Source: Leptonemataceae bacterium
GTDB taxonomy: Bacteria; Spirochaetota; Leptospiria; Leptospirales; Leptonemataceae
Reading direction: 5' to 3'
Assembly: GCA_965227295.1 (NCBI GenBank)
Contig: OZ245742.1
Coordinates: forward strand, 4,896,001 to 4,960,000
Length of the DNA stretch: 64,000 bases
In this document: piece after piece, positions 1-64,000 of the stretch
How positions within the stretch are numbered: the stretch's first letter is position 1
How the letters are laid out: the number at the start of each line of letters is the position of its first letter
Translations under genes and position numbers: made by a program
The notes under the pieces: model-generated
The model's database searches: none
Told to the model about the DNA's origin: nothing
Seen by the model: the letters and a program-made list of their open reading frames with translations, nothing else

Positions 1-2887
1 ACGCGGGCTTATCGGGAGTAAACGGTGATTCAAATTCGACCGTCTTCCGTACGGGTGACGATCTACGAAAACCGAGGAAGGGATGTTCGTCCGGCGCCAG
101 AAAGTGCGCCGTCTGACTCTCGCTCTCATCGATCCAGTAGCTCTTTCGGTTCCACTGATACGTCGGCAGGATGTCCGTATAGTTCGCGCCGTTCGGATAC
201 ATTTTGTGAAAGTCCACATCGTAACCGGCCGCCCATAGTCCACCGAACGTGCTCACGAGAAACGGAATGCGCTGGCCATCCGGAACGTCCCGACGCAAAG
301 ACGCGAGCACGGAGCCGCTGGCTTCCCGGGCCTGCATACACTGCTCCACGGATTGCGAGAGGGCGGGGTGCGGAGCAATTTCGACGAAGACATCGAAGTT
401 TTCGTCCAGGAGTTGATTGATCGTCGTGGAAAAGAGTACCGGTTGGCGGATGTTCGTGGCCCAGTAGTCGGCTCCGAGCTTTGAGCCATCCGTGTATTTT
501 CCGTATACGGTCGAATAAAACGGCGCGTCCCCTTCTTTCGGCTGAAGGCCCTGGAGCGAATCCCGGAACTCATCCTGGATGACCTCCATCTGCGGGCTGT
601 GCGAGGCGAAGTCCACCGATTCCAGGACCTTGAAGAACACGTTATCCTTCTCGAACTTCGCGGTTACTTCTTTCAGAGCCGCGACATCGCCGGAAATCAC
701 GGTGTTGCCGGGACTATTATTGGCGGCGACACTGAGCTTCGTTTCGTATCCGCGCAGATACTGCTCGGTCTTCTCCAGGGAGAGATCCACGAAGGCCATC
801 TTGCCTTTGCCGCCGGTAAGTCCCTGAATCAAACGCCCGCGGTGATAGATGACCCGCATCGTATCTTCGATGCTGAGCGCTCCGGCCACACATGCCGCAG
901 AGACTTCCCCCATGCTGTGACCGACTACCGCATCGGGCACGATTCCCCGGGACCGCCAGACCGCGGCCAGGGCGATCTGCACGGCACACAGTCCAGGCTG
1001 TGTATATTCGGTTCGGTCCATGTTCGCGCTGCCTTCGCGCAGTTCTTTCAGGATGGACCAGCCGGCAATTTTCTGTAATGCGACGTCGCACTGCTCCAGG
1101 GTTTCTCGAAAGACTGGTTCTTTGTCCCAGAGTTCTTGCGGCAGCGGCCAGAACTTCGGCCCCTGACCGGAACAGAAGAAGACCAGCTTTCGTTTTCCGG
1201 AAGCGCCCGGAACAATCTTGTGCACCGCCATTCCGAAGCGTTCTTCGTCGGCCGCATAAGCCTCGAGTTTTTCGGCCAACTCCTGTCCGGAGAAACCGGC
1301 CACAGCCAGGCGGATATCGTGGTACGAGCGATGCAAACTCGCCGAGTAGCAGATGTCGCGCAGTACGGCCGGATCCGAACTCTCGCGCACGAGCGTAGCA
1401 TATTTCTTCGCGAGGCGTTGCAGCGATTCTTTGCTGCGCGCGGAGATCGGCAGAAGATAGCAGTACTCCGCTCCCGGCGCGGGAATGGCCTTTTGAACGA
1501 CCGGCGGAGCTTCTTCTACAATTACATGGCTATTGGTACCGCTGATACCGAAAGAGCTGATCGCTGCGCGACGGATCCCGTCCTGGCTTTGCGGCTCCCA
1601 CGGAGTGAGTTGCGTAAGAACCGTGGCCTTAATGTTATCCAGCTCGATGTGCGGGTTCGGCTTCTGAAAATGCAGGTTTGCCGGAATCTTCTGATTACGC
1701 ATGGCCAGGACGGCCTTCATGAGACCGGCGATGCCGGCGGCCGCTTCGAGGTGCCCCATATTGGTTTTAACGGAACCAAGGACGAACGGCTTCTGCCGCT
1801 GCTTGCCGTAGACGGCGCCGAGGGCATTCGCTTCAATAGGATCGCCCAGCGGAGTACCGGTGCCATGGCATTCTACATAACTCACATCCTGCGAATCGAG
1901 ATCAGCAAACTCCAGCGCTTCCCGAATGAGCCGCTGCTGGGAAACCCCGTTCGGCACCGTCAGTCCACTCGCCGGCCCATCATGATTCACGGAAGAACCG
2001 CGAATCACAGCGAGCACACGATCGCCGTCGCGCTCGGCATCGCTCAGTCGCTTGAGGGCGATCATGCCGGCGCCTTCGCCGCGGACATATCCGTTGGCAG
2101 AAGCATCAAAGGTGGCGCATCGGCCGTCGGGTGAAAGAGCATGGGCCCGGGTCAGGAACATGTGCATGGACGGTGCCAGCATCAGGTGAGCACCGCCCGC
2201 CAGGGCAAGATTGCATTCGCCGAGGCGCAGGCTCTGACACGCCACGTGGACTGCTGTCAGCGAAGAGGCACAACCGACATCGATGGAGTAGTTCGGGCCC
2301 TGCAAACCGAGGACGTAAGAGATACGACCGCCCGCAACACAGAAGAGGTTACCGGTTCCCGTATAGGTATCTATGTTCGTGTAGCGCTGAGGGTTCATGG
2401 CCCGAAGCTTGTAGTCGTCAATCCCGATACCCACGACAACGCCGGTCTTACTGTTTACGAGTTCCTCGGTGCGAATGCCCGCGTGTTCCAGGGCCTCCCA
2501 TGCAACTTCCAAAAGGACGCGCTGCTGCGGATCCATGGTATCGGCTTCCCGGGGCGAAATGCCGAAGAACTGCGCGTCGAATTGATCCACCGGCTCTTCC
2601 AGGAAACCACCGACTCTTGTGTGAATCTTCCCGGCTCGATCTTGATCCTGATCAAAAAATTCGTCCGCGTCCCAGCGCTGCGTCGGAACATCGCGGATGG
2701 CGTTACGCCCTTCACTCAGAAGATCCCAATAGCTTTCCGGATCGTTGGCCCCACCGGGATACCGCAGCCCCATACCGATGATCGCGATCGGCTCGCGCAT
2801 GCGGTACTCGTAACTCTCGAGTTCCGAACGCATGTGCTGAATTGCCGCGAGGGCTTGTTTAACGGCTGAATTTGAATTTGCACTCAT
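1..2887 (-). CDS. Type I modular PKS, second subunit (docking-KS-AT-start of DH); runs off the window edge
   Basis: Absent from the ORF track because no stop lies in the window; translated by hand. ATG at 2887 overlaps the upstream TGA (ATGA). Begins MSANSNSAVKQALAAIQHMRSELESYEYRMREPIAIIGMGLRYPGG. KS motifs DVGCASS, HGTGT, KTNMGHLE; AT GHSMGE and DFASHS; post-AT LPTYQWNRKSYWID, then HRLL. Confidence 0.93.
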   Translation of the reverse strand, partial: MSANSNSAVKQALAAIQHMRSELESYEYRMREPIAIIGMGLRYPGGANDPESYWDLLSEGRNAIRDVPTQRWDADEFFDQDQDRAGKIHTRVGGFLEEPVDQFDAQFFGISPREADTMDPQQRVLLEVAWEALEHAGIRTEELVNSKTGVVVGIGIDDYKLRAMNPQRYTNIDTYTGTGNLFCVAGGRISYVLGLQGPNYSIDVGCASSLTAVHVACQSLRLGECNLALAGGAHLMLAPSMHMFLTRAHALSPDGRCATFDASANGYVRGEGAGMIALKRLSDAERDGDRVLAVIRGSSVNHDGPASGLTVPNGVSQQRLIREALEFADLDSQDVSYVECHGTGTPLGDPIEANALGAVYGKQRQKPFVLGSVKTNMGHLEAAAGIAGLMKAVLAMRNQKIPANLHFQKPNPHIELDNIKATVLTQLTPWEPQSQDGIRRAAISSFGISGTNSHVIVEEAPPVVQKAIPAPGAEYCYLLPISARSKESLQRLAKKYATLVRESSDPAVLRDICYSASLHRSYHDIRLAVAGFSGQELAEKLEAYAADEERFGMAVHKIVPGASGKRKLVFFCSGQGPKFWPLPQELWDKEPVFRETLEQCDVALQKIAGWSILKELREGSANMDRTEYTQPGLCAVQIALAAVWRSRGIVPDAVVGHSMGEVSAACVAGALSIEDTMRVIYHRGRLIQGLTGGKGKMAFVDLSLEKTEQYLRGYETKLSVAANNSPGNTVISGDVAALKEVTAKFEKDNVFFKVLESVDFASHSPQMEVIQDEFRDSLQGLQPKEGDAPFYSTVYGKYTDGSKLGADYWATNIRQPVLFSTTINQLLDENFDVFVEIAPHPALSQSVEQCMQAREASGSVLASLRRDVPDGQRIPFLVSTFGGLWAAGYDVDFHKMYPNGANYTDILPTYQWNRKSYWIDESESQTAHFLAPDEHPFLGFRRSSPVRKTVEFESPFTPDKPA

Positions 2888-5800
2888 TGGGATTTCCTTT
2901 GTCCAAAAATTTTCAGTTCTGCTTGCAATAGTTGTTCGGCTTCATCGTCGGAGATAGAATCCAGTTGATCGGCGGAAAGCACGCCGGGTTTCCCGTTTTC
3001 GCTCCCGCCCGAACTGCCATTCGAATTCACTTCCGCCGACGGCGCCGCGGGTTTAACATCTGAAGTTTGTACATTAACGTCCGAGGCCTTCGATTCCGGA
3101 CGAGGGGGCGCGGTATTCGGAGCCGGTGCGGCAACCGGATTCGCGACGCTTTTCGCCTGCGGCCGCGCCGGTCGCCGGCGTTGTCCCGACTGCCGCGCCT
3201 TAAAGATATCAAGTTCGGCGAGGAGCATGGACTCGGCGTCTTCCTCGGACAGGGCGTCCACGTCTTCTCCGCGCAGAACCTCCGCCGCCGGGGAGGCCGG
3301 CAACGCGGGCGCAGCCACCAGGGCCGGGGCCTCCTCCGGGTCGGATGCGGCGCCTTCTGACTCGGGGCCGGGCAAGGTGAGCGCCTGTTCCAGGAGAAAG
3401 GTCGTCAGGGTATTCAGGTTGGGATAGTCGAAGGCCAGGGTCGACGGCAACGTCGTATCGAGTCCCTGCTGCAGGCGATTGCGAAACTCCACGGTCATCA
3501 GGGAGTCCATGCCGACGTCTTTAAAGCCCTTAGACGGATCCACGGGCTGATTGGGCTTCATGCCGAGAATCTGCCGCACTTGATCACGCAGATAACCGAG
3601 CAAGACTTCTTCGCGACGGTTGACGGGAGTGGACGCCAGGCTGTCCAAAATGCCCGCCGTAGACCCGGCGCCGCCCGCACCGGACTCCCCGCCGATTTCC
3701 GAAATTAGTTCGGAGAGATAGCCGGGAACGATACCGCCAGGAAGCATCTGCGCGAAGGTATCCCACTGCACGTGAATGACGCCGGCTTCCGCGGCCCCCG
3801 AATGGAGCAGATGCTCAAAGGCCTGCCAGCCGAGTTCGGGCGGCATAAAGCTCGTCCCTGTACGACGCAGGCGCGTACCTTCCTCGCTCGCAGCCAGATC
3901 GGCCACCATACCAATTTGCGCCCACGGTCCCCAATGAATACTGAGGCCCGGCAGTCCCATGCTACGGCGTTGATGAGCCAGCGCGTCCATAAAGGCATTG
4001 GCCGCGCTGTAGTTACTCTGAGCGGGAAGCCCGAGCAACGAAGCGATCGAAGAAAAGAAGACGAAGAAATCCAGTGACCGCCCCACGGTCATCTCGTGAA
4101 GTGCCTGTGAACCCGCGACCTTCGCCTGCATCACTTTTGCGTAGCGCTCCCAGGTTTGATCGCGAAAGAGACCGTCGTCGATGACACCGGCAGCATGAAC
4201 AATGCCGCGCAGGGCCGGCATGCCGGCATCCATGCTCGCGAGAATCTTGCGAACGTCTTCCGTCTGCGATACATCACCGCGCAGAACCTGAACGCGTGCG
4301 CCCGTTTCTTCTTCGATCGCACGGATCTTTTCTTTTACTTCTTCCCGGGGTTCCCGGCGCCCGGTGAGTACGATATTGCCCGCGCCTGACGAGGCCAGGC
4401 GTCGCGCAAAGAACAGACCCAGATCTCCGAGACCGCCGGTGATCAGGTAGGTTCCGTCCTCGCGGAAGCCCTCGAAGGTCTGAGCTGCAACCCTGGCTTG
4501 CTCATGGGAGACCACCAGCTTGCCGATGTGTTTGCCCCGGGCCATCTGGCGGAACGCATCGCGGACATGGGCGAAATCAAATTGCGTGAGCGGTTCTGTC
4601 GCAAGGTTGCCGTTTTCAAATTCCTCGCTCAAATGCAAGAGCATGGACTGAATCAGATCCGGTGTTTTGTGCGCAACGTCCATGAGATCGATGACGAAGT
4701 ACGAGACGCCCTTCTTGATGGCGGCGACGTCCTTGGCACTGAAAATATCCTTCTTGCCGATCTCCAAAAAGCGGCCGTTCTTGCGCAGAATTTCGATACC
4801 TTTTGGAATGAACTCGCCGGATAGCGAATTGAGGACGATGTCGATTCCTTCGCCGTTAGTGAGTTCCATGATCCGGGTCGCGAAGTCCGTGGAGCGAGAG
4901 TCAAAGATGCAGTCGGGCTCGACACCTATGGATTCGAGGTACTGACGTTTTTCGTCCGTACTGACCGTCGCGAAGATCTTCGCACCTTCCATGCGCGCCA
5001 CCTGGATCGCGGCCAGGCCGACCCCACCGGCCGCCGAATGAATCAAAATCCGATCGTCACCGGAAATTCGTGCCAGGTGATTTAGCGCGTAGTAACAAGT
5101 CAGAAAGACCAGCGGTACACCGGCGGCCGCTTCCAAATTCAACGTAGACGGTTTCCGGATGACCAGGTCCGCGGGAGTAACGACATAGGATGCGAAGCCC
5201 GGCTCCACACAGAGTCCCATCACCTGGTCGCCGACGCTCAGATCGATTACGTTCTCACCGACACTCGCAATACGACCGGCACACTCAATCCCGAACGGTA
5301 CGGGTCCTTCCGGATACATGTCCAGGGCGGAGAGCACGTCCCGGAAATTAAGTCCGGTGTATGCAACTTCGATCTCGACCTCGTCCGGTCCCGGCATTCG
5401 TCGCTGGAGCGGATGAACCGTAAGATTGTCTATCAATCCCCGACCGGTGGTTTCCAGAACGACCGGTTCCCGCGTCGCAGATGTCCGGCCGCCACTATCG
5501 CGCGCGACGGCTTTGCGATCCAGGCGTTGCACGTAACGGAGCCCTCCGCGGTACCCAACCTGGGAATCGCCTCCGGATGAGATCAGTTCTTCGAGAATGA
5601 GCCGGGCTCCGGCGACCGGCTCTTCGCGCGGGTCCAGGTCAAGACGCAGGGGGCGCCACTGCGGAAACTCCGATGCAATGACCGAGCCCATGCCCCAGAG
5701 TGTCGCGGCATGATAGTCCGGAACGGCTTCGGTGTGTACCGGCTGGGCGCCCCGGGTAACAATCATCAGACGAGCGTCTACGTCATACTCTGCCATGTTC

Positions 5801-8800
5801 TGCACGAGAGTGATGAGATCCTTACACAACGCTTCCTGGCGCGCCAGGTCCGTACTTTCGTCGCGTTCCGATAGGCCGCGTAAATATACAATACCGAAGG
5901 AGCCGCCGCGCGCGAGGTATGTTCGTGCAAGATCGATGGAACTGATCATTTGTATTTCGGTTCCGTCTTGCCCCAGCACACCGGCTACGGCTTCATCCAC
6001 CGCAGATGTCCCGGAACCGATGACGAGATAACCGTCGTAGGTCCCGGTCTGATGCTCGGGCCGTAGCGAAGCTTCCACCCACTTCGGTTCGTAGAGCCAG
6101 TCCCGAATGCCCTTCGGCGAAACGAGCATAAGATCCGGATGGCTCATGGCACGGAAGCGGAGATGACTCATTTCAATCAACACGGTACCATCGGCCCCAT
6201 AGAATCGGAGCGAGCCGTTCAGGTTCTGCCCGGTGGAGGCGTCCAGGCGGGCCTCAAGCCACGCCACGGAAGCTTTTTGCCAGCGACTGACCAGGCGTAT
6301 GCGATCAATGCTGCACGGTGTGTAGAGATGACCGGGAGCGGCATCTTCCCGGAACAGTGCCTGGAACAGAGCAAAGCCGAACGAGAACACCGTGGCGTCC
6401 GGCAAAGCCCCCGGTTCGAGTGAGGCGATGGCCTCCGCGTCTTTGGTGCGGATCTCTGTGACGGCAGCACGCATGCCTTCTTCGAAATGAACACCCGCGT
6501 CGGCCAGAGTATCGTAAAAATCGTTCGGCGCTATGGATTGCGAAAAGCCGCGAAACTTCGGTGCGATGTCTTCATCACGAACAGTTCCGGGAATCTCCAG
6601 CGATACCTTTCCATATAAATGGCGACGCCATTCGCCCCCGTCTTCACTTTCGATACGATCATATGCCCGAAAATCGTTCGCGGACAGCAGTAATTGAATC
6701 TCCACGGCTTCATCATCAAACAAGCCGACAGGCCGTTCGATCTGTAGATCCCGCAGAACCAGGGTCTTGTTGCTATCCTGTACGGTGCGCAGGTGCTCAT
6801 CCACTGCCAGTAGTGTCGCTTCCAGCGAGTCACCGGGCGTCAGCGTCATGATTTCAAAGAGGCTGTGTCCGAAGAGCGGAGCCGTATCGTTTTCTCGCAG
6901 CAGCAACGCCTGTACAATCGGTTCAGCGGCGGCAATTCTGCTTTGCAATAAGGGATGCGGCGTATTGCTGAGCGCCCGACCTTCGGCCGCGCCGCGCTTC
7001 GGCGGATCAATCCAGTAGCGCTCGCGTTGCCAGGCGTAGGCCGGGAGTCGCTGCGCGCGACCGCGACCGTCGAAGTAACGTTCCCAATCAATCGTGTAAC
7101 CGAGAGTGAAAAGTTTGCCCAGGTTCCCGAGCAAATGCAGATGCTCCGGTTGTTTGCGATTCAGCGAAGCCACCGTGTGACCCCGGGCCTCGGCGCGTTC
7201 CAGGCATTCGTTCACGTAACCGGAGAGCACCGGATGCGGGCCGATCTCAAGAAAGAGATCGTAGCCGGCGTCGATCAACACGTCGACGGCGGTGACGAAG
7301 AGTACCGAGCCGCGAATGTTCTGCCCCCAGTATTCGGCACCGTAATCTTCGTCGCCGGCAAGTTTACCGGTGACCGTAGAAACGATGGGCGTCTCCGGGG
7401 CCCGGGCCTGCAGTCCGAGCTTCTTCATCTCGGCGCTCATCTTCTCTTTGAACGGTTCCATCTGCGGACTGTGGAAGGCGTAGTTGTTCGGCAGCATCTT
7501 CTGGTAGATGCCGTCCTGTTCGATCTTCGCCAGGATCTCTTCCAGCGCCGCGGTTTCTCCGGAGAGCACGCTGGAGCCCGGCGAGTTCGCGACGCCGATT
7601 TCCACACGGCCCTCGTATCCTGCTAAGTATTTCTCACAAGCTTCTAACGTAAGTTGCACCGCGGCCATCTTACCGAGGCCGGTGGCCTCCTGCATGAGCC
7701 GCCCGCGATGATAGATGACCGTGACCGCATCTTCCAGACTCAGTTTGCCGGAGACGTGGGCGGCGGCCACTTCTCCGACGCTGTGCCCGGTGATGGCATC
7801 CGGCAGAACACCCCAGGACTTCCAGAGTTCGGCCAGGCCCACCTGTAAGGCGAAGATCGCGGGCTGGGCGATTTCGGTGTCCATGATGCGCGAGGCGCCT
7901 TCGTCTTTGTTCAGTTCGTCCAGGAGCGACCAGGTATCGTGGCCGGCCTTCTTTTGTGCCTGCTGCAAGAGCGCGTCGATCTCTTCGATCTTATTGCGAT
8001 AGATCGGCTCACGTTCGAAGAGTTCCCGGCCCATGGCGTACCACTGCGGACCCTGACCGGAAAACACAAAGGCCACTCGCGGACGACCATCGTGGAGGCG
8101 CAGCGGATTCAGCGATGAATCCCGGCGCAGGCGATCGAGGTCCACCTCCACGCCGCCGGAGGCCAGCTTCGACAGGGCGCGTTCGAGGGCAGCGGCCTCA
8201 TCACTTTCGGAACGCAAAGTGCTCGCCGCGACGCCTTTGGCCTGGTGTTCACTCAGACACTCTTCAATAGAACGTTCCACGATGGCGTGGGGCGAGACTT
8301 CCAGAAAAGCATCCACGTGATCGTCGACGATGGCATCCACCGCACTCTTAAACAGGACCGGCTCGCGGATGTTGTCCCACCAGTAACCGGCATCCAGGCG
8401 ATGGCCGTCATAGGCCATGCCCAACGTCGCCGAATAAAACGGAATCGCCGCGGACTGGAGCGAGAGATCCTTCAGTTGCTCAAGCAAACGATCCTTCAGC
8501 GGGTCCATGAGCGCGCAGTGGACGGCCGCCGGCGTATTCACCCGGCGTGCCAGGATGTCCCGGCCTTCGAGATCCCGAACGACCTCGTCCAGGGCGGTGA
8601 TGTCGCCGGAGAGCACGGTGGACTTCGGACTCGCTTCGATGGCGGCGACGAGTTTCCCGCCGTACTTCTCCACCTCGGCCTCCGCTTCGTGGAACGGCAG
8701 GCCGATCAACGCCATGCCGCCCTGCCCGCTGGTCTCGTGAACGAGTTTGCCCTGGGTAACAATGACCCGCACGGCATCGGCCAGGCTGATGGAGCCCGAG

Positions 8801-10749
8801 GCCCAGGCCGCCGCCGCTTCGCCGATGCTGTGCCCGACCACCGCGGCCGGTCGAATGCCGTAATGCTTCAGGAGTTCGGTCAGCGCGACCTGCATGGAAA
8901 AGATGGCCGGCCACATGACCTCAATGTCGCCGAGACGCGAGGAGCCTTCGTCCTTCTGAAGCTCCTCGATGAGCGACCAGCCCGCCAGGCTTTTGATTTC
9001 CCGGTCACATTCTTCTATAATAATGCGAAATACTTCCTCTCGTTCCAGCAGCTCGCGCCCCATGCCGATCCACTGAGAGCCCTGCCCGGAATAGACAAAG
9101 GCCACGCGGCGATCCGGACCGCGCTCGTACTCGTAGGCGTCCTCGCCTGCGACCAGGCCGGGACGCTCTTCTTCCGCCAGATAGGCCTGCAATTGTTCGA
9201 TGAGTTCCGCGCGATCACGACCGGCCACGGCGAGCCGGTGGCCGTGCAGGCTGCGCCGTGCACTGAGGGTGTAGCAGACATCGGCCAGGGGCAGGTCCTC
9301 GTTTTCTTCGAGCAGTGCCAGGTAACGCGAGGCCAGTTCACGCAGGGCCTCCGGGGCCCGGGCCGTCAAATTCAGTACAAAACGTCCGATGGAATCGTCC
9401 GCCGCCTGGCGGGACGGAGCCGGGGCCTCTTCCATCACCACGTGGGCGTTGGTCCCGCCGATGCCGAAGGAATTTACCGAGGCGAACCGCACCTGGGCAT
9501 CTCTGGGAAGTTCCATGACTTCCGTCGGGATGCGAATGGGCAGGCGATCCCAGGGGATGTTCGGATTGGGTTCTTTGAAGTGCAGCGAAGGCGGAACGAG
9601 CCCCCGATCCAGGACCAGGGCCGTTTTTACCAGGCCGCCGATTCCGGCGGCGGCCTCCATGTGACCGACGTTCGTTTTCACGGAGCCGATGAGCAGCGTA
9701 TCATCCTCCGGACGGTTTTCGCAGAGCACGTTCGACAGCGCGCGTACTTCCACCGGATCGCCGCGCTTCGTGCCGGTGCCGTGGGCCTCGACGTAGCGGA
9801 CCTCGCGCGGGTCCACGCCCGCGGTGCGATATGCCTGGCGCAGCATGGCCTCCTGGCCGCGCACGCCCGGCGTGCCGAAGGATCCACTGGTCCGCGCGTC
9901 GTTGTTCACGGCACTGCCGCGGACGACCGCGTAGATGGGATCGTTGTCGGCCACGGCGTCTTCCAGGGGCTTGAGTAAGATGAGTCCGGCACCTTCCGCC
10001 CGCACGTAACCGGAGCCGGTGGCGTCGCCGAAGCGACAGCGGCCGTCTTTGGCCATCATGCGTGACTGAGAGTAAGCGATGGTGATCTGCGGTTGCAGGA
10101 GCAGGTTCACGCCGCCGGCCAGGGCCATCTCGCAACCACGTTCCCGCAGACTCTGGCAGGCCAGGTGCACCGTTACCAGGGACGACGAACAGGCCGTGTC
10201 CACCGCCATGCTGGGGCCGTCCAGGCCCAGGGTAAACGAGAGCCGACCGGCCGCGGTATAGCGTCCGGTGCCCTGCGTACGATAGAAGTCCATGCCCGCG
10301 GGATCATTGAACAGAAAGTCTTCGTAGTCACTGCCCCACAGGCCGACGAACACACCGGTACGCCGTCCGCGAAAGTGCTCGGGAGTTTGTCCGCCGTCGT
10401 CAATGGCCTCCACCGCGGTTTCGAGCAGCAGACGCTGCTGCGGGTCCATGGCCTGGGCCTCCCGGGGCGTAATGCCGAAGTACGCGGCGTCGAAACCATC
10501 CACCTGATCCAGGAAGCCGCCCCATTTCGCGTAGGTCTTCCCGCGCTGGGGCTTCGGATCGTAGTAATCGTCGAGGTTCCAGCGACTGCCGGGAACCTCG
10601 GTGATGGCATCGACTTCGTTGGTCAGCAGCTTCCAGAAGGACGCGGGATCCGCGGCAGACCCGGGAAAGCGACAGCCGATGCCGATGATGGCGATCGGCT
10701 CGTCCGGATCGACTCGCTGGATTTGCGGGCTGTTTGCGTTACGTTCCAT
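2884..10749 (-). CDS. Type I modular PKS, 2621 aa: KS-AT-AT-DH(degenerate)-ER-KR-ACP with extended C-terminal docking region
   Basis: KS DTACSSS/HGTGT/KTNVGH; AT1 GHSIGE...PAAVH; AT2 GHSVGE...YAFHS; HPLL at DH start; ER HSAAGGVG; KR GGLGDLG, HAAGVIDDG, NYSAAN; ACP GMDSL. Confidence 0.97.
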   Translation of the reverse strand: MERNANSPQIQRVDPDEPIAIIGIGCRFPGSAADPASFWKLLTNEVDAITEVPGSRWNLDDYYDPKPQRGKTYAKWGGFLDQVDGFDAAYFGITPREAQAMDPQQRLLLETAVEAIDDGGQTPEHFRGRRTGVFVGLWGSDYEDFLFNDPAGMDFYRTQGTGRYTAAGRLSFTLGLDGPSMAVDTACSSSLVTVHLACQSLRERGCEMALAGGVNLLLQPQITIAYSQSRMMAKDGRCRFGDATGSGYVRAEGAGLILLKPLEDAVADNDPIYAVVRGSAVNNDARTSGSFGTPGVRGQEAMLRQAYRTAGVDPREVRYVEAHGTGTKRGDPVEVRALSNVLCENRPEDDTLLIGSVKTNVGHMEAAAGIGGLVKTALVLDRGLVPPSLHFKEPNPNIPWDRLPIRIPTEVMELPRDAQVRFASVNSFGIGGTNAHVVMEEAPAPSRQAADDSIGRFVLNLTARAPEALRELASRYLALLEENEDLPLADVCYTLSARRSLHGHRLAVAGRDRAELIEQLQAYLAEEERPGLVAGEDAYEYERGPDRRVAFVYSGQGSQWIGMGRELLEREEVFRIIIEECDREIKSLAGWSLIEELQKDEGSSRLGDIEVMWPAIFSMQVALTELLKHYGIRPAAVVGHSIGEAAAAWASGSISLADAVRVIVTQGKLVHETSGQGGMALIGLPFHEAEAEVEKYGGKLVAAIEASPKSTVLSGDITALDEVVRDLEGRDILARRVNTPAAVHCALMDPLKDRLLEQLKDLSLQSAAIPFYSATLGMAYDGHRLDAGYWWDNIREPVLFKSAVDAIVDDHVDAFLEVSPHAIVERSIEECLSEHQAKGVAASTLRSESDEAAALERALSKLASGGVEVDLDRLRRDSSLNPLRLHDGRPRVAFVFSGQGPQWYAMGRELFEREPIYRNKIEEIDALLQQAQKKAGHDTWSLLDELNKDEGASRIMDTEIAQPAIFALQVGLAELWKSWGVLPDAITGHSVGEVAAAHVSGKLSLEDAVTVIYHRGRLMQEATGLGKMAAVQLTLEACEKYLAGYEGRVEIGVANSPGSSVLSGETAALEEILAKIEQDGIYQKMLPNNYAFHSPQMEPFKEKMSAEMKKLGLQARAPETPIVSTVTGKLAGDEDYGAEYWGQNIRGSVLFVTAVDVLIDAGYDLFLEIGPHPVLSGYVNECLERAEARGHTVASLNRKQPEHLHLLGNLGKLFTLGYTIDWERYFDGRGRAQRLPAYAWQRERYWIDPPKRGAAEGRALSNTPHPLLQSRIAAAEPIVQALLLRENDTAPLFGHSLFEIMTLTPGDSLEATLLAVDEHLRTVQDSNKTLVLRDLQIERPVGLFDDEAVEIQLLLSANDFRAYDRIESEDGGEWRRHLYGKVSLEIPGTVRDEDIAPKFRGFSQSIAPNDFYDTLADAGVHFEEGMRAAVTEIRTKDAEAIASLEPGALPDATVFSFGFALFQALFREDAAPGHLYTPCSIDRIRLVSRWQKASVAWLEARLDASTGQNLNGSLRFYGADGTVLIEMSHLRFRAMSHPDLMLVSPKGIRDWLYEPKWVEASLRPEHQTGTYDGYLVIGSGTSAVDEAVAGVLGQDGTEIQMISSIDLARTYLARGGSFGIVYLRGLSERDESTDLARQEALCKDLITLVQNMAEYDVDARLMIVTRGAQPVHTEAVPDYHAATLWGMGSVIASEFPQWRPLRLDLDPREEPVAGARLILEELISSGGDSQVGYRGGLRYVQRLDRKAVARDSGGRTSATREPVVLETTGRGLIDNLTVHPLQRRMPGPDEVEIEVAYTGLNFRDVLSALDMYPEGPVPFGIECAGRIASVGENVIDLSVGDQVMGLCVEPGFASYVVTPADLVIRKPSTLNLEAAAGVPLVFLTCYYALNHLARISGDDRILIHSAAGGVGLAAIQVARMEGAKIFATVSTDEKRQYLESIGVEPDCIFDSRSTDFATRIMELTNGEGIDIVLNSLSGEFIPKGIEILRKNGRFLEIGKKDIFSAKDVAAIKKGVSYFVIDLMDVAHKTPDLIQSMLLHLSEEFENGNLATEPLTQFDFAHVRDAFRQMARGKHIGKLVVSHEQARVAAQTFEGFREDGTYLITGGLGDLGLFFARRLASSGAGNIVLTGRREPREEVKEKIRAIEEETGARVQVLRGDVSQTEDVRKILASMDAGMPALRGIVHAAGVIDDGLFRDQTWERYAKVMQAKVAGSQALHEMTVGRSLDFFVFFSSIASLLGLPAQSNYSAANAFMDALAHQRRSMGLPGLSIHWGPWAQIGMVADLAASEEGTRLRRTGTSFMPPELGWQAFEHLLHSGAAEAGVIHVQWDTFAQMLPGGIVPGYLSELISEIGGESGAGGAGSTAGILDSLASTPVNRREEVLLGYLRDQVRQILGMKPNQPVDPSKGFKDVGMDSLMTVEFRNRLQQGLDTTLPSTLAFDYPNLNTLTTFLLEQALTLPGPESEGAASDPEEAPALVAAPALPASPAAEVLRGEDVDALSEEDAESMLLAELDIFKARQSGQRRRPARPQAKSVANPVAAPAPNTAPPRPESKASDVNVQTSDVKPAAPSAEVNSNGSSGGSENGKPGVLSADQLDSISDDEAEQLLQAELKIFGQRKSQ

Positions 10750-11200
10750 AGACCATATCCCACCGAAGCGTCGCCGTCGCGACCCTGCTGCATTCTAAAC
10801 TGTAAATTTTATTGAAAATGACCGAACAATCAGACTGCCCTGCGGAACGGCGCGCTGAATGCTTTCGAATGTGAAGTCGTACCATGTAAAATGACGACAG
10901 TGAAAACTATCTAACAAAGTGCTTCAGTAGGACGGCTTAAAAAAGCAAGTGTTAAATCTCAGGCAACGATAAACTGTATCAAAACTACTTCGGCTCTGTC
11001 TTTATGGATCTTTTCCGGAACATTAAGCAACAAACAATTTCGAATCTTACGTTTCTCGCAGTGTATTTTTGAGATGCGGGTAAAATTACTGAAACTAAAA
11101 GTTTAAGCGGGAAAATTTCGGAATCTTAATTGCACGAAACTTAAAAAAACGGCAGTTCCTCAAGTTAGCCGCCGCCCCGGGCGGCGGTGACAGCGGCGAA
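10750..11200. promoter_or_regulatory. AT-rich intergenic region, probable divergent promoters for the PKS and the Slr1659-like gene
   Basis: About 450 nt, visibly AT-rich and non-coding, between divergent genes; exact promoter elements not resolved. Confidence 0.4.
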
Positions 11201-11296
11201 ATGCGGAAATCGAGCCGGGAAAATTGCTTGTATCTTCCGCCCTGGCTCCGGAATTTCCGTAAACATAGTCATTTCTCCCCCTTGCCGGCTGACTCT

Positions 11297-11641
11297 ATGC
11301 AATTAAACGAAAAAGACTGCCTCCTTACCTACGATCCCTCCAGCGCCGTGGTTGCCATGGAGGGCAGCCTGCGCCTCGCCGGCATACCTGAGTACGATCC
11401 CGTAAAAGATTTTCTCCAGCGCTCCGCCGAACAGGCCGGCGAGAAACTGATCCTGGACGTTCGGGGCCTTGAGTTCCTGAACAGCGCCGGCATTACGGCC
11501 ATCAGCCTCTTTGTGATTGCGGCGAAGAAAAACGGCCGGCCCCGTCTACAGTTCGTCGCTTCGAAAGAGTATGCCTGGCAGGGCAAGTCGCTGCGGAATT
11601 TTACGCGGCTCTGGGATCAGGTGGATCTGCGGATCGAATAA
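11297..11641 (+). CDS. STAS-like regulator, Slr1659-like family
   Basis: GSLRL...LDVRGLEFLNSAGITAISLFV...WQGKSLRNF pattern typical of the Slr1659-type STAS group; start taken at MQLNEK. Confidence 0.75.
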   Translation: MQLNEKDCLLTYDPSSAVVAMEGSLRLAGIPEYDPVKDFLQRSAEQAGEKLILDVRGLEFLNSAGITAISLFVIAAKKNGRPRLQFVASKEYAWQGKSLRNFTRLWDQVDLRIE

Positions 11642-11647
11642 AACGAA

Positions 11648-11682
11648 AAACGGCGCGACCGGGAGTTCCGACCGCGCCGTTT
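11648..11682. terminator. Hairpin between convergent genes, probable terminator
   Basis: AAACGGCGCG (11648-11657) and CGCGCCGTTT (11673-11682) form a 10-bp inverted repeat flanked by A/T runs. Confidence 0.55.
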
Positions 11683-11706
11683 CCACGGAAAAAGATTCCG
11701 TTAACT

Positions 11707-12069
11707 TTACTTCTTCTGAACGTAAGGATAGAGGCACTGACCGCCGGCGATGCACGCCTGAGCGTTGGCCGTAGGACCGTGCTGCTGATAGCAGCCCAGC
11801 GCCGCGGCCTTGTTGGCCTCGCAGCCCTTCACGCAATTACTGATGAAACGGCGCTTCTGACGCTGAATCTTGCGCAGCTCATTGGCCCGGGACGGATCCT
11901 GGTTACCAAGCACCAAACACTCATGCATAAATTCGCAGACCGCCGTGCAGTTGTTGGCCTGCGCCGGGGTCGATTGTAGGGCCAGAAGGCCGATAAAGGC
12001 GGCCGCCATGGCCGCGGTGGACAAAGATTTTCCTGTAATTTTCCGGATGCTGTGAATCATAGACTCCAT
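11707..12069 (-). CDS. Secreted 8-Cys cysteine-rich small protein (Leptospira Cys-rich-like)
   Basis: Signal peptide ending AQA; mature region has 8 Cys (CxxxC...C...CxxxC...C...C...C). Start uncertain (12069 or 12060). Confidence 0.7.
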   Translation of the reverse strand: MESMIHSIRKITGKSLSTAAMAAAFIGLLALQSTPAQANNCTAVCEFMHECLVLGNQDPSRANELRKIQRQKRRFISNCVKGCEANKAAALGCYQQHGPTANAQACIAGGQCLYPYVQKK

Positions 12070-12233
12070 TCTCCTGCGTGTTTCGACGGGGATGGTCACT
12101 CCCGCGAAACTGTATCAATTTCGCAACACTTTTCCCGTGTTGCTTATCCGACGAGCGGTCTAAGGGTCGCGTTTACTTTTTTCGTTGTTGTTCAGGTGCC
12201 GGTCTGATGATTTTGTGAGCATTTTTCAGAACC

Positions 12234-14243
12234 ATGAATCAGACAAATCTGCAGAAATCCCGCACCTACGCCGTTTTTGCGATCTTCGGACTCGCCCTGC
12301 TCTACCGACTGTGGGGCATCGAAAATTCCCTGAGCGACTTCCATCATTTCCGTCAGACCTACACGGCGCTCTTTGCCCGCTTTTTCTATCGCGAGGGCAT
12401 GAACATCCTCGATCCCAACGTCGGCATCCACAACTACGCGAACATCTCCGAGTTTCAGCTCTATCCGTTCGTCGTCGCCGCACTGTATCACATCTTCGGC
12501 GAACACGCGATCATTGGTCGTTTGGTTTCGGTGGCCTGCTCCATGGTTACCATGACGCTGCTGTACTTTACGGTGAAGCGCTACTACAACCGGCGGGCGG
12601 CCATCTTCGCGGCTCTGTTTTTCGCCATCCTGCCGATGATGGTCTACTACTCGCGCACGTTCATGCTGGAGTCCATGCTCGTCATGTTCTGCATGCTCGC
12701 TCTCTACGGCCTCACGCGCTTCCTCGACGGTGACGGCTTCGTATTCTACATTCTGGGCGTGCTGGGAGCGGCCCTGGCCATGCTGGTAAAAATCCCTTCG
12801 GCCTTCATTATGCTGCCCATGGCGTTTCTGTTTTTCAATCGCTTCGGCCTGCGCATCTTTCTCGCGCCGTCGGCGTATCTTTTCGCCCTGCTCGCCGCGG
12901 CACCGGCCGTTACCTGGTACTACATTTTCCCGGAACTTTTCACGGAGTCCGGCATCTTCGACAGTGCCGCCCGGGACATCTATACGCACCCGGCCATGGT
13001 AGAACTCTACAAACAGCAACTCGCCCGCTGGGACACCTGGTCCAAACTATTGTTCGATCGCCTGGGAGAAAAGTACCTGGCGGTGAGCGGTTTCGTGTTC
13101 CTTATGGCAGCGGTACAACTGCGGGTCTGGGACGTCTTCCGTGCGCGCCTGCTTGAACCGCTGCGGGAACGCACTCCGCTCGTTCGGAACCTGACGAAAG
13201 AGAACCGGATCGCCGCCGGCGCCCTGCTCGTATTGTACATCATCGGCGGATGGCTTCTGGCGTTGCTCGCATCGTTGATCGTCTGGTTGATCGACTTCTT
13301 TGCCCGCGTCGGCGAACGCGGCATCCCCGATGCCGACCGTGTGTTCGCCGACGGCCGCGTGCGCAACGAGCGTGGAGACAGCCGCGAGCAGCTTGTGTTC
13401 TACGTCTGGATTCTGGGCGTGTTCGCCTTCGCCGTGGCGTTCATCATGCCGAACCTGGTGCACGACTACTATCAACTGCCCATCCTCGTGCCGGCCTGCG
13501 TACTCATCGGAGGCTACCTGGACTTCATCTTACGCAAACACGAAACACAATCTCAGGATCGCCGGCGCTACGGCCTGGTGATCCTGCATGCGGTGCTCGT
13601 TGCGGCAGTGGCCCCGTACTCCATCATCAAGGTCTCAGAAAAACTCACGATCGATCCTTTTTACGAAGACTTCGGCAAACGCATCCAGGCCGTGACCGAA
13701 CCCGACGAGGACGTCGCTTACATCGATCGCATGCCCCGCACCGAGGTCCTGTACTTCGCCGATCGAAAAGGGTACATCGGCACCACGGTAGCGAGTCCCA
13801 TCGGCGGCGGGGTTCTGTTTGTAATGCCCGGTGCCCAGAAAGTTTTGATTCATCACATCGAGCACTTTCATCGTGAGGGCGCGCGCTACATGGCGACGCC
13901 GTACATCGAGTTTCCGAAGTACTTTCCCATCGTGAAAGAGTACATGGACGAAAACTACGTCAATCTGCTCGAGGGCGTCGAAGTGGAACAACCGCCGGGC
14001 GAGGTCTTCGATCCGGCGAAACGTTTCCCGGGCGTGGTCTACGACCTCGGTCCGCCGGAAACGGCGCCTCCGGAAGAGGAATCGAAGCGACTCCTGGAAG
14101 ACCTCCCGGCCCTTCAGGGAAAACAAACGAAATCATCCGGCGATAAGCCGCGGCGCATCTTCGGTTTCGAAGGCGATGAACACGGGGGCAAGAAGTTCGA
14201 CGAACTCCTCGGCCCCGAAAACGGAGGAAGCAATCATGAGTGA
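12234..14243 (+). CDS. Polytopic membrane glycosyltransferase, ArnT/PMT (GT-C) family
   Basis: Many TM segments; HHFRQTYTA, EFQLYP, GRLVS, YYSRTFMLE, LVK and HDYYQLP motifs typical of ArnT-like GT-C enzymes. Confidence 0.8.
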   Translation: MNQTNLQKSRTYAVFAIFGLALLYRLWGIENSLSDFHHFRQTYTALFARFFYREGMNILDPNVGIHNYANISEFQLYPFVVAALYHIFGEHAIIGRLVSVACSMVTMTLLYFTVKRYYNRRAAIFAALFFAILPMMVYYSRTFMLESMLVMFCMLALYGLTRFLDGDGFVFYILGVLGAALAMLVKIPSAFIMLPMAFLFFNRFGLRIFLAPSAYLFALLAAAPAVTWYYIFPELFTESGIFDSAARDIYTHPAMVELYKQQLARWDTWSKLLFDRLGEKYLAVSGFVFLMAAVQLRVWDVFRARLLEPLRERTPLVRNLTKENRIAAGALLVLYIIGGWLLALLASLIVWLIDFFARVGERGIPDADRVFADGRVRNERGDSREQLVFYVWILGVFAFAVAFIMPNLVHDYYQLPILVPACVLIGGYLDFILRKHETQSQDRRRYGLVILHAVLVAAVAPYSIIKVSEKLTIDPFYEDFGKRIQAVTEPDEDVAYIDRMPRTEVLYFADRKGYIGTTVASPIGGGVLFVMPGAQKVLIHHIEHFHREGARYMATPYIEFPKYFPIVKEYMDENYVNLLEGVEVEQPPGEVFDPAKRFPGVVYDLGPPETAPPEEESKRLLEDLPALQGKQTKSSGDKPRRIFGFEGDEHGGKKFDELLGPENGGSNHE

Positions 14244-14583
14244 AGGCGAGTTTCACGCAAAACAACTGGGCAGTCGAACGATCGTTACCATCGAGGGACC
14301 GCGCATCGACATTTCGTCCGTAAGTATACTGCGGCGCAACTTACTGGAGTACATGCAGGGTCTGCCTCCGGAAGCCATGGAGATTGCCGTGGATCTGGGC
14401 GAGCTGATCAACCTGGATTCCAGCGGCATTGCGCTGATGGTGCATCTGAAAAAACAGGTGAGCGAGCAGAATCGTAAGTTCTATTTGCTCCGGGCCAACG
14501 ATGCCATCCGCAAAATGCTACAGCTTTCGAACCTCAGTAACCTCTTCGAATACCTGGAAACCGACGACGGGCAGCCCGCCTGA
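14236..14583 (+). CDS. STAS domain anti-sigma factor antagonist
   Basis: VDLGELINLDSSGIALMV motif; RBS GGAGG before ATG 14236, which overlaps the upstream gene end. Confidence 0.85.
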   Translation: MSEGEFHAKQLGSRTIVTIEGPRIDISSVSILRRNLLEYMQGLPPEAMEIAVDLGELINLDSSGIALMVHLKKQVSEQNRKFYLLRANDAIRKMLQLSNLSNLFEYLETDDGQPA

Positions 14584-14587
14584 GCCG

Positions 14588-16042
14588 TCAGCCTTTCGCC
14601 GGCACGTTCGCCGTAAGCTCTTCGTGAATCGTGGCCGCACACTTGCGTCCCTCGGAGATGGCCCAGACAATGAGCGACTGCCCCCGGCGGGCGTCGCCGC
14701 AGCTGTAGACGCGATCCAGGTTCGTCTTGAAGAAGCCGGGCTCGCGACCGAACTCCGATTTCACGTTCCCCCACTGGTCCAGTTCCAGGCCCATATCGAC
14801 GAGTTCCTGCACGAGACCGTTTCTCACCGGGGCAGCGTAGCCCATGGCCAGCAGTACGAGGTCGGCGTCCCACAGCTCCTCGGAGCCCGGGACATCGATG
14901 AAACGCCCTTCCTCGTTTTTCTCGACACGACAAATGCGCAGATGGGTGACCTGCCCGCTCGCGTTGCCGACTAATTCCAGGGGTTTGATGTTAAAGCGAC
15001 GGTCCACGCCCTCTTCGTGGGATGATGACGTGTAGTAGATGTCCGGATACAACGGCCAGGGCTGATGCTCGGGACGATCTTCCGGCGGCTTCGGAGAACG
15101 GCGGAAGTTGATGATGTTCTTCGCACCCTGACGATTGGCCGTGCCGATGCAATCCGAACCGGTGTCCCCGCCGCCGATGACGATGACGCTTTTGCCCGTG
15201 GCCGAGATGGCACCGGGAACCTCGTCGCCGGCCACCTGACGGTTGGCCTGGATGAGATACTTCATGGCAAACTCGACGCCCTTCAGGTCGGCGCCGGGAA
15301 TCCGCAACGGAATGGGCGCCTCGGCGCCGATGGCAACGACCAGTGCGTCGAAGCTATGCAGCAGTTCTTTCGCGGAGACGTCCTCGCCCACGGTGATACC
15401 GCACTTAAAGACGACGCCTTCTTGTTTCATTTGCTTCACGCGGCGATCGATGTGCCACTTTTCCATTTTGAAGTCGGGGATGCCGTAGCGCAACAGCCCG
15501 CCGATGCGATCGAACTTCTCGAATACGGTGACGCTGTGCCCGGCCCGGGCCAGTTGTTGGGCACAGGACAGGCCGGCGGGGCCGGAGCCGACGACGGCCA
15601 CGGTCTTGCCGCTGAGCTTCTCCGGCGGATGCGGTTCCACCCAGCCTTCCTCGAAACCGTGATCGATGATGGAACGCTCAATGCTCTTAATGGTTACCGG
15701 CGGATCGGTGATGCCCAGGACGCAGGCGGACTCGCACGGTGCCGGACACAGGCGGCCGGTGAATTCCGGGAAGTTATTGGTGCTGTGCAGATTGTCCAGG
15801 GCGTCTCGCCACAGGCCGCGGTATACCAGGTCGTTGAACTCGGGGATGATGTTATCCGTGGGGCAGCCGGTTTCGCCGTGGCAGAAAGGGATGCCGCAGT
15901 CCATGCAGCGGGACGCCTGGGCCCGGGTCGCGCGATCGTCGAGGGTCTTCTCGAATTCCTTGTAGTGCCGCACCCGTTTCTCGACGGGCTCGTAGGTCGG
16001 CGACACCCGATTGACTTCCATGAATCCGCGAATCTTGCTCAT
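14588..16042 (-). CDS. gltD: Glutamate synthase small (beta) subunit
   Basis: RCMDCGIPFCH, TNNFPEFTGRLCPAPCE, GSGPAG, GGLLRYGIPDFK, GGGDTGSDC, GDARRGQSLIVWAISEGR. Confidence 0.95.
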   Translation of the reverse strand: MSKIRGFMEVNRVSPTYEPVEKRVRHYKEFEKTLDDRATRAQASRCMDCGIPFCHGETGCPTDNIIPEFNDLVYRGLWRDALDNLHSTNNFPEFTGRLCPAPCESACVLGITDPPVTIKSIERSIIDHGFEEGWVEPHPPEKLSGKTVAVVGSGPAGLSCAQQLARAGHSVTVFEKFDRIGGLLRYGIPDFKMEKWHIDRRVKQMKQEGVVFKCGITVGEDVSAKELLHSFDALVVAIGAEAPIPLRIPGADLKGVEFAMKYLIQANRQVAGDEVPGAISATGKSVIVIGGGDTGSDCIGTANRQGAKNIINFRRSPKPPEDRPEHQPWPLYPDIYYTSSSHEEGVDRRFNIKPLELVGNASGQVTHLRICRVEKNEEGRFIDVPGSEELWDADLVLLAMGYAAPVRNGLVQELVDMGLELDQWGNVKSEFGREPGFFKTNLDRVYSCGDARRGQSLIVWAISEGRKCAATIHEELTANVPAKG

Positions 16043-16179
16043 GTGACTGGCTCCGCCCCGCGCAAGCGCTCACACGATTGCGCGGGGAATACTACTATTA
16101 TAGTAAGTATACAACCAGAAATGCGGAGCGGGGGCCCTGCTTCAATAGAAAAAAGGCCGGAAATCGCGACCTGACCCGT

Positions 16180-17016
16180 TCAGCCGAAACGACCGGTGAT
16201 GTAGTCCTCGGTGAGTTTCTCGGACGGGTTCGTAAAGATGCGGAACGTGCGATCGTATTCGACGATGCGGCCCTGGTAAAAGAACGCGGTGTAGTCGCCG
16301 ACGCGGGCGGCCTGCTGCATGTTGTGCGTTACAATCAGAATGGTGTAGTTCTTCTTGAGTTCGGAAATGAGTTCTTCGATCTTGCGCGTGGAGATGGGAT
16401 CCAGGGACGCCGTGGGTTCGTCCATGAGCAGGACCTCCGGCAGCATGGCGATCGCCCGCGCGATGCAGAGCCGTTGTTGCTGACCACCCGACAGGCTGTA
16501 GGCGCTCTCTTCGAGTTTGTCTTTGACTTCATCCCACAGGTACGCGCGCTGTAGCGACTCTTCGACGAGTTGATCGAGTTCGCCCGTATAGCCGTTCAGC
16601 CGCGGACCCAGGGCGATGTTTTCGTAGATGGTCTTCGGAAAAGGATTCGGTTGCTGGAAGACCATGCCGACGCGCAGACGAATTTCCACGGGATCCACGC
16701 GCGGCCCGTAAATGCCCTCGCCGCCGATCCGGATATCCCCCGCCACGTGACAGTCCGGAATGAAATCGTTCATGCGATTCAGCGCGCGCAAGAACGTGGA
16801 CTTTCCGCAGCCCGACGGACCGATGAAAGCCGTGATGCGATTCTTGTACACGTCAAGGTCCAGCCCGTCGATGGCGTGAAAGTCCCCGTAGGAGATGCGC
16901 ACATTCCGGCAGGCAAACTCAATCTCCGGAAGCTCTTCGGCCTCTCCGGGTTGCACGGAAAATTGCATTCGACCTCTTTCCGCTGATTCGGCCATTTTAC
17001 TCGTGTCGCCGCGCAT
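16180..17016 (-). CDS. pstB: Phosphate ABC transporter ATPase (copy 1)
   Basis: [38 protein letters not shown]. Start may be a few codons downstream. Confidence 0.95.
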
Positions 17017-17020
17017 AGGT

Positions 17021-17884
17021 TCAGTGTAGATGTTTCAGACGATTGGCGTAATAGACGCGCAGGCCGATGGCCACGGCGTTCATGGCCAGCAGCACCACGA
17101 GCAAGACAATGATGCCCGAGGCGGCGAGGGAATGAAACTCCGGTTGCGGCCGGCTCGTCCAGTTGAATATCTGAATCGGCAGCACCGTAAAGCCGTCCAG
17201 CGGAGACGCCGGCAGGAACGCCACGAAGGTCAGCGCGCCGATCATGATCAACGGAGCCGTTTCGCCGATCGCCCGCGAGAGGGCCAGGATGATTCCGGTG
17301 AGCATGCCCGGCAAGGCCACCGGCAATACCATGTGACGGACCACCTGCCAGCGCGTCATGCCGATGCCGAAGCCGGCGTGACGAAAGCTGTCCGGCACCG
17401 CCCGCAACGCTTCCTGCGCTGCAATGGTAATGACCGGTAAGATCAACAAAGCCATAGTTAAGGAGCCGGCCAGCAGAGAACGGCCCAGGGAAAGCCCGCG
17501 CACAAATAACGTGAGCCCCAGGATGCCGTAGACGATGGACGGCACGCCGGCCAGATTCTGGATGTTCAGTTTAATGAAACGCACCGCTCGAGATTCGCGG
17601 GCATACTCTTCAATGTAAATGGCCGCGCCGATGCCCATGGGAATGGCGAACAGCGCGGTAAGGCCGAGCATGAAAACACTGCCGACGATGGCCGAGAGAA
17701 TGCCGGCCTTTGCCGGCGTCCGCGACGGATAGTTGCCGAGGAAGTCCAGTGAAAGATACGTGAGGCCGTCGCCGAGTACACCGAAGAGGAGCGCCAGCAG
17801 AAACAGTAACGCGAGGACGTTGGCCGCGAGGCAAAACGACTGGAAGATGAGTCCGAAGATCTGGTAGCGAATCCGCAGGTTCAA
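17021..17884 (-). CDS. pstA: Phosphate ABC transporter permease (copy 1)
   Basis: [29 protein letters not shown]. Confidence 0.93.
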
Positions 17885-18876
17885 TGGTATACCTCCCGGA
17901 AGCGCAGTACGATGCGCGATGCCAGAATGTTAAACGCAAACGTAACGAGAAACAAACTCAGGCCGATGGCGTAAATGGTATAGTATTCGATGGTGCCCGC
18001 GGGCGTGTCGCCCATGCTGATCTGCACAATGAAGGCCGTCATGGTCTGGATGCCTTCCAGGTAATTCAGTTCGAGACTCGGCGTCGCCCCGGCGGCGAGC
18101 ACCACGGCCATAGTTTCACCCACGGCGCGGGCGAAAGCGAGAATGAACGAAGCCACGATGCCCGAGGTCGCGGCCGGAATCATGATACGCGTGACCACGT
18201 GAAACTTACGCATGCCGAGGGCGTAGCCGGCGTTACGAATGGAAACCGGTACGGCCCGCAAAGCGTCAATGGAGAGGCTCGATATCATCGGCAGAATGGC
18301 GATGCCCACCACGATGGAAGCGGCGAGTGCGTTGAAGACCTCGATGCCGGGAAAGATACTGTCGCGCAGAAACGGCGTCACCGTGGTCAGCGCAAAGTAA
18401 CCGTAGACGACCGTGGGAATGCCGCCCAGGATTTCTACGATGGGCGCCACGATGTTCCGCATGCGACGGCTCGCGTACTGGGTGAGATAGACGGCGGTGC
18501 CGAGTCCCAGGGGAATGGCCACCAGGGACGAGCCGACGGCGACCATGAGCGTGCCGGCCAAAAGCGGCAACACGCCGAGTTTCTTCGGTTCACCGAACGG
18601 TTCCCAGCGCGTGCCGGTCAGAAAATCGATGATGCTCACCTGCCGAAAAAACTGAAACGAGTCTACGAACAGAACGATGAGAATCGAGAACGTAACGCCC
18701 ACGGTTAAATACGCAAGCCCGCGCAACACGTACCGCACGGCTCGTTCGCCGAAGCTGTACGACGGCCGCTGACCGTACCTGGCAAACACGGCCGCGCGAT
18801 TCTGCGTATTCAACATCCCGGCCTGTCTGGCGACGGCACCGGGGTCTTCTTTTTTCTGTGCGTCTTCGGCGGACAT
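17881..18876 (-). CDS. pstC: Phosphate ABC transporter permease (copy 1)
   Basis: FLTGTRW, GIPTVVYG, RAVGETM; ATGA overlap with pstA. Confidence 0.93.
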   Translation of the reverse strand: MSAEDAQKKEDPGAVARQAGMLNTQNRAAVFARYGQRPSYSFGERAVRYVLRGLAYLTVGVTFSILIVLFVDSFQFFRQVSIIDFLTGTRWEPFGEPKKLGVLPLLAGTLMVAVGSSLVAIPLGLGTAVYLTQYASRRMRNIVAPIVEILGGIPTVVYGYFALTTVTPFLRDSIFPGIEVFNALAASIVVGIAILPMISSLSIDALRAVPVSIRNAGYALGMRKFHVVTRIMIPAATSGIVASFILAFARAVGETMAVVLAAGATPSLELNYLEGIQTMTAFIVQISMGDTPAGTIEYYTIYAIGLSLFLVTFAFNILASRIVLRFREVYH

Positions 18877-18879
18877 GCG

Positions 18880-19818
18880 TCAAAGGCCGATCTTGCTTTT
18901 GTTCTCGGCGTAGAGTTCGGCCGCCAGCGGGATGTAACCGACGGCCTGACTGAGTTTCGCCGCGGAGTCCATGTAATAGCCGACGAACTGCCGCACTTCC
19001 GGTTTATCCAGCGCGGCCTTGCGGACGTAGATGAAGATGGGCCGCGACAGCGGGGCATAGGTACCGCTCTTCACTGTTTCGAGGTTCGGCTCCACCGCGC
19101 TGCCGGTGTTCGGATTCTTCACGGCGACCAGGTTCAGCATTTCCGAGTTCTCTTCGTAGTAAGCCAGGCCGAAGAAGGCGACGGCGTAAGGATCGCCGCT
19201 GACGCCGGTGACAAGAATGTTGTCGTCTTCGCTGTAACTCGCATCCGGACGCATCTGTGCTTTCTTGCCGAGGATGGCCTCCACGAAGTAATCGAAGGTG
19301 CCGGAGTCCTGGCCGGGGGCGTAGACCTTGATCTCTTCGGCCGGCCACGCGGGGTTCACATCGCTCCACTTCTGCGCCGGATTCTCGGCCTGGAAGATGA
19401 GCTTGAGTTGTTCGACGGTCAGCGACTCCACGAAGTCGTTGTCCTTGTTGACTATCACGGCGAGTCCGTCGTAGGCCACCGGCAGTTCGATGTACTCAAT
19501 GTTCGCCGCGGCACACTTCTCTTTCTCCACGGACTTGATGTGCCGCGAAGCGTCGGCGATGTCGATCTCGCCGTTGCAAAATTTCTTAAAGCCGCCACCG
19601 GTACCGGAGATGCCCACCGTGACATTGACGTTGCTGTTCACGCCGCGGAATTCTTCGGCCACCGCTTCGGTGATGGGATAGACGGTACTCGAACCGTCGA
19701 CCTGCACTTTCTTCTTCGCAGCGCACGCTCCCAGGAACGTCGCGGCGCAAACGCCGGCGACCAGAGCCGGAATATAGAATTTAGTACGTGAGAATATGGT
19801 ATGATGTTGTTGATTCAT
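18880..19818 (-). CDS. pstS: Phosphate-binding lipoprotein (copy 1)
   Basis: Lipobox [38 protein letters not shown]. Start set at MNQQHH. Confidence 0.92.
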
Positions 19819-20056
19819 GGGATCCTGGTTGCCTGTCGGTCTTTTCCTGTACGGCCCTTTCCTGGCGGCCGATGTTCCAGAGTTTGAGCGGGGGGGTAAT
19901 CTTACAAGGATTACGCACCCCCGGGACAATGCATGTGCCGGTTTCAGGAATGCAGTCTTTTGCCCTGATTTTTACGGGTTTTCCACGGAAATGGTTGACC
20001 GTCCCTGCATGAAGTGCTCTGCTTTCATCTATAAATAGATATCCAGAGGAATCATC

Positions 20057-20674
20057 TTGAGTCTCGTCGAACACATCGCCCAACTGCGCACGGAAGTCAT
20101 TCGCATGGCCAGAAAGGCCGAAGCCATCTATGCGGAGTCCATTCGCTGCCTGAAAAACCCCGACGACAAACTTGTCGCCGAGGTCCGACGATTGGACGCG
20201 GACCTCGATGAGTTCGAGCTGTATCTGGATCGCCTGTGCGTGCAGGTCCTCGCGTTGCAGGAACCCTACGCCGTCGACTTTCGCTTCGTCTTCAGTGTCG
20301 TAAAGGTCATCAAGGACCTCGAACGCGTCGGGGATCAGTCCAAGACCATCGCCAAGTGGTCGCTCAAGCTGCCGGGCGGACCGGACGCCGATATGCTGTC
20401 GTTGGCCGATAAGGCCGGCGAGGCCCTCCAGACCGCGGTGCAGGCCCTCGTCGGCGACGACCGCGCCCTGGCGGACCGCGTCATGGAAATCGAATTCACC
20501 GTCGACGAAATCGAGGACCGCATCATCGAAAGCGCCACGTCCATCGCCGAAGCGTTCATCGCCAAGGCCATCGAACGCATCGGCGACCTGGCGACGAACG
20601 TTGCGGAGAACGTCATCTTCACGGTGGACGCTCACGATGTTCGCCACGGCCATTTTCACGAATCCCCCCGGTAA
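20057..20674 (+). CDS. phoU: Phosphate signalling protein PhoU (copy 1)
   Basis: Two PhoU repeats: QEPYAVDFR..DLERVGD and IERIGDLATNVAE; TTG start with RBS GAGG. Confidence 0.9.
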   Translation: MSLVEHIAQLRTEVIRMARKAEAIYAESIRCLKNPDDKLVAEVRRLDADLDEFELYLDRLCVQVLALQEPYAVDFRFVFSVVKVIKDLERVGDQSKTIAKWSLKLPGGPDADMLSLADKAGEALQTAVQALVGDDRALADRVMEIEFTVDEIEDRIIESATSIAEAFIAKAIERIGDLATNVAENVIFTVDAHDVRHGHFHESPR

Positions 20675-20685
20675 ACCGTAGAAAA

Positions 20686-22368
20686 TCAAAACGTCAGTTG
20701 CGCTCGAATGAACACCTGACGTGTATCGATGCGGGAGCCGACGAAATCATTCAGCACGAGCGTCTCGTTCGGACCGTAACCGAAGGCCCCCTTCACGGCG
20801 CTGTTCCCCTCCAGTTGTTCGGCGATGGTATCGCCGGTGGGCGTGGACGCTCCGCTGCCGTCGAAACGTTCGAAGACGTTCGTTCGGTACTCGCGGCCGG
20901 TCTGATCGCGCCCGCGCAACTCACTGACGCCGAGGGATATGCGAAAGTACTCGCCCGTTGCCGACGGGAAGAACGTCACACCGTAGATGGTGTTGAAGTA
21001 ACGCCCTTCGCCGTGATCGATGTTCGCGTCGGCCGAAGCGAGACTCAGGTTGCCGAACTGGTTGTCCGCCGCATCCAGCGCCAGCGCCTGTCCGATCCAG
21101 GGAGTGCCGTCCACCGGAGCGATGCGTGAGGACAGACGATCCGTCGAAGTGCCGGCGATCACTCTACCGAAAACGCCGATGTAGCGCCAGCGCGCGTGTG
21201 CGTAGACGTAATTGGCCCAACCGATCGCGTCCCGGTCTTCCGAACGACTGACGCTATCGCTGACCGTACCGGTGCCGCCGGAGCTGAGATTGTAGGTCGT
21301 TACGGCGCCGCGCCTGTCGAGATGCGTTACGTTCCCGACGCCGAGCGTAAATGTAAACTCACCTGAGGTTACGCTGACATCGGTCTCGACCCCGTAGTGC
21401 AGATCGCGCTTAGCCCGCGTATCGCCCTCCATGTAGACGAACTCGAAAGTATTCGGAGCGCCGCTTACGTCGGCCGTAAGATAGCGGCTCTCGTCATCCG
21501 AGATGCCGTGCACGTTGTGCACGCGCAGCGGAAAATTCACGGACCAGTGCAAGGTCCGATTCTTACCGGTGGGCACAATGGAGAGCAGGCTGTAGAAATC
21601 GAGGGCATAGCTGTCGCCGGCTCCGGTGGCCAGGTCTTCCTCGTCGGTGTTCGCCAGTTCTTCGGCGTTCGTGTGATGATAGCCCTCGCCGTTGCCGAGG
21701 AGGACGTGAAACGCCACGTAGTCACTGCCGAAGATGTACGCCAGCCCCGCGTCGGCGGAACTGGACATGCCGACCTTATCAGTGGGGGCCCGGTCCACGT
21801 AGCGATGGCCCCAGTACTTCTGCAACGAGACGCCACCCTGGGCGTCCACCGTCGGCGTATGCTGGAGTCCCAGCCGCAAATAGTGTTTTCCGAAGTTGCC
21901 GTTCAACACCGGTACGGGCATTTGCACAAAGCCGTACTTGAGTCCGACGGCGTAGTCGTTGTCTTCGCTGCACGACGAACCGCAGCCGTCGCCGAGTTCG
22001 GCGCTGCGGGCAATGTCCGTCGTGATGCGGAAGCCCCAGCCGGCATACTCGCCGTCCTTCACGGCGCCGCGGAAGTTGAGATAGGCACGCCCCATGCGGA
22101 AGCCGGCATTTTCGGAGGTCGGCCCGTTCTCGTCCGGCCGATCCACGGCGTCGTAGTCGTTCAACTCGTATCCGGTGAAAAGGAGGCCGTCGATCTTGAA
22201 ACTGTAGTCGGGAAGATCGGAGACTTTGCGAGCCGGCTTTTCGTCACTCGCGGCCGGTTTGTCCTGGTCCACCGCGGGGGGCCCATCATCCTGAGCGAAG
22301 AGAGTCGTCGTATGAAAGAGAAGCGCGAGCAGCGGCACAACCCGGAACTCTCGCAAGAAATCGGTCAT
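20686..22368 (-). CDS. Probable outer-membrane beta-barrel (porin-like) protein
   Basis: Signal peptide; GFRMGRAYLNFRG and FRITTD segments reminiscent of porins; C-terminal Phe beta-signal (VFIRAQLTF); adjacent to pst/phoU. Confidence 0.6.
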   Translation of the reverse strand: MTDFLREFRVVPLLALLFHTTTLFAQDDGPPAVDQDKPAASDEKPARKVSDLPDYSFKIDGLLFTGYELNDYDAVDRPDENGPTSENAGFRMGRAYLNFRGAVKDGEYAGWGFRITTDIARSAELGDGCGSSCSEDNDYAVGLKYGFVQMPVPVLNGNFGKHYLRLGLQHTPTVDAQGGVSLQKYWGHRYVDRAPTDKVGMSSSADAGLAYIFGSDYVAFHVLLGNGEGYHHTNAEELANTDEEDLATGAGDSYALDFYSLLSIVPTGKNRTLHWSVNFPLRVHNVHGISDDESRYLTADVSGAPNTFEFVYMEGDTRAKRDLHYGVETDVSVTSGEFTFTLGVGNVTHLDRRGAVTTYNLSSGGTGTVSDSVSRSEDRDAIGWANYVYAHARWRYIGVFGRVIAGTSTDRLSSRIAPVDGTPWIGQALALDAADNQFGNLSLASADANIDHGEGRYFNTIYGVTFFPSATGEYFRISLGVSELRGRDQTGREYRTNVFERFDGSGASTPTGDTIAEQLEGNSAVKGAFGYGPNETLVLNDFVGSRIDTRQVFIRAQLTF

Positions 22369-22550
22369 TGCAGCTCCTATTGTTACAAATAAATTTCAGA
22401 AGCTATGAAATCCGACCCTTATATTACAAAACAACTACATTTTCATGTCATACGATATTAGAGTTACACCATTCGCACATATTTTTGCAATGTTCTGGTT
22501 GCTGAAAGGATGGAGCGAGACCGCCTCCATCTCTCCGGTTCGCCTTTTTC

Positions 22551-22609
22551 TGACACGGATTGTTTTTTTCTGGACGTAATGCGGCGCACCAAAATAATTG
22601 TGCATCGCA
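22551..22609 (+). promoter_or_regulatory. Conserved promoter/operator: TGACAnGGAT plus two TGC-N3-GCA palindromes
   Basis: TGACACGGAT at 22551, TGCGGCGCACCAAAA at 22580, TGCATCGCA at 22601; mirrored at 53481-53550. Confidence 0.55.
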
Positions 22610-22642
22610 CTATGGGCGAGACATAACGGACCGGAGGATATT

Positions 22643-22867
22643 ATGCTCAGCGAACGAACTCTCACCGACAGCCATCGCGACCTGCGGCTCTGGCTGCTAC
22701 TACAGGAAGCCGGCGAGCGCATGCACGGCATCGGCGTGCAACTCCGGCGCTTCCGCCACGAGGCCCGGGAAACGGCCCGCGTCGAAGCCGATGCCACTTC
22801 CCCGGAAGCCCGGCGGCGCATTGCGTTGTTACAGGAAGTTCATCTTAACGTACCGACGCCCTCATAA
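22643..22867 (+). CDS. Small helical hypothetical protein (74 aa), probable paralog of 53581..53850
   Basis: Strong RBS GGAGG before ATG 22643; 10/27 identities with 53581..53850 in an ungapped core. Confidence 0.65.
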   Translation: MLSERTLTDSHRDLRLWLLLQEAGERMHGIGVQLRRFRHEARETARVEADATSPEARRRIALLQEVHLNVPTPS

Positions 22868-22973
22868 CGCAGCACCTCGCTCCGCCGCTCGCCGCCGGAA
22901 ATTTCCAGGAACGGGCCTCATTCGAAAAAAGCCCGGAATCCACCTGGATCCCGGGCTCTGGCAACTCTCCCCA

Positions 22974-23375
22974 TTACTGGTACGGGGCACTTGTCAGGAT
23001 CGAATACTTGCAAATGTCGAAGGAAAAGCCCGGAAGAAAAGTCCCGTCTTCAAAGCGTTCGTGGACGACATAGTTACCCTGAAAGTTGGCGATATCCGAA
23101 GTAATGGAGAGCCGGTCTGGATCTTGACAATCCGCCACGGACCACGGACCGCCAGGCTTTCCCACCTCGTATGAGAGAATTTCGGACTGATAGATACATC
23201 CAATTCCCTGCCAGCTCAAACCCGCGATCGTATGCGTCGTCGGTCCGTCACAACGATAATTCGGTGAGGGAGGATTGCACGTGATCGTTACGTGCATGTC
23301 CGGACAGACTTGCGCGGAAACCGCGGCCGGAATCAGCAAGGCCGCAGCAGCCACAGTAGCTAATAAGAATCTCAT
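22974..23375 (-). CDS. Secreted Cys-containing hypothetical protein
   Basis: Signal peptide MRFLLATVAAAALLIPAAVSA; RBS AAGGAG; 6 Cys in the mature region. Confidence 0.75.
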   Translation of the reverse strand: MRFLLATVAAAALLIPAAVSAQVCPDMHVTITCNPPSPNYRCDGPTTHTIAGLSWQGIGCIYQSEILSYEVGKPGGPWSVADCQDPDRLSITSDIANFQGNYVVHERFEDGTFLPGFSFDICKYSILTSAPYQ

Positions 23376-23542
23376 AGGTATGCTCCTTAAAAATTAGTGA
23401 GCAAAACCTATCATACTATGCCCCACTGCGCAATAGTTCATTCTACCCCTTTACATCTGGCGGCCATGTAGTACTAACCAGGGGAAACGAGCCGATCCAA
23501 CATTGTTGTAGAACATTTTGCAGAATCCGATGGGCCGTCATT

Positions 23543-24619
23543 TTATTGAGGTCTTGATCCACTTCCGACGGGCGACGCGCTGAAGCGATCGGCGGCCGTG
23601 TTTGCACGTACGCAGAACGGAATGTCCTCGTGCATGTCGCGGTGTTTTTCCGAAGGACGCAGGAGCCCGCCGTCCCGGCAATCTTCGCGATAACGGCAGC
23701 CCGAGCAGCCTGCATCGTCCGCGGAAGTAGCGCCGGCGTACTCCGCCGATTCGTGGACCTCCCGCAGGCGACCGGGTTCGTAGCGCGTAAAGTGCGCGCG
23801 GTTCGAATGCGCCGGGCAGATGTTGCCGTTGTGCAATACGGCCAGGCGTCCCGGTCGAATGAGCGGCGGAGACCAGACCCATTCCAGTCCCATGCGGTCG
23901 GCCAGAACACCGGCCAGGGGATTGTCCAGGAAGCGGATGGGATACAATCTTCCTAGAAATCCCGCAAGGCGCACGAGCGAAACAAACTCCTCCGGTGATA
24001 GAAGATCCCGGCTGACGTCGTAGTAATCGTTTTCGACGCGATGCAGTTGCACCAGGGTCAGGCACGTGAGCTGCGGAAATCGTTGAAAGACATCGCGAAT
24101 GAATTCCGGCATAACGGCGAGCAACGGTCGATGCACGGTCGTAAAGATCTCCACTTCCCAGCCGTGATCCAGGGCGGCCTGTATGCCGCGTATCGTGGGG
24201 GCGTAACTGCCGTCGCCGCGCGAAGCCTCGTGGATTTTTTCCGGGCCGTTCAGGCTCACGGTACACGCAATGCGACCGGCGTACTTTTCGAAACGCTGAA
24301 ACATGCGCTCCGTAAACAACATGGCGTTCGTATTAAAGAAGACGTACTCGTAGCCGTTTTCCAGGGCGTATTCCACGAGATCGCCGAAGGGTTTCCAGAG
24401 CGTCGGTTCGCCGCCGCTGAGATGCAACACCCGGTACCCCAGTTCCCGGCCTTCGTCGACGATGGAACGCGCCATTTCGAACGGCATGCCGGTTTTCTCG
24501 GGCAAATCCGCCAGGGCAAAACAATACGGGCAGTCCAGGTTGCATTTCGTGGTGACCTCGAGGGTGAGGGATTCCCTGGCCGCGGCCTGGCGGATGGATT
24601 CGGTGTACGTCGCGTTCAA
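23543..24619 (-). CDS. Radical SAM enzyme with SPASM-like C-terminus; candidate peptide maturase
   Basis: CNLDCPYC (CxxxCxxC), SGGEP, FNTNA, SLNG; C-terminal CSGCRYREDC...PFC; TTG start overlaps the upstream stop. Confidence 0.9.
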   Translation of the reverse strand: MNATYTESIRQAAARESLTLEVTTKCNLDCPYCFALADLPEKTGMPFEMARSIVDEGRELGYRVLHLSGGEPTLWKPFGDLVEYALENGYEYVFFNTNAMLFTERMFQRFEKYAGRIACTVSLNGPEKIHEASRGDGSYAPTIRGIQAALDHGWEVEIFTTVHRPLLAVMPEFIRDVFQRFPQLTCLTLVQLHRVENDYYDVSRDLLSPEEFVSLVRLAGFLGRLYPIRFLDNPLAGVLADRMGLEWVWSPPLIRPGRLAVLHNGNICPAHSNRAHFTRYEPGRLREVHESAEYAGATSADDAGCSGCRYREDCRDGGLLRPSEKHRDMHEDIPFCVRANTAADRFSASPVGSGSRPQ

Positions 24620-25638
24620 TGTTCTACTCCCTGAATGTTTGTGAGATTATGTTTGTGATCGGCCTGAAATTGCATAAGCGGCGCGCATAGATTGTCCAGG
24701 TCCGCCGCGAGGCCGGGACAGGCGTCCGGTACGACCCGGCGGACACGCCGCAACGTTTCCAGAGCGAGGTCCACGGCACGTTCCAGTACGCCTTCGCGCC
24801 GGAGCGCCTGCTCCAGTTCGCGCAGCCTCGCCGTCTCGGTCGCCACCGCGTCGAAACACCCGGCCGATTCCGGAGACAGCAGGTAGTACACGGCCGAACG
24901 ATGACCGGCCACGGCATCGTCCTGCCAATCCCGCAGATCATCCACGAGACGCCACGCCGTTGAGACCGCGGCAATCAAATCAAACCAGAACGAAGTCCCG
25001 GGCGCCGACTCAGGCGGAAACAAATCGCGCGTGTGCAGCGCGAGCAACGCCGGCGCCGCGGACCAGATGTGCATTTCCCGACGCGAACGTTCCAGATACG
25101 CATCGAGATCCCCGACGGCCTCGGGGTGATGCAGGCTTTCGAAGTAAAGATCGATGGCAGAGCGGACGGGATCGCGCTCGGCTTCCGCGAGATTCCGGGA
25201 GAGTTCTTCGATGTGCCGCGCGAAACGATTCCAGACGGCGGTGCGAAGTTGCAGCAGTAAGATACTCGGCGCCGTTTGCCCGTCGATGATGTGATCGTCC
25301 ATGAGATGCAGCAAAAAGGACATGGCCTGCGCCGTCAGCGCGGAGCGGTACAGGCCCGCGTGGGATGCCGCCGACGTAACTTCCGGACCGGCGGCGTCCA
25401 GCACGGACCACAGCGGCACGGGAAACTCCGCGCAAAAATCGTAGGCTTCCCCGGGTCGCAGTCCCCCGGCCATGAGCACCATGGTTCCCGGCACGCGCAG
25501 GCTCTCGGGCAGATCCCGGCAGACTTCCAGGATTTCCCGGTTCAGATTCCGGTACAACGTTCCGTGTTCATCGGAACATCTGGCGCCGAAATCCTCAAGC
25601 GGAGCGGTATTCAGGAGATTGTCATGGAGATTCGCCAC
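24616..25638 (-). CDS. Class I isoprenoid-synthase-fold protein (ComQ-like prenyltransferase candidate)
   Basis: Two Asp-rich motifs, LHLMDDHIIDG and RLVDDLRDWQDDAVAGHRS, in a helical-looking sequence. Confidence 0.7.
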   Translation of the reverse strand: MANLHDNLLNTAPLEDFGARCSDEHGTLYRNLNREILEVCRDLPESLRVPGTMVLMAGGLRPGEAYDFCAEFPVPLWSVLDAAGPEVTSAASHAGLYRSALTAQAMSFLLHLMDDHIIDGQTAPSILLLQLRTAVWNRFARHIEELSRNLAEAERDPVRSAIDLYFESLHHPEAVGDLDAYLERSRREMHIWSAAPALLALHTRDLFPPESAPGTSFWFDLIAAVSTAWRLVDDLRDWQDDAVAGHRSAVYYLLSPESAGCFDAVATETARLRELEQALRREGVLERAVDLALETLRRVRRVVPDACPGLAADLDNLCAPLMQFQADHKHNLTNIQGVEH

Positions 25639-25874
25639 ACGCTACCCGGGAAACGACTCATATGACGCCCTAACTGCTTTTCCGTCAATCGTAAGAAATT
25701 GCAGCGCCGGCTTAACCTGCATTAGAAAATATGTAAGGCGAAAGGATTAGTTCACGCAGTAAGATTGAAATTCTGTCTCCTGAATAAAATTTCAATTGCG
25801 AGATTCTCTCCGGGTAATGAATGTTAATGAATTTTAAAGGATTCGCCCCGGCGGGTCCCATTTCGGAGAAACAC

Positions 25875-26078
25875 ATGGATATAATCGAGTTCGCTGCCAA
25901 ATGCGTGGACGACGAGGGCCTCGGGAAAGGCTTCGTAGAGTCTCTCAAGGATGGTACGGTGGAAAGCTACCTCAGTAAAAACGGGGTCAGTGCATCCGCA
26001 CAGGAAATCCAACAGCTCAAAGCCAATGCCGATACGCTCGCAAAGATCGGAGAAGGCAACGCTGTGCGGGGCTACTGA
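25875..26078 (+). CDS. 67-aa putative RiPP precursor with Nif11/NHLP-like leader, ending NAVRGY
   Basis: RBS GGAG before ATG 25875; pattern FxxKxxxDxxLxxxF...YLxxxGxxxSxxEI resembles Nif11-type leaders; divergent from the modifying enzymes. Confidence 0.65.
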   Translation: MDIIEFAAKCVDDEGLGKGFVESLKDGTVESYLSKNGVSASAQEIQQLKANADTLAKIGEGNAVRGY

Positions 26079-26086
26079 AACTCCTG

Positions 26087-26106
26087 GGGCCGCCCTCGGG
26101 CGGCCC
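26087..26106 (+). terminator. GC-rich hairpin after the peptide gene (no U-tract; terminator or mRNA-stabilising stem)
   Basis: GGGCCGCCC-TC-GGGCGGCCC perfect inverted repeat. Confidence 0.5.
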
Positions 26107-26158
26107 GAAGCATTCCTTCCATATATAAACACAAAAATCAACGGCCCGAGTTTTCTTT

Positions 26159-29100
26159 ATGCGAATTGTTACATGGTCCTGTCTGTTGTTACTCTCTTTC
26201 ACGCTCAGCAGCAGCGGATTGGGAGCCCAGGAGGCGATCCTGAGCATCGACACGACGGACACGCTGCACGAAATCGCGGGACAGTGCTCCTTCGCCGTCG
26301 ACGATAATCCGGCATACGCGGCGAAGGATTTTGACGCCTCGGGCTGGCCCACAATTCCCTGCAACAAACCGTGGGTTCTCACCCCGGATTTCGCCGACGT
26401 ACAGGGACCCGTCTGGTATCGCGTCGCCATCGATATCCCGAACCCCGAAGCCGTACGGAACCCGGCGCTGTTCCTGCCGCTCCAGTACCGCGGCATCCGC
26501 CTGTATCTGAACGGCCGGCAAATCCGCGAAACGCGCCCGCACAACGAAGCCGGAGAAACCCCGCTCCTTCCGGGAAAACCGGAGATCGTTCCGCTTCAAC
26601 TGGATCAGTTGGATGCGGGCCGCAACGTCATCGCCATTCGTACCGAGGCGCTGTCTTACTGGGGCGGTCTGGACGGCAGCATGTTCTTCGGTCCCGCCGC
26701 CCAACTGGAGAACCGCTGGATGTCGCGCATGATTCGTTACGCCGGCCTGGCCTTCGTCTCCATGTTCGTTGGTCTGTACTTCTTTCTGTTTTTTCTGCAA
26801 CGCCGCGAAGAAGTCTACACGCTCTTCATGGCCCTTACGTCCTTCGCGCTGGGCTCCTGGATCCTCGGCTACCGCGGACTCATTTTTTTCCTGGTGGACC
26901 AGTACTGGCTCTACCTGGCACTAACCTTTGCCGGTGCGATTCTAACGAACGCCTTCGTTATTCGTTTTATTCACTCGTTCTTCGGCATGCGTCAGGGCAT
27001 TTTCGCGCTTTCACTCGAGTTTACGTCCTACGCTCTCGTCGCCGCCCTGGTCATTGAATTCCTGGCCACCGGCCTCATTCGGTTCTTCACACAGTTTCTC
27101 TTTCTCGCGTTCATGGGCATCTCGCTTTTGATCGCCGTCTACCTGCTGATTATTTGCATTCGCGCCGCCCTGGCGCGCAAAACGTTCGGCCGGCGCATCC
27201 TCTTCGGATTTTTGCTCTACACCCTCGCCCTCACCTACAGCATGCAGGACTTCCTGGACATCGCCAAGGTGGAACCGGTACTCAGCGAAGGTTTCTTCGC
27301 CATGATCGTGGTTTTCTCGACCGTGCTGGCTTCGCGCTTCTCGTCCATGCACCGCGAACTGGAGCGCGCCCACGAGGACCTGCTCGCCCTGGATCGCATT
27401 AAGGACGACTTCCTCGCGAACACATCGCATGAACTGCGCACTCCGCTGAACGGCATCATCGGCGTGGCCGAGTCGCTGCTCGCCGGGGCGGCGGGAACAC
27501 CCTCGGATGCCATGCGCATGAACCTCAGCCTCATCGCGAGGAGCGGTCGCCGGCTCGCCTCGCTCGTGGACGACATCCTGGATTTCTCGCGTCTGAAGAA
27601 CCGCGACCTGCGCATCAATCCCGTTTCCGTGGATGTGCATCCGGCCACGGAGCTGGTATTCGCCCTCATGCGACCGCTCGCCGAAACAAAGGGCCTGGTC
27701 CTGGAAAACCATGTCCCGCAGTCCGCGCCACCGGTCCTGGTGGACGAAAACCGTCTGCAACAGGTGCTCATGAACCTCGTCGGCAACGCGATCAAGTTTA
27801 CCGAACAGGGACAGGTGGCCGTGTATGCCCGCGAGATCGGTGGGCCCGAGGCCGCCGCCCTGGAAATCGAGGTGCGGGACACGGGCATCGGCATCGACGA
27901 GAAAGATATGGAAGGTGTCTTTCGTCCGTTCGAACAGGCCTCGGGAACCGCGGCGCGGGAGTACGGCGGCGCCGGACTGGGACTCAGCATCAGCCGTCAG
28001 CTCGTCGAACTGCACGGCGGAACGGTGCGCGTCGAATCAATTCCTGGAGAAGGATCGCACTTTTTCTTTACGCTGCCGGTGGCGTTGCAGGCCCCGGCCG
28101 TGAAGGAGACGGAGCGCCTCGTCGCCGCCGGACTTCATCACGACAATGCGGAGTCGAGCGTAAGCACTCCGGCGAACGTTATGCACCCGACCAACGGCTA
28201 CCGCATCCTGGCCGTGGACGATGAGCCGGTCAACCTCCAGGTATTGCATAACTCGCTGAGCGTCGCGGGCTTTCAGGTCACCTCCGCCGTGGACGGTCGC
28301 CAGGCCCTGGAGGTCATCGAACGCGACGGAGCCCCGGATCTGTTGTTGTTGGATGTGATGATGCCGAAGATGAGCGGCTACGAGGTGTGCCGCGTGCTCC
28401 GGGAACGTCATTCCCTTTCCGAACTTCCGATTCTCATGCTGACCGCGAGGAATCGCATTCAGGATCTCGTCACCGGTTTTGAGGTCGGCGCCAACGACTA
28501 CGTGGCGAAACCCTTCGATCAAAAAGAACTGCTGGCGCGGGTCACCACGCTGTTAACCTTAAAAGACGCCGTAGACTCACGCATGCGGTTGGTATCTTTG
28601 CAACAGGAACTGGCCATCGCCGAACGCCTGCAACTTTCGCTGCTGCCGGAAAACGCGCCGCAAAGCGACAGTGTGCGCGCGGCCATGCGTTATCAACCCA
28701 TGCAGAAGGTCGGCGGCGATTTCTACGATTTTCACCGCGGGGCGGACGGCGGCATCGGTTGCATCGTGGCGGATGTTTGCGGCCATGGAATTCCGGCCGC
28801 CTTGATCGCCTCGATGGTGAAACTTTCGTTCGCCGTACATTTCGGCTCCGCGGAGAAACCGGCCGAACTCCTGCAGGGCATGAACCGCATGCTCATCGAC
28901 ATGGTGGGCACGAACTTCGTATCCGCGGTCTACGCCTACGTGAGTCCGCAGGACGGCCGCGTGTCCCTGGTCAACGCCGGTCATCCGGCAACACTCATCC
29001 ATCGGCGCGCAACCGGCGAGATTCTTTCGCTGCGCCCCCGGGGCCTGCCCCTGGGATGTTTCGACGATATGAAGTTGCTGGTGGAATCGGTGGAGCTGAA

Positions 29101-29353
29101 TCCCGGAGATCGCATCCTGCTCTTTACGGACGGCGTCACCGAAACACCGAATCCCGAGGACGTCTGGTTCGGCGAAGGCCAGGTGGAGAGTTTCCTGAAA
29201 AGACACGCGGACACTGCCCTGGATGAGCTGCCGGATCGCCTGCTGGAACACGTCACCGGATATACCGGTAAAGACGGGGTACTCAAGGACGATCTTACGG
29301 TCATCGCCCTTGAGTACGACGGCGCGGTGCTGGACCGCGCCGCCGCAAGTTGA
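26159..29353 (+). CDS. Membrane hybrid sensor: extracellular beta-sandwich, 7TM, HisKA, HATPase, REC and SpoIIE/PP2C phosphatase
   Basis: Signal peptide, WYR beta-sandwich, ~7 TM, SHELRTPL, NLVGNAIKFT, DTGIG, GGAGLGL; REC VDDEP..LLDVMMP..KPF; PP2C VGGDFYD, ADVCGHG, TDG, DDLT. Confidence 0.92.
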   Translation: MRIVTWSCLLLLSFTLSSSGLGAQEAILSIDTTDTLHEIAGQCSFAVDDNPAYAAKDFDASGWPTIPCNKPWVLTPDFADVQGPVWYRVAIDIPNPEAVRNPALFLPLQYRGIRLYLNGRQIRETRPHNEAGETPLLPGKPEIVPLQLDQLDAGRNVIAIRTEALSYWGGLDGSMFFGPAAQLENRWMSRMIRYAGLAFVSMFVGLYFFLFFLQRREEVYTLFMALTSFALGSWILGYRGLIFFLVDQYWLYLALTFAGAILTNAFVIRFIHSFFGMRQGIFALSLEFTSYALVAALVIEFLATGLIRFFTQFLFLAFMGISLLIAVYLLIICIRAALARKTFGRRILFGFLLYTLALTYSMQDFLDIAKVEPVLSEGFFAMIVVFSTVLASRFSSMHRELERAHEDLLALDRIKDDFLANTSHELRTPLNGIIGVAESLLAGAAGTPSDAMRMNLSLIARSGRRLASLVDDILDFSRLKNRDLRINPVSVDVHPATELVFALMRPLAETKGLVLENHVPQSAPPVLVDENRLQQVLMNLVGNAIKFTEQGQVAVYAREIGGPEAAALEIEVRDTGIGIDEKDMEGVFRPFEQASGTAAREYGGAGLGLSISRQLVELHGGTVRVESIPGEGSHFFFTLPVALQAPAVKETERLVAAGLHHDNAESSVSTPANVMHPTNGYRILAVDDEPVNLQVLHNSLSVAGFQVTSAVDGRQALEVIERDGAPDLLLLDVMMPKMSGYEVCRVLRERHSLSELPILMLTARNRIQDLVTGFEVGANDYVAKPFDQKELLARVTTLLTLKDAVDSRMRLVSLQQELAIAERLQLSLLPENAPQSDSVRAAMRYQPMQKVGGDFYDFHRGADGGIGCIVADVCGHGIPAALIASMVKLSFAVHFGSAEKPAELLQGMNRMLIDMVGTNFVSAVYAYVSPQDGRVSLVNAGHPATLIHRRATGEILSLRPRGLPLGCFDDMKLLVESVELNPGDRILLFTDGVTETPNPEDVWFGEGQVESFLKRHADTALDELPDRLLEHVTGYTGKDGVLKDDLTVIALEYDGAVLDRAAAS

Positions 29354-31429
29354 TCAATAGACGTTGAAGGATCGAGACGAACCGCTGTAGCTGGAAATGT
29401 TCCCGGTCCAGCCGGACTTCCAGTGTCCCTGCTGCACGAAGCGGTACTCGCCGGACGCTGCGTCCGCGGGAATCTTCCATTCCACGGTTACCTTCGAGTT
29501 CGCCACGCCGCTGCGTTTCCAGATGTAACGCGTTTCCGGATCCCAGTCGTTGGCGATGGTCTGCCACGAACCGCCGACGCGGCGTTGCACCTTAAGGTAC
29601 GTTCCCTGGATTCTAAGGTTGTTCTTCGGATGCGCGCCCCAGAAGACGGCCTTCGCGGTCTGGCCGCGGCTGTAGGAACCCGCCGGCTGGGATTCCACAT
29701 CGCCGAAGTCTTTAAAGAGCGGCTTGTCGTCGAAGACCACGCCGGTTTGCAGGCTGATCTGCTCGTCTTTCAGATCGCGCGGAGTGGGGCCCGGCAGATT
29801 GTCGTTCCCGTTTACCAGGAAGTCGGCGAGCTTCGAGGTTTCCTGACGGAGGGCGTTTTCGGTCCACGGACCGAAGTGCGTCGACGCGCCCTCGTACTGC
29901 TGCTCGCTGTACTCTTCGCGGGTGGCGACGTAGCCGGCGTAGGCGTTCGCGAGGCCGACGATCACGGCGCGGGATACGCCGGTGTCTCCCAGCTTCGCGA
30001 GCACTTCTTCGCGCAGACGGCGACCGGCCATGGTCGTAATCTCGAACGGCACCGCGATCAACGCCAGGTCGCCGATGACACCGATCTGCACCGGCAGGAC
30101 CTCCGGCGTCCAGGGATACGGCGTAAATCGTCCCATGGGCAGCAGGATCACCTTTTCCCCGTGACAGGCCTGATCTTCCGGCACTAATGTAAACTGAGGC
30201 CAACTTACGCCGTCGTAAACGAGACCTTCGGGAATGAACTCGATGCCCGGCCCGTCCTCGGTGGAACCGGCGATCATCGATACACCGATGGCGGCGACAC
30301 AGGTGCGCCGGGAACCCACGCCGGTGAAGTCCGGCTGAATGGTTAGATCGGAGAAGTCGATGTACTTGTGACGATAGTCCACGCCGCCGACCAGATTCTG
30401 GCTGGCGCCGTTGTAGAGCTCAAGGGCTTTGTCGTACTGGCGGCGGGCGATGATCTCGTTGCGCGGATAATCGTTTACGTTGTCCGGCACGCCCCAGAGA
30501 TTTGGCGAAACGTCGCCCTCGTTGGCGTTCGCGAACGAGGCCACGAAGGTATCCGCGGCGCCGTAGTTCGTGCCCTTCGCCTCTTCGAAGAGGTACGAGG
30601 CCAGACCCTTGTTGTCGCCGGAGATCAGCTTGTTCTTGTTGCCGATGTTCGTCGCATGCACGGCGAACCAGGAGATCATGCCGCGCTCCTGGCCGCCGCG
30701 GCTTAACTTCAACACGGTCATGTCTTTGTCCGTGTCGTGTTGGTACTGCATGCGTTCGTGGGCGGGGTTCGCGTTGTAGGCGACGATGGAACGGTTGAAC
30801 GAGGCATCGAGTAACTCGCCGTCGTTGATCTTGATTTCACCGGCACCGACGTTGTTATGCGCACGCACGATGCTTTCGTAGATGCCGTCGACGATGGCGT
30901 TGTAGTTCTGCGAGTCGAAGCCGAAGCTCGTTAAGTTGTAGAGCGCGTAGTGCGAGTAAGCGCCGGGACCGCTGTGGGTATGCGTGGCGCTGATCATCAC
31001 GTTTTCGTCGGTGTAGAGCGAGCCGTAGGTTTGTTTGAGTTTTTTTACGACGCCCTGCTTCACGGACTGGAAGATCTGTCCGAGATCGGCGCTTACAAAA
31101 ACCAGGCGTTTGCCGTTGCAGGCCGTGCCGATGACGTAGGCGCGCGAACGCAGACGCATGTGAATGCCCTCGGTCTTTTGATCGACGGAGGCGTAGCCCA
31201 TCATGCCCAGCTCCGCGGCCGGACCGGTGATGTCGTAGATGCCGGTACCGATATCGAAGGTGGTGTTGTTGGTGCAGCCCTCGGGCGCGGTGGTCGGCGT
31301 GGTTACCGGCGGTGGTACAACGACGGGTGCGTCGTCGTCACAGAACGTGAGTGTGAGCGGTAAGATGAGCGCCAGCGCAACGGCCGCGCGCTTCGTCCGC
31401 CCGCCGGGCGTACGGATTGAGTGAAACAT
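29354..31429 (-). CDS. Neutral/alkaline ceramidase (probable lipoprotein)
   Basis: DITGPAA, THTHSGPG, SGDNKG, GDVSPN, TTMAGRRLR, QQYEGAST; N-terminal LTFC lipobox. Confidence 0.92.
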   Translation of the reverse strand: MFHSIRTPGGRTKRAAVALALILPLTLTFCDDDAPVVVPPPVTTPTTAPEGCTNNTTFDIGTGIYDITGPAAELGMMGYASVDQKTEGIHMRLRSRAYVIGTACNGKRLVFVSADLGQIFQSVKQGVVKKLKQTYGSLYTDENVMISATHTHSGPGAYSHYALYNLTSFGFDSQNYNAIVDGIYESIVRAHNNVGAGEIKINDGELLDASFNRSIVAYNANPAHERMQYQHDTDKDMTVLKLSRGGQERGMISWFAVHATNIGNKNKLISGDNKGLASYLFEEAKGTNYGAADTFVASFANANEGDVSPNLWGVPDNVNDYPRNEIIARRQYDKALELYNGASQNLVGGVDYRHKYIDFSDLTIQPDFTGVGSRRTCVAAIGVSMIAGSTEDGPGIEFIPEGLVYDGVSWPQFTLVPEDQACHGEKVILLPMGRFTPYPWTPEVLPVQIGVIGDLALIAVPFEITTMAGRRLREEVLAKLGDTGVSRAVIVGLANAYAGYVATREEYSEQQYEGASTHFGPWTENALRQETSKLADFLVNGNDNLPGPTPRDLKDEQISLQTGVVFDDKPLFKDFGDVESQPAGSYSRGQTAKAVFWGAHPKNNLRIQGTYLKVQRRVGGSWQTIANDWDPETRYIWKRSGVANSKVTVEWKIPADAASGEYRFVQQGHWKSGWTGNISSYSGSSRSFNVY

Positions 31430-31766
31430 GGGGTCCCCCTTTTTGAATCGAGCGCACCCGCCTGGAAGACGCTTGCCTTCGCAGGACGGTTCGCATTATG
31501 AACACTGTTAGCCGCCGTCGTTATGTTTTATGTGGTTTTGGCGGCAACGTGGGCAGATGTTACCATGGGTAACATTGGCTGTCTTGAAGGATTATGTTAT
31601 GCGCGGATTTTTTCCGCCGATGAATTCTTCGCGAAGGCGGGACCGGCGTCCGGTGTTGTCATCATAACACTGTTCAATATGTTGCGCGTAGTACCTGGTG
31701 TTGACGGTCGCCCTGCCCTTCGGCCGTCAGCTCCGCAGATACATCGGCCGTCCAGGCGTTTGTAGT

Positions 31767-34700
31767 TCAATCATGGACCGCGGTGTTGATATAGAGGATG
31801 TTCCCCGCCTGATTCACACCGACCAGTAGATCACGATCCCCGTCTCCGTCTACGTCGCGCCAGATGACATGAACGAAGCCGCCGTCCGCGGCGTCCGCCC
31901 CCAGAACCGACGGCTCCACAATAAATTGCGGCGGAGTGAGAGGACCACCGCCCGATTCTACACTTTGATTTTCCAGATACACAGCGGCGGAGTTAAACGG
32001 ATTCGCGACCAGGATATCGGCATCACCGTCGTTGTAATCACCCCAACTGGATGCGGCGCTCAAATCCACCATCCCGCCCAGGCCGCCGATGGAATACGGC
32101 GTGAACGCCAGCGTACTTCCGCCGGTGTTTCGCAGCAGGATCACGTCATTGTTGCCGGCCACGCTTTGTGATACGGTGACGAGTAGATCGTTGCGCCCGT
32201 CCTGATCGTAATCATGCCAGGTCGCGTGCGTTCCCTGTACGCCGATTTTCAATGCAGCAAGTTCTTCGCTCAGAACGCTTGAAAAATCAATCGCTTCGAA
32301 CACGGGACTTGCACCGCCGCCCGAATTTCGATAGAGACGCCCGTAGGTACCCGAGTCCGCCGAATTGGTCTGGTAGAGGACGACCAAATCCGGATCACCG
32401 TCGTTGTCCGCATCACCCCAGGCACTGAAGCGGGATGAAAGCGGGACAGAGAAACCTGCCGCCGCAACCAGTTCGAAATCGGGTTGTCCGGATTCTACCC
32501 GGAGATTTCGATACAGGCGATCCACTCCCTGACTCTGTGCATCGACAGGATTCTTCGAGTAAGTCACGAACAGATCCGGATCACCGTCGACGTCGTAATC
32601 GATCCATTCGGATTTCTCCGGGATATCCGCCGGACCACCCACAAACACGGGCGCGTCGATTCTCTCAAAGTCACCGTTTCCGTTGTTGCGAAAGAGCGCA
32701 TTGCTTCCGTCACCGGCAAAAAATACATCATCGAGTTGATCGCCGTTGAAGTCACCGACGGCGATGCGCCGAAGTCCGCCGATGGCGTGGTCAATCAGCG
32801 GATGAACGAACTCCGGCGCATCGGTGACCCGGAGGAACTCCTCGTTGTCGATGTTCTCGTAAATGTTGATTTGCCCGGGCAGTGTTTCGAGGACGTCCAG
32901 GTCTCCGTCATCGTCGTAGTCGAGGAATGCGACTTCGTAGATATTCACGGCCTGGGCCTTGAAGCGAATCGGATCAAACTTTCCTCTTATGAAAAATCGC
33001 AACGGGATACGGAGTTGCTGATTTTGGGCGTTATTGAAGACCAGTTCGAGATCATAACTTCCGCGGGCCAGAAGCGCTCTTTCAATTTCCAGCCCAATGG
33101 TTCGGCGTGCGGGTTGATCCGGCGTGGTCGCGGCCAGAACAAAGCCTTCCGTAATTTCACTGCCCTCTGAATCCACGATACGAACGCCTTCCGGTAAAGC
33201 ACCGGTGTCGGCGTTCCAGGTGATGGGAACGGGAAAGTCATTAATGAGATCGAAGGCCTGCGTAATACGAGCGGGTGCGTCCGGATATATGTTGCCAGAG
33301 TTGATCGGACCGGTGGTGCGCAGCCTCGGGGTATAGGATGAATCCGATGTCGCGGAAAGTACGGTTAACGGGTACGTGGACCAGATATCCTCGACAGCAC
33401 CGGCCCCGATGTAATAGCGCGGCTCGGCCCACCCGGTGTACGAGGTTGCCGGCGCATCCGGTGTGAACCTGAGCGCGATGCGCTGACTCGCGCCGGGTTG
33501 CAGTATGAAGTCGGGAGCGCGAACAATCGACCCGTCATCGCTGAATTCGGTTTGGAAGACTCCTCCCGGCCGTTGCCGCTCCTGACCCGTGAAGGTTTTG
33601 ATCGCCCGCGGTTCGCTGGACAGGCTCACGAATTTAAACGGCTGCACGACAGCGACGTTGAATTCCGGATAGGAACCGAACCACGGTGCTTCAAAGCTAA
33701 CTTGAGCCGGTGTCGTATAGAAGCCGTGATGCATTCCGTACAGGAGATTGTTGAGAGAACGAAACGCGTTCAGGCGACCGCCCGACACCACACGATCGCG
33801 TAGTTCGTCTTCCGGTGTAACGGAATTCAACAGCAGATTCTTGATTTGTTGCGCCGTGAGATCCGTACCGTTCACTGGTGCCGCGTCCTCCGGTAGACCG
33901 GAATGAGTCATGCCCGAGGAAAGCATCAGGGCGATGACCCCGCTTACGAAGGGCGCCGCCGCGGATGTGCCGCCGAAGACCTGGCCCCAGTGGCGCTGGC
34001 ACGACGGTACCTGTTCGCCGGCTTCGTTCACATAAAAACCCGGCGGATCGTAGGCATCCCCCGGCGCAGCCAGGTCCACGGTATTCCGGCCGTACTGGGA
34101 CGAGGGCCGCAGCCCGCCGTCTTCCGTATGTGCGGCGACGACGATGATGTTGTCGAGATCGAAGGCGCCGGGATAGTACGGCACCTGATCGTTGTCGGAT
34201 GCGTCGTTTCCCGCGGAAGCAACGAAGAGTTGTTGGGCCTCGCCGGCCGCGGCGATCATTGCAAAGAGAAAGTCGTCGCCGAGGCGCTGTTTATCGAAGT
34301 TCCCGTAGCTGTTGTTTGTAACCCGGACGCCGTTGGAGATCGCGTAGTCCACGGCCGCAATGATGGCGCTGGAACTGCCTGCGCCGGACGCCGAGATTAC
34401 TTTTTGAGGCAACACCATTGCTCCCCAACTGACACCACCGTCCGTTCGCAAACCGTCCTCGGACTCGGGGACCTCTGCGGCGTTAGCCACGATGGAGGCG
34501 ACTGCAGTCCCATGGCCGTAGCGTTTCGTAAATTCATTACCGCTGACACGGTCGTCGATCGGGTCATTGTCGCCGTTGATGAAATCCCAACCCAGGAGAT
34601 CGTCGATGTATCCGTTACCGTCCGCGTCGAGATTGTCCGTAAACGGTGAGGCCCCGTGAATGAGATCCCGCAGGTCGATGCAGCCGTTTCCGTCAAAGTC

Positions 34701-35459
34701 CATGCCGGCGTTCCGCATGTAGTTCAGCAGTTCGGTACTTTGCACAACGCCGTCCCCGTCGGAGTCCAGCAAGGACTGATCGATCCCCTCCGTAAGCAGT
34801 TCCGCCTGGTTGATCCAGATCCGATCTTCCAGACCGGGGTCGAGATAGTAGACACCGGTGTCGAGGATCCCCACCACAACGTCCGTGGTTCCCGCTTCGA
34901 TGGCCCAGGCCAGCTCCAGTTCCAGATCCTGGTATTGATATCCGTTGAGTACGGTCAAACTGCGCGAGCTATACTCGCTCTTCTGCAAACCGTCATCCAC
35001 ATGATACAGAAAGTCCGGTTGTATGTTTTGAATCCCGGGACGATTCTTGAGTACGTTGAGGATATGCTTGAGTGAAAAACCCGGATGCTCCAGAGTCAGA
35101 CGAAACAAATTGCCGTCGCGGATACCGGTCGCGATTCTCTTGCCGCCCCGGCGCAGATTTTCGAACGGCCCCGGGAGCACGGGAACAATGTCGCCGACCG
35201 CGTTCAATTCCGCATAACGAACCGGCAACCGGATGTCGGAATCACTCAGCAACCGGGCCGCACTCATATCGTTACCGCGTAGAAGCCGGGCAAGTGCCCC
35301 ATCCTCCAGGCGAACGATGAAACTCCAGCGCGTATAAGCGGGCCGTTGAGAAACGTCCCGAGGAATCGCATCCCAGGGCCAGGTCAGAAACAGGTACAAT
35401 CCGACAAAAACAATCACCACCAGGGAGATTAGGGAGAGGAGCATTGGCCTGAGTTTCAT
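31767..35459 (-). CDS. Subtilisin-like S8 serine peptidase with C-terminal FG-GAP/VCBS repeats
   Basis: Catalytic ILDTG, GHGTAVAS and GTSAAAP; DADGNGYIDDLLGWDF; repeated DyDxDGDxDL motifs. Confidence 0.9.
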   Translation of the reverse strand: MKLRPMLLSLISLVVIVFVGLYLFLTWPWDAIPRDVSQRPAYTRWSFIVRLEDGALARLLRGNDMSAARLLSDSDIRLPVRYAELNAVGDIVPVLPGPFENLRRGGKRIATGIRDGNLFRLTLEHPGFSLKHILNVLKNRPGIQNIQPDFLYHVDDGLQKSEYSSRSLTVLNGYQYQDLELELAWAIEAGTTDVVVGILDTGVYYLDPGLEDRIWINQAELLTEGIDQSLLDSDGDGVVQSTELLNYMRNAGMDFDGNGCIDLRDLIHGASPFTDNLDADGNGYIDDLLGWDFINGDNDPIDDRVSGNEFTKRYGHGTAVASIVANAAEVPESEDGLRTDGGVSWGAMVLPQKVISASGAGSSSAIIAAVDYAISNGVRVTNNSYGNFDKQRLGDDFLFAMIAAAGEAQQLFVASAGNDASDNDQVPYYPGAFDLDNIIVVAAHTEDGGLRPSSQYGRNTVDLAAPGDAYDPPGFYVNEAGEQVPSCQRHWGQVFGGTSAAAPFVSGVIALMLSSGMTHSGLPEDAAPVNGTDLTAQQIKNLLLNSVTPEDELRDRVVSGGRLNAFRSLNNLLYGMHHGFYTTPAQVSFEAPWFGSYPEFNVAVVQPFKFVSLSSEPRAIKTFTGQERQRPGGVFQTEFSDDGSIVRAPDFILQPGASQRIALRFTPDAPATSYTGWAEPRYYIGAGAVEDIWSTYPLTVLSATSDSSYTPRLRTTGPINSGNIYPDAPARITQAFDLINDFPVPITWNADTGALPEGVRIVDSEGSEITEGFVLAATTPDQPARRTIGLEIERALLARGSYDLELVFNNAQNQQLRIPLRFFIRGKFDPIRFKAQAVNIYEVAFLDYDDDGDLDVLETLPGQINIYENIDNEEFLRVTDAPEFVHPLIDHAIGGLRRIAVGDFNGDQLDDVFFAGDGSNALFRNNGNGDFERIDAPVFVGGPADIPEKSEWIDYDVDGDPDLFVTYSKNPVDAQSQGVDRLYRNLRVESGQPDFELVAAAGFSVPLSSRFSAWGDADNDGDPDLVVLYQTNSADSGTYGRLYRNSGGGASPVFEAIDFSSVLSEELAALKIGVQGTHATWHDYDQDGRNDLLVTVSQSVAGNNDVILLRNTGGSTLAFTPYSIGGLGGMVDLSAASSWGDYNDGDADILVANPFNSAAVYLENQSVESGGGPLTPPQFIVEPSVLGADAADGGFVHVIWRDVDGDGDRDLLVGVNQAGNILYINTAVHD

Positions 35460-35504
35460 ACGACATTCTCCAATTCGATTTCGTCACTCTGAACAAAACG
35501 AGTC

Positions 35505-36320
35505 TCACATACAAAAGCGCGCGTGTACCATCTTACTGTTCTTCGCCAGAAAGAACGACGGCTGCACGCCGAAGTTATCCTTAAACACGCGGGACATGTG
35601 CGCGGAGTCGCTGAAACCGGCGGCGTGTGCCGCTTCGGTTAATGTGATGCCTTCTTTCAAAAATTCCGCGGCCTTGTGCAGGCGGAGCCACAGGATGAAC
35701 CGGCGCACGGGCAGCCCGAGTTCTTCTTTGAAGACGTGCATGAAGCGCATTTCGGAGAGGCCGGCGCGGGCGGCGAGTTCACTGACGGCGATCTGATCGG
35801 GCGGGAGGTCGGCCTTGAGTTCCTGGACGATGCGCGCGATGCGTTCGTCGAGGGGCGGCCGCGCTTCGGCGTGCTCCGGCGTGATGGCGTGCAGCACCGC
35901 TTCGAAGAATGCGCCGGCCTCGGTGCAATCGTAGGCGCCGAGAAAGAGATCACTGAAATCTACGGCGAGGGGCTGCAACTGCTCGAACGGGACTTCGCGA
36001 AAGCCGGCGTCCCCGAGCCACTGTCCCACGGGACCGTAGAGGTCCAGGTCCGGATCGATCTGCAACACGACGAAGCGTCGCTCCGGCGCCACCGCCTGGT
36101 GATAAAAGTTCGGCGAAAGCACCACCGCACGATACTCGCCGAGTTCGATCACCTCGTCCCCCTTCGTAACTCCCGGCGGCCGGCCCTTAAGCAACATGGG
36201 TTCGTCGAGGGAGATCAGGACCGAAACGGCGTAATGCCCGTGGGGCTCGGTGGTGTTCCCGTACGCGGCGTAGAGGATGCGCCCCTGCCAGATGTAGAGC
36301 TGATTTTTCGAGGGCAGCAC
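35505..36320 (-). CDS. AraC family transcriptional regulator
   Basis: C-terminal LAARAGLSEMRFMHVFK...AAHAAGFSDSAHMSRVFK HTH pair. Confidence 0.92.
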   Translation of the reverse strand: MLPSKNQLYIWQGRILYAAYGNTTEPHGHYAVSVLISLDEPMLLKGRPPGVTKGDEVIELGEYRAVVLSPNFYHQAVAPERRFVVLQIDPDLDLYGPVGQWLGDAGFREVPFEQLQPLAVDFSDLFLGAYDCTEAGAFFEAVLHAITPEHAEARPPLDERIARIVQELKADLPPDQIAVSELAARAGLSEMRFMHVFKEELGLPVRRFILWLRLHKAAEFLKEGITLTEAAHAAGFSDSAHMSRVFKDNFGVQPSFFLAKNSKMVHARFCM

Positions 36321-36341
36321 GTTTCACAAATCCTGAATTAT

Positions 36342-36468
36342 ACTCCGAGGACCGAGGTACCGAGTTCTTTTGGGAGAGCGATCGTCGCCTGAATGCGTCC
36401 GGGCTACGATCGCCCTGTCATCATACTACTTTAATTCACTCTTAGCTCGCTCCCTCGGTCCTCGGAGT
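36342..36468. repeat. REP-like 16-bp inverted repeat pair
   Basis: ACTCCGAGGACCGAGG (36342-36357) and CCTCGGTCCTCGGAGT (36453-36468); related sequence at 59258. Confidence 0.65.
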
Positions 36469-36485
36469 CAAAATCTTTTATTAAC

Positions 36486-37151
36486 TCAGTACCCAATGCG
36501 CGCTTCTCGCGGCAACGAGCGTCGCGCCAGGCGTTCGGTGAGGATGATGAAGTCCGGATCCGTCTGCGCGCGGTCGAGCATGCCGGCGTCGATGAGTTGC
36601 AGAATGATGGTGCGCACCTCGGTCTTTTCGATGCCGATGGTGTCGTGGGCCCAGGCGGTGAAGTTCTTCTCGGAGACACTGCTGCCCTTGTAGGACTTCA
36701 TCCCCTGGGACTTCGCGAACCGCACGAGGGCGCCGACCACTAAGTTCATGCGATCTTTACTTAACAGATCGGCGATGACGCTGTCCGCTTCCCGGAGACG
36801 ATGGGTGAGCATGCGAATGACCTTGCCGGCGAACCCGGCGTTCTCGCGGATGAGTCGATCCAGGGCGTGATTGTCGATGGCGCAGACGAGCACGTCGGTC
36901 TTCGCCCGGGCCATGGCCGAGCGCGGCTTCTTGTCGACGAGGGCCATCTCACCGAAGATGTCGCCCTCTTTGAGTTCGCCGAGCATGCGCTGCGCCTGGC
37001 GGACGCGCTTGAGAATTTCCACCTCGCCTTTCAAGATGACGTACATCTCGTCGGCCGGATCGTTTTCTTTGAAGATGGTTTCGCCCGGATCGAAGCGCCG
37101 GCCGTGTTTATCGAGGAGTTCCTTCGAAATTTGCACGGTGCATGGAATCAC
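36486..37151 (-). CDS. Crp/Fnr family cyclic-nucleotide-binding protein
   Basis: GETIFKENDPADEMYVILKGEV, FGEMAL, PRSAMARA. Confidence 0.9.
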   Translation of the reverse strand: MIPCTVQISKELLDKHGRRFDPGETIFKENDPADEMYVILKGEVEILKRVRQAQRMLGELKEGDIFGEMALVDKKPRSAMARAKTDVLVCAIDNHALDRLIRENAGFAGKVIRMLTHRLREADSVIADLLSKDRMNLVVGALVRFAKSQGMKSYKGSSVSEKNFTAWAHDTIGIEKTEVRTIILQLIDAGMLDRAQTDPDFIILTERLARRSLPREARIGY

Positions 37152-37158
37152 GAGATGA

Positions 37159-37327
37159 TTCAGGAGACAACCGGGAAAATCTACAGGTCGAGGGGGTGGC
37201 GGAGGACCGAAAGCTCACCGGCAGGGCTGCCCGGAGGGTGGCCCGGTCGCCGCAGGCGGGCCGGTGAGCGGTCGCGCGTAGCGCGATTCGGGCCGGAGCC
37301 AGGGGGAGCGGAGCTCCCCCTCCTGAA
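37159..37327. repeat. Palindrome-rich intergenic element (MITE/REP-like)
   Basis: TTCAGGAG...CTCCTGAA ends; internal stems GCTCACCGGC/GCCGGTGAGC and AGGGGGAGC/GCTCCCCCT; GTCGCGCGTAGCGCGA shared with 62598. Confidence 0.5.
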
Positions 37328-37380
37328 AATTCTTATTCTTTTTTTCTTTGCAGGACGTCTGTGATGTTGATCTTTTTGCC

Positions 37381-39183
37381 ATGGCAAAGTTCGATCAACT
37401 CCGCGACGCCTGGACGGGGCGGTGGAACGAGGCGTTGAACCTCTGGTCGAACTACGTCAAACTCAGCACGCCACGCTTTTGCACGAACGAGGCCGAAGAA
37501 AAACGCGAGGGCCTCACCGGTTCCTTCGCCATGATCCGCCTCACCGACCACGCCGTCGTCATCTCGCTCGCCCAGGTCGCGCACTACGAACTCGAAGACT
37601 ATCCCCTGGAAATCCTGGGCCATGAGATCGGCCACCACGTCTACTGCCCCGGCGACCTGCTCGATCACGGCCGCATGATCGCCCGCATGCGTCGCGGGCT
37701 GCCGGAGCGCGAACACCTGGCGGGTTTCATCGCGAATCTGTACGCCGACCTGTTCATCAACGACCGCTTGCGGCGTTTGCATAACTTACGCATGGATGAT
37801 GTTTACAAAAACATCGCGAAGCAACAGAAACAGGACAGCGTCGATCCGTTGTGGAACTTCTACATGCGCATCTACGAAATTTTGTGGGGCCTGCCGCTGA
37901 AAACCCTGGTGTCGAAGAGTTTCGAGATGACTCCGGAACTCGAGGGCGATGCCCAACTCGGCAATCGCGTCATCCGTAACTACGCCGGCGACTGGCCGGG
38001 CGGGGCCGGTCGGTTCGCGGCGTTGTGCTATCCTTACATCGTACAGGACAACGGGGCCGCCGCGCAATCCATGCTCCGGCCGCTCATGGATTCTCAACAA
38101 CCCGGCGACGGCGACACGGTACCCGCCGGTCTCACCGAGATCGATCCGGAGGAACTGAGCGGGGCGATTCACCCCGCCCTGGATCCGGAGTTCGATCGCG
38201 CCGGCGACGGAGAGGAAGACGGCGTCGGCGGTGACAGCGAGGGTCCCGGCGGCAAACTCGATCCGAACGCGCAGGGCGGCGGACCGGGGCAGCACCGCGA
38301 GCCCTTCGAATACGGTCAGATCTTAAGATCACTTGGAATGGACTTAAGCGACGTGCAGGTGGCCGTGCGTTACTATCGCGAGCGGGCGGCGCCGCACCTG
38401 GTTTCGTTTCCGGTACGCGAGGTCGCCACGGCCGCGGACCCGTTGCCCGAGGGCCTGGACGTCTGGGATCCGGGCTCGCCCCTCGAACGCATCGACTGGA
38501 TCGAAACCGCCGTGCGCTCGCCGATCATCATTCCCGGCTTTACGACGTACGAACGCGTCTACGGAATCACCGAGGGCGGCGAACCCGAGGTCGAGCCCGT
38601 CGATCTGGATTTGTACGTCGACTGTTCCGGCTCCATGCCCAATCCGGCGCGGGCGGTTTCGTACCCGGCGCTGGCGGGGGCGATCATCGCGCTGTCCGCC
38701 CTGCGCGTGGGTTCCCGGGTCCAGGCGACGTTATGGTCCGGGGCGAAGCAGTTTCAGATTACCGACGGTTTCGTAAGTGACGAAGAAGCGATCTTAAGCA
38801 TCCTCTGCGGTTATCTCGGCGGCGGCACGGCCTTTCCCATTCACGTCCTCCGCGACACCTACGCGTCCCGCCGCGCGTCGGATCGTAAAGTGCACATTTT
38901 GATCATCTCCGACGACGGCGTGACGACGATGTTCAACAACGACGAACAACAAAACAGCGGCTGGGACATCGCCGCGCGGGCCCTGGCAGAGGCGGACGGC
39001 GGCGGCACGATGGTGTTGCAACTCTATCACGACGTTGATCGGAACCCGCAGCTCGTGAAGGCCGGCAAGATGGGCTGGGACATACATCGCATCGCGGGCT
39101 GGGACGATCTGACCGCCTTTGCCCGCGCTTTCAGTCGCAAACATTACGCCGCCGACACGGCCGCCGTCCGATCGGGCCGTTGA
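37381..39183 (+). CDS. VWA-domain protein with an N-terminal HExxH metallopeptidase-like motif
   Basis: GHEIGHH; MIDAS DCSGSM...GGGT...ISDD. Confidence 0.8.
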   Translation: MAKFDQLRDAWTGRWNEALNLWSNYVKLSTPRFCTNEAEEKREGLTGSFAMIRLTDHAVVISLAQVAHYELEDYPLEILGHEIGHHVYCPGDLLDHGRMIARMRRGLPEREHLAGFIANLYADLFINDRLRRLHNLRMDDVYKNIAKQQKQDSVDPLWNFYMRIYEILWGLPLKTLVSKSFEMTPELEGDAQLGNRVIRNYAGDWPGGAGRFAALCYPYIVQDNGAAAQSMLRPLMDSQQPGDGDTVPAGLTEIDPEELSGAIHPALDPEFDRAGDGEEDGVGGDSEGPGGKLDPNAQGGGPGQHREPFEYGQILRSLGMDLSDVQVAVRYYRERAAPHLVSFPVREVATAADPLPEGLDVWDPGSPLERIDWIETAVRSPIIIPGFTTYERVYGITEGGEPEVEPVDLDLYVDCSGSMPNPARAVSYPALAGAIIALSALRVGSRVQATLWSGAKQFQITDGFVSDEEAILSILCGYLGGGTAFPIHVLRDTYASRRASDRKVHILIISDDGVTTMFNNDEQQNSGWDIAARALAEADGGGTMVLQLYHDVDRNPQLVKAGKMGWDIHRIAGWDDLTAFARAFSRKHYAADTAAVRSGR

Positions 39184-39236
39184 ATCATACAAAAAAATCC
39201 TGGTGACCCTGGAGATGCATGCAACATAGTTAGCTC

Positions 39237-39851
39237 ATGGCGGACGGTCCCGACATCACCACGCTCACGAATCACCTGGCCGCGTGCCCGGCCGATTTTT
39301 TGCGCGAACCGGTCGTCGTGCATCGGAAAGAATCGCACGGTATCATCGAAACCGGAGCGGTGGTTTCCGACATTCTGCACGCCCTCGGCGGCGATCTTTT
39401 AGACGCCGCAACGGCCGCGGACTTTCGTTACACCGACAGCAAAGAACATCGCAATCATCTCCGGCTAATCCTCATCGCCTGTCACTTACTCAACGCCGAC
39501 TGTTTCACCGGCAGCAGCGATCGTCAGGAACGACCGCAACTGGCCGCAAAGGCGCGCGCCTGGCTTGAAAATGATTTAGGCCCGCTCGCGAACATCAGCA
39601 ACGCGCGGTCCTTCGTTACCGACGGCGAACGTCGCGAAGAACTCGTGCGCCGCTGCCTGGCCGCCCTCGAAATTCTGCCGGCCGGCGAATCCGCCAACGC
39701 CGCCCGGGATCGGCTGTCCACCCTGGATTCCATCGAACGCGAACGCGTCATTCAAGAAACTCGCAAGGCGCAGATCCGCGCGCAGAAACTCCGCGAAGAG
39801 ATGGCCCGCAAGCGCGCGGAAGAAGCGGCGTCGAAGATGATGCGGGAGTGA
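39237..39851 (+). CDS. Hypothetical protein with C-terminal coiled coil
   Basis: Intact 204-aa ORF with typical codon usage; charged helical C-terminus. Confidence 0.75.
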   Translation: MADGPDITTLTNHLAACPADFLREPVVVHRKESHGIIETGAVVSDILHALGGDLLDAATAADFRYTDSKEHRNHLRLILIACHLLNADCFTGSSDRQERPQLAAKARAWLENDLGPLANISNARSFVTDGERREELVRRCLAALEILPAGESANAARDRLSTLDSIERERVIQETRKAQIRAQKLREEMARKRAEEAASKMMRE

Positions 39852-39852
39852 A

Positions 39853-40941
39853 TCACGGTTCGCGCATCACAACGTGATACGTACCCCCATTTGCTCCTTG
39901 AATCAGGAAGTAATCCGCGTCCGCACAACGAAGGTTTCGAATCAGTTTTGCGATGCGGCCCGGCATTCGGCCGCGCAGGAATCCCGGGCGGCCGGAAAAA
40001 CTGTAGAACTCAGTACCCTCACGGGCACCGACCGATAAATGCAGACCGACTGAAGTTCCGAAGATGCGAACGTCTTCCTGTTCTCTGTCCACTGCCGCGT
40101 CCAATACGGCAGCGACTTCCACTATGTGACAGGGATGATACAAAGCATATGTACGCTCCGGACTGAACTTACGATTCATCGCAGTCAGAATCGCAACAAC
40201 CGTAATAAAACAGAAACTCGCAGTTCCGTACCATCCGGAGGGAAGAACGCCGGCGACACTGGAAGCCCCGGCAAAGCCCGTGAGAACCCAGGAAGTCCAC
40301 TGGGCCTCGGAAAAACCCATCCAGTAGGGCCGATCCGTATCGCCACGCAGGAATTCGAGACAAAAGCGCGTAGCACCGTAGGCTTCGGTATACCAGAGCA
40401 AGGTGTAACCGGGGGAAGCATTGAGTATAAGATAGACTCCGTATCCGGTGATACAGGAAGCAAGCACTGCTTCGATTATCTGTACCGGAAAGAGCGGAAC
40501 ACCCTCATAACATGATGGAATACCGTGTTTCGTATGGGCCTTTGAATATAACACTCCATGCCTGGCGGGACGGCCGTGGCAACAGCCGGCCAGAAGACAG
40601 CCGACACGAAGGCAACTGATCACACATCCGACACATACCAGGACGATGTCCAGGAATGACTCGAAGGGCGCATCCATGATCCATAGCACCACCGCAGCGA
40701 AGCAAAGGACACCGATTTCATGGTGATAGTAGACAATCTGTTCGTAGCCGGTGAGAAGCCTCGTACCGAGAATGACTACGAAAATCGCGCTGATCGACGC
40801 AACCGTCAATGCGATCCCGACCCCGAGAGAGAGCCCGCGCACATTCACCATCCATAGTCCCACAACGACGGCGAGGCTGATACCAATCAAGCCGAACAAC
40901 CGATACGGCGCGACCGGCATCTCAGGTATCCTGAATCGCAT
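39853..40941 (-). CDS. Lgt-like (prolipoprotein diacylglyceryl transferase family) membrane protein
   Basis: RVGCLLAGCCHG, FPVQIIEA, RFCLEFLRGD, SEAQW motifs; multiple TM segments. Confidence 0.7.
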   Translation of the reverse strand: MRFRIPEMPVAPYRLFGLIGISLAVVVGLWMVNVRGLSLGVGIALTVASISAIFVVILGTRLLTGYEQIVYYHHEIGVLCFAAVVLWIMDAPFESFLDIVLVCVGCVISCLRVGCLLAGCCHGRPARHGVLYSKAHTKHGIPSCYEGVPLFPVQIIEAVLASCITGYGVYLILNASPGYTLLWYTEAYGATRFCLEFLRGDTDRPYWMGFSEAQWTSWVLTGFAGASSVAGVLPSGWYGTASFCFITVVAILTAMNRKFSPERTYALYHPCHIVEVAAVLDAAVDREQEDVRIFGTSVGLHLSVGAREGTEFYSFSGRPGFLRGRMPGRIAKLIRNLRCADADYFLIQGANGGTYHVVMREP

Positions 40942-40947
40942 GACGTT

Positions 40948-42450
40948 TTATCTGCCTGGTATGGCGCGCAGGATCGGGTCGAGACTCGTGGCGGGACGAT
41001 CAGTGCGATGATCATACAACGGGATCGTCATATCGAGAAGCGAGCGATAGTTCGGCTGATCGAAGAATGTACTCACCGCCGCCTCATCGAATACAAACGT
41101 AACTGCCTCGCTGTTCGGAATCGGATCGGTTCGCCGCACGAACTCGGTTTGAACCACACCGCGCTGCTGAAGAAAATAGTACAGCCGGGCCTTACGCCAC
41201 CTGGCTTTATCGCCGGTCTTCACGTCGAGATTGATGTCGGCCGTAGCACGCTCTCGACCGATGGGGCTGCCCGCCCCCTGACCCATGAATCCAGGAATCG
41301 GGTTTTTGGATAAATCTTCCGGAAGGGTCGCGGCGAGGTTCTTCGTGTCGGCAACGCGGTCCCCACGCTCCTCGCCGGCTCGCCCTTCGATCTTGGCCAG
41401 GTTCGCGTTGTACCAGTTCCCATGACGGTTTCTGTTAGCACGATTCCGATAGCCGTTAGAGCCGTTGAGGGCGGTGTTGAATGCCGTCATTGGAACGGAT
41501 TCGGATTCCGCGGTCGCGTTTTGCAGGGCGTAATTTTCCTTACTGAAGATCAATCGATTGATGTAGGCCCAGATGATAAGATTTCTTTGAGGATACGGCC
41601 CCTCGCTCATTGCTACGGCGGCCAGGGCATTCTGTTGATCCGCGGTCAAGGCAAGCCGTCCAGGAGCCGCGAACTTCTCGCTCTGTTTTTCCTTGATGGA
41701 ACTCAAGTCACCGCGCTGTACAGCTTGAAATTCCGCAGCGGTAATTCCGAACGGATACGGAATTCGGAGCTTCCATCCACGGCCGATGAAACTCTCCCGT
41801 CCGGTACCGATCCGCGGATACTGCGCCCGATTCACGCGAATCAAGAGCGCCAGCGACACGTTGAAACGTTCCGCAATATCCTTGAGGCGCTCGTTCGCGC
41901 GAACGGTATACTCGGTGCGAATCTCCGGCGGACGATCCTTCTGTTCCGTTTCTTCTTCAGGGGCCCGCCGGCACGATTGAATCTGTAAACCGGACTTAAG
42001 ACGGGGCTTAATATTTCCCGCAATACCCTTAACACCGGACCACAGTCGACTTACCACTCCAACTGCGCTACGATCCGCATCGTGCTCCAACGCACCGCCG
42101 GTCTCCGCACGGCTTTTTGCCTGTGCAGCGTTGGTATTCCCCTGGCCTTGCTGCTGTAAAGTATGGGCCAGCTCATGTGCCAACAAGCCGTCGCCTACCG
42201 GCGTCCCCGGCCGATATTCACCGTTATCAAATGCGATATGATTCCCCATGGTCACTGCACGAGCATTGTACTTCGCTGCCGCGTCGCGCCCCGCAGAATC
42301 GGTATGAATCCGAACGCCGGAAAAATCCTCCCCGAACGCATGCTCCATACGCTGGCGTGTTGTCGAATCAAGGGGCCGTCCCCCTTTAAATGAATGGCTC
42401 GACTTCCGGTAGCGCCCGGCGCCTTTATCATTTGAAGCATACGATTTCAT
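40948..42450 (-). CDS. DUF4157 (eCIS core) + LysM + putative cell-wall-hydrolase-like effector
   Basis: GRPLD..RMEHAFGEDFSGVRIHTD..ARAVTMG..LLAHELAHTLQQ..LEHDAD; LysM YTVRANERLKDIAERFNVS; LAAVAMSEG..WAYINR. Start at MKSYAS (RBS GAGG). Confidence 0.8.
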   Translation of the reverse strand: MKSYASNDKGAGRYRKSSHSFKGGRPLDSTTRQRMEHAFGEDFSGVRIHTDSAGRDAAAKYNARAVTMGNHIAFDNGEYRPGTPVGDGLLAHELAHTLQQQGQGNTNAAQAKSRAETGGALEHDADRSAVGVVSRLWSGVKGIAGNIKPRLKSGLQIQSCRRAPEEETEQKDRPPEIRTEYTVRANERLKDIAERFNVSLALLIRVNRAQYPRIGTGRESFIGRGWKLRIPYPFGITAAEFQAVQRGDLSSIKEKQSEKFAAPGRLALTADQQNALAAVAMSEGPYPQRNLIIWAYINRLIFSKENYALQNATAESESVPMTAFNTALNGSNGYRNRANRNRHGNWYNANLAKIEGRAGEERGDRVADTKNLAATLPEDLSKNPIPGFMGQGAGSPIGRERATADINLDVKTGDKARWRKARLYYFLQQRGVVQTEFVRRTDPIPNSEAVTFVFDEAAVSTFFDQPNYRSLLDMTIPLYDHRTDRPATSLDPILRAIPGR

Positions 42451-42651
42451 AGACACCTCTGCACAGTCTCCCGATCCACCTAAAATCAGCCTCCCCTGGG
42501 ATTCGCAGCGCTGCAAGCAAGACCGCAGGCAGATCACTGGTAACTTCTCAATAACATCAAGTTCACTGCATCCTGTGCAACAGTGCCCGGCTCCTCCTGT
42601 AGAATCTTAAATTTTCTCTTGCCGTTTCGGTCCTACCGCAAAAAATCCTGT

Positions 42652-44142
42652 ATGGCCCCAGGCATTCCACCGGACCTGCTCGAACGCGTCCCCCTGTGCC
42701 GCCCCGAATGGGTGCCGACCTATCTGCGCCTCATTGAACACGACGACGCGCCGAAGTGGAACACCCGGGTGGGCGATCGCCTGGAAGCAGCGGACCTGGA
42801 CGCCGTCGGCAAATTCGCCGATCGTCTTAACACACAGCGCCGGAAAGTTAGCGGACCGTCCCTGGAGTTACCGGCCTGGATCGAAGAACGCGCGCGCTAC
42901 TCGCAGCACTTTCGGGAACGCCTGGAAAGCGCCGCCGAAAGCGTGCGCGCACGCGACGGCCGCGCCTTCGATCTGGTACGGGATTTCAGCGACATCGCCC
43001 CCATGGAACGCGAGGACCTGGCGCTGCGCCTGGAGCGCGTCGTGCCCACGGACATGGACGCGGAGTTCTCGCGCATCGTGGTGAATCCGACGTCCGGCAC
43101 CACGGGCCACCCCATCCCCGCGCCGAATCATCCCCGCGCCGTGGGTTGTTACGACGTTTTCGTGAAGTTCATTCTGGAAAAACACGGAGCCCGCGTAGAT
43201 TACGATCACCGTAACGTTGCCGCACTGCAACTTTGCGCCCAGCGCGAAACAACGACCTACGCCACGGTGCACGCCGCCGCGAATGGAGCCGGCTTCGCGA
43301 AGATCAACATCGAGGCCCACGCCTGGCGCGAGCCGGGGGCGCCGGGGCGCTACATCGAAGCCATGGAGCCGTTCTTCTTAACCGGCGATCCCTACGCCTT
43401 TGCGGTGATGATGCGGCGGAAACTCATCACGCCGTCGTCGTATCGTCCCGGGGCGCTCATCTCCACGGCCCTGGGCCTGCACGCCGGCCTGCGTTCCGAA
43501 CTTGCGGCGGACCTGGGCTGCCCGGTGATCGACGTCTACTCGTTGAACGAAACCGGGCCGCTGGCCTGCGCGGTGCCGCCGAAGGATCGGACCGCGACCG
43601 GTACGGACGCGACGGAGTTCGTCCAGCTGCCCCACGACGTTTACATCGAAGCGGTGGATCCGGAAACGGGCCGGCCGGTACCCGAGGGCGAAGTCGGCGA
43701 ACTCCTGGTAAGCGGCGGGCGCAATCCGTTTCTGCCGCTGCTTCGCTATCGAACCGGAGACTTCGGCCGCATTGTCTACAACCACAACGGTACCGACCCC
43801 ATGCCGCGCCTCTTTCTCGAACACGCGCGCCGGCTCGTGCTCTTCGAGGACATCTCCGGAGAAAGCGTCAATCCCATCGACATCGCGCGCATCTTACGGC
43901 GCTATCCCATCGTGCAGCATCGTTTCGTGCAACGCGCGGATCGTTCGTGCGATCTGGAGTTGCGCATCCACGGCGAAGAAGATTACTTCGCGCGTTCCTA
44001 CGAGGCGGAGATCCTGGGGCGCATCGGCGAGCTGTTCACCGCCGGAGGTTCTGCTAAACTTCCGATTCGTGTACGTTACGGCATCGACGAGGCGGACGTC
44101 ACGGCGGCCGGTAAGATTGCCGCGCCGTTTGTTAAGGAGTGA
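42652..44142 (+). CDS. Phenylacetate-CoA ligase-like / CapK-family adenylate-forming enzyme
   Basis: TSGTTGHP, DVYSLNETG, LPLLRYRTGD. Confidence 0.8.
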   Translation: MAPGIPPDLLERVPLCRPEWVPTYLRLIEHDDAPKWNTRVGDRLEAADLDAVGKFADRLNTQRRKVSGPSLELPAWIEERARYSQHFRERLESAAESVRARDGRAFDLVRDFSDIAPMEREDLALRLERVVPTDMDAEFSRIVVNPTSGTTGHPIPAPNHPRAVGCYDVFVKFILEKHGARVDYDHRNVAALQLCAQRETTTYATVHAAANGAGFAKINIEAHAWREPGAPGRYIEAMEPFFLTGDPYAFAVMMRRKLITPSSYRPGALISTALGLHAGLRSELAADLGCPVIDVYSLNETGPLACAVPPKDRTATGTDATEFVQLPHDVYIEAVDPETGRPVPEGEVGELLVSGGRNPFLPLLRYRTGDFGRIVYNHNGTDPMPRLFLEHARRLVLFEDISGESVNPIDIARILRRYPIVQHRFVQRADRSCDLELRIHGEEDYFARSYEAEILGRIGELFTAGGSAKLPIRVRYGIDEADVTAAGKIAAPFVKE

Positions 44143-44171
44143 GCGCGCTCCGTAGCAGAATCCACGCAGCC

Positions 44172-44678
44172 TCACATCGTTCGCCGTTTCCACCACCACC
44201 AGACGAACACCAGGCCGACGATCACGAGCAACACAAAGGGCCCGGCCGTGCGAAAGGCGTAGGCCTCGTTGGCCGTGCGCCGCGCTTCGATCATTTTCGG
44301 CGACCAGTACTGCAGCACGCTACTCTGCCAGCGAAACGTGGCGGGGTCTTTCGGAAGATAGACGATGTCTACCGCATCGCCGGGTTGCACCGTAAGCCGC
44401 GCGCGATTTTCCGCGCTGAGATACTCTTTGTAACGATACGTTTCACCCTCGTGCGTGAACGCAAAGGCCGCCTCGAAGTGCTCGCCGCGTTCGTGTTTCG
44501 CGGGCGGCGCGGCCTCGACGCTTTCCAGCACACCGCGCCCCGCGGTGCCGCTTTCCCGCAATTCCGTCATGACGGCCTGGTAGTGCCGGGCGCCGGCGAA
44601 GGCCGTAAGGTACAATCGCAGGCCCAGCAGGCCGAGTAAGATAAAACACAGACCGAGAATCAAACGCCAGTATCGCAT
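44172..44678 (-). CDS. DUF3592-like membrane protein
   Basis: N- and C-terminal TM helices around F.HEGETY and PGDAVDIVYLPKDP. Confidence 0.6.
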   Translation of the reverse strand: MRYWRLILGLCFILLGLLGLRLYLTAFAGARHYQAVMTELRESGTAGRGVLESVEAAPPAKHERGEHFEAAFAFTHEGETYRYKEYLSAENRARLTVQPGDAVDIVYLPKDPATFRWQSSVLQYWSPKMIEARRTANEAYAFRTAGPFVLLVIVGLVFVWWWWKRRTM

Positions 44679-44707
44679 GCGGACAAAATCCTGGTTGCCC
44701 TGCGTCG

Positions 44708-45745
44708 TTGCAATTCGATTCTCGTTCCGTGTCCCGCCCGAGCACCGGCCTCATCATCGGCAAGTTCCTGCCGCCGCACCAGGGCCACCTGCATCTCATC
44801 GACACCGCCCGCGCGCAGGTCGACCACCTAACCGTGCTTGTGTGTACATTAGCCCGAGAACCCATCCCCGGGCACCTGCGCCACGCATGGCTCACGGAAA
44901 TCTATAAGGACGCGCTGAACGTCACGATCGTCCACAATCCCGACGAAAACCCCCAGGAACCGCACGAACATCCGGACTTCTGGAACATCTGGAAAACCAG
45001 CATCGAACGGCATCACGCGCAGCCCATCGACAAACTTTTCTCCAGCGAACATTACGGTTTCGAACTGGCAAAACACCTGAACTGCCGGCATGTACCGGTG
45101 GACATCGAGCGCAGCACCGTTACGATTTCCGGCACGGCCGTCCGCCGGCATCCCGGGGCGTTGTGGGACTTTATTCCGGAAGTCGTGCGACCGTACTTTC
45201 TCCGGCGCGTCGTCATCACCGGCTCCGAGAGCACCGGCAAAAGCACGCTGGCCCGGCGCCTCGCCGAACACTTCAATACGCACCAGGTCCACGAGTACGC
45301 CCGCGAGTATCTCGAAGGCCTGGGCGTGCACGTGGACGATCTCAAACCGGAGCACATTCCCGACATCGCTCGCGGCCACACGGCCCTGGAGGATCATCTC
45401 GCCGCGACGGCCAACCGCGTTTTGTTCCTCGATACGGATCTCATCGTTACGAAGATATACGCCGAACATTACTTCGGCGAGTGTCCGGAGTTCATCAAAG
45501 CGGAAGCCCGCGCGCGTCGGTATGATCTGCACTTGTTGTTATCACCGGACGTCCCCTGGGTCGAGGACTCCCTGCGCAACCTGGCCGACGAACGCGACGT
45601 GATTCACGCAAAGGTCACGGCGGAACTCGAAAATCATGACTGCAACGTGCGCGTGATTTCCGGCGATTGGGAGGAACGCTTCGCGACGGCCGTACGACAC
45701 GTCGATGATCTGCTGATGCAACCGATGGCCGGCGTCGAACTCTAA
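44708..45745 (+). CDS. nadR: NadR-like NMN adenylyltransferase / ribosylnicotinamide kinase (no HTH)
   Basis: GKFLPPHQGH nucleotidyltransferase motif, SGTAVR, P-loop GSESTGKST, DTD, PDVPWVEDSLR. Confidence 0.85.
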   Translation: MQFDSRSVSRPSTGLIIGKFLPPHQGHLHLIDTARAQVDHLTVLVCTLAREPIPGHLRHAWLTEIYKDALNVTIVHNPDENPQEPHEHPDFWNIWKTSIERHHAQPIDKLFSSEHYGFELAKHLNCRHVPVDIERSTVTISGTAVRRHPGALWDFIPEVVRPYFLRRVVITGSESTGKSTLARRLAEHFNTHQVHEYAREYLEGLGVHVDDLKPEHIPDIARGHTALEDHLAATANRVLFLDTDLIVTKIYAEHYFGECPEFIKAEARARRYDLHLLLSPDVPWVEDSLRNLADERDVIHAKVTAELENHDCNVRVISGDWEERFATAVRHVDDLLMQPMAGVEL

Positions 45746-45808
45746 GCCGCGAACCCGCACCCGCTCCGCCCCGCGGATAGAGCGGGGCTCCGGGAGCTTG
45801 CTGGATCT

Positions 45809-46120
45809 TTACGAAGAAGACGCCGTTCCGGTCCGCCATACCACGTTCCCCGGCATCACCTCCGCGCGTCAGTTGGAACCAGCTGTACCCAAAAAAGTCT
45901 TAATCCAGACTGGCCTTAACTTACACCACGATTCGGGGCATCGCTCGAACGAATGAAACGTTCCGGTAGCTCAAGAGCTGCGGTTCGTAACGGTTGCCGC
46001 GAGTAACATAAAGTAGGTTGCACAACCGTGAAGGGCCTTTTTTGGCTACGGCTGAGCGGGAGTTGTGGTGATTCGTTTTGCAAAGATTGTCCGCATCGAC
46101 CCGGACGTCGGTTTGTGACT
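45809..46120 (+). ncRNA. Candidate structured RNA / repeat, copy 1
   Basis: Degenerate direct repeat of 46139-46449 (period ~330 nt) with several conserved stems; G-U pairs favour the + strand. Confidence 0.55.
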
Positions 46121-46138
46121 CAGCGATCGGAACGTTTC

Positions 46139-46449
46139 TTACGGCGAAGACGCCGTTCCGGTGCGCCTTACCACATTCCCCGGCATGACCTCCGTTCATC
46201 TGCTGGAACCAGCCGTACCCAAAAAAGTCTTAATGCAGACTGACCGCCACTTACACCACGATTCGGGGCGTGCTCGAACGAATCAAACCCTCCGGTAGTC
46301 CAGGAGCTGCGGTTCGCGGCGGTGGCCGCGAGACACATAAGGTAAGTTGCGCAATGGTGAAGGGATTGATTTGGCTACGGCGAAGCGGGAGTTGTGGTAT
46401 GTCGTTTTGTTAAGAATGCTGCGTTCGACCCGGACGTCGGTTTGCGACT
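46139..46449 (+). ncRNA. Candidate structured RNA / repeat, copy 2
   Basis: Shares GAAGACGCCGTTCCGGT, GTACCCAAAAAAGTCTTAAT, ACTTACACCACGATTCGGGGC, AGCGGGAGTTGTGGT and TCGACCCGGACGTCGGTTTG with copy 1. Confidence 0.55.
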
Positions 46450-46506
46450 TTGCTAGCGCCCATTAATTTACTGGCACTCCCGCTTCGAGTCGCGCAGGCT
46501 GCCCCG

Positions 46507-47940
46507 GTGAAATCTCTGGCGAACAACGACGCCGAACGCCTGCTTCAGGAGCGACGCTGCTTTGCCCTGCATACCACGCACTTCGTAAATCAGTTCCGCA
46601 AGTATCGCCTCTACTATCGCGCCGGGGAACGCAGGGCCCTGTGCGCGGCGCCGGCCGTACTCGTCGTGCGACCGGAGTTCGCCGGCGGGTTCCAGTCGCG
46701 GTCCTGTATCGCCGGCGAGGAACCGTTCGGCCTACTGGATTCGGAAATCGCCGTAAAAATACAAATCGAAACGGAAAGCGCCGTCGTCCCCGCCGCGAAT
46801 CTGAACGAGTTGCTGCTGCGCGGCGAAGAGCTGGTCTTTTATAATGATCGCGAAGGCTGCTTCGACGCCGCGGACTTCGCCGCAGTCGAAACGACGCACG
46901 GCGTTTCGGCGCAGGCGATCTTCGACAAACTCGTCGAGAAACTCTATCTCTATCGCAACGGGGTACTCAACAGCAAAAAGCTCACCGAGATTCAAAAGAA
47001 CGGCCTGCAATGGATCGAGCCCGAGTTTTACGGTGAGGCCGGCCAGGCCGCGGCCCAAAGGATCACTGAGATACTGTTAAGCGGGGTGCGCCCCGAGAAC
47101 CCCGTAAACCGTTTGTATCCGCGGTCGGCGGGATTGTTCAACTTCGACAAAGGCGGAGTCAACTACACGCCGAACCTCGGTCGCGGGGAGCACAACGTCT
47201 TCTTTGAGTACTTCATCGGCAATCGCTACGGACGTTTCATGCCCTACTCGTTCCTCGAAGTTACCGGAGACGCACGGCTCTCCATGGAACTCTATCGCGA
47301 ATTGAGCGAGGGCGGTGAGATCCTGGATGCCAACGGACGACTGCATTCTACGACGGGCCTCAAAGGCGTGCAGCACTTCGACGCCATTGAACAGCATCCG
47401 GAGCTGGATGCCGAAGCAAAGGCTCGCCTCACCGCCGACGTGAAGAACCTGCTGTCCGGGGCGCGGCTCCTGGGTGTCGAAGATGCACGTAAGGAACTCG
47501 GCTACGATCGCCGACGCATTGAAGAAGACCTGGAGCATCTGCCGGCGGACTTCCGGCCCCGCACCTACGAAGAGGTGGAGGCCTTTCTGAATCAACGGCC
47601 CGGCGATGCCAACGGCGCCGCGGAGTTCGAGCAGTTTCTCGCCTACTACCAGGAATCCCACATGCACCACGAAATCGGCAGCGAGGCCGTCAAGAATCGC
47701 GGCATCGTCCTCTGCGAGGCGGAGCCGGCCGGCGACGTGTTGCTCTTGATTACGGACATCCCGTACGTCTCCGCCCCGTACTATCGTCTGCTGCTGGATT
47801 TTTTTCGCCGGCGTTTTCCCGGCGCGAACGTGCGCCTGGCCTTCGCCTACGTCGAACCCACGCCGCGCAACGTCACTCGCTACGCCCATCCCATCGTGCA
47901 CGCCCTGCAAATGATGGCGAAGCTCCGGGCCCAGCAGTGA
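46507..47940 (+). CDS. Hypothetical protein (~477 aa), no recognised family
   Basis: Long ORF with genome-typical codon usage; start uncertain (GTG 46507 or TTG 46450). Confidence 0.75.
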   Translation: MKSLANNDAERLLQERRCFALHTTHFVNQFRKYRLYYRAGERRALCAAPAVLVVRPEFAGGFQSRSCIAGEEPFGLLDSEIAVKIQIETESAVVPAANLNELLLRGEELVFYNDREGCFDAADFAAVETTHGVSAQAIFDKLVEKLYLYRNGVLNSKKLTEIQKNGLQWIEPEFYGEAGQAAAQRITEILLSGVRPENPVNRLYPRSAGLFNFDKGGVNYTPNLGRGEHNVFFEYFIGNRYGRFMPYSFLEVTGDARLSMELYRELSEGGEILDANGRLHSTTGLKGVQHFDAIEQHPELDAEAKARLTADVKNLLSGARLLGVEDARKELGYDRRRIEEDLEHLPADFRPRTYEEVEAFLNQRPGDANGAAEFEQFLAYYQESHMHHEIGSEAVKNRGIVLCEAEPAGDVLLLITDIPYVSAPYYRLLLDFFRRRFPGANVRLAFAYVEPTPRNVTRYAHPIVHALQMMAKLRAQQ

Positions 47941-48820
47941 ACGCGGTGTAACGTTCCACCACTTCCTCCGGCGGCACGCTCCCGTCGTCCAGGCGGTACA
48001 TATGGCGCAGCACCGTACCGGTAGAAGCGTTATCGCAGTTCGGCGCCGTTCTTAAGTTACGCAGATCGTCATCTAAGACCGTGCGCAGTTCCAGGGTCCA
48101 GCGAGTGCGATCGCTCGTGTTGATCAACGTGCCGTGCAGTTGGGCCGCGGCGAAGATCAGCACCTCCCCGGCATCCAGCTCCGGAACTACGGCGGTGCTC
48201 GCGGCCGGCACCGCCAGGGCCCGCGGGAAGTGCTGCCCCGCGGGACGACCGGACTGAAAGCCGCCGCCGGCCATCCATTCATCGTAACGAAACCGCGCCG
48301 AATCGTTGGCGATGGGCTGATCGAAGTACGTCGGGTACAGCGCAAAGCTGCGCTCCCGGGTCACCGGGTACAACGGGATCCACCAGTTCCACTGGCAGCC
48401 CGGATTCGCATACCAGGTATCGCGGTGAATGTAACGCGTGGCCGCTGTTTCCGGACGATCGCCGGGCATGGTCATACGCAACCGTACCGCATCGAGATAG
48501 GCACCGTCCCGCGGCAGTCCGAACGCGGTAAGAACCGCGACGGCCCGTTCGCGGAACTCCGAACTCTCGCGGATGCGTCGGCGCAACGACTGCACCTCGG
48601 TGAACGGCAGCGCGGGATCGTGCAAGGTTTCGCTACTACGCGCGGGGTACTCGTTTTCCAGGAAACGTCGCGCGGCGGCGGCAAGCTCCATCGCGGCGGT
48701 CAGGCCGGTCACGTGAAAGATTGTCCCCCCATGCAACAAATCACTCCCCGCGCGACCGCTCCGGGTCACAGCCCGGGCCGCCCCGGCTTCGATGGAAACT
48801 ATGTTTCGTTTAGAATCCAT
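47873..48820 (-). CDS. 2OG-Fe(II)/phytanoyl-CoA dioxygenase-like protein
   Basis: HRDTWY (HxD), WWIP, GEVLIF..QLHGT, RWTLELR. Confidence 0.7.
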   Translation of the reverse strand: MDSKRNIVSIEAGAARAVTRSGRAGSDLLHGGTIFHVTGLTAAMELAAAARRFLENEYPARSSETLHDPALPFTEVQSLRRRIRESSEFRERAVAVLTAFGLPRDGAYLDAVRLRMTMPGDRPETAATRYIHRDTWYANPGCQWNWWIPLYPVTRERSFALYPTYFDQPIANDSARFRYDEWMAGGGFQSGRPAGQHFPRALAVPAASTAVVPELDAGEVLIFAAAQLHGTLINTSDRTRWTLELRTVLDDDLRNLRTAPNCDNASTGTVLRHMYRLDDGSVPPEEVVERYTAFTAGPGASPSFAGRARWDGRSE

Positions 48821-48948
48821 ATATTGACAAAAACGTTACGCAAAAACGGCAAAACAAGGGAATCAATCGATTCTTGATAGCTCAAAGATTAAATCAATTG
48901 ACTTCTTGATCCTGCCGATGTAAAAACAGCTATCATCGTACCTTTTCG

Positions 48949-49584
48949 ATGCAACAACTCATGCTGATGCCCGGACAAATGGATCAACTGCGCTCCGAAG
49001 TTGCGCTTATGGCCCGTAAGGCCGAAGCGATCTTTGATCGCTCGGTGCTGTGTATCCAGTCCTACAACGAGAAGGATCTCGACGAGGTCCGGCGCATGGA
49101 CGCGGAACTGGACGAGCTGGAACTCGCTCTGGATCAGCGCTGCATGGAACTGTTGCTCTTAAAAGAGCCCTACGCCTTCGACTTTCGCTACGTATTCAGC
49201 GCGGTAAAAATCACCCGCGAGCTGGAGCGCGTCGGCGATCAGTCCAAGACCATCGCCAAATGGGCCCGCCGTCTGCGCGGAACGCCTTCGAAGGATCTTA
49301 TGGACCTGGCGCGTCGCGCGCAGGACGCTCTGGCCAGCGCGGTTCAGGCCCTCATCAACACCGACGCCGCCGCGGCCGAGCGCGTATTACAGATCGAGCA
49401 CGAAATCGACGCCATCGAAGATCGCATCATCGAGGGCGGCTCTCCGCAACTCCCGGACGCCTTCCTGGCAAAAGCCCTGGAACGCGTCGGCGACCTGGCC
49501 ACCAACATCGCCGAAAGCGTCATCTTCACGGTGAACGCACGCGACATCCGCCACGGGCACTTCGAGAGTCCGATTACCGTCTGA
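48949..49584 (+). CDS. phoU: PhoU (copy 2)
   Basis: KEPYAFDFR..ELERVGDQSKTIAKW..LERVGDLATNIAE; clear paralog of 20057..20674. Confidence 0.9.
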   Translation: MQQLMLMPGQMDQLRSEVALMARKAEAIFDRSVLCIQSYNEKDLDEVRRMDAELDELELALDQRCMELLLLKEPYAFDFRYVFSAVKITRELERVGDQSKTIAKWARRLRGTPSKDLMDLARRAQDALASAVQALINTDAAAAERVLQIEHEIDAIEDRIIEGGSPQLPDAFLAKALERVGDLATNIAESVIFTVNARDIRHGHFESPITV

Positions 49585-49605
49585 GTCAGGGACGCTCGTA
49601 CCGCG

Positions 49606-50406
49606 CTAACCGAAACGCCCGGTAATGTAGTCTTCCGTGAGCTTCTCCGACGGCGACGTGAAAATCTTAAACGTCTTGTCGTACTCAATGAGACTGCCCT
49701 GGTAAAACAACGCCGTATGATCGCCGATGCGGGCGGCCTGCTGCATGTTGTGCGTCACGATGATGATCGTATAGTTCTGCTTCAGCTCCTGGATCAGCTC
49801 CTCGATCTTGCGCGTGGAAATGGGATCCAGCGACGCCGTGGGTTCGTCCATGAGCAGGACCTCCGGCAACATGGCAATCGCGCGCGCAATGCACAGCCGC
49901 TGCTGCTGGCCGCCCGAAAGACTGTAGGCCGATTCGTCGAGCTTGTCCTTGACCTCGTCCCACAGATACGAACGCTCCAGAGAATTGCGCACGAGTTCGT
50001 CGACGTCGCCGGTGTAACCGTTGATGCGCGGGCCGAGGGCGATGTTTTCATAGATCGTCTTCGGAAAAGGATTCGGCTGCTGGAAGACCATGCCCACCCG
50101 CAAACGAATCTCCACCGGATCCACGGTGCGAGCGTAGATGTCTTCGCCGTCCAACAGGACCTCGCCCTCGGTGCGCGCCTCCGGAATGAAATCGTTCATG
50201 CGATTCAAAGAACGAAGAAACGTGGACTTGCCGCAGCCCGAAGGCCCGATCAGCGCGGTGATGTTGCGCCGATAGATTTCCATGTCCAGGTTCTGAATGG
50301 CGTGAAACTCGCCGTAGTAGATGTTCAGATTCCGCGCGGCGAAGGTCAGTTCGCCGAAACTGCCCTCGGACTTCGAAGCCTGGACCTGTATGTTCGCGTC
50401 GTTCAT
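49606..50406 (-). CDS. pstB: Phosphate ABC transporter ATPase (copy 2)
   Basis: [28 protein letters not shown]. Confidence 0.95.
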
Positions 50407-50437
50407 TACGTATTCCTTAGTATCTGCTCGCTATTGA

Positions 50438-51343
50438 TTAAGCGTTTAAGTATTTCAGTTTCCGCCGGTAGCGCACGCGCAGAGCGATGGCGGTGGCGTT
50501 CAGCATCAGGAGCATGATCAACAGCGCCATGATGCCCGTGGCCGCGGTCTCGTAGTATTCCTGCTGCGGCCGGGAGGTCCATTCGTAGATCTGGATCGGC
50601 AGCACCGTGAAGTAGTCCAGCAACGACGACGGGGCCATGGTGATGTACGCCGCGGCGCCGACCACGATCAACGGCGCCGTCTCGCCGATGGCCCGGGAGA
50701 CCGCCAGAATCACGCCGGTCATCATACCCGGTAATGCCACGGGCAGAATCATGTGGCGGACCACCTGCCAGCGCGTCATGCCGATGCCGAAGCCGGCCAG
50801 GCGAAACGAGTCCGGCACGGCCTGCAACGCTTCCTGGGCCGCGATGGTAATGATCGGTAAGATCAACAAAGACATGGTTAAGGCCGCCGCGAGCAGACTG
50901 TGCCCGAGGCCCAGGAAGTGCACGAAAAGCGTAAGCCCGAGTATGCCGTAGATGATGGACGGAACGCCGGCCAGGTTCTGAATGTTCAGTTTAATGAACC
51001 GGATCATCCGGGACTCGGCGGCGTATTCTTCGAGATAAATGGCGGCGCCGACGCCCATGGGGATGGCGATGATGCCGGTGAGCAACATCATGTAGACCGT
51101 GCCGACCAGGGGCTGCCAGATGCCCGTCTCCGACGTATGCCGGGACGTGTAGGAAAACAGAAAGTCCAGGGAAAACCGGCCGGCCCCGCCCGTGAAGACG
51201 TCGTAGAGTAGAATGAACAAAAAGACCAACGCCGTCACATTTGCCGCGAGGCAAAATATTTGAAACACCAGGCCGAAGAACTGAGCGCGCACCCGGTCCT
51301 GTTTCAGACCGGACTCACGGCGATTGTCGTCGATAACGTTCAT
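50438..51343 (-). CDS. pstA: Phosphate ABC transporter permease (copy 2)
   Basis: [20 protein letters not shown]; start at MNVIDD overlaps the pstC stop. Confidence 0.92.
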   Translation of the reverse strand: MNVIDDNRRESGLKQDRVRAQFFGLVFQIFCLAANVTALVFLFILLYDVFTGGAGRFSLDFLFSYTSRHTSETGIWQPLVGTVYMMLLTGIIAIPMGVGAAIYLEEYAAESRMIRFIKLNIQNLAGVPSIIYGILGLTLFVHFLGLGHSLLAAALTMSLLILPIITIAAQEALQAVPDSFRLAGFGIGMTRWQVVRHMILPVALPGMMTGVILAVSRAIGETAPLIVVGAAAYITMAPSSLLDYFTVLPIQIYEWTSRPQQEYYETAATGIMALLIMLLMLNATAIALRVRYRRKLKYLNA

Positions 51344-52308
51344 TGATAGACCTCCCGGTACCGGCGTACGATGCGCGCGGCCAGGTAATTGAACGCAAAC
51401 GTAAAGCAAAATAACATTAGTCCCACCGCGTAAACGGAGTAGTAGCGCAACGTTCCCACCGGAGTTTCGCCCTTCGTCACCTGGACAATGTAAGCGGTCA
51501 TGGTCTGGATGCTGTCGAGATAGTTCAGCGTGAGGTTCGGTTTCAGGCCGGCCGCGAGGGTCACCGCCATGGTTTCGCCCACGGCGCGCGCGAAGGCCAG
51601 GATGAAGGACGCCACGATGCCCGAGGTCGCCGCCGGAATGACGATACGTACCACCACGTGAAACTTACGCATGCCGAGGGCGTAGCCGGCGCTCTGGATG
51701 GCCGTGGGCACCGCCCGCAAGGCATCGGTGGAAAGCGACGAAATCATGGGCAGGATCATGACGCCGACGACGATGGACGCCGACAGGGCGTTGTAGCCCT
51801 TGATTGCAGGAAATATATTCTGTAAGAACGGTGTCACCACGGTGACGGCAAAAAAGCCGTAAACGACCGTCGGAATGCCGCCCAGCACTTCGAGGATCGG
51901 CGAAAAGATTTCACGCACGCGCGTGTCGGCGTATTGGGTCAGATAGATGGCCGAGCCCAACCCCAGGGGAATCGCGACGACGGCCGAACCCACCGCGATC
52001 ATCAACGTGCCTCCCAGAAGCGGCCATATGCCGAAGTGTTTGGGTTCGCCGAAGGGTTCCCACTTCGTGCCCAGGAGAAAATCCAGCACGCTGATCTCTT
52101 CGAACGCGAAGAACGACATTGCGTTCCATAACAGAATGCCGACGATCGAGAACGTTACGAACATCGTCATGTACGCCAGGGAACGCAGCACGGTGCGCAC
52201 GAAGCGCTCGGCGAAAGAAAATGACGGGCGTTTACCGAAACGCGCGAATACCGCGGCCCGCTTCTCGGGGTCCATGCCTGCTTCGAATTGTTTTAGTATA
52301 TCACTCAT
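51340..52308 (-). CDS. pstC: Phosphate ABC transporter permease (copy 2)
   Basis: GTKWEPFGEP, GIPTVVYG, RAVGETM. Confidence 0.93.
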   Translation of the reverse strand: MSDILKQFEAGMDPEKRAAVFARFGKRPSFSFAERFVRTVLRSLAYMTMFVTFSIVGILLWNAMSFFAFEEISVLDFLLGTKWEPFGEPKHFGIWPLLGGTLMIAVGSAVVAIPLGLGSAIYLTQYADTRVREIFSPILEVLGGIPTVVYGFFAVTVVTPFLQNIFPAIKGYNALSASIVVGVMILPMISSLSTDALRAVPTAIQSAGYALGMRKFHVVVRIVIPAATSGIVASFILAFARAVGETMAVTLAAGLKPNLTLNYLDSIQTMTAYIVQVTKGETPVGTLRYYSVYAVGLMLFCFTFAFNYLAARIVRRYREVYQ

Positions 52309-52332
52309 GAAAACGATCCACTCCGACAGCGC

Positions 52333-53328
52333 TCAGAAGGACGCCCTGTGTACGCCGGCGCTTTGCCGGGCGACCGCCGCTTTGACTTTCGACCGCGCTT
52401 CGGCGTACATCTCTTCCGGCAGCGCAATGTAGCCGACCTCCCGGCTGAGCTGCGCGGCATTGTTTAAGTAGAAGTCGAGAAACTGCCGGACCTCCGGCGT
52501 CTGCAAAGACGCAATGTTCACGTAGAGGTACATATCCCGGGACAGCGGCGCATAGTTTCCGGTACGCACCTCATTGGATTCCGGCAGCACGGCCTCGCCG
52601 GTATTCGGATTCACCACGGGTAGCGCGCGCAGCTTATCCTTGTTTTCTTCGAAGTACGCCACGCCGAAGAAACCGATGGCATAGTTGTCCCGGGAGATGC
52701 CGTAGATGAGAGCGTTATCGTCCTCGTTGAAGGCGGCGTCCTGGCGAATGCGTTTCTTTTTTCCGAGGATCGCTTCGACGAAGTAGTCGTGGGTACCGGA
52801 GTCCGCGCCCGGGGCGTAGATCTCGATCTTCGCGGCGGGCCATTCCGGGTTCACATCCTGCCAGGTGCGTACTGACGTGTCGCTCGCGTAGATCGCGTTC
52901 AGCTGATCCACGGTGACCTGCTTAACGAAGGTGTTCGACGGATGCACGACCACGGCCAGGCCGTCGTAGGCGATCGTCAGTTCCATGAACTCCACGCCGT
53001 TCCCGGCGCACTTCTCGATCTCCACTTTCTTCACGGAGCGGGAGGCGTTGGAAATATCCGTCTCGTGATTGCAGAATTTCTTAAAGCCGCCGCCGGTGCC
53101 GGAGAAACCCACGGCCACATTCACCGCGTCGTTCTCGTGGCGGAACTCCTCGGCCACCGCGGCGGTGATCGGAAACACGGTGCTCGAACCGTCAATGCGA
53201 ATGAGGGTACGACGCGAACAGCCGGCCACGCCGAAGGCGATCAGACAGACGAGAATCAGGGTGCGCGAGAACGCGGAACGGATTTGGGGACGATTCTGTA
53301 GCGGCACGCGAGAAGTTGTGCGATTCAT
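52333..53328 (-). CDS. pstS: Phosphate-binding lipoprotein (copy 2)
   Basis: Lipobox [37 protein letters not shown]. Confidence 0.92.
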
Positions 53329-53480
53329 GGAAGGTGACGGTAATAATCAGCAATCATGCTTTAAGATTATGCACATAAAGCCGACCACCGGTTACAAATA
53401 CATGACGCAGGATTGACAGCCATACGTAAATCCAGGGGCGCAAGTATGCACCTGGACGGCCGCCGCCGTGTAAAAAAATT

Positions 53481-53550
53481 TGACAGGGATCGGTCCAAAT
53501 CCGATGGTTGTGCAACGCACCAAAAACCGGACATAAGTCCGTGCGGTGCA
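53481..53550 (+). promoter_or_regulatory. Conserved promoter/operator: (T)TGACAnGGAT plus two TGC-N3-GCA palindromes
   Basis: TGACAGGGAT at 53481 (part of TTGACA), TGCAACGCACCAAAA at 53511, TGCGGTGCA at 53542; mirrors 22551-22609. Confidence 0.55.
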
Positions 53551-53580
53551 CATGCCGGGAGACACGACAGGGGGAGTTAG

Positions 53581-53850
53581 ATGTCGCGACGCAATCAAGC
53601 AGGGGAACTCGAAACCGCCGTTCAGGAGGCGCTGCACCTGGGGCACAAGCAGCAGAATCAGCGCGGCCGCAAGCAGGCGCCGGAGTTGCGCAAACTATTG
53701 CACCAGGTCTCCGAGATCATGGACGACATCGGCGAGTCCCTGCGCGAAAATCACGAGCGGGCCCGGGACTCTCAGTCGGAAACCGAGCAGGCCCTCCACA
53801 GCGGCTTCCAGCACATCGGCTACATGCGCAATCCTCCGGCGCGGAAGTGA
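53581..53850 (+). CDS. Small helical hypothetical protein (89 aa), probable paralog of 22643..22867
   Basis: RBS GGGGAG; core KLLHQVSEIMDDIGESLRENHERARDS aligns with 22643..22867. Confidence 0.7.
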   Translation: MSRRNQAGELETAVQEALHLGHKQQNQRGRKQAPELRKLLHQVSEIMDDIGESLRENHERARDSQSETEQALHSGFQHIGYMRNPPARK

Positions 53851-53857
53851 AGGCGCC

Positions 53858-54676
53858 GTGAAACTTCCGGCCGGCCGTCTCGCCGTTGTTACCGGCGCGG
53901 CGTCGGGTATCGGCCGGGCCTGCGCACTGCACCTGTTGCGCGATCATCACTGCCGTGTGGTCCTGGTGGACTCCGATTCCCGGCGTCTTTCTCAGGCAGC
54001 GGCGGAGTTACAACACATCGCTCCGGAAGCAGTCTTCCCGTTCAATTGTGACGTATCCCACGCCGATGAAGCGGACACCCTCGCGCAGGCCGTGCTCACC
54101 GAACACGGTGGCGCCCACATTCTCATCAACAACGCCGGTATCGCCTACGCCGGGCCGTTCGTCACGCAACCTCGCGAAAGCTTTGAAAAAATCCTCGCCG
54201 TGAATTTTTTCGGCGCCGTGAATTTCTGTCGTGCTTTCCTGCCGCAGTTGCACCGCGCCGAACGCGCACATCTCATCCAGGTATTGAGTGATTTCGCGCT
54301 GCTGGGCTTCCCCGGCAAGACCGCGTACTCGGCTTCGAAGTTCGCACTCCGCGGTTTTTCCGAGGCATTGCATACGGAACTGGCCGGCTCTAATATTCGC
54401 CTGACGATTGTTTATCCCGGCCCCGTGGCCACGAATCTAATCCGCTCCGGCGGGGCCGCCGATCCGACGAAACACAAGCTCGAAGCGGAGTTCATCGCCG
54501 GCAAGGGCATGTCCGCGGACTTTGTCGCGCGCCGCCTGATCCGTGCGGCGCTCGCGGGTCGCTTTCGTGTGCGTATCGGTAAAGAATCGTTCTTGATGGA
54601 CTGGGCCGCACGCTGCTGGCCCCGGGGGACGTACTATTTGTTGCGGAGATTCCAGTCGTGGATTCCGTTCTTGTGA
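53858..54676 (+). CDS. Short-chain dehydrogenase/reductase
   Basis: TGAASGIG, INNAG, YSASK; GTG start at 53858. Confidence 0.9.
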   Translation: MKLPAGRLAVVTGAASGIGRACALHLLRDHHCRVVLVDSDSRRLSQAAAELQHIAPEAVFPFNCDVSHADEADTLAQAVLTEHGGAHILINNAGIAYAGPFVTQPRESFEKILAVNFFGAVNFCRAFLPQLHRAERAHLIQVLSDFALLGFPGKTAYSASKFALRGFSEALHTELAGSNIRLTIVYPGPVATNLIRSGGAADPTKHKLEAEFIAGKGMSADFVARRLIRAALAGRFRVRIGKESFLMDWAARCWPRGTYYLLRRFQSWIPFL

Positions 54677-54691
54677 TCTAAAAGCGGTGAG

Positions 54692-55531
54692 TTACTTAAA
54701 CTTAAGCCCCGCGCGCGGACGGAAGAAGCGAATGCTGCCAGTAATCTTGCCTTTCGAAAAGTCCAGCTCGTCGAAGACCATGAAACGTTTGCCGTTCACG
54801 TTCTGATGAATGACCTCGAAATGCATGGGGCCGAGGACCTTCGTAACAATGGATGTGTGGTCCGGATTGCCGATGGCCATCTGCATGCGCACGCGGGAGC
54901 CGTCCTCAAGCGTCTCGTCGACCACGATCTTCACCGTGCGAAACTGAATGATGTCGCCGGGCTGCACGTCTTCTTTGTCGGGATTGATCTGCCGGCCGAA
55001 GTCCATCGTGCGTTTCCAGATGGCTCCGTTGACATCGAGGGCTTCCTGGGCGGCGTCCCAGCATTCGCCGCGGCCGATCTTTTTGCCCTCACGTTTCGTT
55101 AAGTAACTCACGATCTCGTCGCCCATGTTGAGGGCCGGGTCCCCCGCGCTGTAGCTCTCGGTGGCCTGCACGCGAAACTCGAGAATGCCGGTGTACTGGC
55201 GGGCCTCCGGCGAGGACGCCCCGAACATTTGAAAGAGATACTCGCCGGGCCCGTCACTGATTAAGAAGTCGGCGGCAAACTTTTTGTCTTTGCCGGGGCG
55301 CAGGTGCACGGCGGCCTCACGCTTCGGCGTCAGCACGCGCACCATAACCTCACCGTAACTGCTCTTGCCTTTGAGGGGCACGGTCTTCGACACCGTGGCC
55401 GGAGGCGCTTCTAATTGAAGCTTCTGCTCCTGCCCCGTGTAGTATGCCAGGTTGGCCGGCGCCGCCGCCGTCGCGCTGCCGCCCAGCAGCAGTATCAAAA
55501 TAAATGGAACGTATTTCCTGAATCGCATCAT
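54692..55531 (-). CDS. Secreted protein with C-terminal CHAP/NlpC-like cysteine-protease fold
   Basis: Signal peptide; GRGECWDAA..PGDIIQF..DHTSIV..HQN (Cys-His-Gln/Asn). Confidence 0.65.
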   Translation of the reverse strand: MMRFRKYVPFILILLLGGSATAAAPANLAYYTGQEQKLQLEAPPATVSKTVPLKGKSSYGEVMVRVLTPKREAAVHLRPGKDKKFAADFLISDGPGEYLFQMFGASSPEARQYTGILEFRVQATESYSAGDPALNMGDEIVSYLTKREGKKIGRGECWDAAQEALDVNGAIWKRTMDFGRQINPDKEDVQPGDIIQFRTVKIVVDETLEDGSRVRMQMAIGNPDHTSIVTKVLGPMHFEVIHQNVNGKRFMVFDELDFSKGKITGSIRFFRPRAGLKFK

Positions 55532-55719
55532 GGTCCTCTACCCGCCACCGGTTGGACGTGTGCCACGGAACAATGTTTTCCCGAAACCCATTTCAGTGCG
55601 TCACTCACAATCCTAACCATTTTTTCACACACCGGCCCCCGAAACTTTCCGCGATTCTTTGGGAACGCGCGAAATCCGTCGTCATATCCTTGGTTTAAAT
55701 GATGGTTCAGGAGGCGAAC

Positions 55720-56715
55720 ATGATCGTCAAATCCTACGGCACCCGCGGAAGCGTTCCGGTCAGCGGCAAAAACAAAAGCAAGTACGGCGGCAACACGACC
55801 TGCTGGCGCGTGCGCTCCCAGCGCGTGGACCCGGACACCGAAATCATCGTGGACGGCGGCTCCGGCCTGATCCCCCTCACGGAGGACCTGAACGTCGGGG
55901 CCCTGCGCAAGGTCACGCTCCTGTTCACTCACTATCACCTGGATCACATTAACGGCCTTGGCCTGTCCAGCTTCATGTACATTAAAAAGATCCGCAAGCA
56001 GGTCTTCGGCCCCGTGGATCAGGGCAAGGGCCCCATGGAGGCGCTGCAGTACGCCTTCCAGAAACCCTACTTCCCCGTGACGGACGAACGCATCAAATCC
56101 TCCTTCACGAACCTCATGGAAAACGGCATCGCCTCGAATCACGTGCTCTGCTTCACCCGGGATCTCTGCACTTCGCTCGCGCTCTCGGAGTACGAACGCA
56201 CGGTGGAAGATCCGGGCGGGCAGGTCCCGTTCGAGCTCGAAGGCCGCACGGTAAATTACAACCTGGACGAGGTCCTGTTCGTCAAAAGCATCGAGGTGGC
56301 GCACCCGGACCGCTGCGTTTCGTACCGCTTCGAAGAGTACGTCGTGCGCGGGGAACACGTGGAGCTCGTGTCGTGTTTTGTGCTGCTGACGGACTGCGAA
56401 GCCCAGCCCGCCGTGCCCTCGTTCTACGCCGCGCACTTGAACGGCGCGAACCTGGTGGCCGTGGATTGCCAGTACAGCCTGGAGGACTACGAAACCTACG
56501 CCGGCTTCGGTCACGGCAACCCGGACTGGGTCGGCCGCATCGCCGCGCGCACGAATGCGCGGAACATCGGCATCATCCACCACGATCCCCACGCCAGCGA
56601 CGACCGCGTGGACATGATCGTGACCCAGTGCCGCAGTTCCGCCGAACGGCTGGGCGCCAACCTCAGCGAAACGTCGGTCTTCGGCGTGCGGGACTACAGT
56701 GAATTTACGCTCTGA
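55720..56715 (+). CDS. MBL-fold metallohydrolase (phosphodiesterase-like)
   Basis: GTRGSVP, YGGNTTC, THYHLDHING, DCQY, GHGN, HHDP. Confidence 0.88.
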   Translation: MIVKSYGTRGSVPVSGKNKSKYGGNTTCWRVRSQRVDPDTEIIVDGGSGLIPLTEDLNVGALRKVTLLFTHYHLDHINGLGLSSFMYIKKIRKQVFGPVDQGKGPMEALQYAFQKPYFPVTDERIKSSFTNLMENGIASNHVLCFTRDLCTSLALSEYERTVEDPGGQVPFELEGRTVNYNLDEVLFVKSIEVAHPDRCVSYRFEEYVVRGEHVELVSCFVLLTDCEAQPAVPSFYAAHLNGANLVAVDCQYSLEDYETYAGFGHGNPDWVGRIAARTNARNIGIIHHDPHASDDRVDMIVTQCRSSAERLGANLSETSVFGVRDYSEFTL

Positions 56716-56787
56716 GCCGGCGTAAAGATTCGTCACGAAAGTTCGTCCGATGATTGACTGGATTTTATGCAGATGGAAAGGTACCCT

Positions 56788-57327
56788 ATGAACAGGAAGC
56801 ACACTCTCGATATTCTTCGCAGCACGCGGCGCTTGCTCTCCGCTCTCGCCGTACTGCTTACGATTGCAATCTTCGCGCCGGCGTGCGCGGTCTTCACCAG
56901 CATTTCGAACGCCCTCGACTCCACGTCCACCGCTCTCGGCAGCGCCAGCGACTCCCTGGAAAGCGTGTCCACGTCCGTGCGTTCCCTCTCGAACTCGCTC
57001 GCCTCCAGCAGCGAGTCCTTCGCCTCCGACGACGATGACGAAGAAGAGGCCACGAACTATCGCCGCGACATTCGCGTGCTCACCGCCTCGTATCTTACGG
57101 ACGGCGTGTCCGCCGACGGCGTGGAGTTTCGCCGGGACCTGGGCCGCGTCGCCGAACGCCACGGCGTGAGTGACTGGGAAAGCAATCCGTCTACGTACGA
57201 AGCCATCGGGGCCGGACTGCGCCAGGCCGGAATCGATCGCCGGCAAATCAGCGAGCGCTTCGCGGGCACGCATCCGAAAGCGTTGAAGCTCATGGAACGC
57301 GGCTACGACGCGGCCGCACGCAGTTGA
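56788..57327 (+). CDS. Putative lipoprotein with Ser-rich segment
   Basis: Hydrophobic signal ending APAC; Ser-rich helix, acidic run, GVSDWE..TYEAIGAGL. Confidence 0.75.
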   Translation: MNRKHTLDILRSTRRLLSALAVLLTIAIFAPACAVFTSISNALDSTSTALGSASDSLESVSTSVRSLSNSLASSSESFASDDDDEEEATNYRRDIRVLTASYLTDGVSADGVEFRRDLGRVAERHGVSDWESNPSTYEAIGAGLRQAGIDRRQISERFAGTHPKALKLMERGYDAAARS

Positions 57328-57362
57328 GTATCGCTTACGCCTGACGTAAGCCCGCGCACACG

Positions 57363-59255
57363 ATGTTGCCTCGTCTGTGGATGATCCTCGCCGCCGCGGT
57401 GTTTCTCAGCCTGCCCGCGGCGGCGCAGACTCCGGACACGCCGGAGTCGCAGTCCACCTATGAGTTCGTCTACGTCGACGCAAACATCGACGCCTCCAGC
57501 GGCGGCCACACGGCGCTGAAGTTCGGCGAGACCGTCTACCACTACCAGATGTTCGAGGACGGCATCTTTCGATTGGTGCGCGACGAATGGGGCCGCTTCC
57601 GCCGGCTCTACAACGATCTTGAGAATCGCAGCGTGCATCTGGCCCGCATCGCCGTCACGCCGGAAGAACTGCGCCGCATCGAAGACGAGTTCGCCCGACG
57701 CTTCGTTCTCCAGAGCCGACGCCTGGAAATCTACGCCGACCTGCGCCGGGAAGAGCGTTTGTTCCGGGCACTGTCCGGAGACAGCGACGATCCCGACGCC
57801 GATGATTCGGACCCGGGCGAAGCGTTGCGTCTTCGCGGCCTCGGTTTCTTCCGGCGCAATTCTTCCGCGAATCCCCACGGCCTGCGTTTGCTTGCGGCCG
57901 TGGCCGGGACTCCGGAAACGCGCGCGGAACTCGACGCGGAACTGCAATCCCTCGACGAGCAACTGCGTGCCGCCGTGCCCATGCCGGCAACCTACACGCC
58001 GCAACCCGGCGGCCCGAACACCTACGTCCGTTCGCCGCAACTGGTGAGCCGCTCCTACGTAAACGCGCTGCATCGCCGCGAGGCCCTGCAACTGCTGCGT
58101 TCGGCCGCGGACCCGGACGAAGACGCCTTCTTCGATCCGGCGAACCTGCCCGCGCCGCCCGATCTTACACTAACTGGCCACGAACGCAAGTTACTGGAAG
58201 GCTTCGCACGACAACTGGAACGCGATACGGCGCGTTTGCTCCGTCGCAGCCGGCGCGAGGACACGGCCGTTCCGTTGCTGCTCACCATGGCGCGTTATCA
58301 CGCGGTGCGACGGTCGCTGCAACGCGGGCGCTGGATTACCCTGGATCCCTTCCCCGAACGCCGAACCATCGTGCCCGGGGAATACGTGCGCCGGCAGGCC
58401 CTGCTCATGCGCCAGGTCGTGGGCCGCGCGCAAACGATTCGCAGCCGGGCCCGCGAGCGCGCCTTCGGAACGAAACGCAAAGAACTCACAACGAAACACT
58501 ATCGACTTTTCGAAGAACACGCCGGGCGCGCCTTCGAATTGGAGCGCGGCGTTCAGGAAGGTCGCACGGTGCGCGCGGCACAGGGGAAACTCATTCCCAT
58601 GCGCGCGGCCGCGGTCCGGCTTTCGGAATTCGGTAATGCGCGCACCGTAGAACGTTACCGTAGCGCCGCCGCGCTGGCGAAAGAAAACGCCGATCGCTAT
58701 CGCGAGCACATGCGCGCGATCTACGACTATCACTTAATTCGCAAGAACTGCGCCACCGAACTCTTTCGCACGTTGAACGCCGCGGCCCCCGATCCCGCGG
58801 AAGCGCCGGCCATCGTCCCCGGGCGCGGCTTTCAGTACATTCCGTTCGTGTCGTTTGACCTGGTCGTCGAGCGCCTGGATCCGGTGGCCGTGGAGACGTT
58901 GCCGTCGTACCGCAAACGTTTGCTCGCAAAAAGTTACGCCCGGGAGAACGGCGAAGCAGACACCGCGATCTATCTGCGCGAAACGCTGACCGGCACGGCC
59001 ACGCTTTATCATCACAAGCGCGAACATTCGGCGTTTCTGTTTTTCACCGACGACGTCTTCTGGGGCCGCCCCGTCTACGGCCTCGCGAATTTGAGCTACG
59101 GCCTCGGTTACTCGGCCGTGGGTTTGTTTACGGCCCCCTTTGATGACGGCGCACGCCTGGAAGCCGGCGCAAAGGGCATGCTCTTCTCGGTACCGGAGTT
59201 GGTGTTTCAGAATATTCGCAAGGGCGGGTATGACTTTGTGCCCCGGGGGGATTGA
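57363..59255 (+). CDS. Secreted hypothetical protein with His...NC dyad (DUF4105-like)
   Basis: Signal peptide; GGHTALKFG near the N-terminus and YHLIRKNCATEL later. Confidence 0.6.
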   Translation: MLPRLWMILAAAVFLSLPAAAQTPDTPESQSTYEFVYVDANIDASSGGHTALKFGETVYHYQMFEDGIFRLVRDEWGRFRRLYNDLENRSVHLARIAVTPEELRRIEDEFARRFVLQSRRLEIYADLRREERLFRALSGDSDDPDADDSDPGEALRLRGLGFFRRNSSANPHGLRLLAAVAGTPETRAELDAELQSLDEQLRAAVPMPATYTPQPGGPNTYVRSPQLVSRSYVNALHRREALQLLRSAADPDEDAFFDPANLPAPPDLTLTGHERKLLEGFARQLERDTARLLRRSRREDTAVPLLLTMARYHAVRRSLQRGRWITLDPFPERRTIVPGEYVRRQALLMRQVVGRAQTIRSRARERAFGTKRKELTTKHYRLFEEHAGRAFELERGVQEGRTVRAAQGKLIPMRAAAVRLSEFGNARTVERYRSAAALAKENADRYREHMRAIYDYHLIRKNCATELFRTLNAAAPDPAEAPAIVPGRGFQYIPFVSFDLVVERLDPVAVETLPSYRKRLLAKSYARENGEADTAIYLRETLTGTATLYHHKREHSAFLFFTDDVFWGRPVYGLANLSYGLGYSAVGLFTAPFDDGARLEAGAKGMLFSVPELVFQNIRKGGYDFVPRGD

Positions 59256-59257
59256 CG

Positions 59258-59277
59258 CCGAGGATCGAGGTACCGAG
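59258..59277. repeat. REP-like unit related to 36345-36364
   Basis: CCGAGGATCGAGGTACCGAG versus CCGAGGACCGAGGTACCGAG (1 mismatch in 20). Confidence 0.55.
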
Positions 59278-59287
59278 GAAAAGCTCC

Positions 59288-59503
59288 TTAACGATGCAAC
59301 CCATCATCCACGATGCGTTTGCCGGCGTTTCCGGCGATGACGGACATTGTCGTTTCCAGGATCACGTTCCAGTCTTCGACAGGGGTGTTGCGCAGCCGGT
59401 CCGAGTTCCAGCGTAACGTGCGCAGTTCCGCCCAGATGCGCGCGCCGAGTTCGCTCACGGCGATGGTGTCCGGGTCGTTCTGCGTAAGACCGTCGTCGCT
59501 CAT
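59288..59503 (-). CDS. Small hypothetical protein (71 aa)
   Basis: ATG immediately after the upstream STAS stop; plausible codon usage. Confidence 0.5.
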   Translation of the reverse strand: MSDDGLTQNDPDTIAVSELGARIWAELRTLRWNSDRLRNTPVEDWNVILETTMSVIAGNAGKRIVDDGLHR

Positions 59504-59504
59504 G

Positions 59505-59984
59505 TTAGCCGGCTTCGTTGCCGGTGCCGGAGTTTGTTTTTGAGAGATGCCGGAAACTTTCGAAGGCTTCCTTTTCGTTGCTGTACATGCTGAATACACG
59601 ATCCAGACGCGTGAGTTTCAAAACTTCCACACACGGGGTGGAGATGTCCGCCATGACCACGCGGCCGCCCTTCTTTAAGAGATCCCGGTAGAGTTCCATG
59701 AAGGCGCCGATGCCCGCCGAAGAGATGCGAGTGACACCGGCCAGATGCAGGATGATGTTCCGCTCCCCTTCGTCCACCGCGCGGCGAAAGTGATCGCGTA
59801 GATCGGGGACCGTCAGCAAATCCACGGAACCTGAGACCCGAAAGAGGGTAACGTCCTTCTTACGCTGCCGGTAGATTAGCGCGGGCGAACTCACGGCTAC
59901 CAGCGTCGTATGGAATCGCCAGGATTCCAACAAATTTATAACGGATTCATAACACTTTTTGCGAACAAGCGCCCGTGTAATCAA
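59505..59984 (-). CDS. STAS domain protein
   Basis: VSGSVDLLTVPDLR..LHLAGVTRISSAGIG; true start probably downstream of 59984. Confidence 0.85.
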   Translation of the reverse strand: MITRALVRKKCYESVINLLESWRFHTTLVAVSSPALIYRQRKKDVTLFRVSGSVDLLTVPDLRDHFRRAVDEGERNIILHLAGVTRISSAGIGAFMELYRDLLKKGGRVVMADISTPCVEVLKLTRLDRVFSMYSNEKEAFESFRHLSKTNSGTGNEAG

Positions 59985-60014
59985 TGCTGCGTAGTTTTGT
60001 GTGAATTGAAAGTA

Positions 60015-60350
60015 TCATCGGTATGCGGCGACGGCTTCGTCGACACTGCCGTGAATATTGAAGAATTCCACCAGACGCATGAGCTGGAGCACATCGCGGG
60101 AAGGATCGGAGAGGCCCACCAGGCATAAGCGACCGCCGCGTTTTTTGAGGTCCTGGTTGAACGAGAGAAGCGCCCCGGAGCCGGCCGAGGAAAGATTGTC
60201 CACGCCGTTCATGTCCACAATCACGTGCAGGTCGCCGCGATCCAGGCAGCCGTGAAACTCGGCCCGTAGTTCGGGCATGGTTACGAGATCCATGGAGCCA
60301 TCGATCGCGAAGATCACGTAACCGTCGCGGCTGCTCTTGCGAATATCCAT
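60015..60350 (-). CDS. STAS domain protein
   Basis: IDGSMDLVTMPELR..VDMNGVDNLSSAGSG; RBS GGAG before MDIRK. Confidence 0.88.
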   Translation of the reverse strand: MDIRKSSRDGYVIFAIDGSMDLVTMPELRAEFHGCLDRGDLHVIVDMNGVDNLSSAGSGALLSFNQDLKKRGGRLCLVGLSDPSRDVLQLMRLVEFFNIHGSVDEAVAAYR

Positions 60351-60386
60351 GATAGCGCTCCACATATCCCTGATCTCCGGTATGCG

Positions 60387-62540
60387 TCAAGCTTCCTGAT
60401 CGTCGTCGTCGACGGCAGTCGCGGCTTCCTGTTCCTGCCGGCTGCGGAGCGCTACGGTGTCGACCACTTCCACCTGGACGTCGTGGGGAATCTCCTCGTG
60501 CGCGAGGACTGTAAAATTACGGGCCGGAAATAAACGTTCCAGTATGTAAAAGATGCCCGCGCGAATGGCGCGGCTGCACAGGAAGATCGGATGGCGGCCT
60601 TCGGTGATGGCCGCCTGGTAACGTTCGGTGATGGCATCGCGCAGCGCCGCCTGGAAGTCCGGCCGCAACGCCATAACGAAACCTTCCTCGGGATCGCGGT
60701 GAATGCCCTCGCGCAAACGCCGGTCGACGTTGGGATCGACGGAGATCGTACGCAGGCGATTCTGATCGTCCACGTACTCCGAAACGATTTGCCGGCGCAA
60801 ACTCTGACGCACGGCCTCGGTGAGTAAGTACGGATCGTTCTGGGTGCGATCGGCGTGATTCGAAATGCTTTCTAAGATGCGCACCATGTTGCGAATGGAT
60901 ACGCCCTCTTTGAGAAGATTTTGCAGCACCGCCTGGATCTGGCCGAGGCTGATCTTCTTCTCCTGGAGCACCTCGTCCACGACCACGGGGTTCTCTTCGC
61001 GAATCGAATCGACGATGCTCTTGATTTCCTGACGACCCATGATGTCCGACGAGTTCTGACTGATGACGCTCGACAGGTGCGTGGCGATCACCGTCGACGG
61101 ATCGACGACGTCGTAGCCGCCGGCCTCGGCCTCGCCTTTTTGATCGGCGTCGATCCAGAAGGCTTTGAGATTGTACGTGGGCTCGGTGAAACTTTCGCCC
61201 TGCAATTCCTGCGTCACCCGACCGGTATCGATGGCCATGAGTTTGTCGGCTTCGAGTCGGGCCTGACCGATGATCGATCCCTGCAACTTGATGCCGTACT
61301 CGCTGGGATCCAGGTTCATGTTGTCCCGAATGCGCACGGGCGGTACGATCAGACCGCTCTCCATGGCGAAGCGTTTGCGCAAACGTGAGATCTGATCCAG
61401 CAACGTACCGCCGGCTTTGGGATCCACCAGTGGTATGAGGTTGTAACCGATCTCCACTTCTAACGGTTCGGTGCGTAAGTGTTGCAGATACGATTCCGGT
61501 TTGCGTTCGTCGGCCTGCTCCGCCTCGCGCTCGGCTTCTTTGGCCTGCTCGGTCTTCAGTCCCTGCTCGATGCGCGTGCCGAGATAGATCATGAGTCCGC
61601 CGAGACCGAACATGGCGATCATGGGAAAACCGGGGATGAGTCCGGAAAGTAAGAGCATGGCGCCGACGGCGTAGAGCAAGCGCGGATTGCCTAACAGTTG
61701 CGAACGTACATCTTGCGGTAACGATTCGTCGCCGACGCTGCGCGAGACGATCACACCGGTGGCGGTGGAGATCAAGAGCGCGGGGATCGTCGAGACGAGA
61801 CCGTCACCGATGGTAAAGCGCGTGTAGATCTCCGCGGCGCTACCGAAGGTTTCACCGCGAATGGCGATGCCCACGATGAGGCCGCCGATGATGTTGATGG
61901 CGGTGAGCACGAGGCCGAGACGCACATCCCCCTGGACGAATTTCGAGGCACCGTCCATGGCCCCGTAGAAGTTCATTTCTTTTTGCAGCGATTCCCGACG
62001 CCGGCGGGCCTCGCGTTCGTCGATGTAACCGGCCGATAGGTCCGAGTCGATGGCGAGCTGCTTACCGGGCAAAGAATCCAATGCGAAACGCGCGGCGACT
62101 TCCGAAACCCGCGTGGCGCCCTTCGTGATGACCAACACCTGCACGAGGACGAGGACCGTGAAGATGATGATCCCGATGACCAGCGAACCGGTGGAGCCCC
62201 CGCCGCCGACGACAAACGTACCGAAGACCTGGATCAACGCCGACGACGCCGAGTCGCCCTGGCTTAAGACCATCCGCGTGGTGCTTACGTTCACCGCCAG
62301 GCGATAGATCGTGGTGACCAGCAGCAGCGTCGGAAAGACGGTGAAGTCCGCCGGGGACTTCGAAGAGAGCGCGGTCAGCAAGATGAGAATGCCCGAGAGT
62401 AGCGAGATGGCGATCAGCCCGTCCAGGACGTAACCGGGCAGCGGGATGACGATGAGCGTTAAGATGAAAACGACGCCGAGACCGAGCACCGCGTCGGAAC
62501 TACTGACGTATTTTCGGATTGTGGCCAGGATGTCGTTCAT
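60387..62540 (-). CDS. flhA: Flagellar export protein FlhA
   Basis: FPTLLL, VITKGATRVSEVAARFALDSLPGKQ, FYGAMDGASKFV, TIGDGLV. Confidence 0.96.
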   Translation of the reverse strand: MNDILATIRKYVSSSDAVLGLGVVFILTLIVIPLPGYVLDGLIAISLLSGILILLTALSSKSPADFTVFPTLLLVTTIYRLAVNVSTTRMVLSQGDSASSALIQVFGTFVVGGGGSTGSLVIGIIIFTVLVLVQVLVITKGATRVSEVAARFALDSLPGKQLAIDSDLSAGYIDEREARRRRESLQKEMNFYGAMDGASKFVQGDVRLGLVLTAINIIGGLIVGIAIRGETFGSAAEIYTRFTIGDGLVSTIPALLISTATGVIVSRSVGDESLPQDVRSQLLGNPRLLYAVGAMLLLSGLIPGFPMIAMFGLGGLMIYLGTRIEQGLKTEQAKEAEREAEQADERKPESYLQHLRTEPLEVEIGYNLIPLVDPKAGGTLLDQISRLRKRFAMESGLIVPPVRIRDNMNLDPSEYGIKLQGSIIGQARLEADKLMAIDTGRVTQELQGESFTEPTYNLKAFWIDADQKGEAEAGGYDVVDPSTVIATHLSSVISQNSSDIMGRQEIKSIVDSIREENPVVVDEVLQEKKISLGQIQAVLQNLLKEGVSIRNMVRILESISNHADRTQNDPYLLTEAVRQSLRRQIVSEYVDDQNRLRTISVDPNVDRRLREGIHRDPEEGFVMALRPDFQAALRDAITERYQAAITEGRHPIFLCSRAIRAGIFYILERLFPARNFTVLAHEEIPHDVQVEVVDTVALRSRQEQEAATAVDDDDQEA

Positions 62541-62597
62541 GTGTGATTTCGCCTCAAGAATGCGCCGGTTTTTCTCTTCGCGTTAGGGATGCGGAGG

Positions 62598-62692
62598 GTC
62601 GCGCGCAGCGCGAGTCTTTGCGCAGCAAAGACCGAAGCGATAGCGGAGCCCGGAGCAGCCCGACGGACGGCGCCTGGGCCTGGCGCCGTCCG
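62598..62692. repeat. Palindrome-rich REP-like element between flhB and flhA
   Basis: TCGCGC-GCA-GCGCGA, GTCTTTGC-GCA-GCAAAGAC and CGGACGGCGCC/GGCGCCGTCCG stems; first motif shared with 37271. Confidence 0.55.
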
Positions 62693-62789
62693 GAACGCCC
62701 GAACAAAGACCGCTTCGTGTTCCGGTACATCATTGATTTTCCAGGTTGTACATTTTCTGCTATAGGAGTACAGTACAATTTTAATTTTT

Positions 62790-63998
62790 TTAAGATGCGT
62801 TCGCCCCGGTGGAACTTCTGAATTTGTCGAGACGGGCGAATATCATCGACACGACCTGATACAACGTCTCCGGAATCTCCTGGCCGATCTCCACCTCGGC
62901 ATACAACGTACGCGCGAGTTGCGGGTTTTCCTGGATGGGCACGTTGTTTTCGCGGGCGATGTTGCGAATCAGGAACGCCAGGTGATCGGTGCCCTTGGCG
63001 ATGACGAGGGGCGCCTGGGCCTGGCCGGGATCGTACTGCAACGCGACGGCGTAGTGCGTGGGGTTCGTAACGACGACGTCGGCGCCGGGCACCTGCTCAA
63101 GCATGTTACGGCGGTTGCGCAGTTCGTAAGCACGGTCGCGCTGGCGCTGACGGATCATGGGATCCCCCTCTTCGTCTTTGCGCTCGCGCCGGGCCTCGGA
63201 CACGGTCATCTTCAGGTTTTCCATGTACTCGAAGCGCTGATAAAAAAAATCCGGAATCGCCACGGCGAACAGGATCAGGGCGGCGACCACCAGCAACTTA
63301 AAGGCCACCCAGGCGAACAAAGTAATCGCCTGGGGCAAATCCATGTTCGCGGTCTTGAGCATCGGCAGATAGTCGTCGACGGTAATGAGATACGAAGATC
63401 CGGCGATGAGTATGATCTGCACGATGATCTTCAGCAGGTTGACCAGCGTACGACGCGCGGGCAGTACGCGTTTGAAGTCCGGCTTCATGCGTTCGGGTTT
63501 GATCGATAACGGCTGCAATGTAAAAAGCAGGCCGAACTGCGAAACGTTGCCGACGATCGCGAAAAAGAACGCGGCCAGACCGATGGGCGCCGTGATGAGT
63601 GCCGAGTACCAGAAGACGTTCATGGCCACGGCCTGGATGTCTTCGAGAGCGTAAGTCCCGACGACGGAAAAGTCGTACTCGAAGTAATGACGAAAGACGT
63701 GCAGGATCATGCGCAGCATGAGCGAGCCGGCGAGAAAGAGCATGGCCACGGTGCCGATGAGTACGGCGGCGGAGGTGACGTCCTGGGACTTCGGGACGTT
63801 GCCCTTCTCCCGCTCTTCCCGCTGCCGCCGCTCGGTGGGGTCTTCGGTACGGCCTTCGTCTTCCGCGGCGAAGCGCTGGAGGTCGTAGGTCGGTAATGTC
63901 GCTTCGTTAACTCTTTGCCACAGAGGCACAGAGGACACAGAGAGCAAATGTGCGGAATGGATGCTGGTCGGGCTATTATGGCAGCAGGATTGGATCAT
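62790..63998 (-). CDS. flhB: Flagellar export protein FlhB
   Basis: EGRTEDPTERR..KGNVPKSQD, EGDPMIRQRQR, autocleavage motif NPTH; start uncertain. Confidence 0.95.
   Translation of the reverse strand: MIQSCCHNSPTSIHSAHLLSVSSVPLWQRVNEATLPTYDLQRFAAEDEGRTEDPTERRQREEREKGNVPKSQDVTSAAVLIGTVAMLFLAGSLMLRMILHVFRHYFEYDFSVVGTYALEDIQAVAMNVFWYSALITAPIGLAAFFFAIVGNVSQFGLLFTLQPLSIKPERMKPDFKRVLPARRTLVNLLKIIVQIILIAGSSYLITVDDYLPMLKTANMDLPQAITLFAWVAFKLLVVAALILFAVAIPDFFYQRFEYMENLKMTVSEARRERKDEEGDPMIRQRQRDRAYELRNRRNMLEQVPGADVVVTNPTHYAVALQYDPGQAQAPLVIAKGTDHLAFLIRNIARENNVPIQENPQLARTLYAEVEIGQEIPETLYQVVSMIFARLDKFRSSTGANAS
63914..63942 (+). repeat. CACAGAG heptad REP-like repeat at the 5' end of flhB
   Basis: TTTGCCACAGAGGCACAGAGGACACAGAG contains three CACAGAG units. 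Confidence 0.55.
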
Positions 63999-64000
63999 TC

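Follow-up and report, generated by a model that had tools for sequence, protein, structure and literature searches.

The window analysed here, a stretch of 64,000 nucleotides, contains a spacer downstream of a NadR-like gene with two degenerate copies of a ~330-nt element. The initial annotation had read these copies as a novel structured RNA because their differences seemed to leave stems intact, which raises the question of whether the spacer encodes a folded RNA or belongs to another class of intergenic sequence. The tandem arrangement is real: two direct copies (45809-46130 and 46139-46460) follow each other with a period of 329/330 nt and are ~79-88% alike depending on the measure (segments of 87% and 79% in the repeat search, 88% mean column identity, and 81.8% over model columns). 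The features of the locus are listed in Table 1.

Table 1. Features of the nadR locus, in window coordinates unless marked as genome coordinates
Feature	Position	Strand	Remarks
Upstream gene, NadR-like	44708..45745	+	Stop codon ends at 45745
Module L, GC-rich long hairpin	45748..45811	+	Begins 2 nt past the nadR stop
Repeat unit 1	45809..46137	+	Repeat search; nhmmer match genome 4941809-4942137, model 1-329
Unit 1, module A	~45809-45958	+	
Part of unit 1 module A resembling the reverse complement of the core	45818..45898	+	GACG..CCGG; CCACA.TCCCC; CAGCYGTACCCAAAAAAG
Unit 1, module B	~45968-46137	+	
Unit 1 core, 78 nt	46038..46115	+	Model R1, genome 4942038-4942115, 67.2 bits
Repeat unit 2 (A then B)	46138..46458	+	nhmmer match genome 4942140-4942457
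Unit 2 core, 78 nt	46367..46444	+	Model R1, genome 4942367-4942444, 63.9 bits
Inverted core fragment ACTCCCGCTTCG	46476..46487	+	Just past the array; pairs with 46381-46392
Downstream gene	46508..47940	+	ORF 46450-47940; likely start GTG 46508

The product of the upstream gene matched Pfam AAA_28 (E 2.8e-39) and has a cytidylyltransferase-like N-terminus (CTP_transf_like, E 2.4e-4), and its orthologues in two congeners are 60-61% identical to it. The downstream gene, whose ORF matched no Pfam family, has an orthologue in both congeners that lies directly behind nadR, without any spacer, and has a similar N-terminus. From these N-termini, which were compared by eye, we infer that the gene likely starts at the GTG and not at TTG 46450, which overlaps unit 2, a case of how repeat insertion can mislead start-codon calls. 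Comparison of gene order indicates that the repeat cluster was gained between two genes that abut in the congeners.

The composite unit of ~329 nt consists of a partial inverted core (module A), a ~135-nt centre and a direct core (module B), and arrays run head to tail. Module A is like the inverted core in three segments only, and the consensus of A has only partial similarity to the reverse complement of the consensus of B. In the window, the inverted repeat I3 (45880-45897 versus 46037-46054) is 89% complementary, and I4, formed by the 12-nt fragment just past the array, is 100% complementary. The core of unit 1 follows the pattern GGCTACGG..GCGGGAG.TGTGG-N5-CGTTTTG-N15-TCGACCCGGACG.

The pair behind nadR is not a singular locus. 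BLAST with the repeat gave 148 matches in the genome, and nhmmer found 310 pieces (71,335 nt, ~1.2% of the 5.94-Mb genome), which cluster into 116 intergenic loci with a total span of 74.5 kb and little overlap with called genes. Besides A and B, the arrays hold a third, optional module, L; A and B alternate, with linkers that are either the centre or a junction with or without L, and the arrangements present are A alone, B alone, B-A, (AB)n and B(AB)nA. Array length runs from half a unit to ~7 units. The contigs of two DNA runs break inside the repeats, and their joints of ~320-350 nt are indistinguishable from those of other loci. No match to the repeat was found in plasmid and phage collections. 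Searches of an open-access library for mosaic or tandem intergenic repeats, Leptospirales repeats and REPIN/RAYT gave no description of the family, which is no proof of its being unpublished.

The 130 near-full units have a mean pairwise identity of 79% (maximum 96%). Adjacent units are 85.1% identical, compared with 79.2% between loci, and 86 of the 130 have their best match at another locus; unit 2 of the window has its nearest relatives at other loci at 508185, 2837225 and 2836896 (~0.88 each). Variation consists mainly of shared alleles (5,424 cells versus 484 private ones), linkage decays within ~10 nt, private mutations are rare, and ~200 of 327 columns are more than 85% conserved. This conservation exceeds what simple junk DNA would be expected to have and could reflect a function of each copy, an RNA function included.

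We then considered whether the repeat codes for protein or matches a recognised RNA family, and on both points the initial annotation held. Each of the six frames carries ~3 stops per unit, at most 7 of the 130 units are open in any frame, and no 3-base periodicity of variability was detected across the 130 units, which agrees with the claim that the copies have no ORF in common and that the stretch is non-coding. It is therefore extremely improbable that the pair arose by tandem duplication of a coding segment that has since decayed: at 329-330 nt the period comes close to 110 codons, but unit spacing is not confined to multiples of 3 and the loci are intergenic. A search of Rfam gave no match to the repeat at E<=10 in 45000-47500, where the sole match (10.8 bits, a chance match) lies outside the repeat, and no match reached the gathering score anywhere in the window.

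The conserved pairing, in contrast, could not be upheld. Across the 130 units, each helix named in the initial annotation paired as expected from independent columns, with canonical fractions of 0.710 versus 0.714 expected for TACCACR/TGTGGTR and 0.828 versus 0.832 for ACTTAC/GTAAGT. Double changes occurred in 1/910, 0/903, 0/480 and 0/519 cells of the long-range helices, and the CAGTTGG-AA-CCAGCTG stem cannot close as drawn because its loop is 2 nt. All stacks of at least 5 bp, 86 on the plus strand and 48 on the minus strand, likewise paired exactly as independence predicts. Neither copy folded more stably than dinucleotide shuffles on either strand (z-scores of -0.15 and +0.32 on the plus strand, +1.47 and -0.09 on the minus strand). 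Conservation of the stems beyond chance was not confirmed, and the compensatory swaps that set unit 1 apart from unit 2 represent alleles that combine independently of one another in the family as a whole. There were 126 polymorphic columns, among which long-range Watson-Crick covariation was absent; the top 60 mutual-information pairs were short-range and mostly non-canonical, the strongest covariation being short-range haplotype linkage. Since the element exists in many dispersed copies and shows no significant covariation among homologues, the reading as a multi-junction RNA under structural selection fails two of the refutation tests set out with it, and what looks like conserved pairing is conservation of the sequence that gives no evidence for RNA folding.

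An RNA could nevertheless act without such helices, with each unit or B-A pair transcribed as a multicopy regulatory or 3′-UTR element; covariation would be invisible if function rested on the conserved primary sequence together with the L hairpin and a small number of invariant helices. Long invariant blocks with few private mutations speak for this, as does a weak pairing excess in two local palindromes (unit 62-67/72-77 and 176-182/187-193, reached by 8/500 and 7/500 shuffles) and in two core mini-hairpins (79.3% of cells pair versus 77.7% in shuffles; covariation score reached by 10/500 shuffles). The optional hairpin inserts, which stand at fixed points like expansion segments of structured RNAs, also fit. 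We nonetheless consider an RNA role unlikely. Apart from the folds and the covariation, mismatch types are consistent with neither strand (A-C at unit 12-299, G-T at 11-300), the core compared across species has no consensus structure (RNAalifold -1.18 kcal/mol), no sigma-70-like promoter was found, and terminator-like sites are no commoner than in shuffles. A sigma-54-like GG-N10-GC in the core was set aside, its spacing varying in the congeners; GGAAC-N16-GTC at unit 67-91 is a putative ECF-like motif.

Compensatory change is real only in module L, with A and B lacking base-pair covariation. L is a 73-nt GC-rich hairpin present in 51 copies in the genome, 46 of them within 100 nt of an array, and always oriented as the array, at its 5′ end or inside it. 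Among 33 distinct copies, three stem pairs showed compensatory changes, with canonical pairing of 0.957 against 0.909 expected and double changes in 31/585 cells; L thus served as a positive control, giving a signal where A and B gave none and so indicating that the covariation method works. The copy at the nadR locus keeps the inner stem GCCCCGC (45768-45774) / GCGGGGC (45782-45788), but its outer right arm is 9 nt short. Of the 27 copies placed by script at or beyond the array 5′ side, 12 lie 1-25 nt past a co-oriented stop codon. This position and the selection on the hairpin would suit a role at the transcript level, and count among the points in favour of an RNA. BLAST, whose power is low at such length, found no match to L in the congeners.

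The siting of the arrays relative to genes also bears on regulation. According to crude gene calls made for this analysis, 55 of the 116 loci lie between convergent genes, 52 between tandem genes and 9 between divergent genes, where 22, 71 and 23 would be expected (chi-square p 2e-14), and arrays stand closer to gene 3′ ends (median gap 16 nt) than to gene 5′ ends (129 nt). Of the arrays in tandem spacers, 29 are co-oriented with the genes and 23 opposite, with no rule of orientation; congener cores have a similar 3′-end tendency and also occur in either orientation to their flanking genes. Because of this siting at 3′ ends and in either orientation, a cis-regulator of the downstream gene, one of the roles first suggested, is unlikely, and the mixed orientation counts against an RNA in general. 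On a more speculative and rather doubtful view, L-capped transcripts reading through the arrays might influence the 3′ ends of genes in ~7% of convergent pairs.

We also asked how far the repeat extends beyond this genome. BLAST of the unit gave matches in 3 of 41 genomes, the full unit being confined to this one; of the whole unit, only the 78-nt core is shared with congeners. The core model R1 found at least 113 copies in this genome, against 26 in one congener and 15 in the other, and none in 39 other genomes of the taxonomic family. In an exact-pattern scan of 185,579 species genomes there were 19 matches, of which 12 (in two MAG records) passed the core HMM and 7 failed, and none of 12 exact matches in a metagenome pattern scan was a true core by HMM. 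A marginal metagenome match (L083, E 6e-4) covers the pattern alone. In the congeners the core occurs as single or paired intergenic copies. Its blocks are non-palindromic, stand at fixed spacing and are kept in the congeners even though NadR is only ~60% identical there, a depth of conservation that would also suit an RNA; no rare variants occur at unit positions 286-296 (index of dispersion 1.66). Alignment of the copies thus shows purifying constraint on the core blocks. Three congener core loci have flanks common to both congeners, and one of these is the counterpart of an array in this genome (genome 3004358-3005334).

Such constraint might mean that the repeats are DNA sites of benefit to the host, namely multiple targets of a genus-specific DNA-binding protein that organises the nucleoid, controls topology or insulates convergent genes from each other, with selection maintaining the copies at each locus. 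The fixed spacing and the lack of rare variants in the non-palindromic blocks would agree with this, as would the enrichment in convergent spacers, the sites common to species, and inverted repeats with a 2-nt centre (CTGG-AA-CCAG, GCTC-AA-GAGC) that look like dimer sites. However, copy number differs ~tenfold between congeners, most congener core sites have no unit in this genome, array lengths follow no pattern, and no binding protein is known, and we regard selection at each locus as quite unlikely. This reading overlaps with the one we prefer, mosaic intergenic repeats acting at the DNA level, the difference being who benefits.

How the repeat spreads is a separate question. It had also been proposed to be a non-autonomous mobile element, which comes close to the evidence; neither a target duplication nor a transposase of the Y1, TnpB or Tn3 type was found. 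No match to Y1/RAYT (PF01797) appeared in three genomes of the genus, while control genomes matched, TnpB (PF07282) is absent from this genome, and Tn3 transposase (PF01526) is absent from this genome and the two congeners. An IS200/IS605 origin, suggested by TTAC at the unit start and by the hairpins, was therefore dropped, Y1 transposase and TnpB both being absent. Unit 127-166 (GGGG..GAACGAA.AAAAC..CAAG) and unit 1-43 presumably resemble Tn3-family inverted repeats; this reading was dropped because the transposase is absent and the array ends miss those points, array starts scattering over unit ~120-176 and ends over 131-200. The one transposase at an array belongs to an rve-type IS that has itself inserted into that array (genome 1034861-1035931); this IS was rejected as the mobiliser because its remaining 5 copies are 16-58 kb away from arrays.

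Most of these observations weigh on a classical non-autonomous transposon, a MITE or a palindrome-associated IS200/IS605 derivative, with its transposase encoded elsewhere and arrays arising by preferred insertion beside the element's own end. The many dispersed copies, the nadR site as a new insertion relative to the congeners, the imperfect inverted repeat at the unit ends (GACG..CCGG / CCGG.CGTC) and the units whose closest relatives lie at distant loci would all be expected of it, and the modest bias in orientation relative to replication (43:73, p 0.007) recalls elements that transpose as single strands. When 12 single B-A elements were aligned with their flanks, though, homology faded without sharp ends, and neither target-site duplications nor terminal inverted repeats were seen; moreover, no near-identical copies exist, unlike after a recent burst, and the congeners have the repeat at some of the same sites. 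Together with the absence of Y1, TnpB and Tn3 transposases, and an IS that itself inserted into an array, these results make such a transposon distinctly improbable.

The preferred reading draws on the likeness to known repeats. REP/BIME elements (PMC3184786) are high-copy, GC-rich, non-coding and strictly intergenic, single or clustered, with a short GC-rich imperfect palindrome as basic motif; BIME clusters carry the motif in alternating orientation with few linker types, and the elements favour convergent spacers and gene 3′ ends and form hairpins with compensatory change. The present family resembles the REP/BIME elements of enterobacteria and pseudomonads in being high-copy, GC-rich, intergenic and mosaic, in its 3′-end and convergent bias, and in having a hairpin module with compensatory change, here L. 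Unlike REP (~35-40 nt), it has a unit of ~329 nt and a 78-nt core that is not palindromic and has no consensus hairpin; a GC-rich palindrome is seen only in the accessory L, the sequences are unrelated to REP, and there is no RAYT. REPINs (PMC3337134, PMC3116915) are pairs of REPs in inverted orientation that are mobilised by a Y1 transposase encoded once in the genome. The family is REPIN-like in some respects: at the B-A junction a direct core meets a partial inverted one tail to tail, the congeners carry tail-to-tail core pairs (loci L028 and L029), and the population persists within the lineage with some sites common to species. Unlike REPIN-RAYT systems, it comes with no RAYT gene in the three genomes, and its arms are partly alike with their pairing not maintained.

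Other modular repeats offer further parallels. Like neisserial intergenic mosaic elements (NIMEs) and pneumococcal BOX elements, whose blocks are 20-150 nt, the family forms modular intergenic arrays of few blocks with an internal module in variable number; it is unrelated to them in sequence. NIMEs are associated with pilin loci (PMC3184786), a link not seen here, where the array-flanking genes are ordinary. Head-to-tail arrays at many intergenic loci, also within an operon (here nadR), recall mycobacterial MIRUs; these are 40-100 nt with small reading frames in phase with neighbouring genes, whereas the units here are ~329 nt, have stops in all frames and take either orientation.

Taken together, the stretch behind nadR is probably a cluster of lineage-specific, non-coding, mosaic REP/BIME-like intergenic repeats that act at the DNA level, and not a structured-RNA gene. 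Direct observation establishes the existence of the family, its modular make-up, the number of copies, the lack of coding capacity and the bias towards gene 3′ ends. We propose that the ~329-nt composite multiplied to ~116 loci in this genome from the genus-wide 78-nt core, reaching new spacers by some mobilising or recombination activity. Unequal recombination and gene conversion of short tracts among the copies would then lengthen and scramble the arrays. The core, conserved and non-palindromic, would be a protein recognition site, and L and any transcription of the arrays would touch neighbouring transcripts only as a by-product, like REP hairpins.

The chief value of these results is a correction, as comparing two repeat copies pairwise yields spurious compensatory changes. 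The arrays are also of practical importance, since they break short-read assemblies. The unit is unusually large for a bacterial intergenic repeat, and the family occupies its share of a complete Leptospirales genome without a recognisable mobilising enzyme of the Y1, TnpB or Tn3 type, and the core is constrained across a genus whose proteins are only ~60% identical. A bolder and rather doubtful idea is that the core is the site of a genus-specific protein that copies or recombines it; it would then be a long-lived intragenomic replicator, independent of RAYT and of any known transposase, that would have escaped control in this one species, leaving ~329-nt arrays at ~116 gene ends.

The NadR-like gene stops at position 45745 of the window, and the spacer beyond it holds two head-to-tail units of ~329 nt. 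A repeat search returned two-copy families at spacings of 329 and 330 with 79-87% identity; the units showed a mean column identity of 88% in a MAFFT alignment and were 81.8% identical over the columns of the family model. No ORF was common to both copies, and no Rfam match reached the gathering score in the 64-kb window; at E<=10, positions 45000-47500 gave one 10.8-bit chance match, outside the repeat. In these respects the initial annotation, which had described degenerate direct copies with a ~330-nt period after nadR, no shared ORF and no known RNA family, was borne out. Mechanical ORF calling places the beginning of the downstream gene at TTG 46450, within unit 2; comparison with two same-genus genomes (congeners) suggests that the true start is GTG 46508, so the spacer spans ~760 nt.

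Coordinates of the repeat units, their modules and related features
Feature	Position	Remark
Repeat unit 1	window 45809-46137	head-to-tail with unit 2
Repeat unit 2	window 46138-46458	head-to-tail with unit 1
Module L, window copy	window 45748-45811	2 nt past the nadR stop; right arm lacks 9 nt
Module L, another copy	L008 (sequence holding this copy):1168-1239	
Module A	unit positions 1 to ~150	
Module B	unit positions ~160 to 328	
Core, 78 nt	unit positions ~228-305	inside module B
Congener cores with hairpin insert	congener loci L028:1441-1546, L029:1505-1625	between the GGAG and TGCGG blocks
Module A insert, examples	genome 976497-976892, 1949856-1950375, 4671192-4671516, 1800922-1801417	outside the window

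A BLAST comparison of unit 1 with the complete, single-contig genome that carries it (5.94 Mb) gave 148 matches of 71-100% identity, mostly side by side with a ~330-nt period. Iterated nhmmer collected 310 pieces covering 71,335 nt (1.2% of the genome), and the 130 near-full units had a mean pairwise identity of 79% (maximum 96%). Grouping the pieces within 500 nt gave 116 loci, each of half a unit to ~7 units. The stretch after nadR, previously read as a structured RNA, is one of these many dispersed loci and not unique, which counts against that reading. The arrays have preferred start and end points, which define two modules, A and B, found as A alone, B alone, B-A, (AB)n and B(AB)nA. Three segments of module A resemble the reverse complement of the core in module B (inverted repeats I2 and I3 of the repeat search, and an alignment), and the 'long-range stems' proposed earlier are these inverted segments. 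An optional insert of ~66 nt with two small hairpins follows GACGCCG in module A and explains the units that seem to start at model position 18; a second, a ~38-nt hairpin (GGCCACG..CGTGGCC), lies near unit position 60. Such inserts represent a nested modularity of the repeat. The well-conserved GGAACC-N16-GTCTTA at unit positions 67-94 (e.g. window 45875-45902) resembles an ECF sigma-factor -35/-10 pattern and is a candidate for one.

Neither copy, on either strand, was more stably folded than its dinucleotide shuffles (z-scores -0.15, +0.32, +1.47 and -0.09). Ranked by mutual information over the 130 units, the top 60 pairs were nearly all separated by 4-15 nt, and most were non-canonical, indicating linked variants in short blocks and not helices. 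We also examined all candidate antiparallel stacks with >=5 pairs and >=80% canonical pairing, 86 on the plus and 48 on the minus strand, and found no excess pairing in any, the observed values agreeing with the independent-column expectation within 0.008. The helices that had been singled out fared no better: the TACCACG/TGTGGTG type (unit 31-37/255-261) paired at 0.710 against 0.714 expected with double changes in 1/910 cells, the AACTTAC/GTAGGTT type (110-116/204-210) at 0.828 against 0.832 with 0/903, and the terminal GACG/CGTC and CCGG/CCGG pairs showed 0/480 and 0/519 double changes. The 'compensatory' differences between the two copies turned out to be a sample of alleles that combine independently throughout the family; at unit column 37, for instance, A, G and T all occur opposite a T at 255 that never varies. 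Shuffles were exceeded by just two short local palindromes, and weakly (62-67/72-77, 8/500; 176-182/187-193, 7/500). The CAGTTGG-AA-CCAGCTG stem has a loop of 2 nt, and short inverted repeats with such a centre would be more like double-stranded DNA sites than RNA hairpins. As for coding, stops occurred ~3 times per unit in each of the six frames, at most 7/130 units were open in any one frame, unit variability carried no codon-phase signal (three phases alike), and unit spacing was not kept to multiples of three. Taken together, the non-coding tandem pair is real, while its interpretation as a structured RNA is not supported by fold stability or covariation; the pair illustrates how a comparison of just two repeat copies can give the impression of covariation.

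The same covariation procedure gave a different result for module L, a 73-nt GC-rich hairpin found just upstream of many arrays. Of its 51 copies genome-wide, 46 lie no more than 100 nt from an array; L always shares the orientation of the array and is placed at its 5' end or at B-to-A junctions inside it. Canonical pairs reached 0.957 against 0.909 expected, and 31/585 cells were double changes, at three stem pairs, with Watson-Crick compensatory changes; the method therefore sees covariation where it is present. Mismatches were C-A in ~12 cells and G-T in 2. If RNA matters, this excess would fit RNA made from the strand opposite to the array orientation; a lineage effect could account for it just as well. 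L, or read-through transcripts of arrays, may also act at the RNA level.

No full unit was found outside this genome by BLAST over 40 relatives. The two congeners carry only the core (~78 nt, 73-85% identity), single or as inverted pairs, in either orientation, in spacers of mostly convergent genes, with conserved blocks at fixed spacing: GYGG-N5-CGTTTTG-N15-TCGRCCCGG. In two congener copies a hairpin is inserted at the same point; these loci (L028 and L029) are orthologous, a second, partial inverted core lies beside each core, and the orthologous spacer in this genome contains a 977-nt array. A sequence-only model found at least 113 core copies here, 26 in one congener and 15 in the other; 39 further genomes, from 20 other genera of the family, had none. 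Scanning one genome for each of 185,579 species with the exact pattern gave 19 matches, of which 12 lay in two MAG records ('Leptospirales bacterium' and 'bacterium') and all passed the core HMM; the other seven, singles in unrelated taxa, failed it. No real core appeared in the metagenome scan, and collections of plasmids and phages contained no match. RNAalifold gave no consensus structure for the cores of the different species (-1.18 kcal/mol). In two candidate mini-hairpins, 79.3% of cells were paired, compared with 77.7% after shuffling, and a single pair had changed on both sides.

With 4,685 genes called crudely from ORFs scored by codon usage, the loci lay in 55 convergent, 52 tandem and 9 divergent spacers, against 22/71/23 expected from spacer numbers (p 2e-14), and occupied ~7% of all convergent spacers. 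The median gap from an array was 16 nt to gene 3' ends and 129 nt to gene 5' ends. Arrays followed no orientation rule relative to genes (29 co-oriented and 23 opposite in tandem-gene spacers), which argues against a leader and against the suggested cis-regulation of the gene downstream. Taking the skew minimum (~1.16 Mb) and maximum (~4.08 Mb) as landmarks, array orientation relative to replication was biased 73:43 (p 0.007); gene strand bias is weak, with 53.7% of genes on the leading strand. Genes with arrays on both sides encoded ordinary proteins: an MFS transporter, a cyclase, and one protein each resembling a lipid A acyltransferase and a ferritin.

In both congeners, nadR (protein 60-61% identical) is followed directly by the orthologue of the downstream gene; since they lack the spacer, its ~760 nt with L and two units are a lineage gain in an abutting gene pair. 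Three congener core loci have flanks common to both congeners, and one of these flanks has its counterpart here in a gene (genome 3003184-3004260) with an array after it; some core sites are old. Adjacent units were 85.1% identical against 79.2% for units at different loci, and the closest relative was at another locus for 86/130 units. Differences were alleles common to many units in 5,424 cells and private changes in 484. Of the 327 columns, 126 were polymorphic, 47 of these having at least three common alleles, and linkage among the polymorphic columns decayed within ~10 nt. Private changes were unevenly spread (index of dispersion 1.66) and absent from core blocks, e.g. unit 286-296. Short-tract gene conversion or recombination may keep reshuffling the repeat population, and the core is probably under purifying constraint.

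No sharp element ends or target duplications were found, and a search for TnpB and Tn3 transposases found none. RAYT (PF01797) was absent from all three genus genomes, while control genomes matched. The only transposase found at an array belongs to an rve-type IS (~1,155 nt, HTH_29/rve_3) inserted into the array L068 (genome 1034861-1035931). It has six copies of 94-100% identity, one of them interrupting the T-run where a B core begins; as a mobiliser of the repeat it was rejected, the other five copies lying 16-58 kb from any array.

In PMC3184786, REPs are described as GC-rich stem-loops, single or in BIME clusters, biased to convergent genes in Pseudomonas syringae; REP/BIME elements are said there to affect mRNA stability and to bind IHF, Pol I and gyrase, and RAYTs are proposed as mobilisers of REPs. 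REPINs are presented in PMC3337134 and PMC3116915 as inverted REP doublets that exploit RAYTs. The repeat studied here is likewise a mosaic with a hairpin module, found mainly at gene 3' ends, and its module A resembles the inverted core in three segments only; its core is not a palindrome, as REPs are, and unlike REPINs it has no RAYT in the genome, which places it outside the REP/REPIN families. The nadR stretch is best read as a mosaic intergenic repeat, specific to this lineage, with REP/BIME-like behaviour: it would be tolerated at gene 3' ends, may combine linkers and a hairpin module with a recognisable motif that runs in both orientations, and would have expanded into arrays in this species. 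The core is a candidate protein recognition site, which its fixed-spacing, structure-free conservation fits. We found no description of a comparable family in the open-access literature. Its unit size, constrained non-palindromic core, genus-level persistence and lack of a known mobiliser make the repeat modestly interesting in itself.
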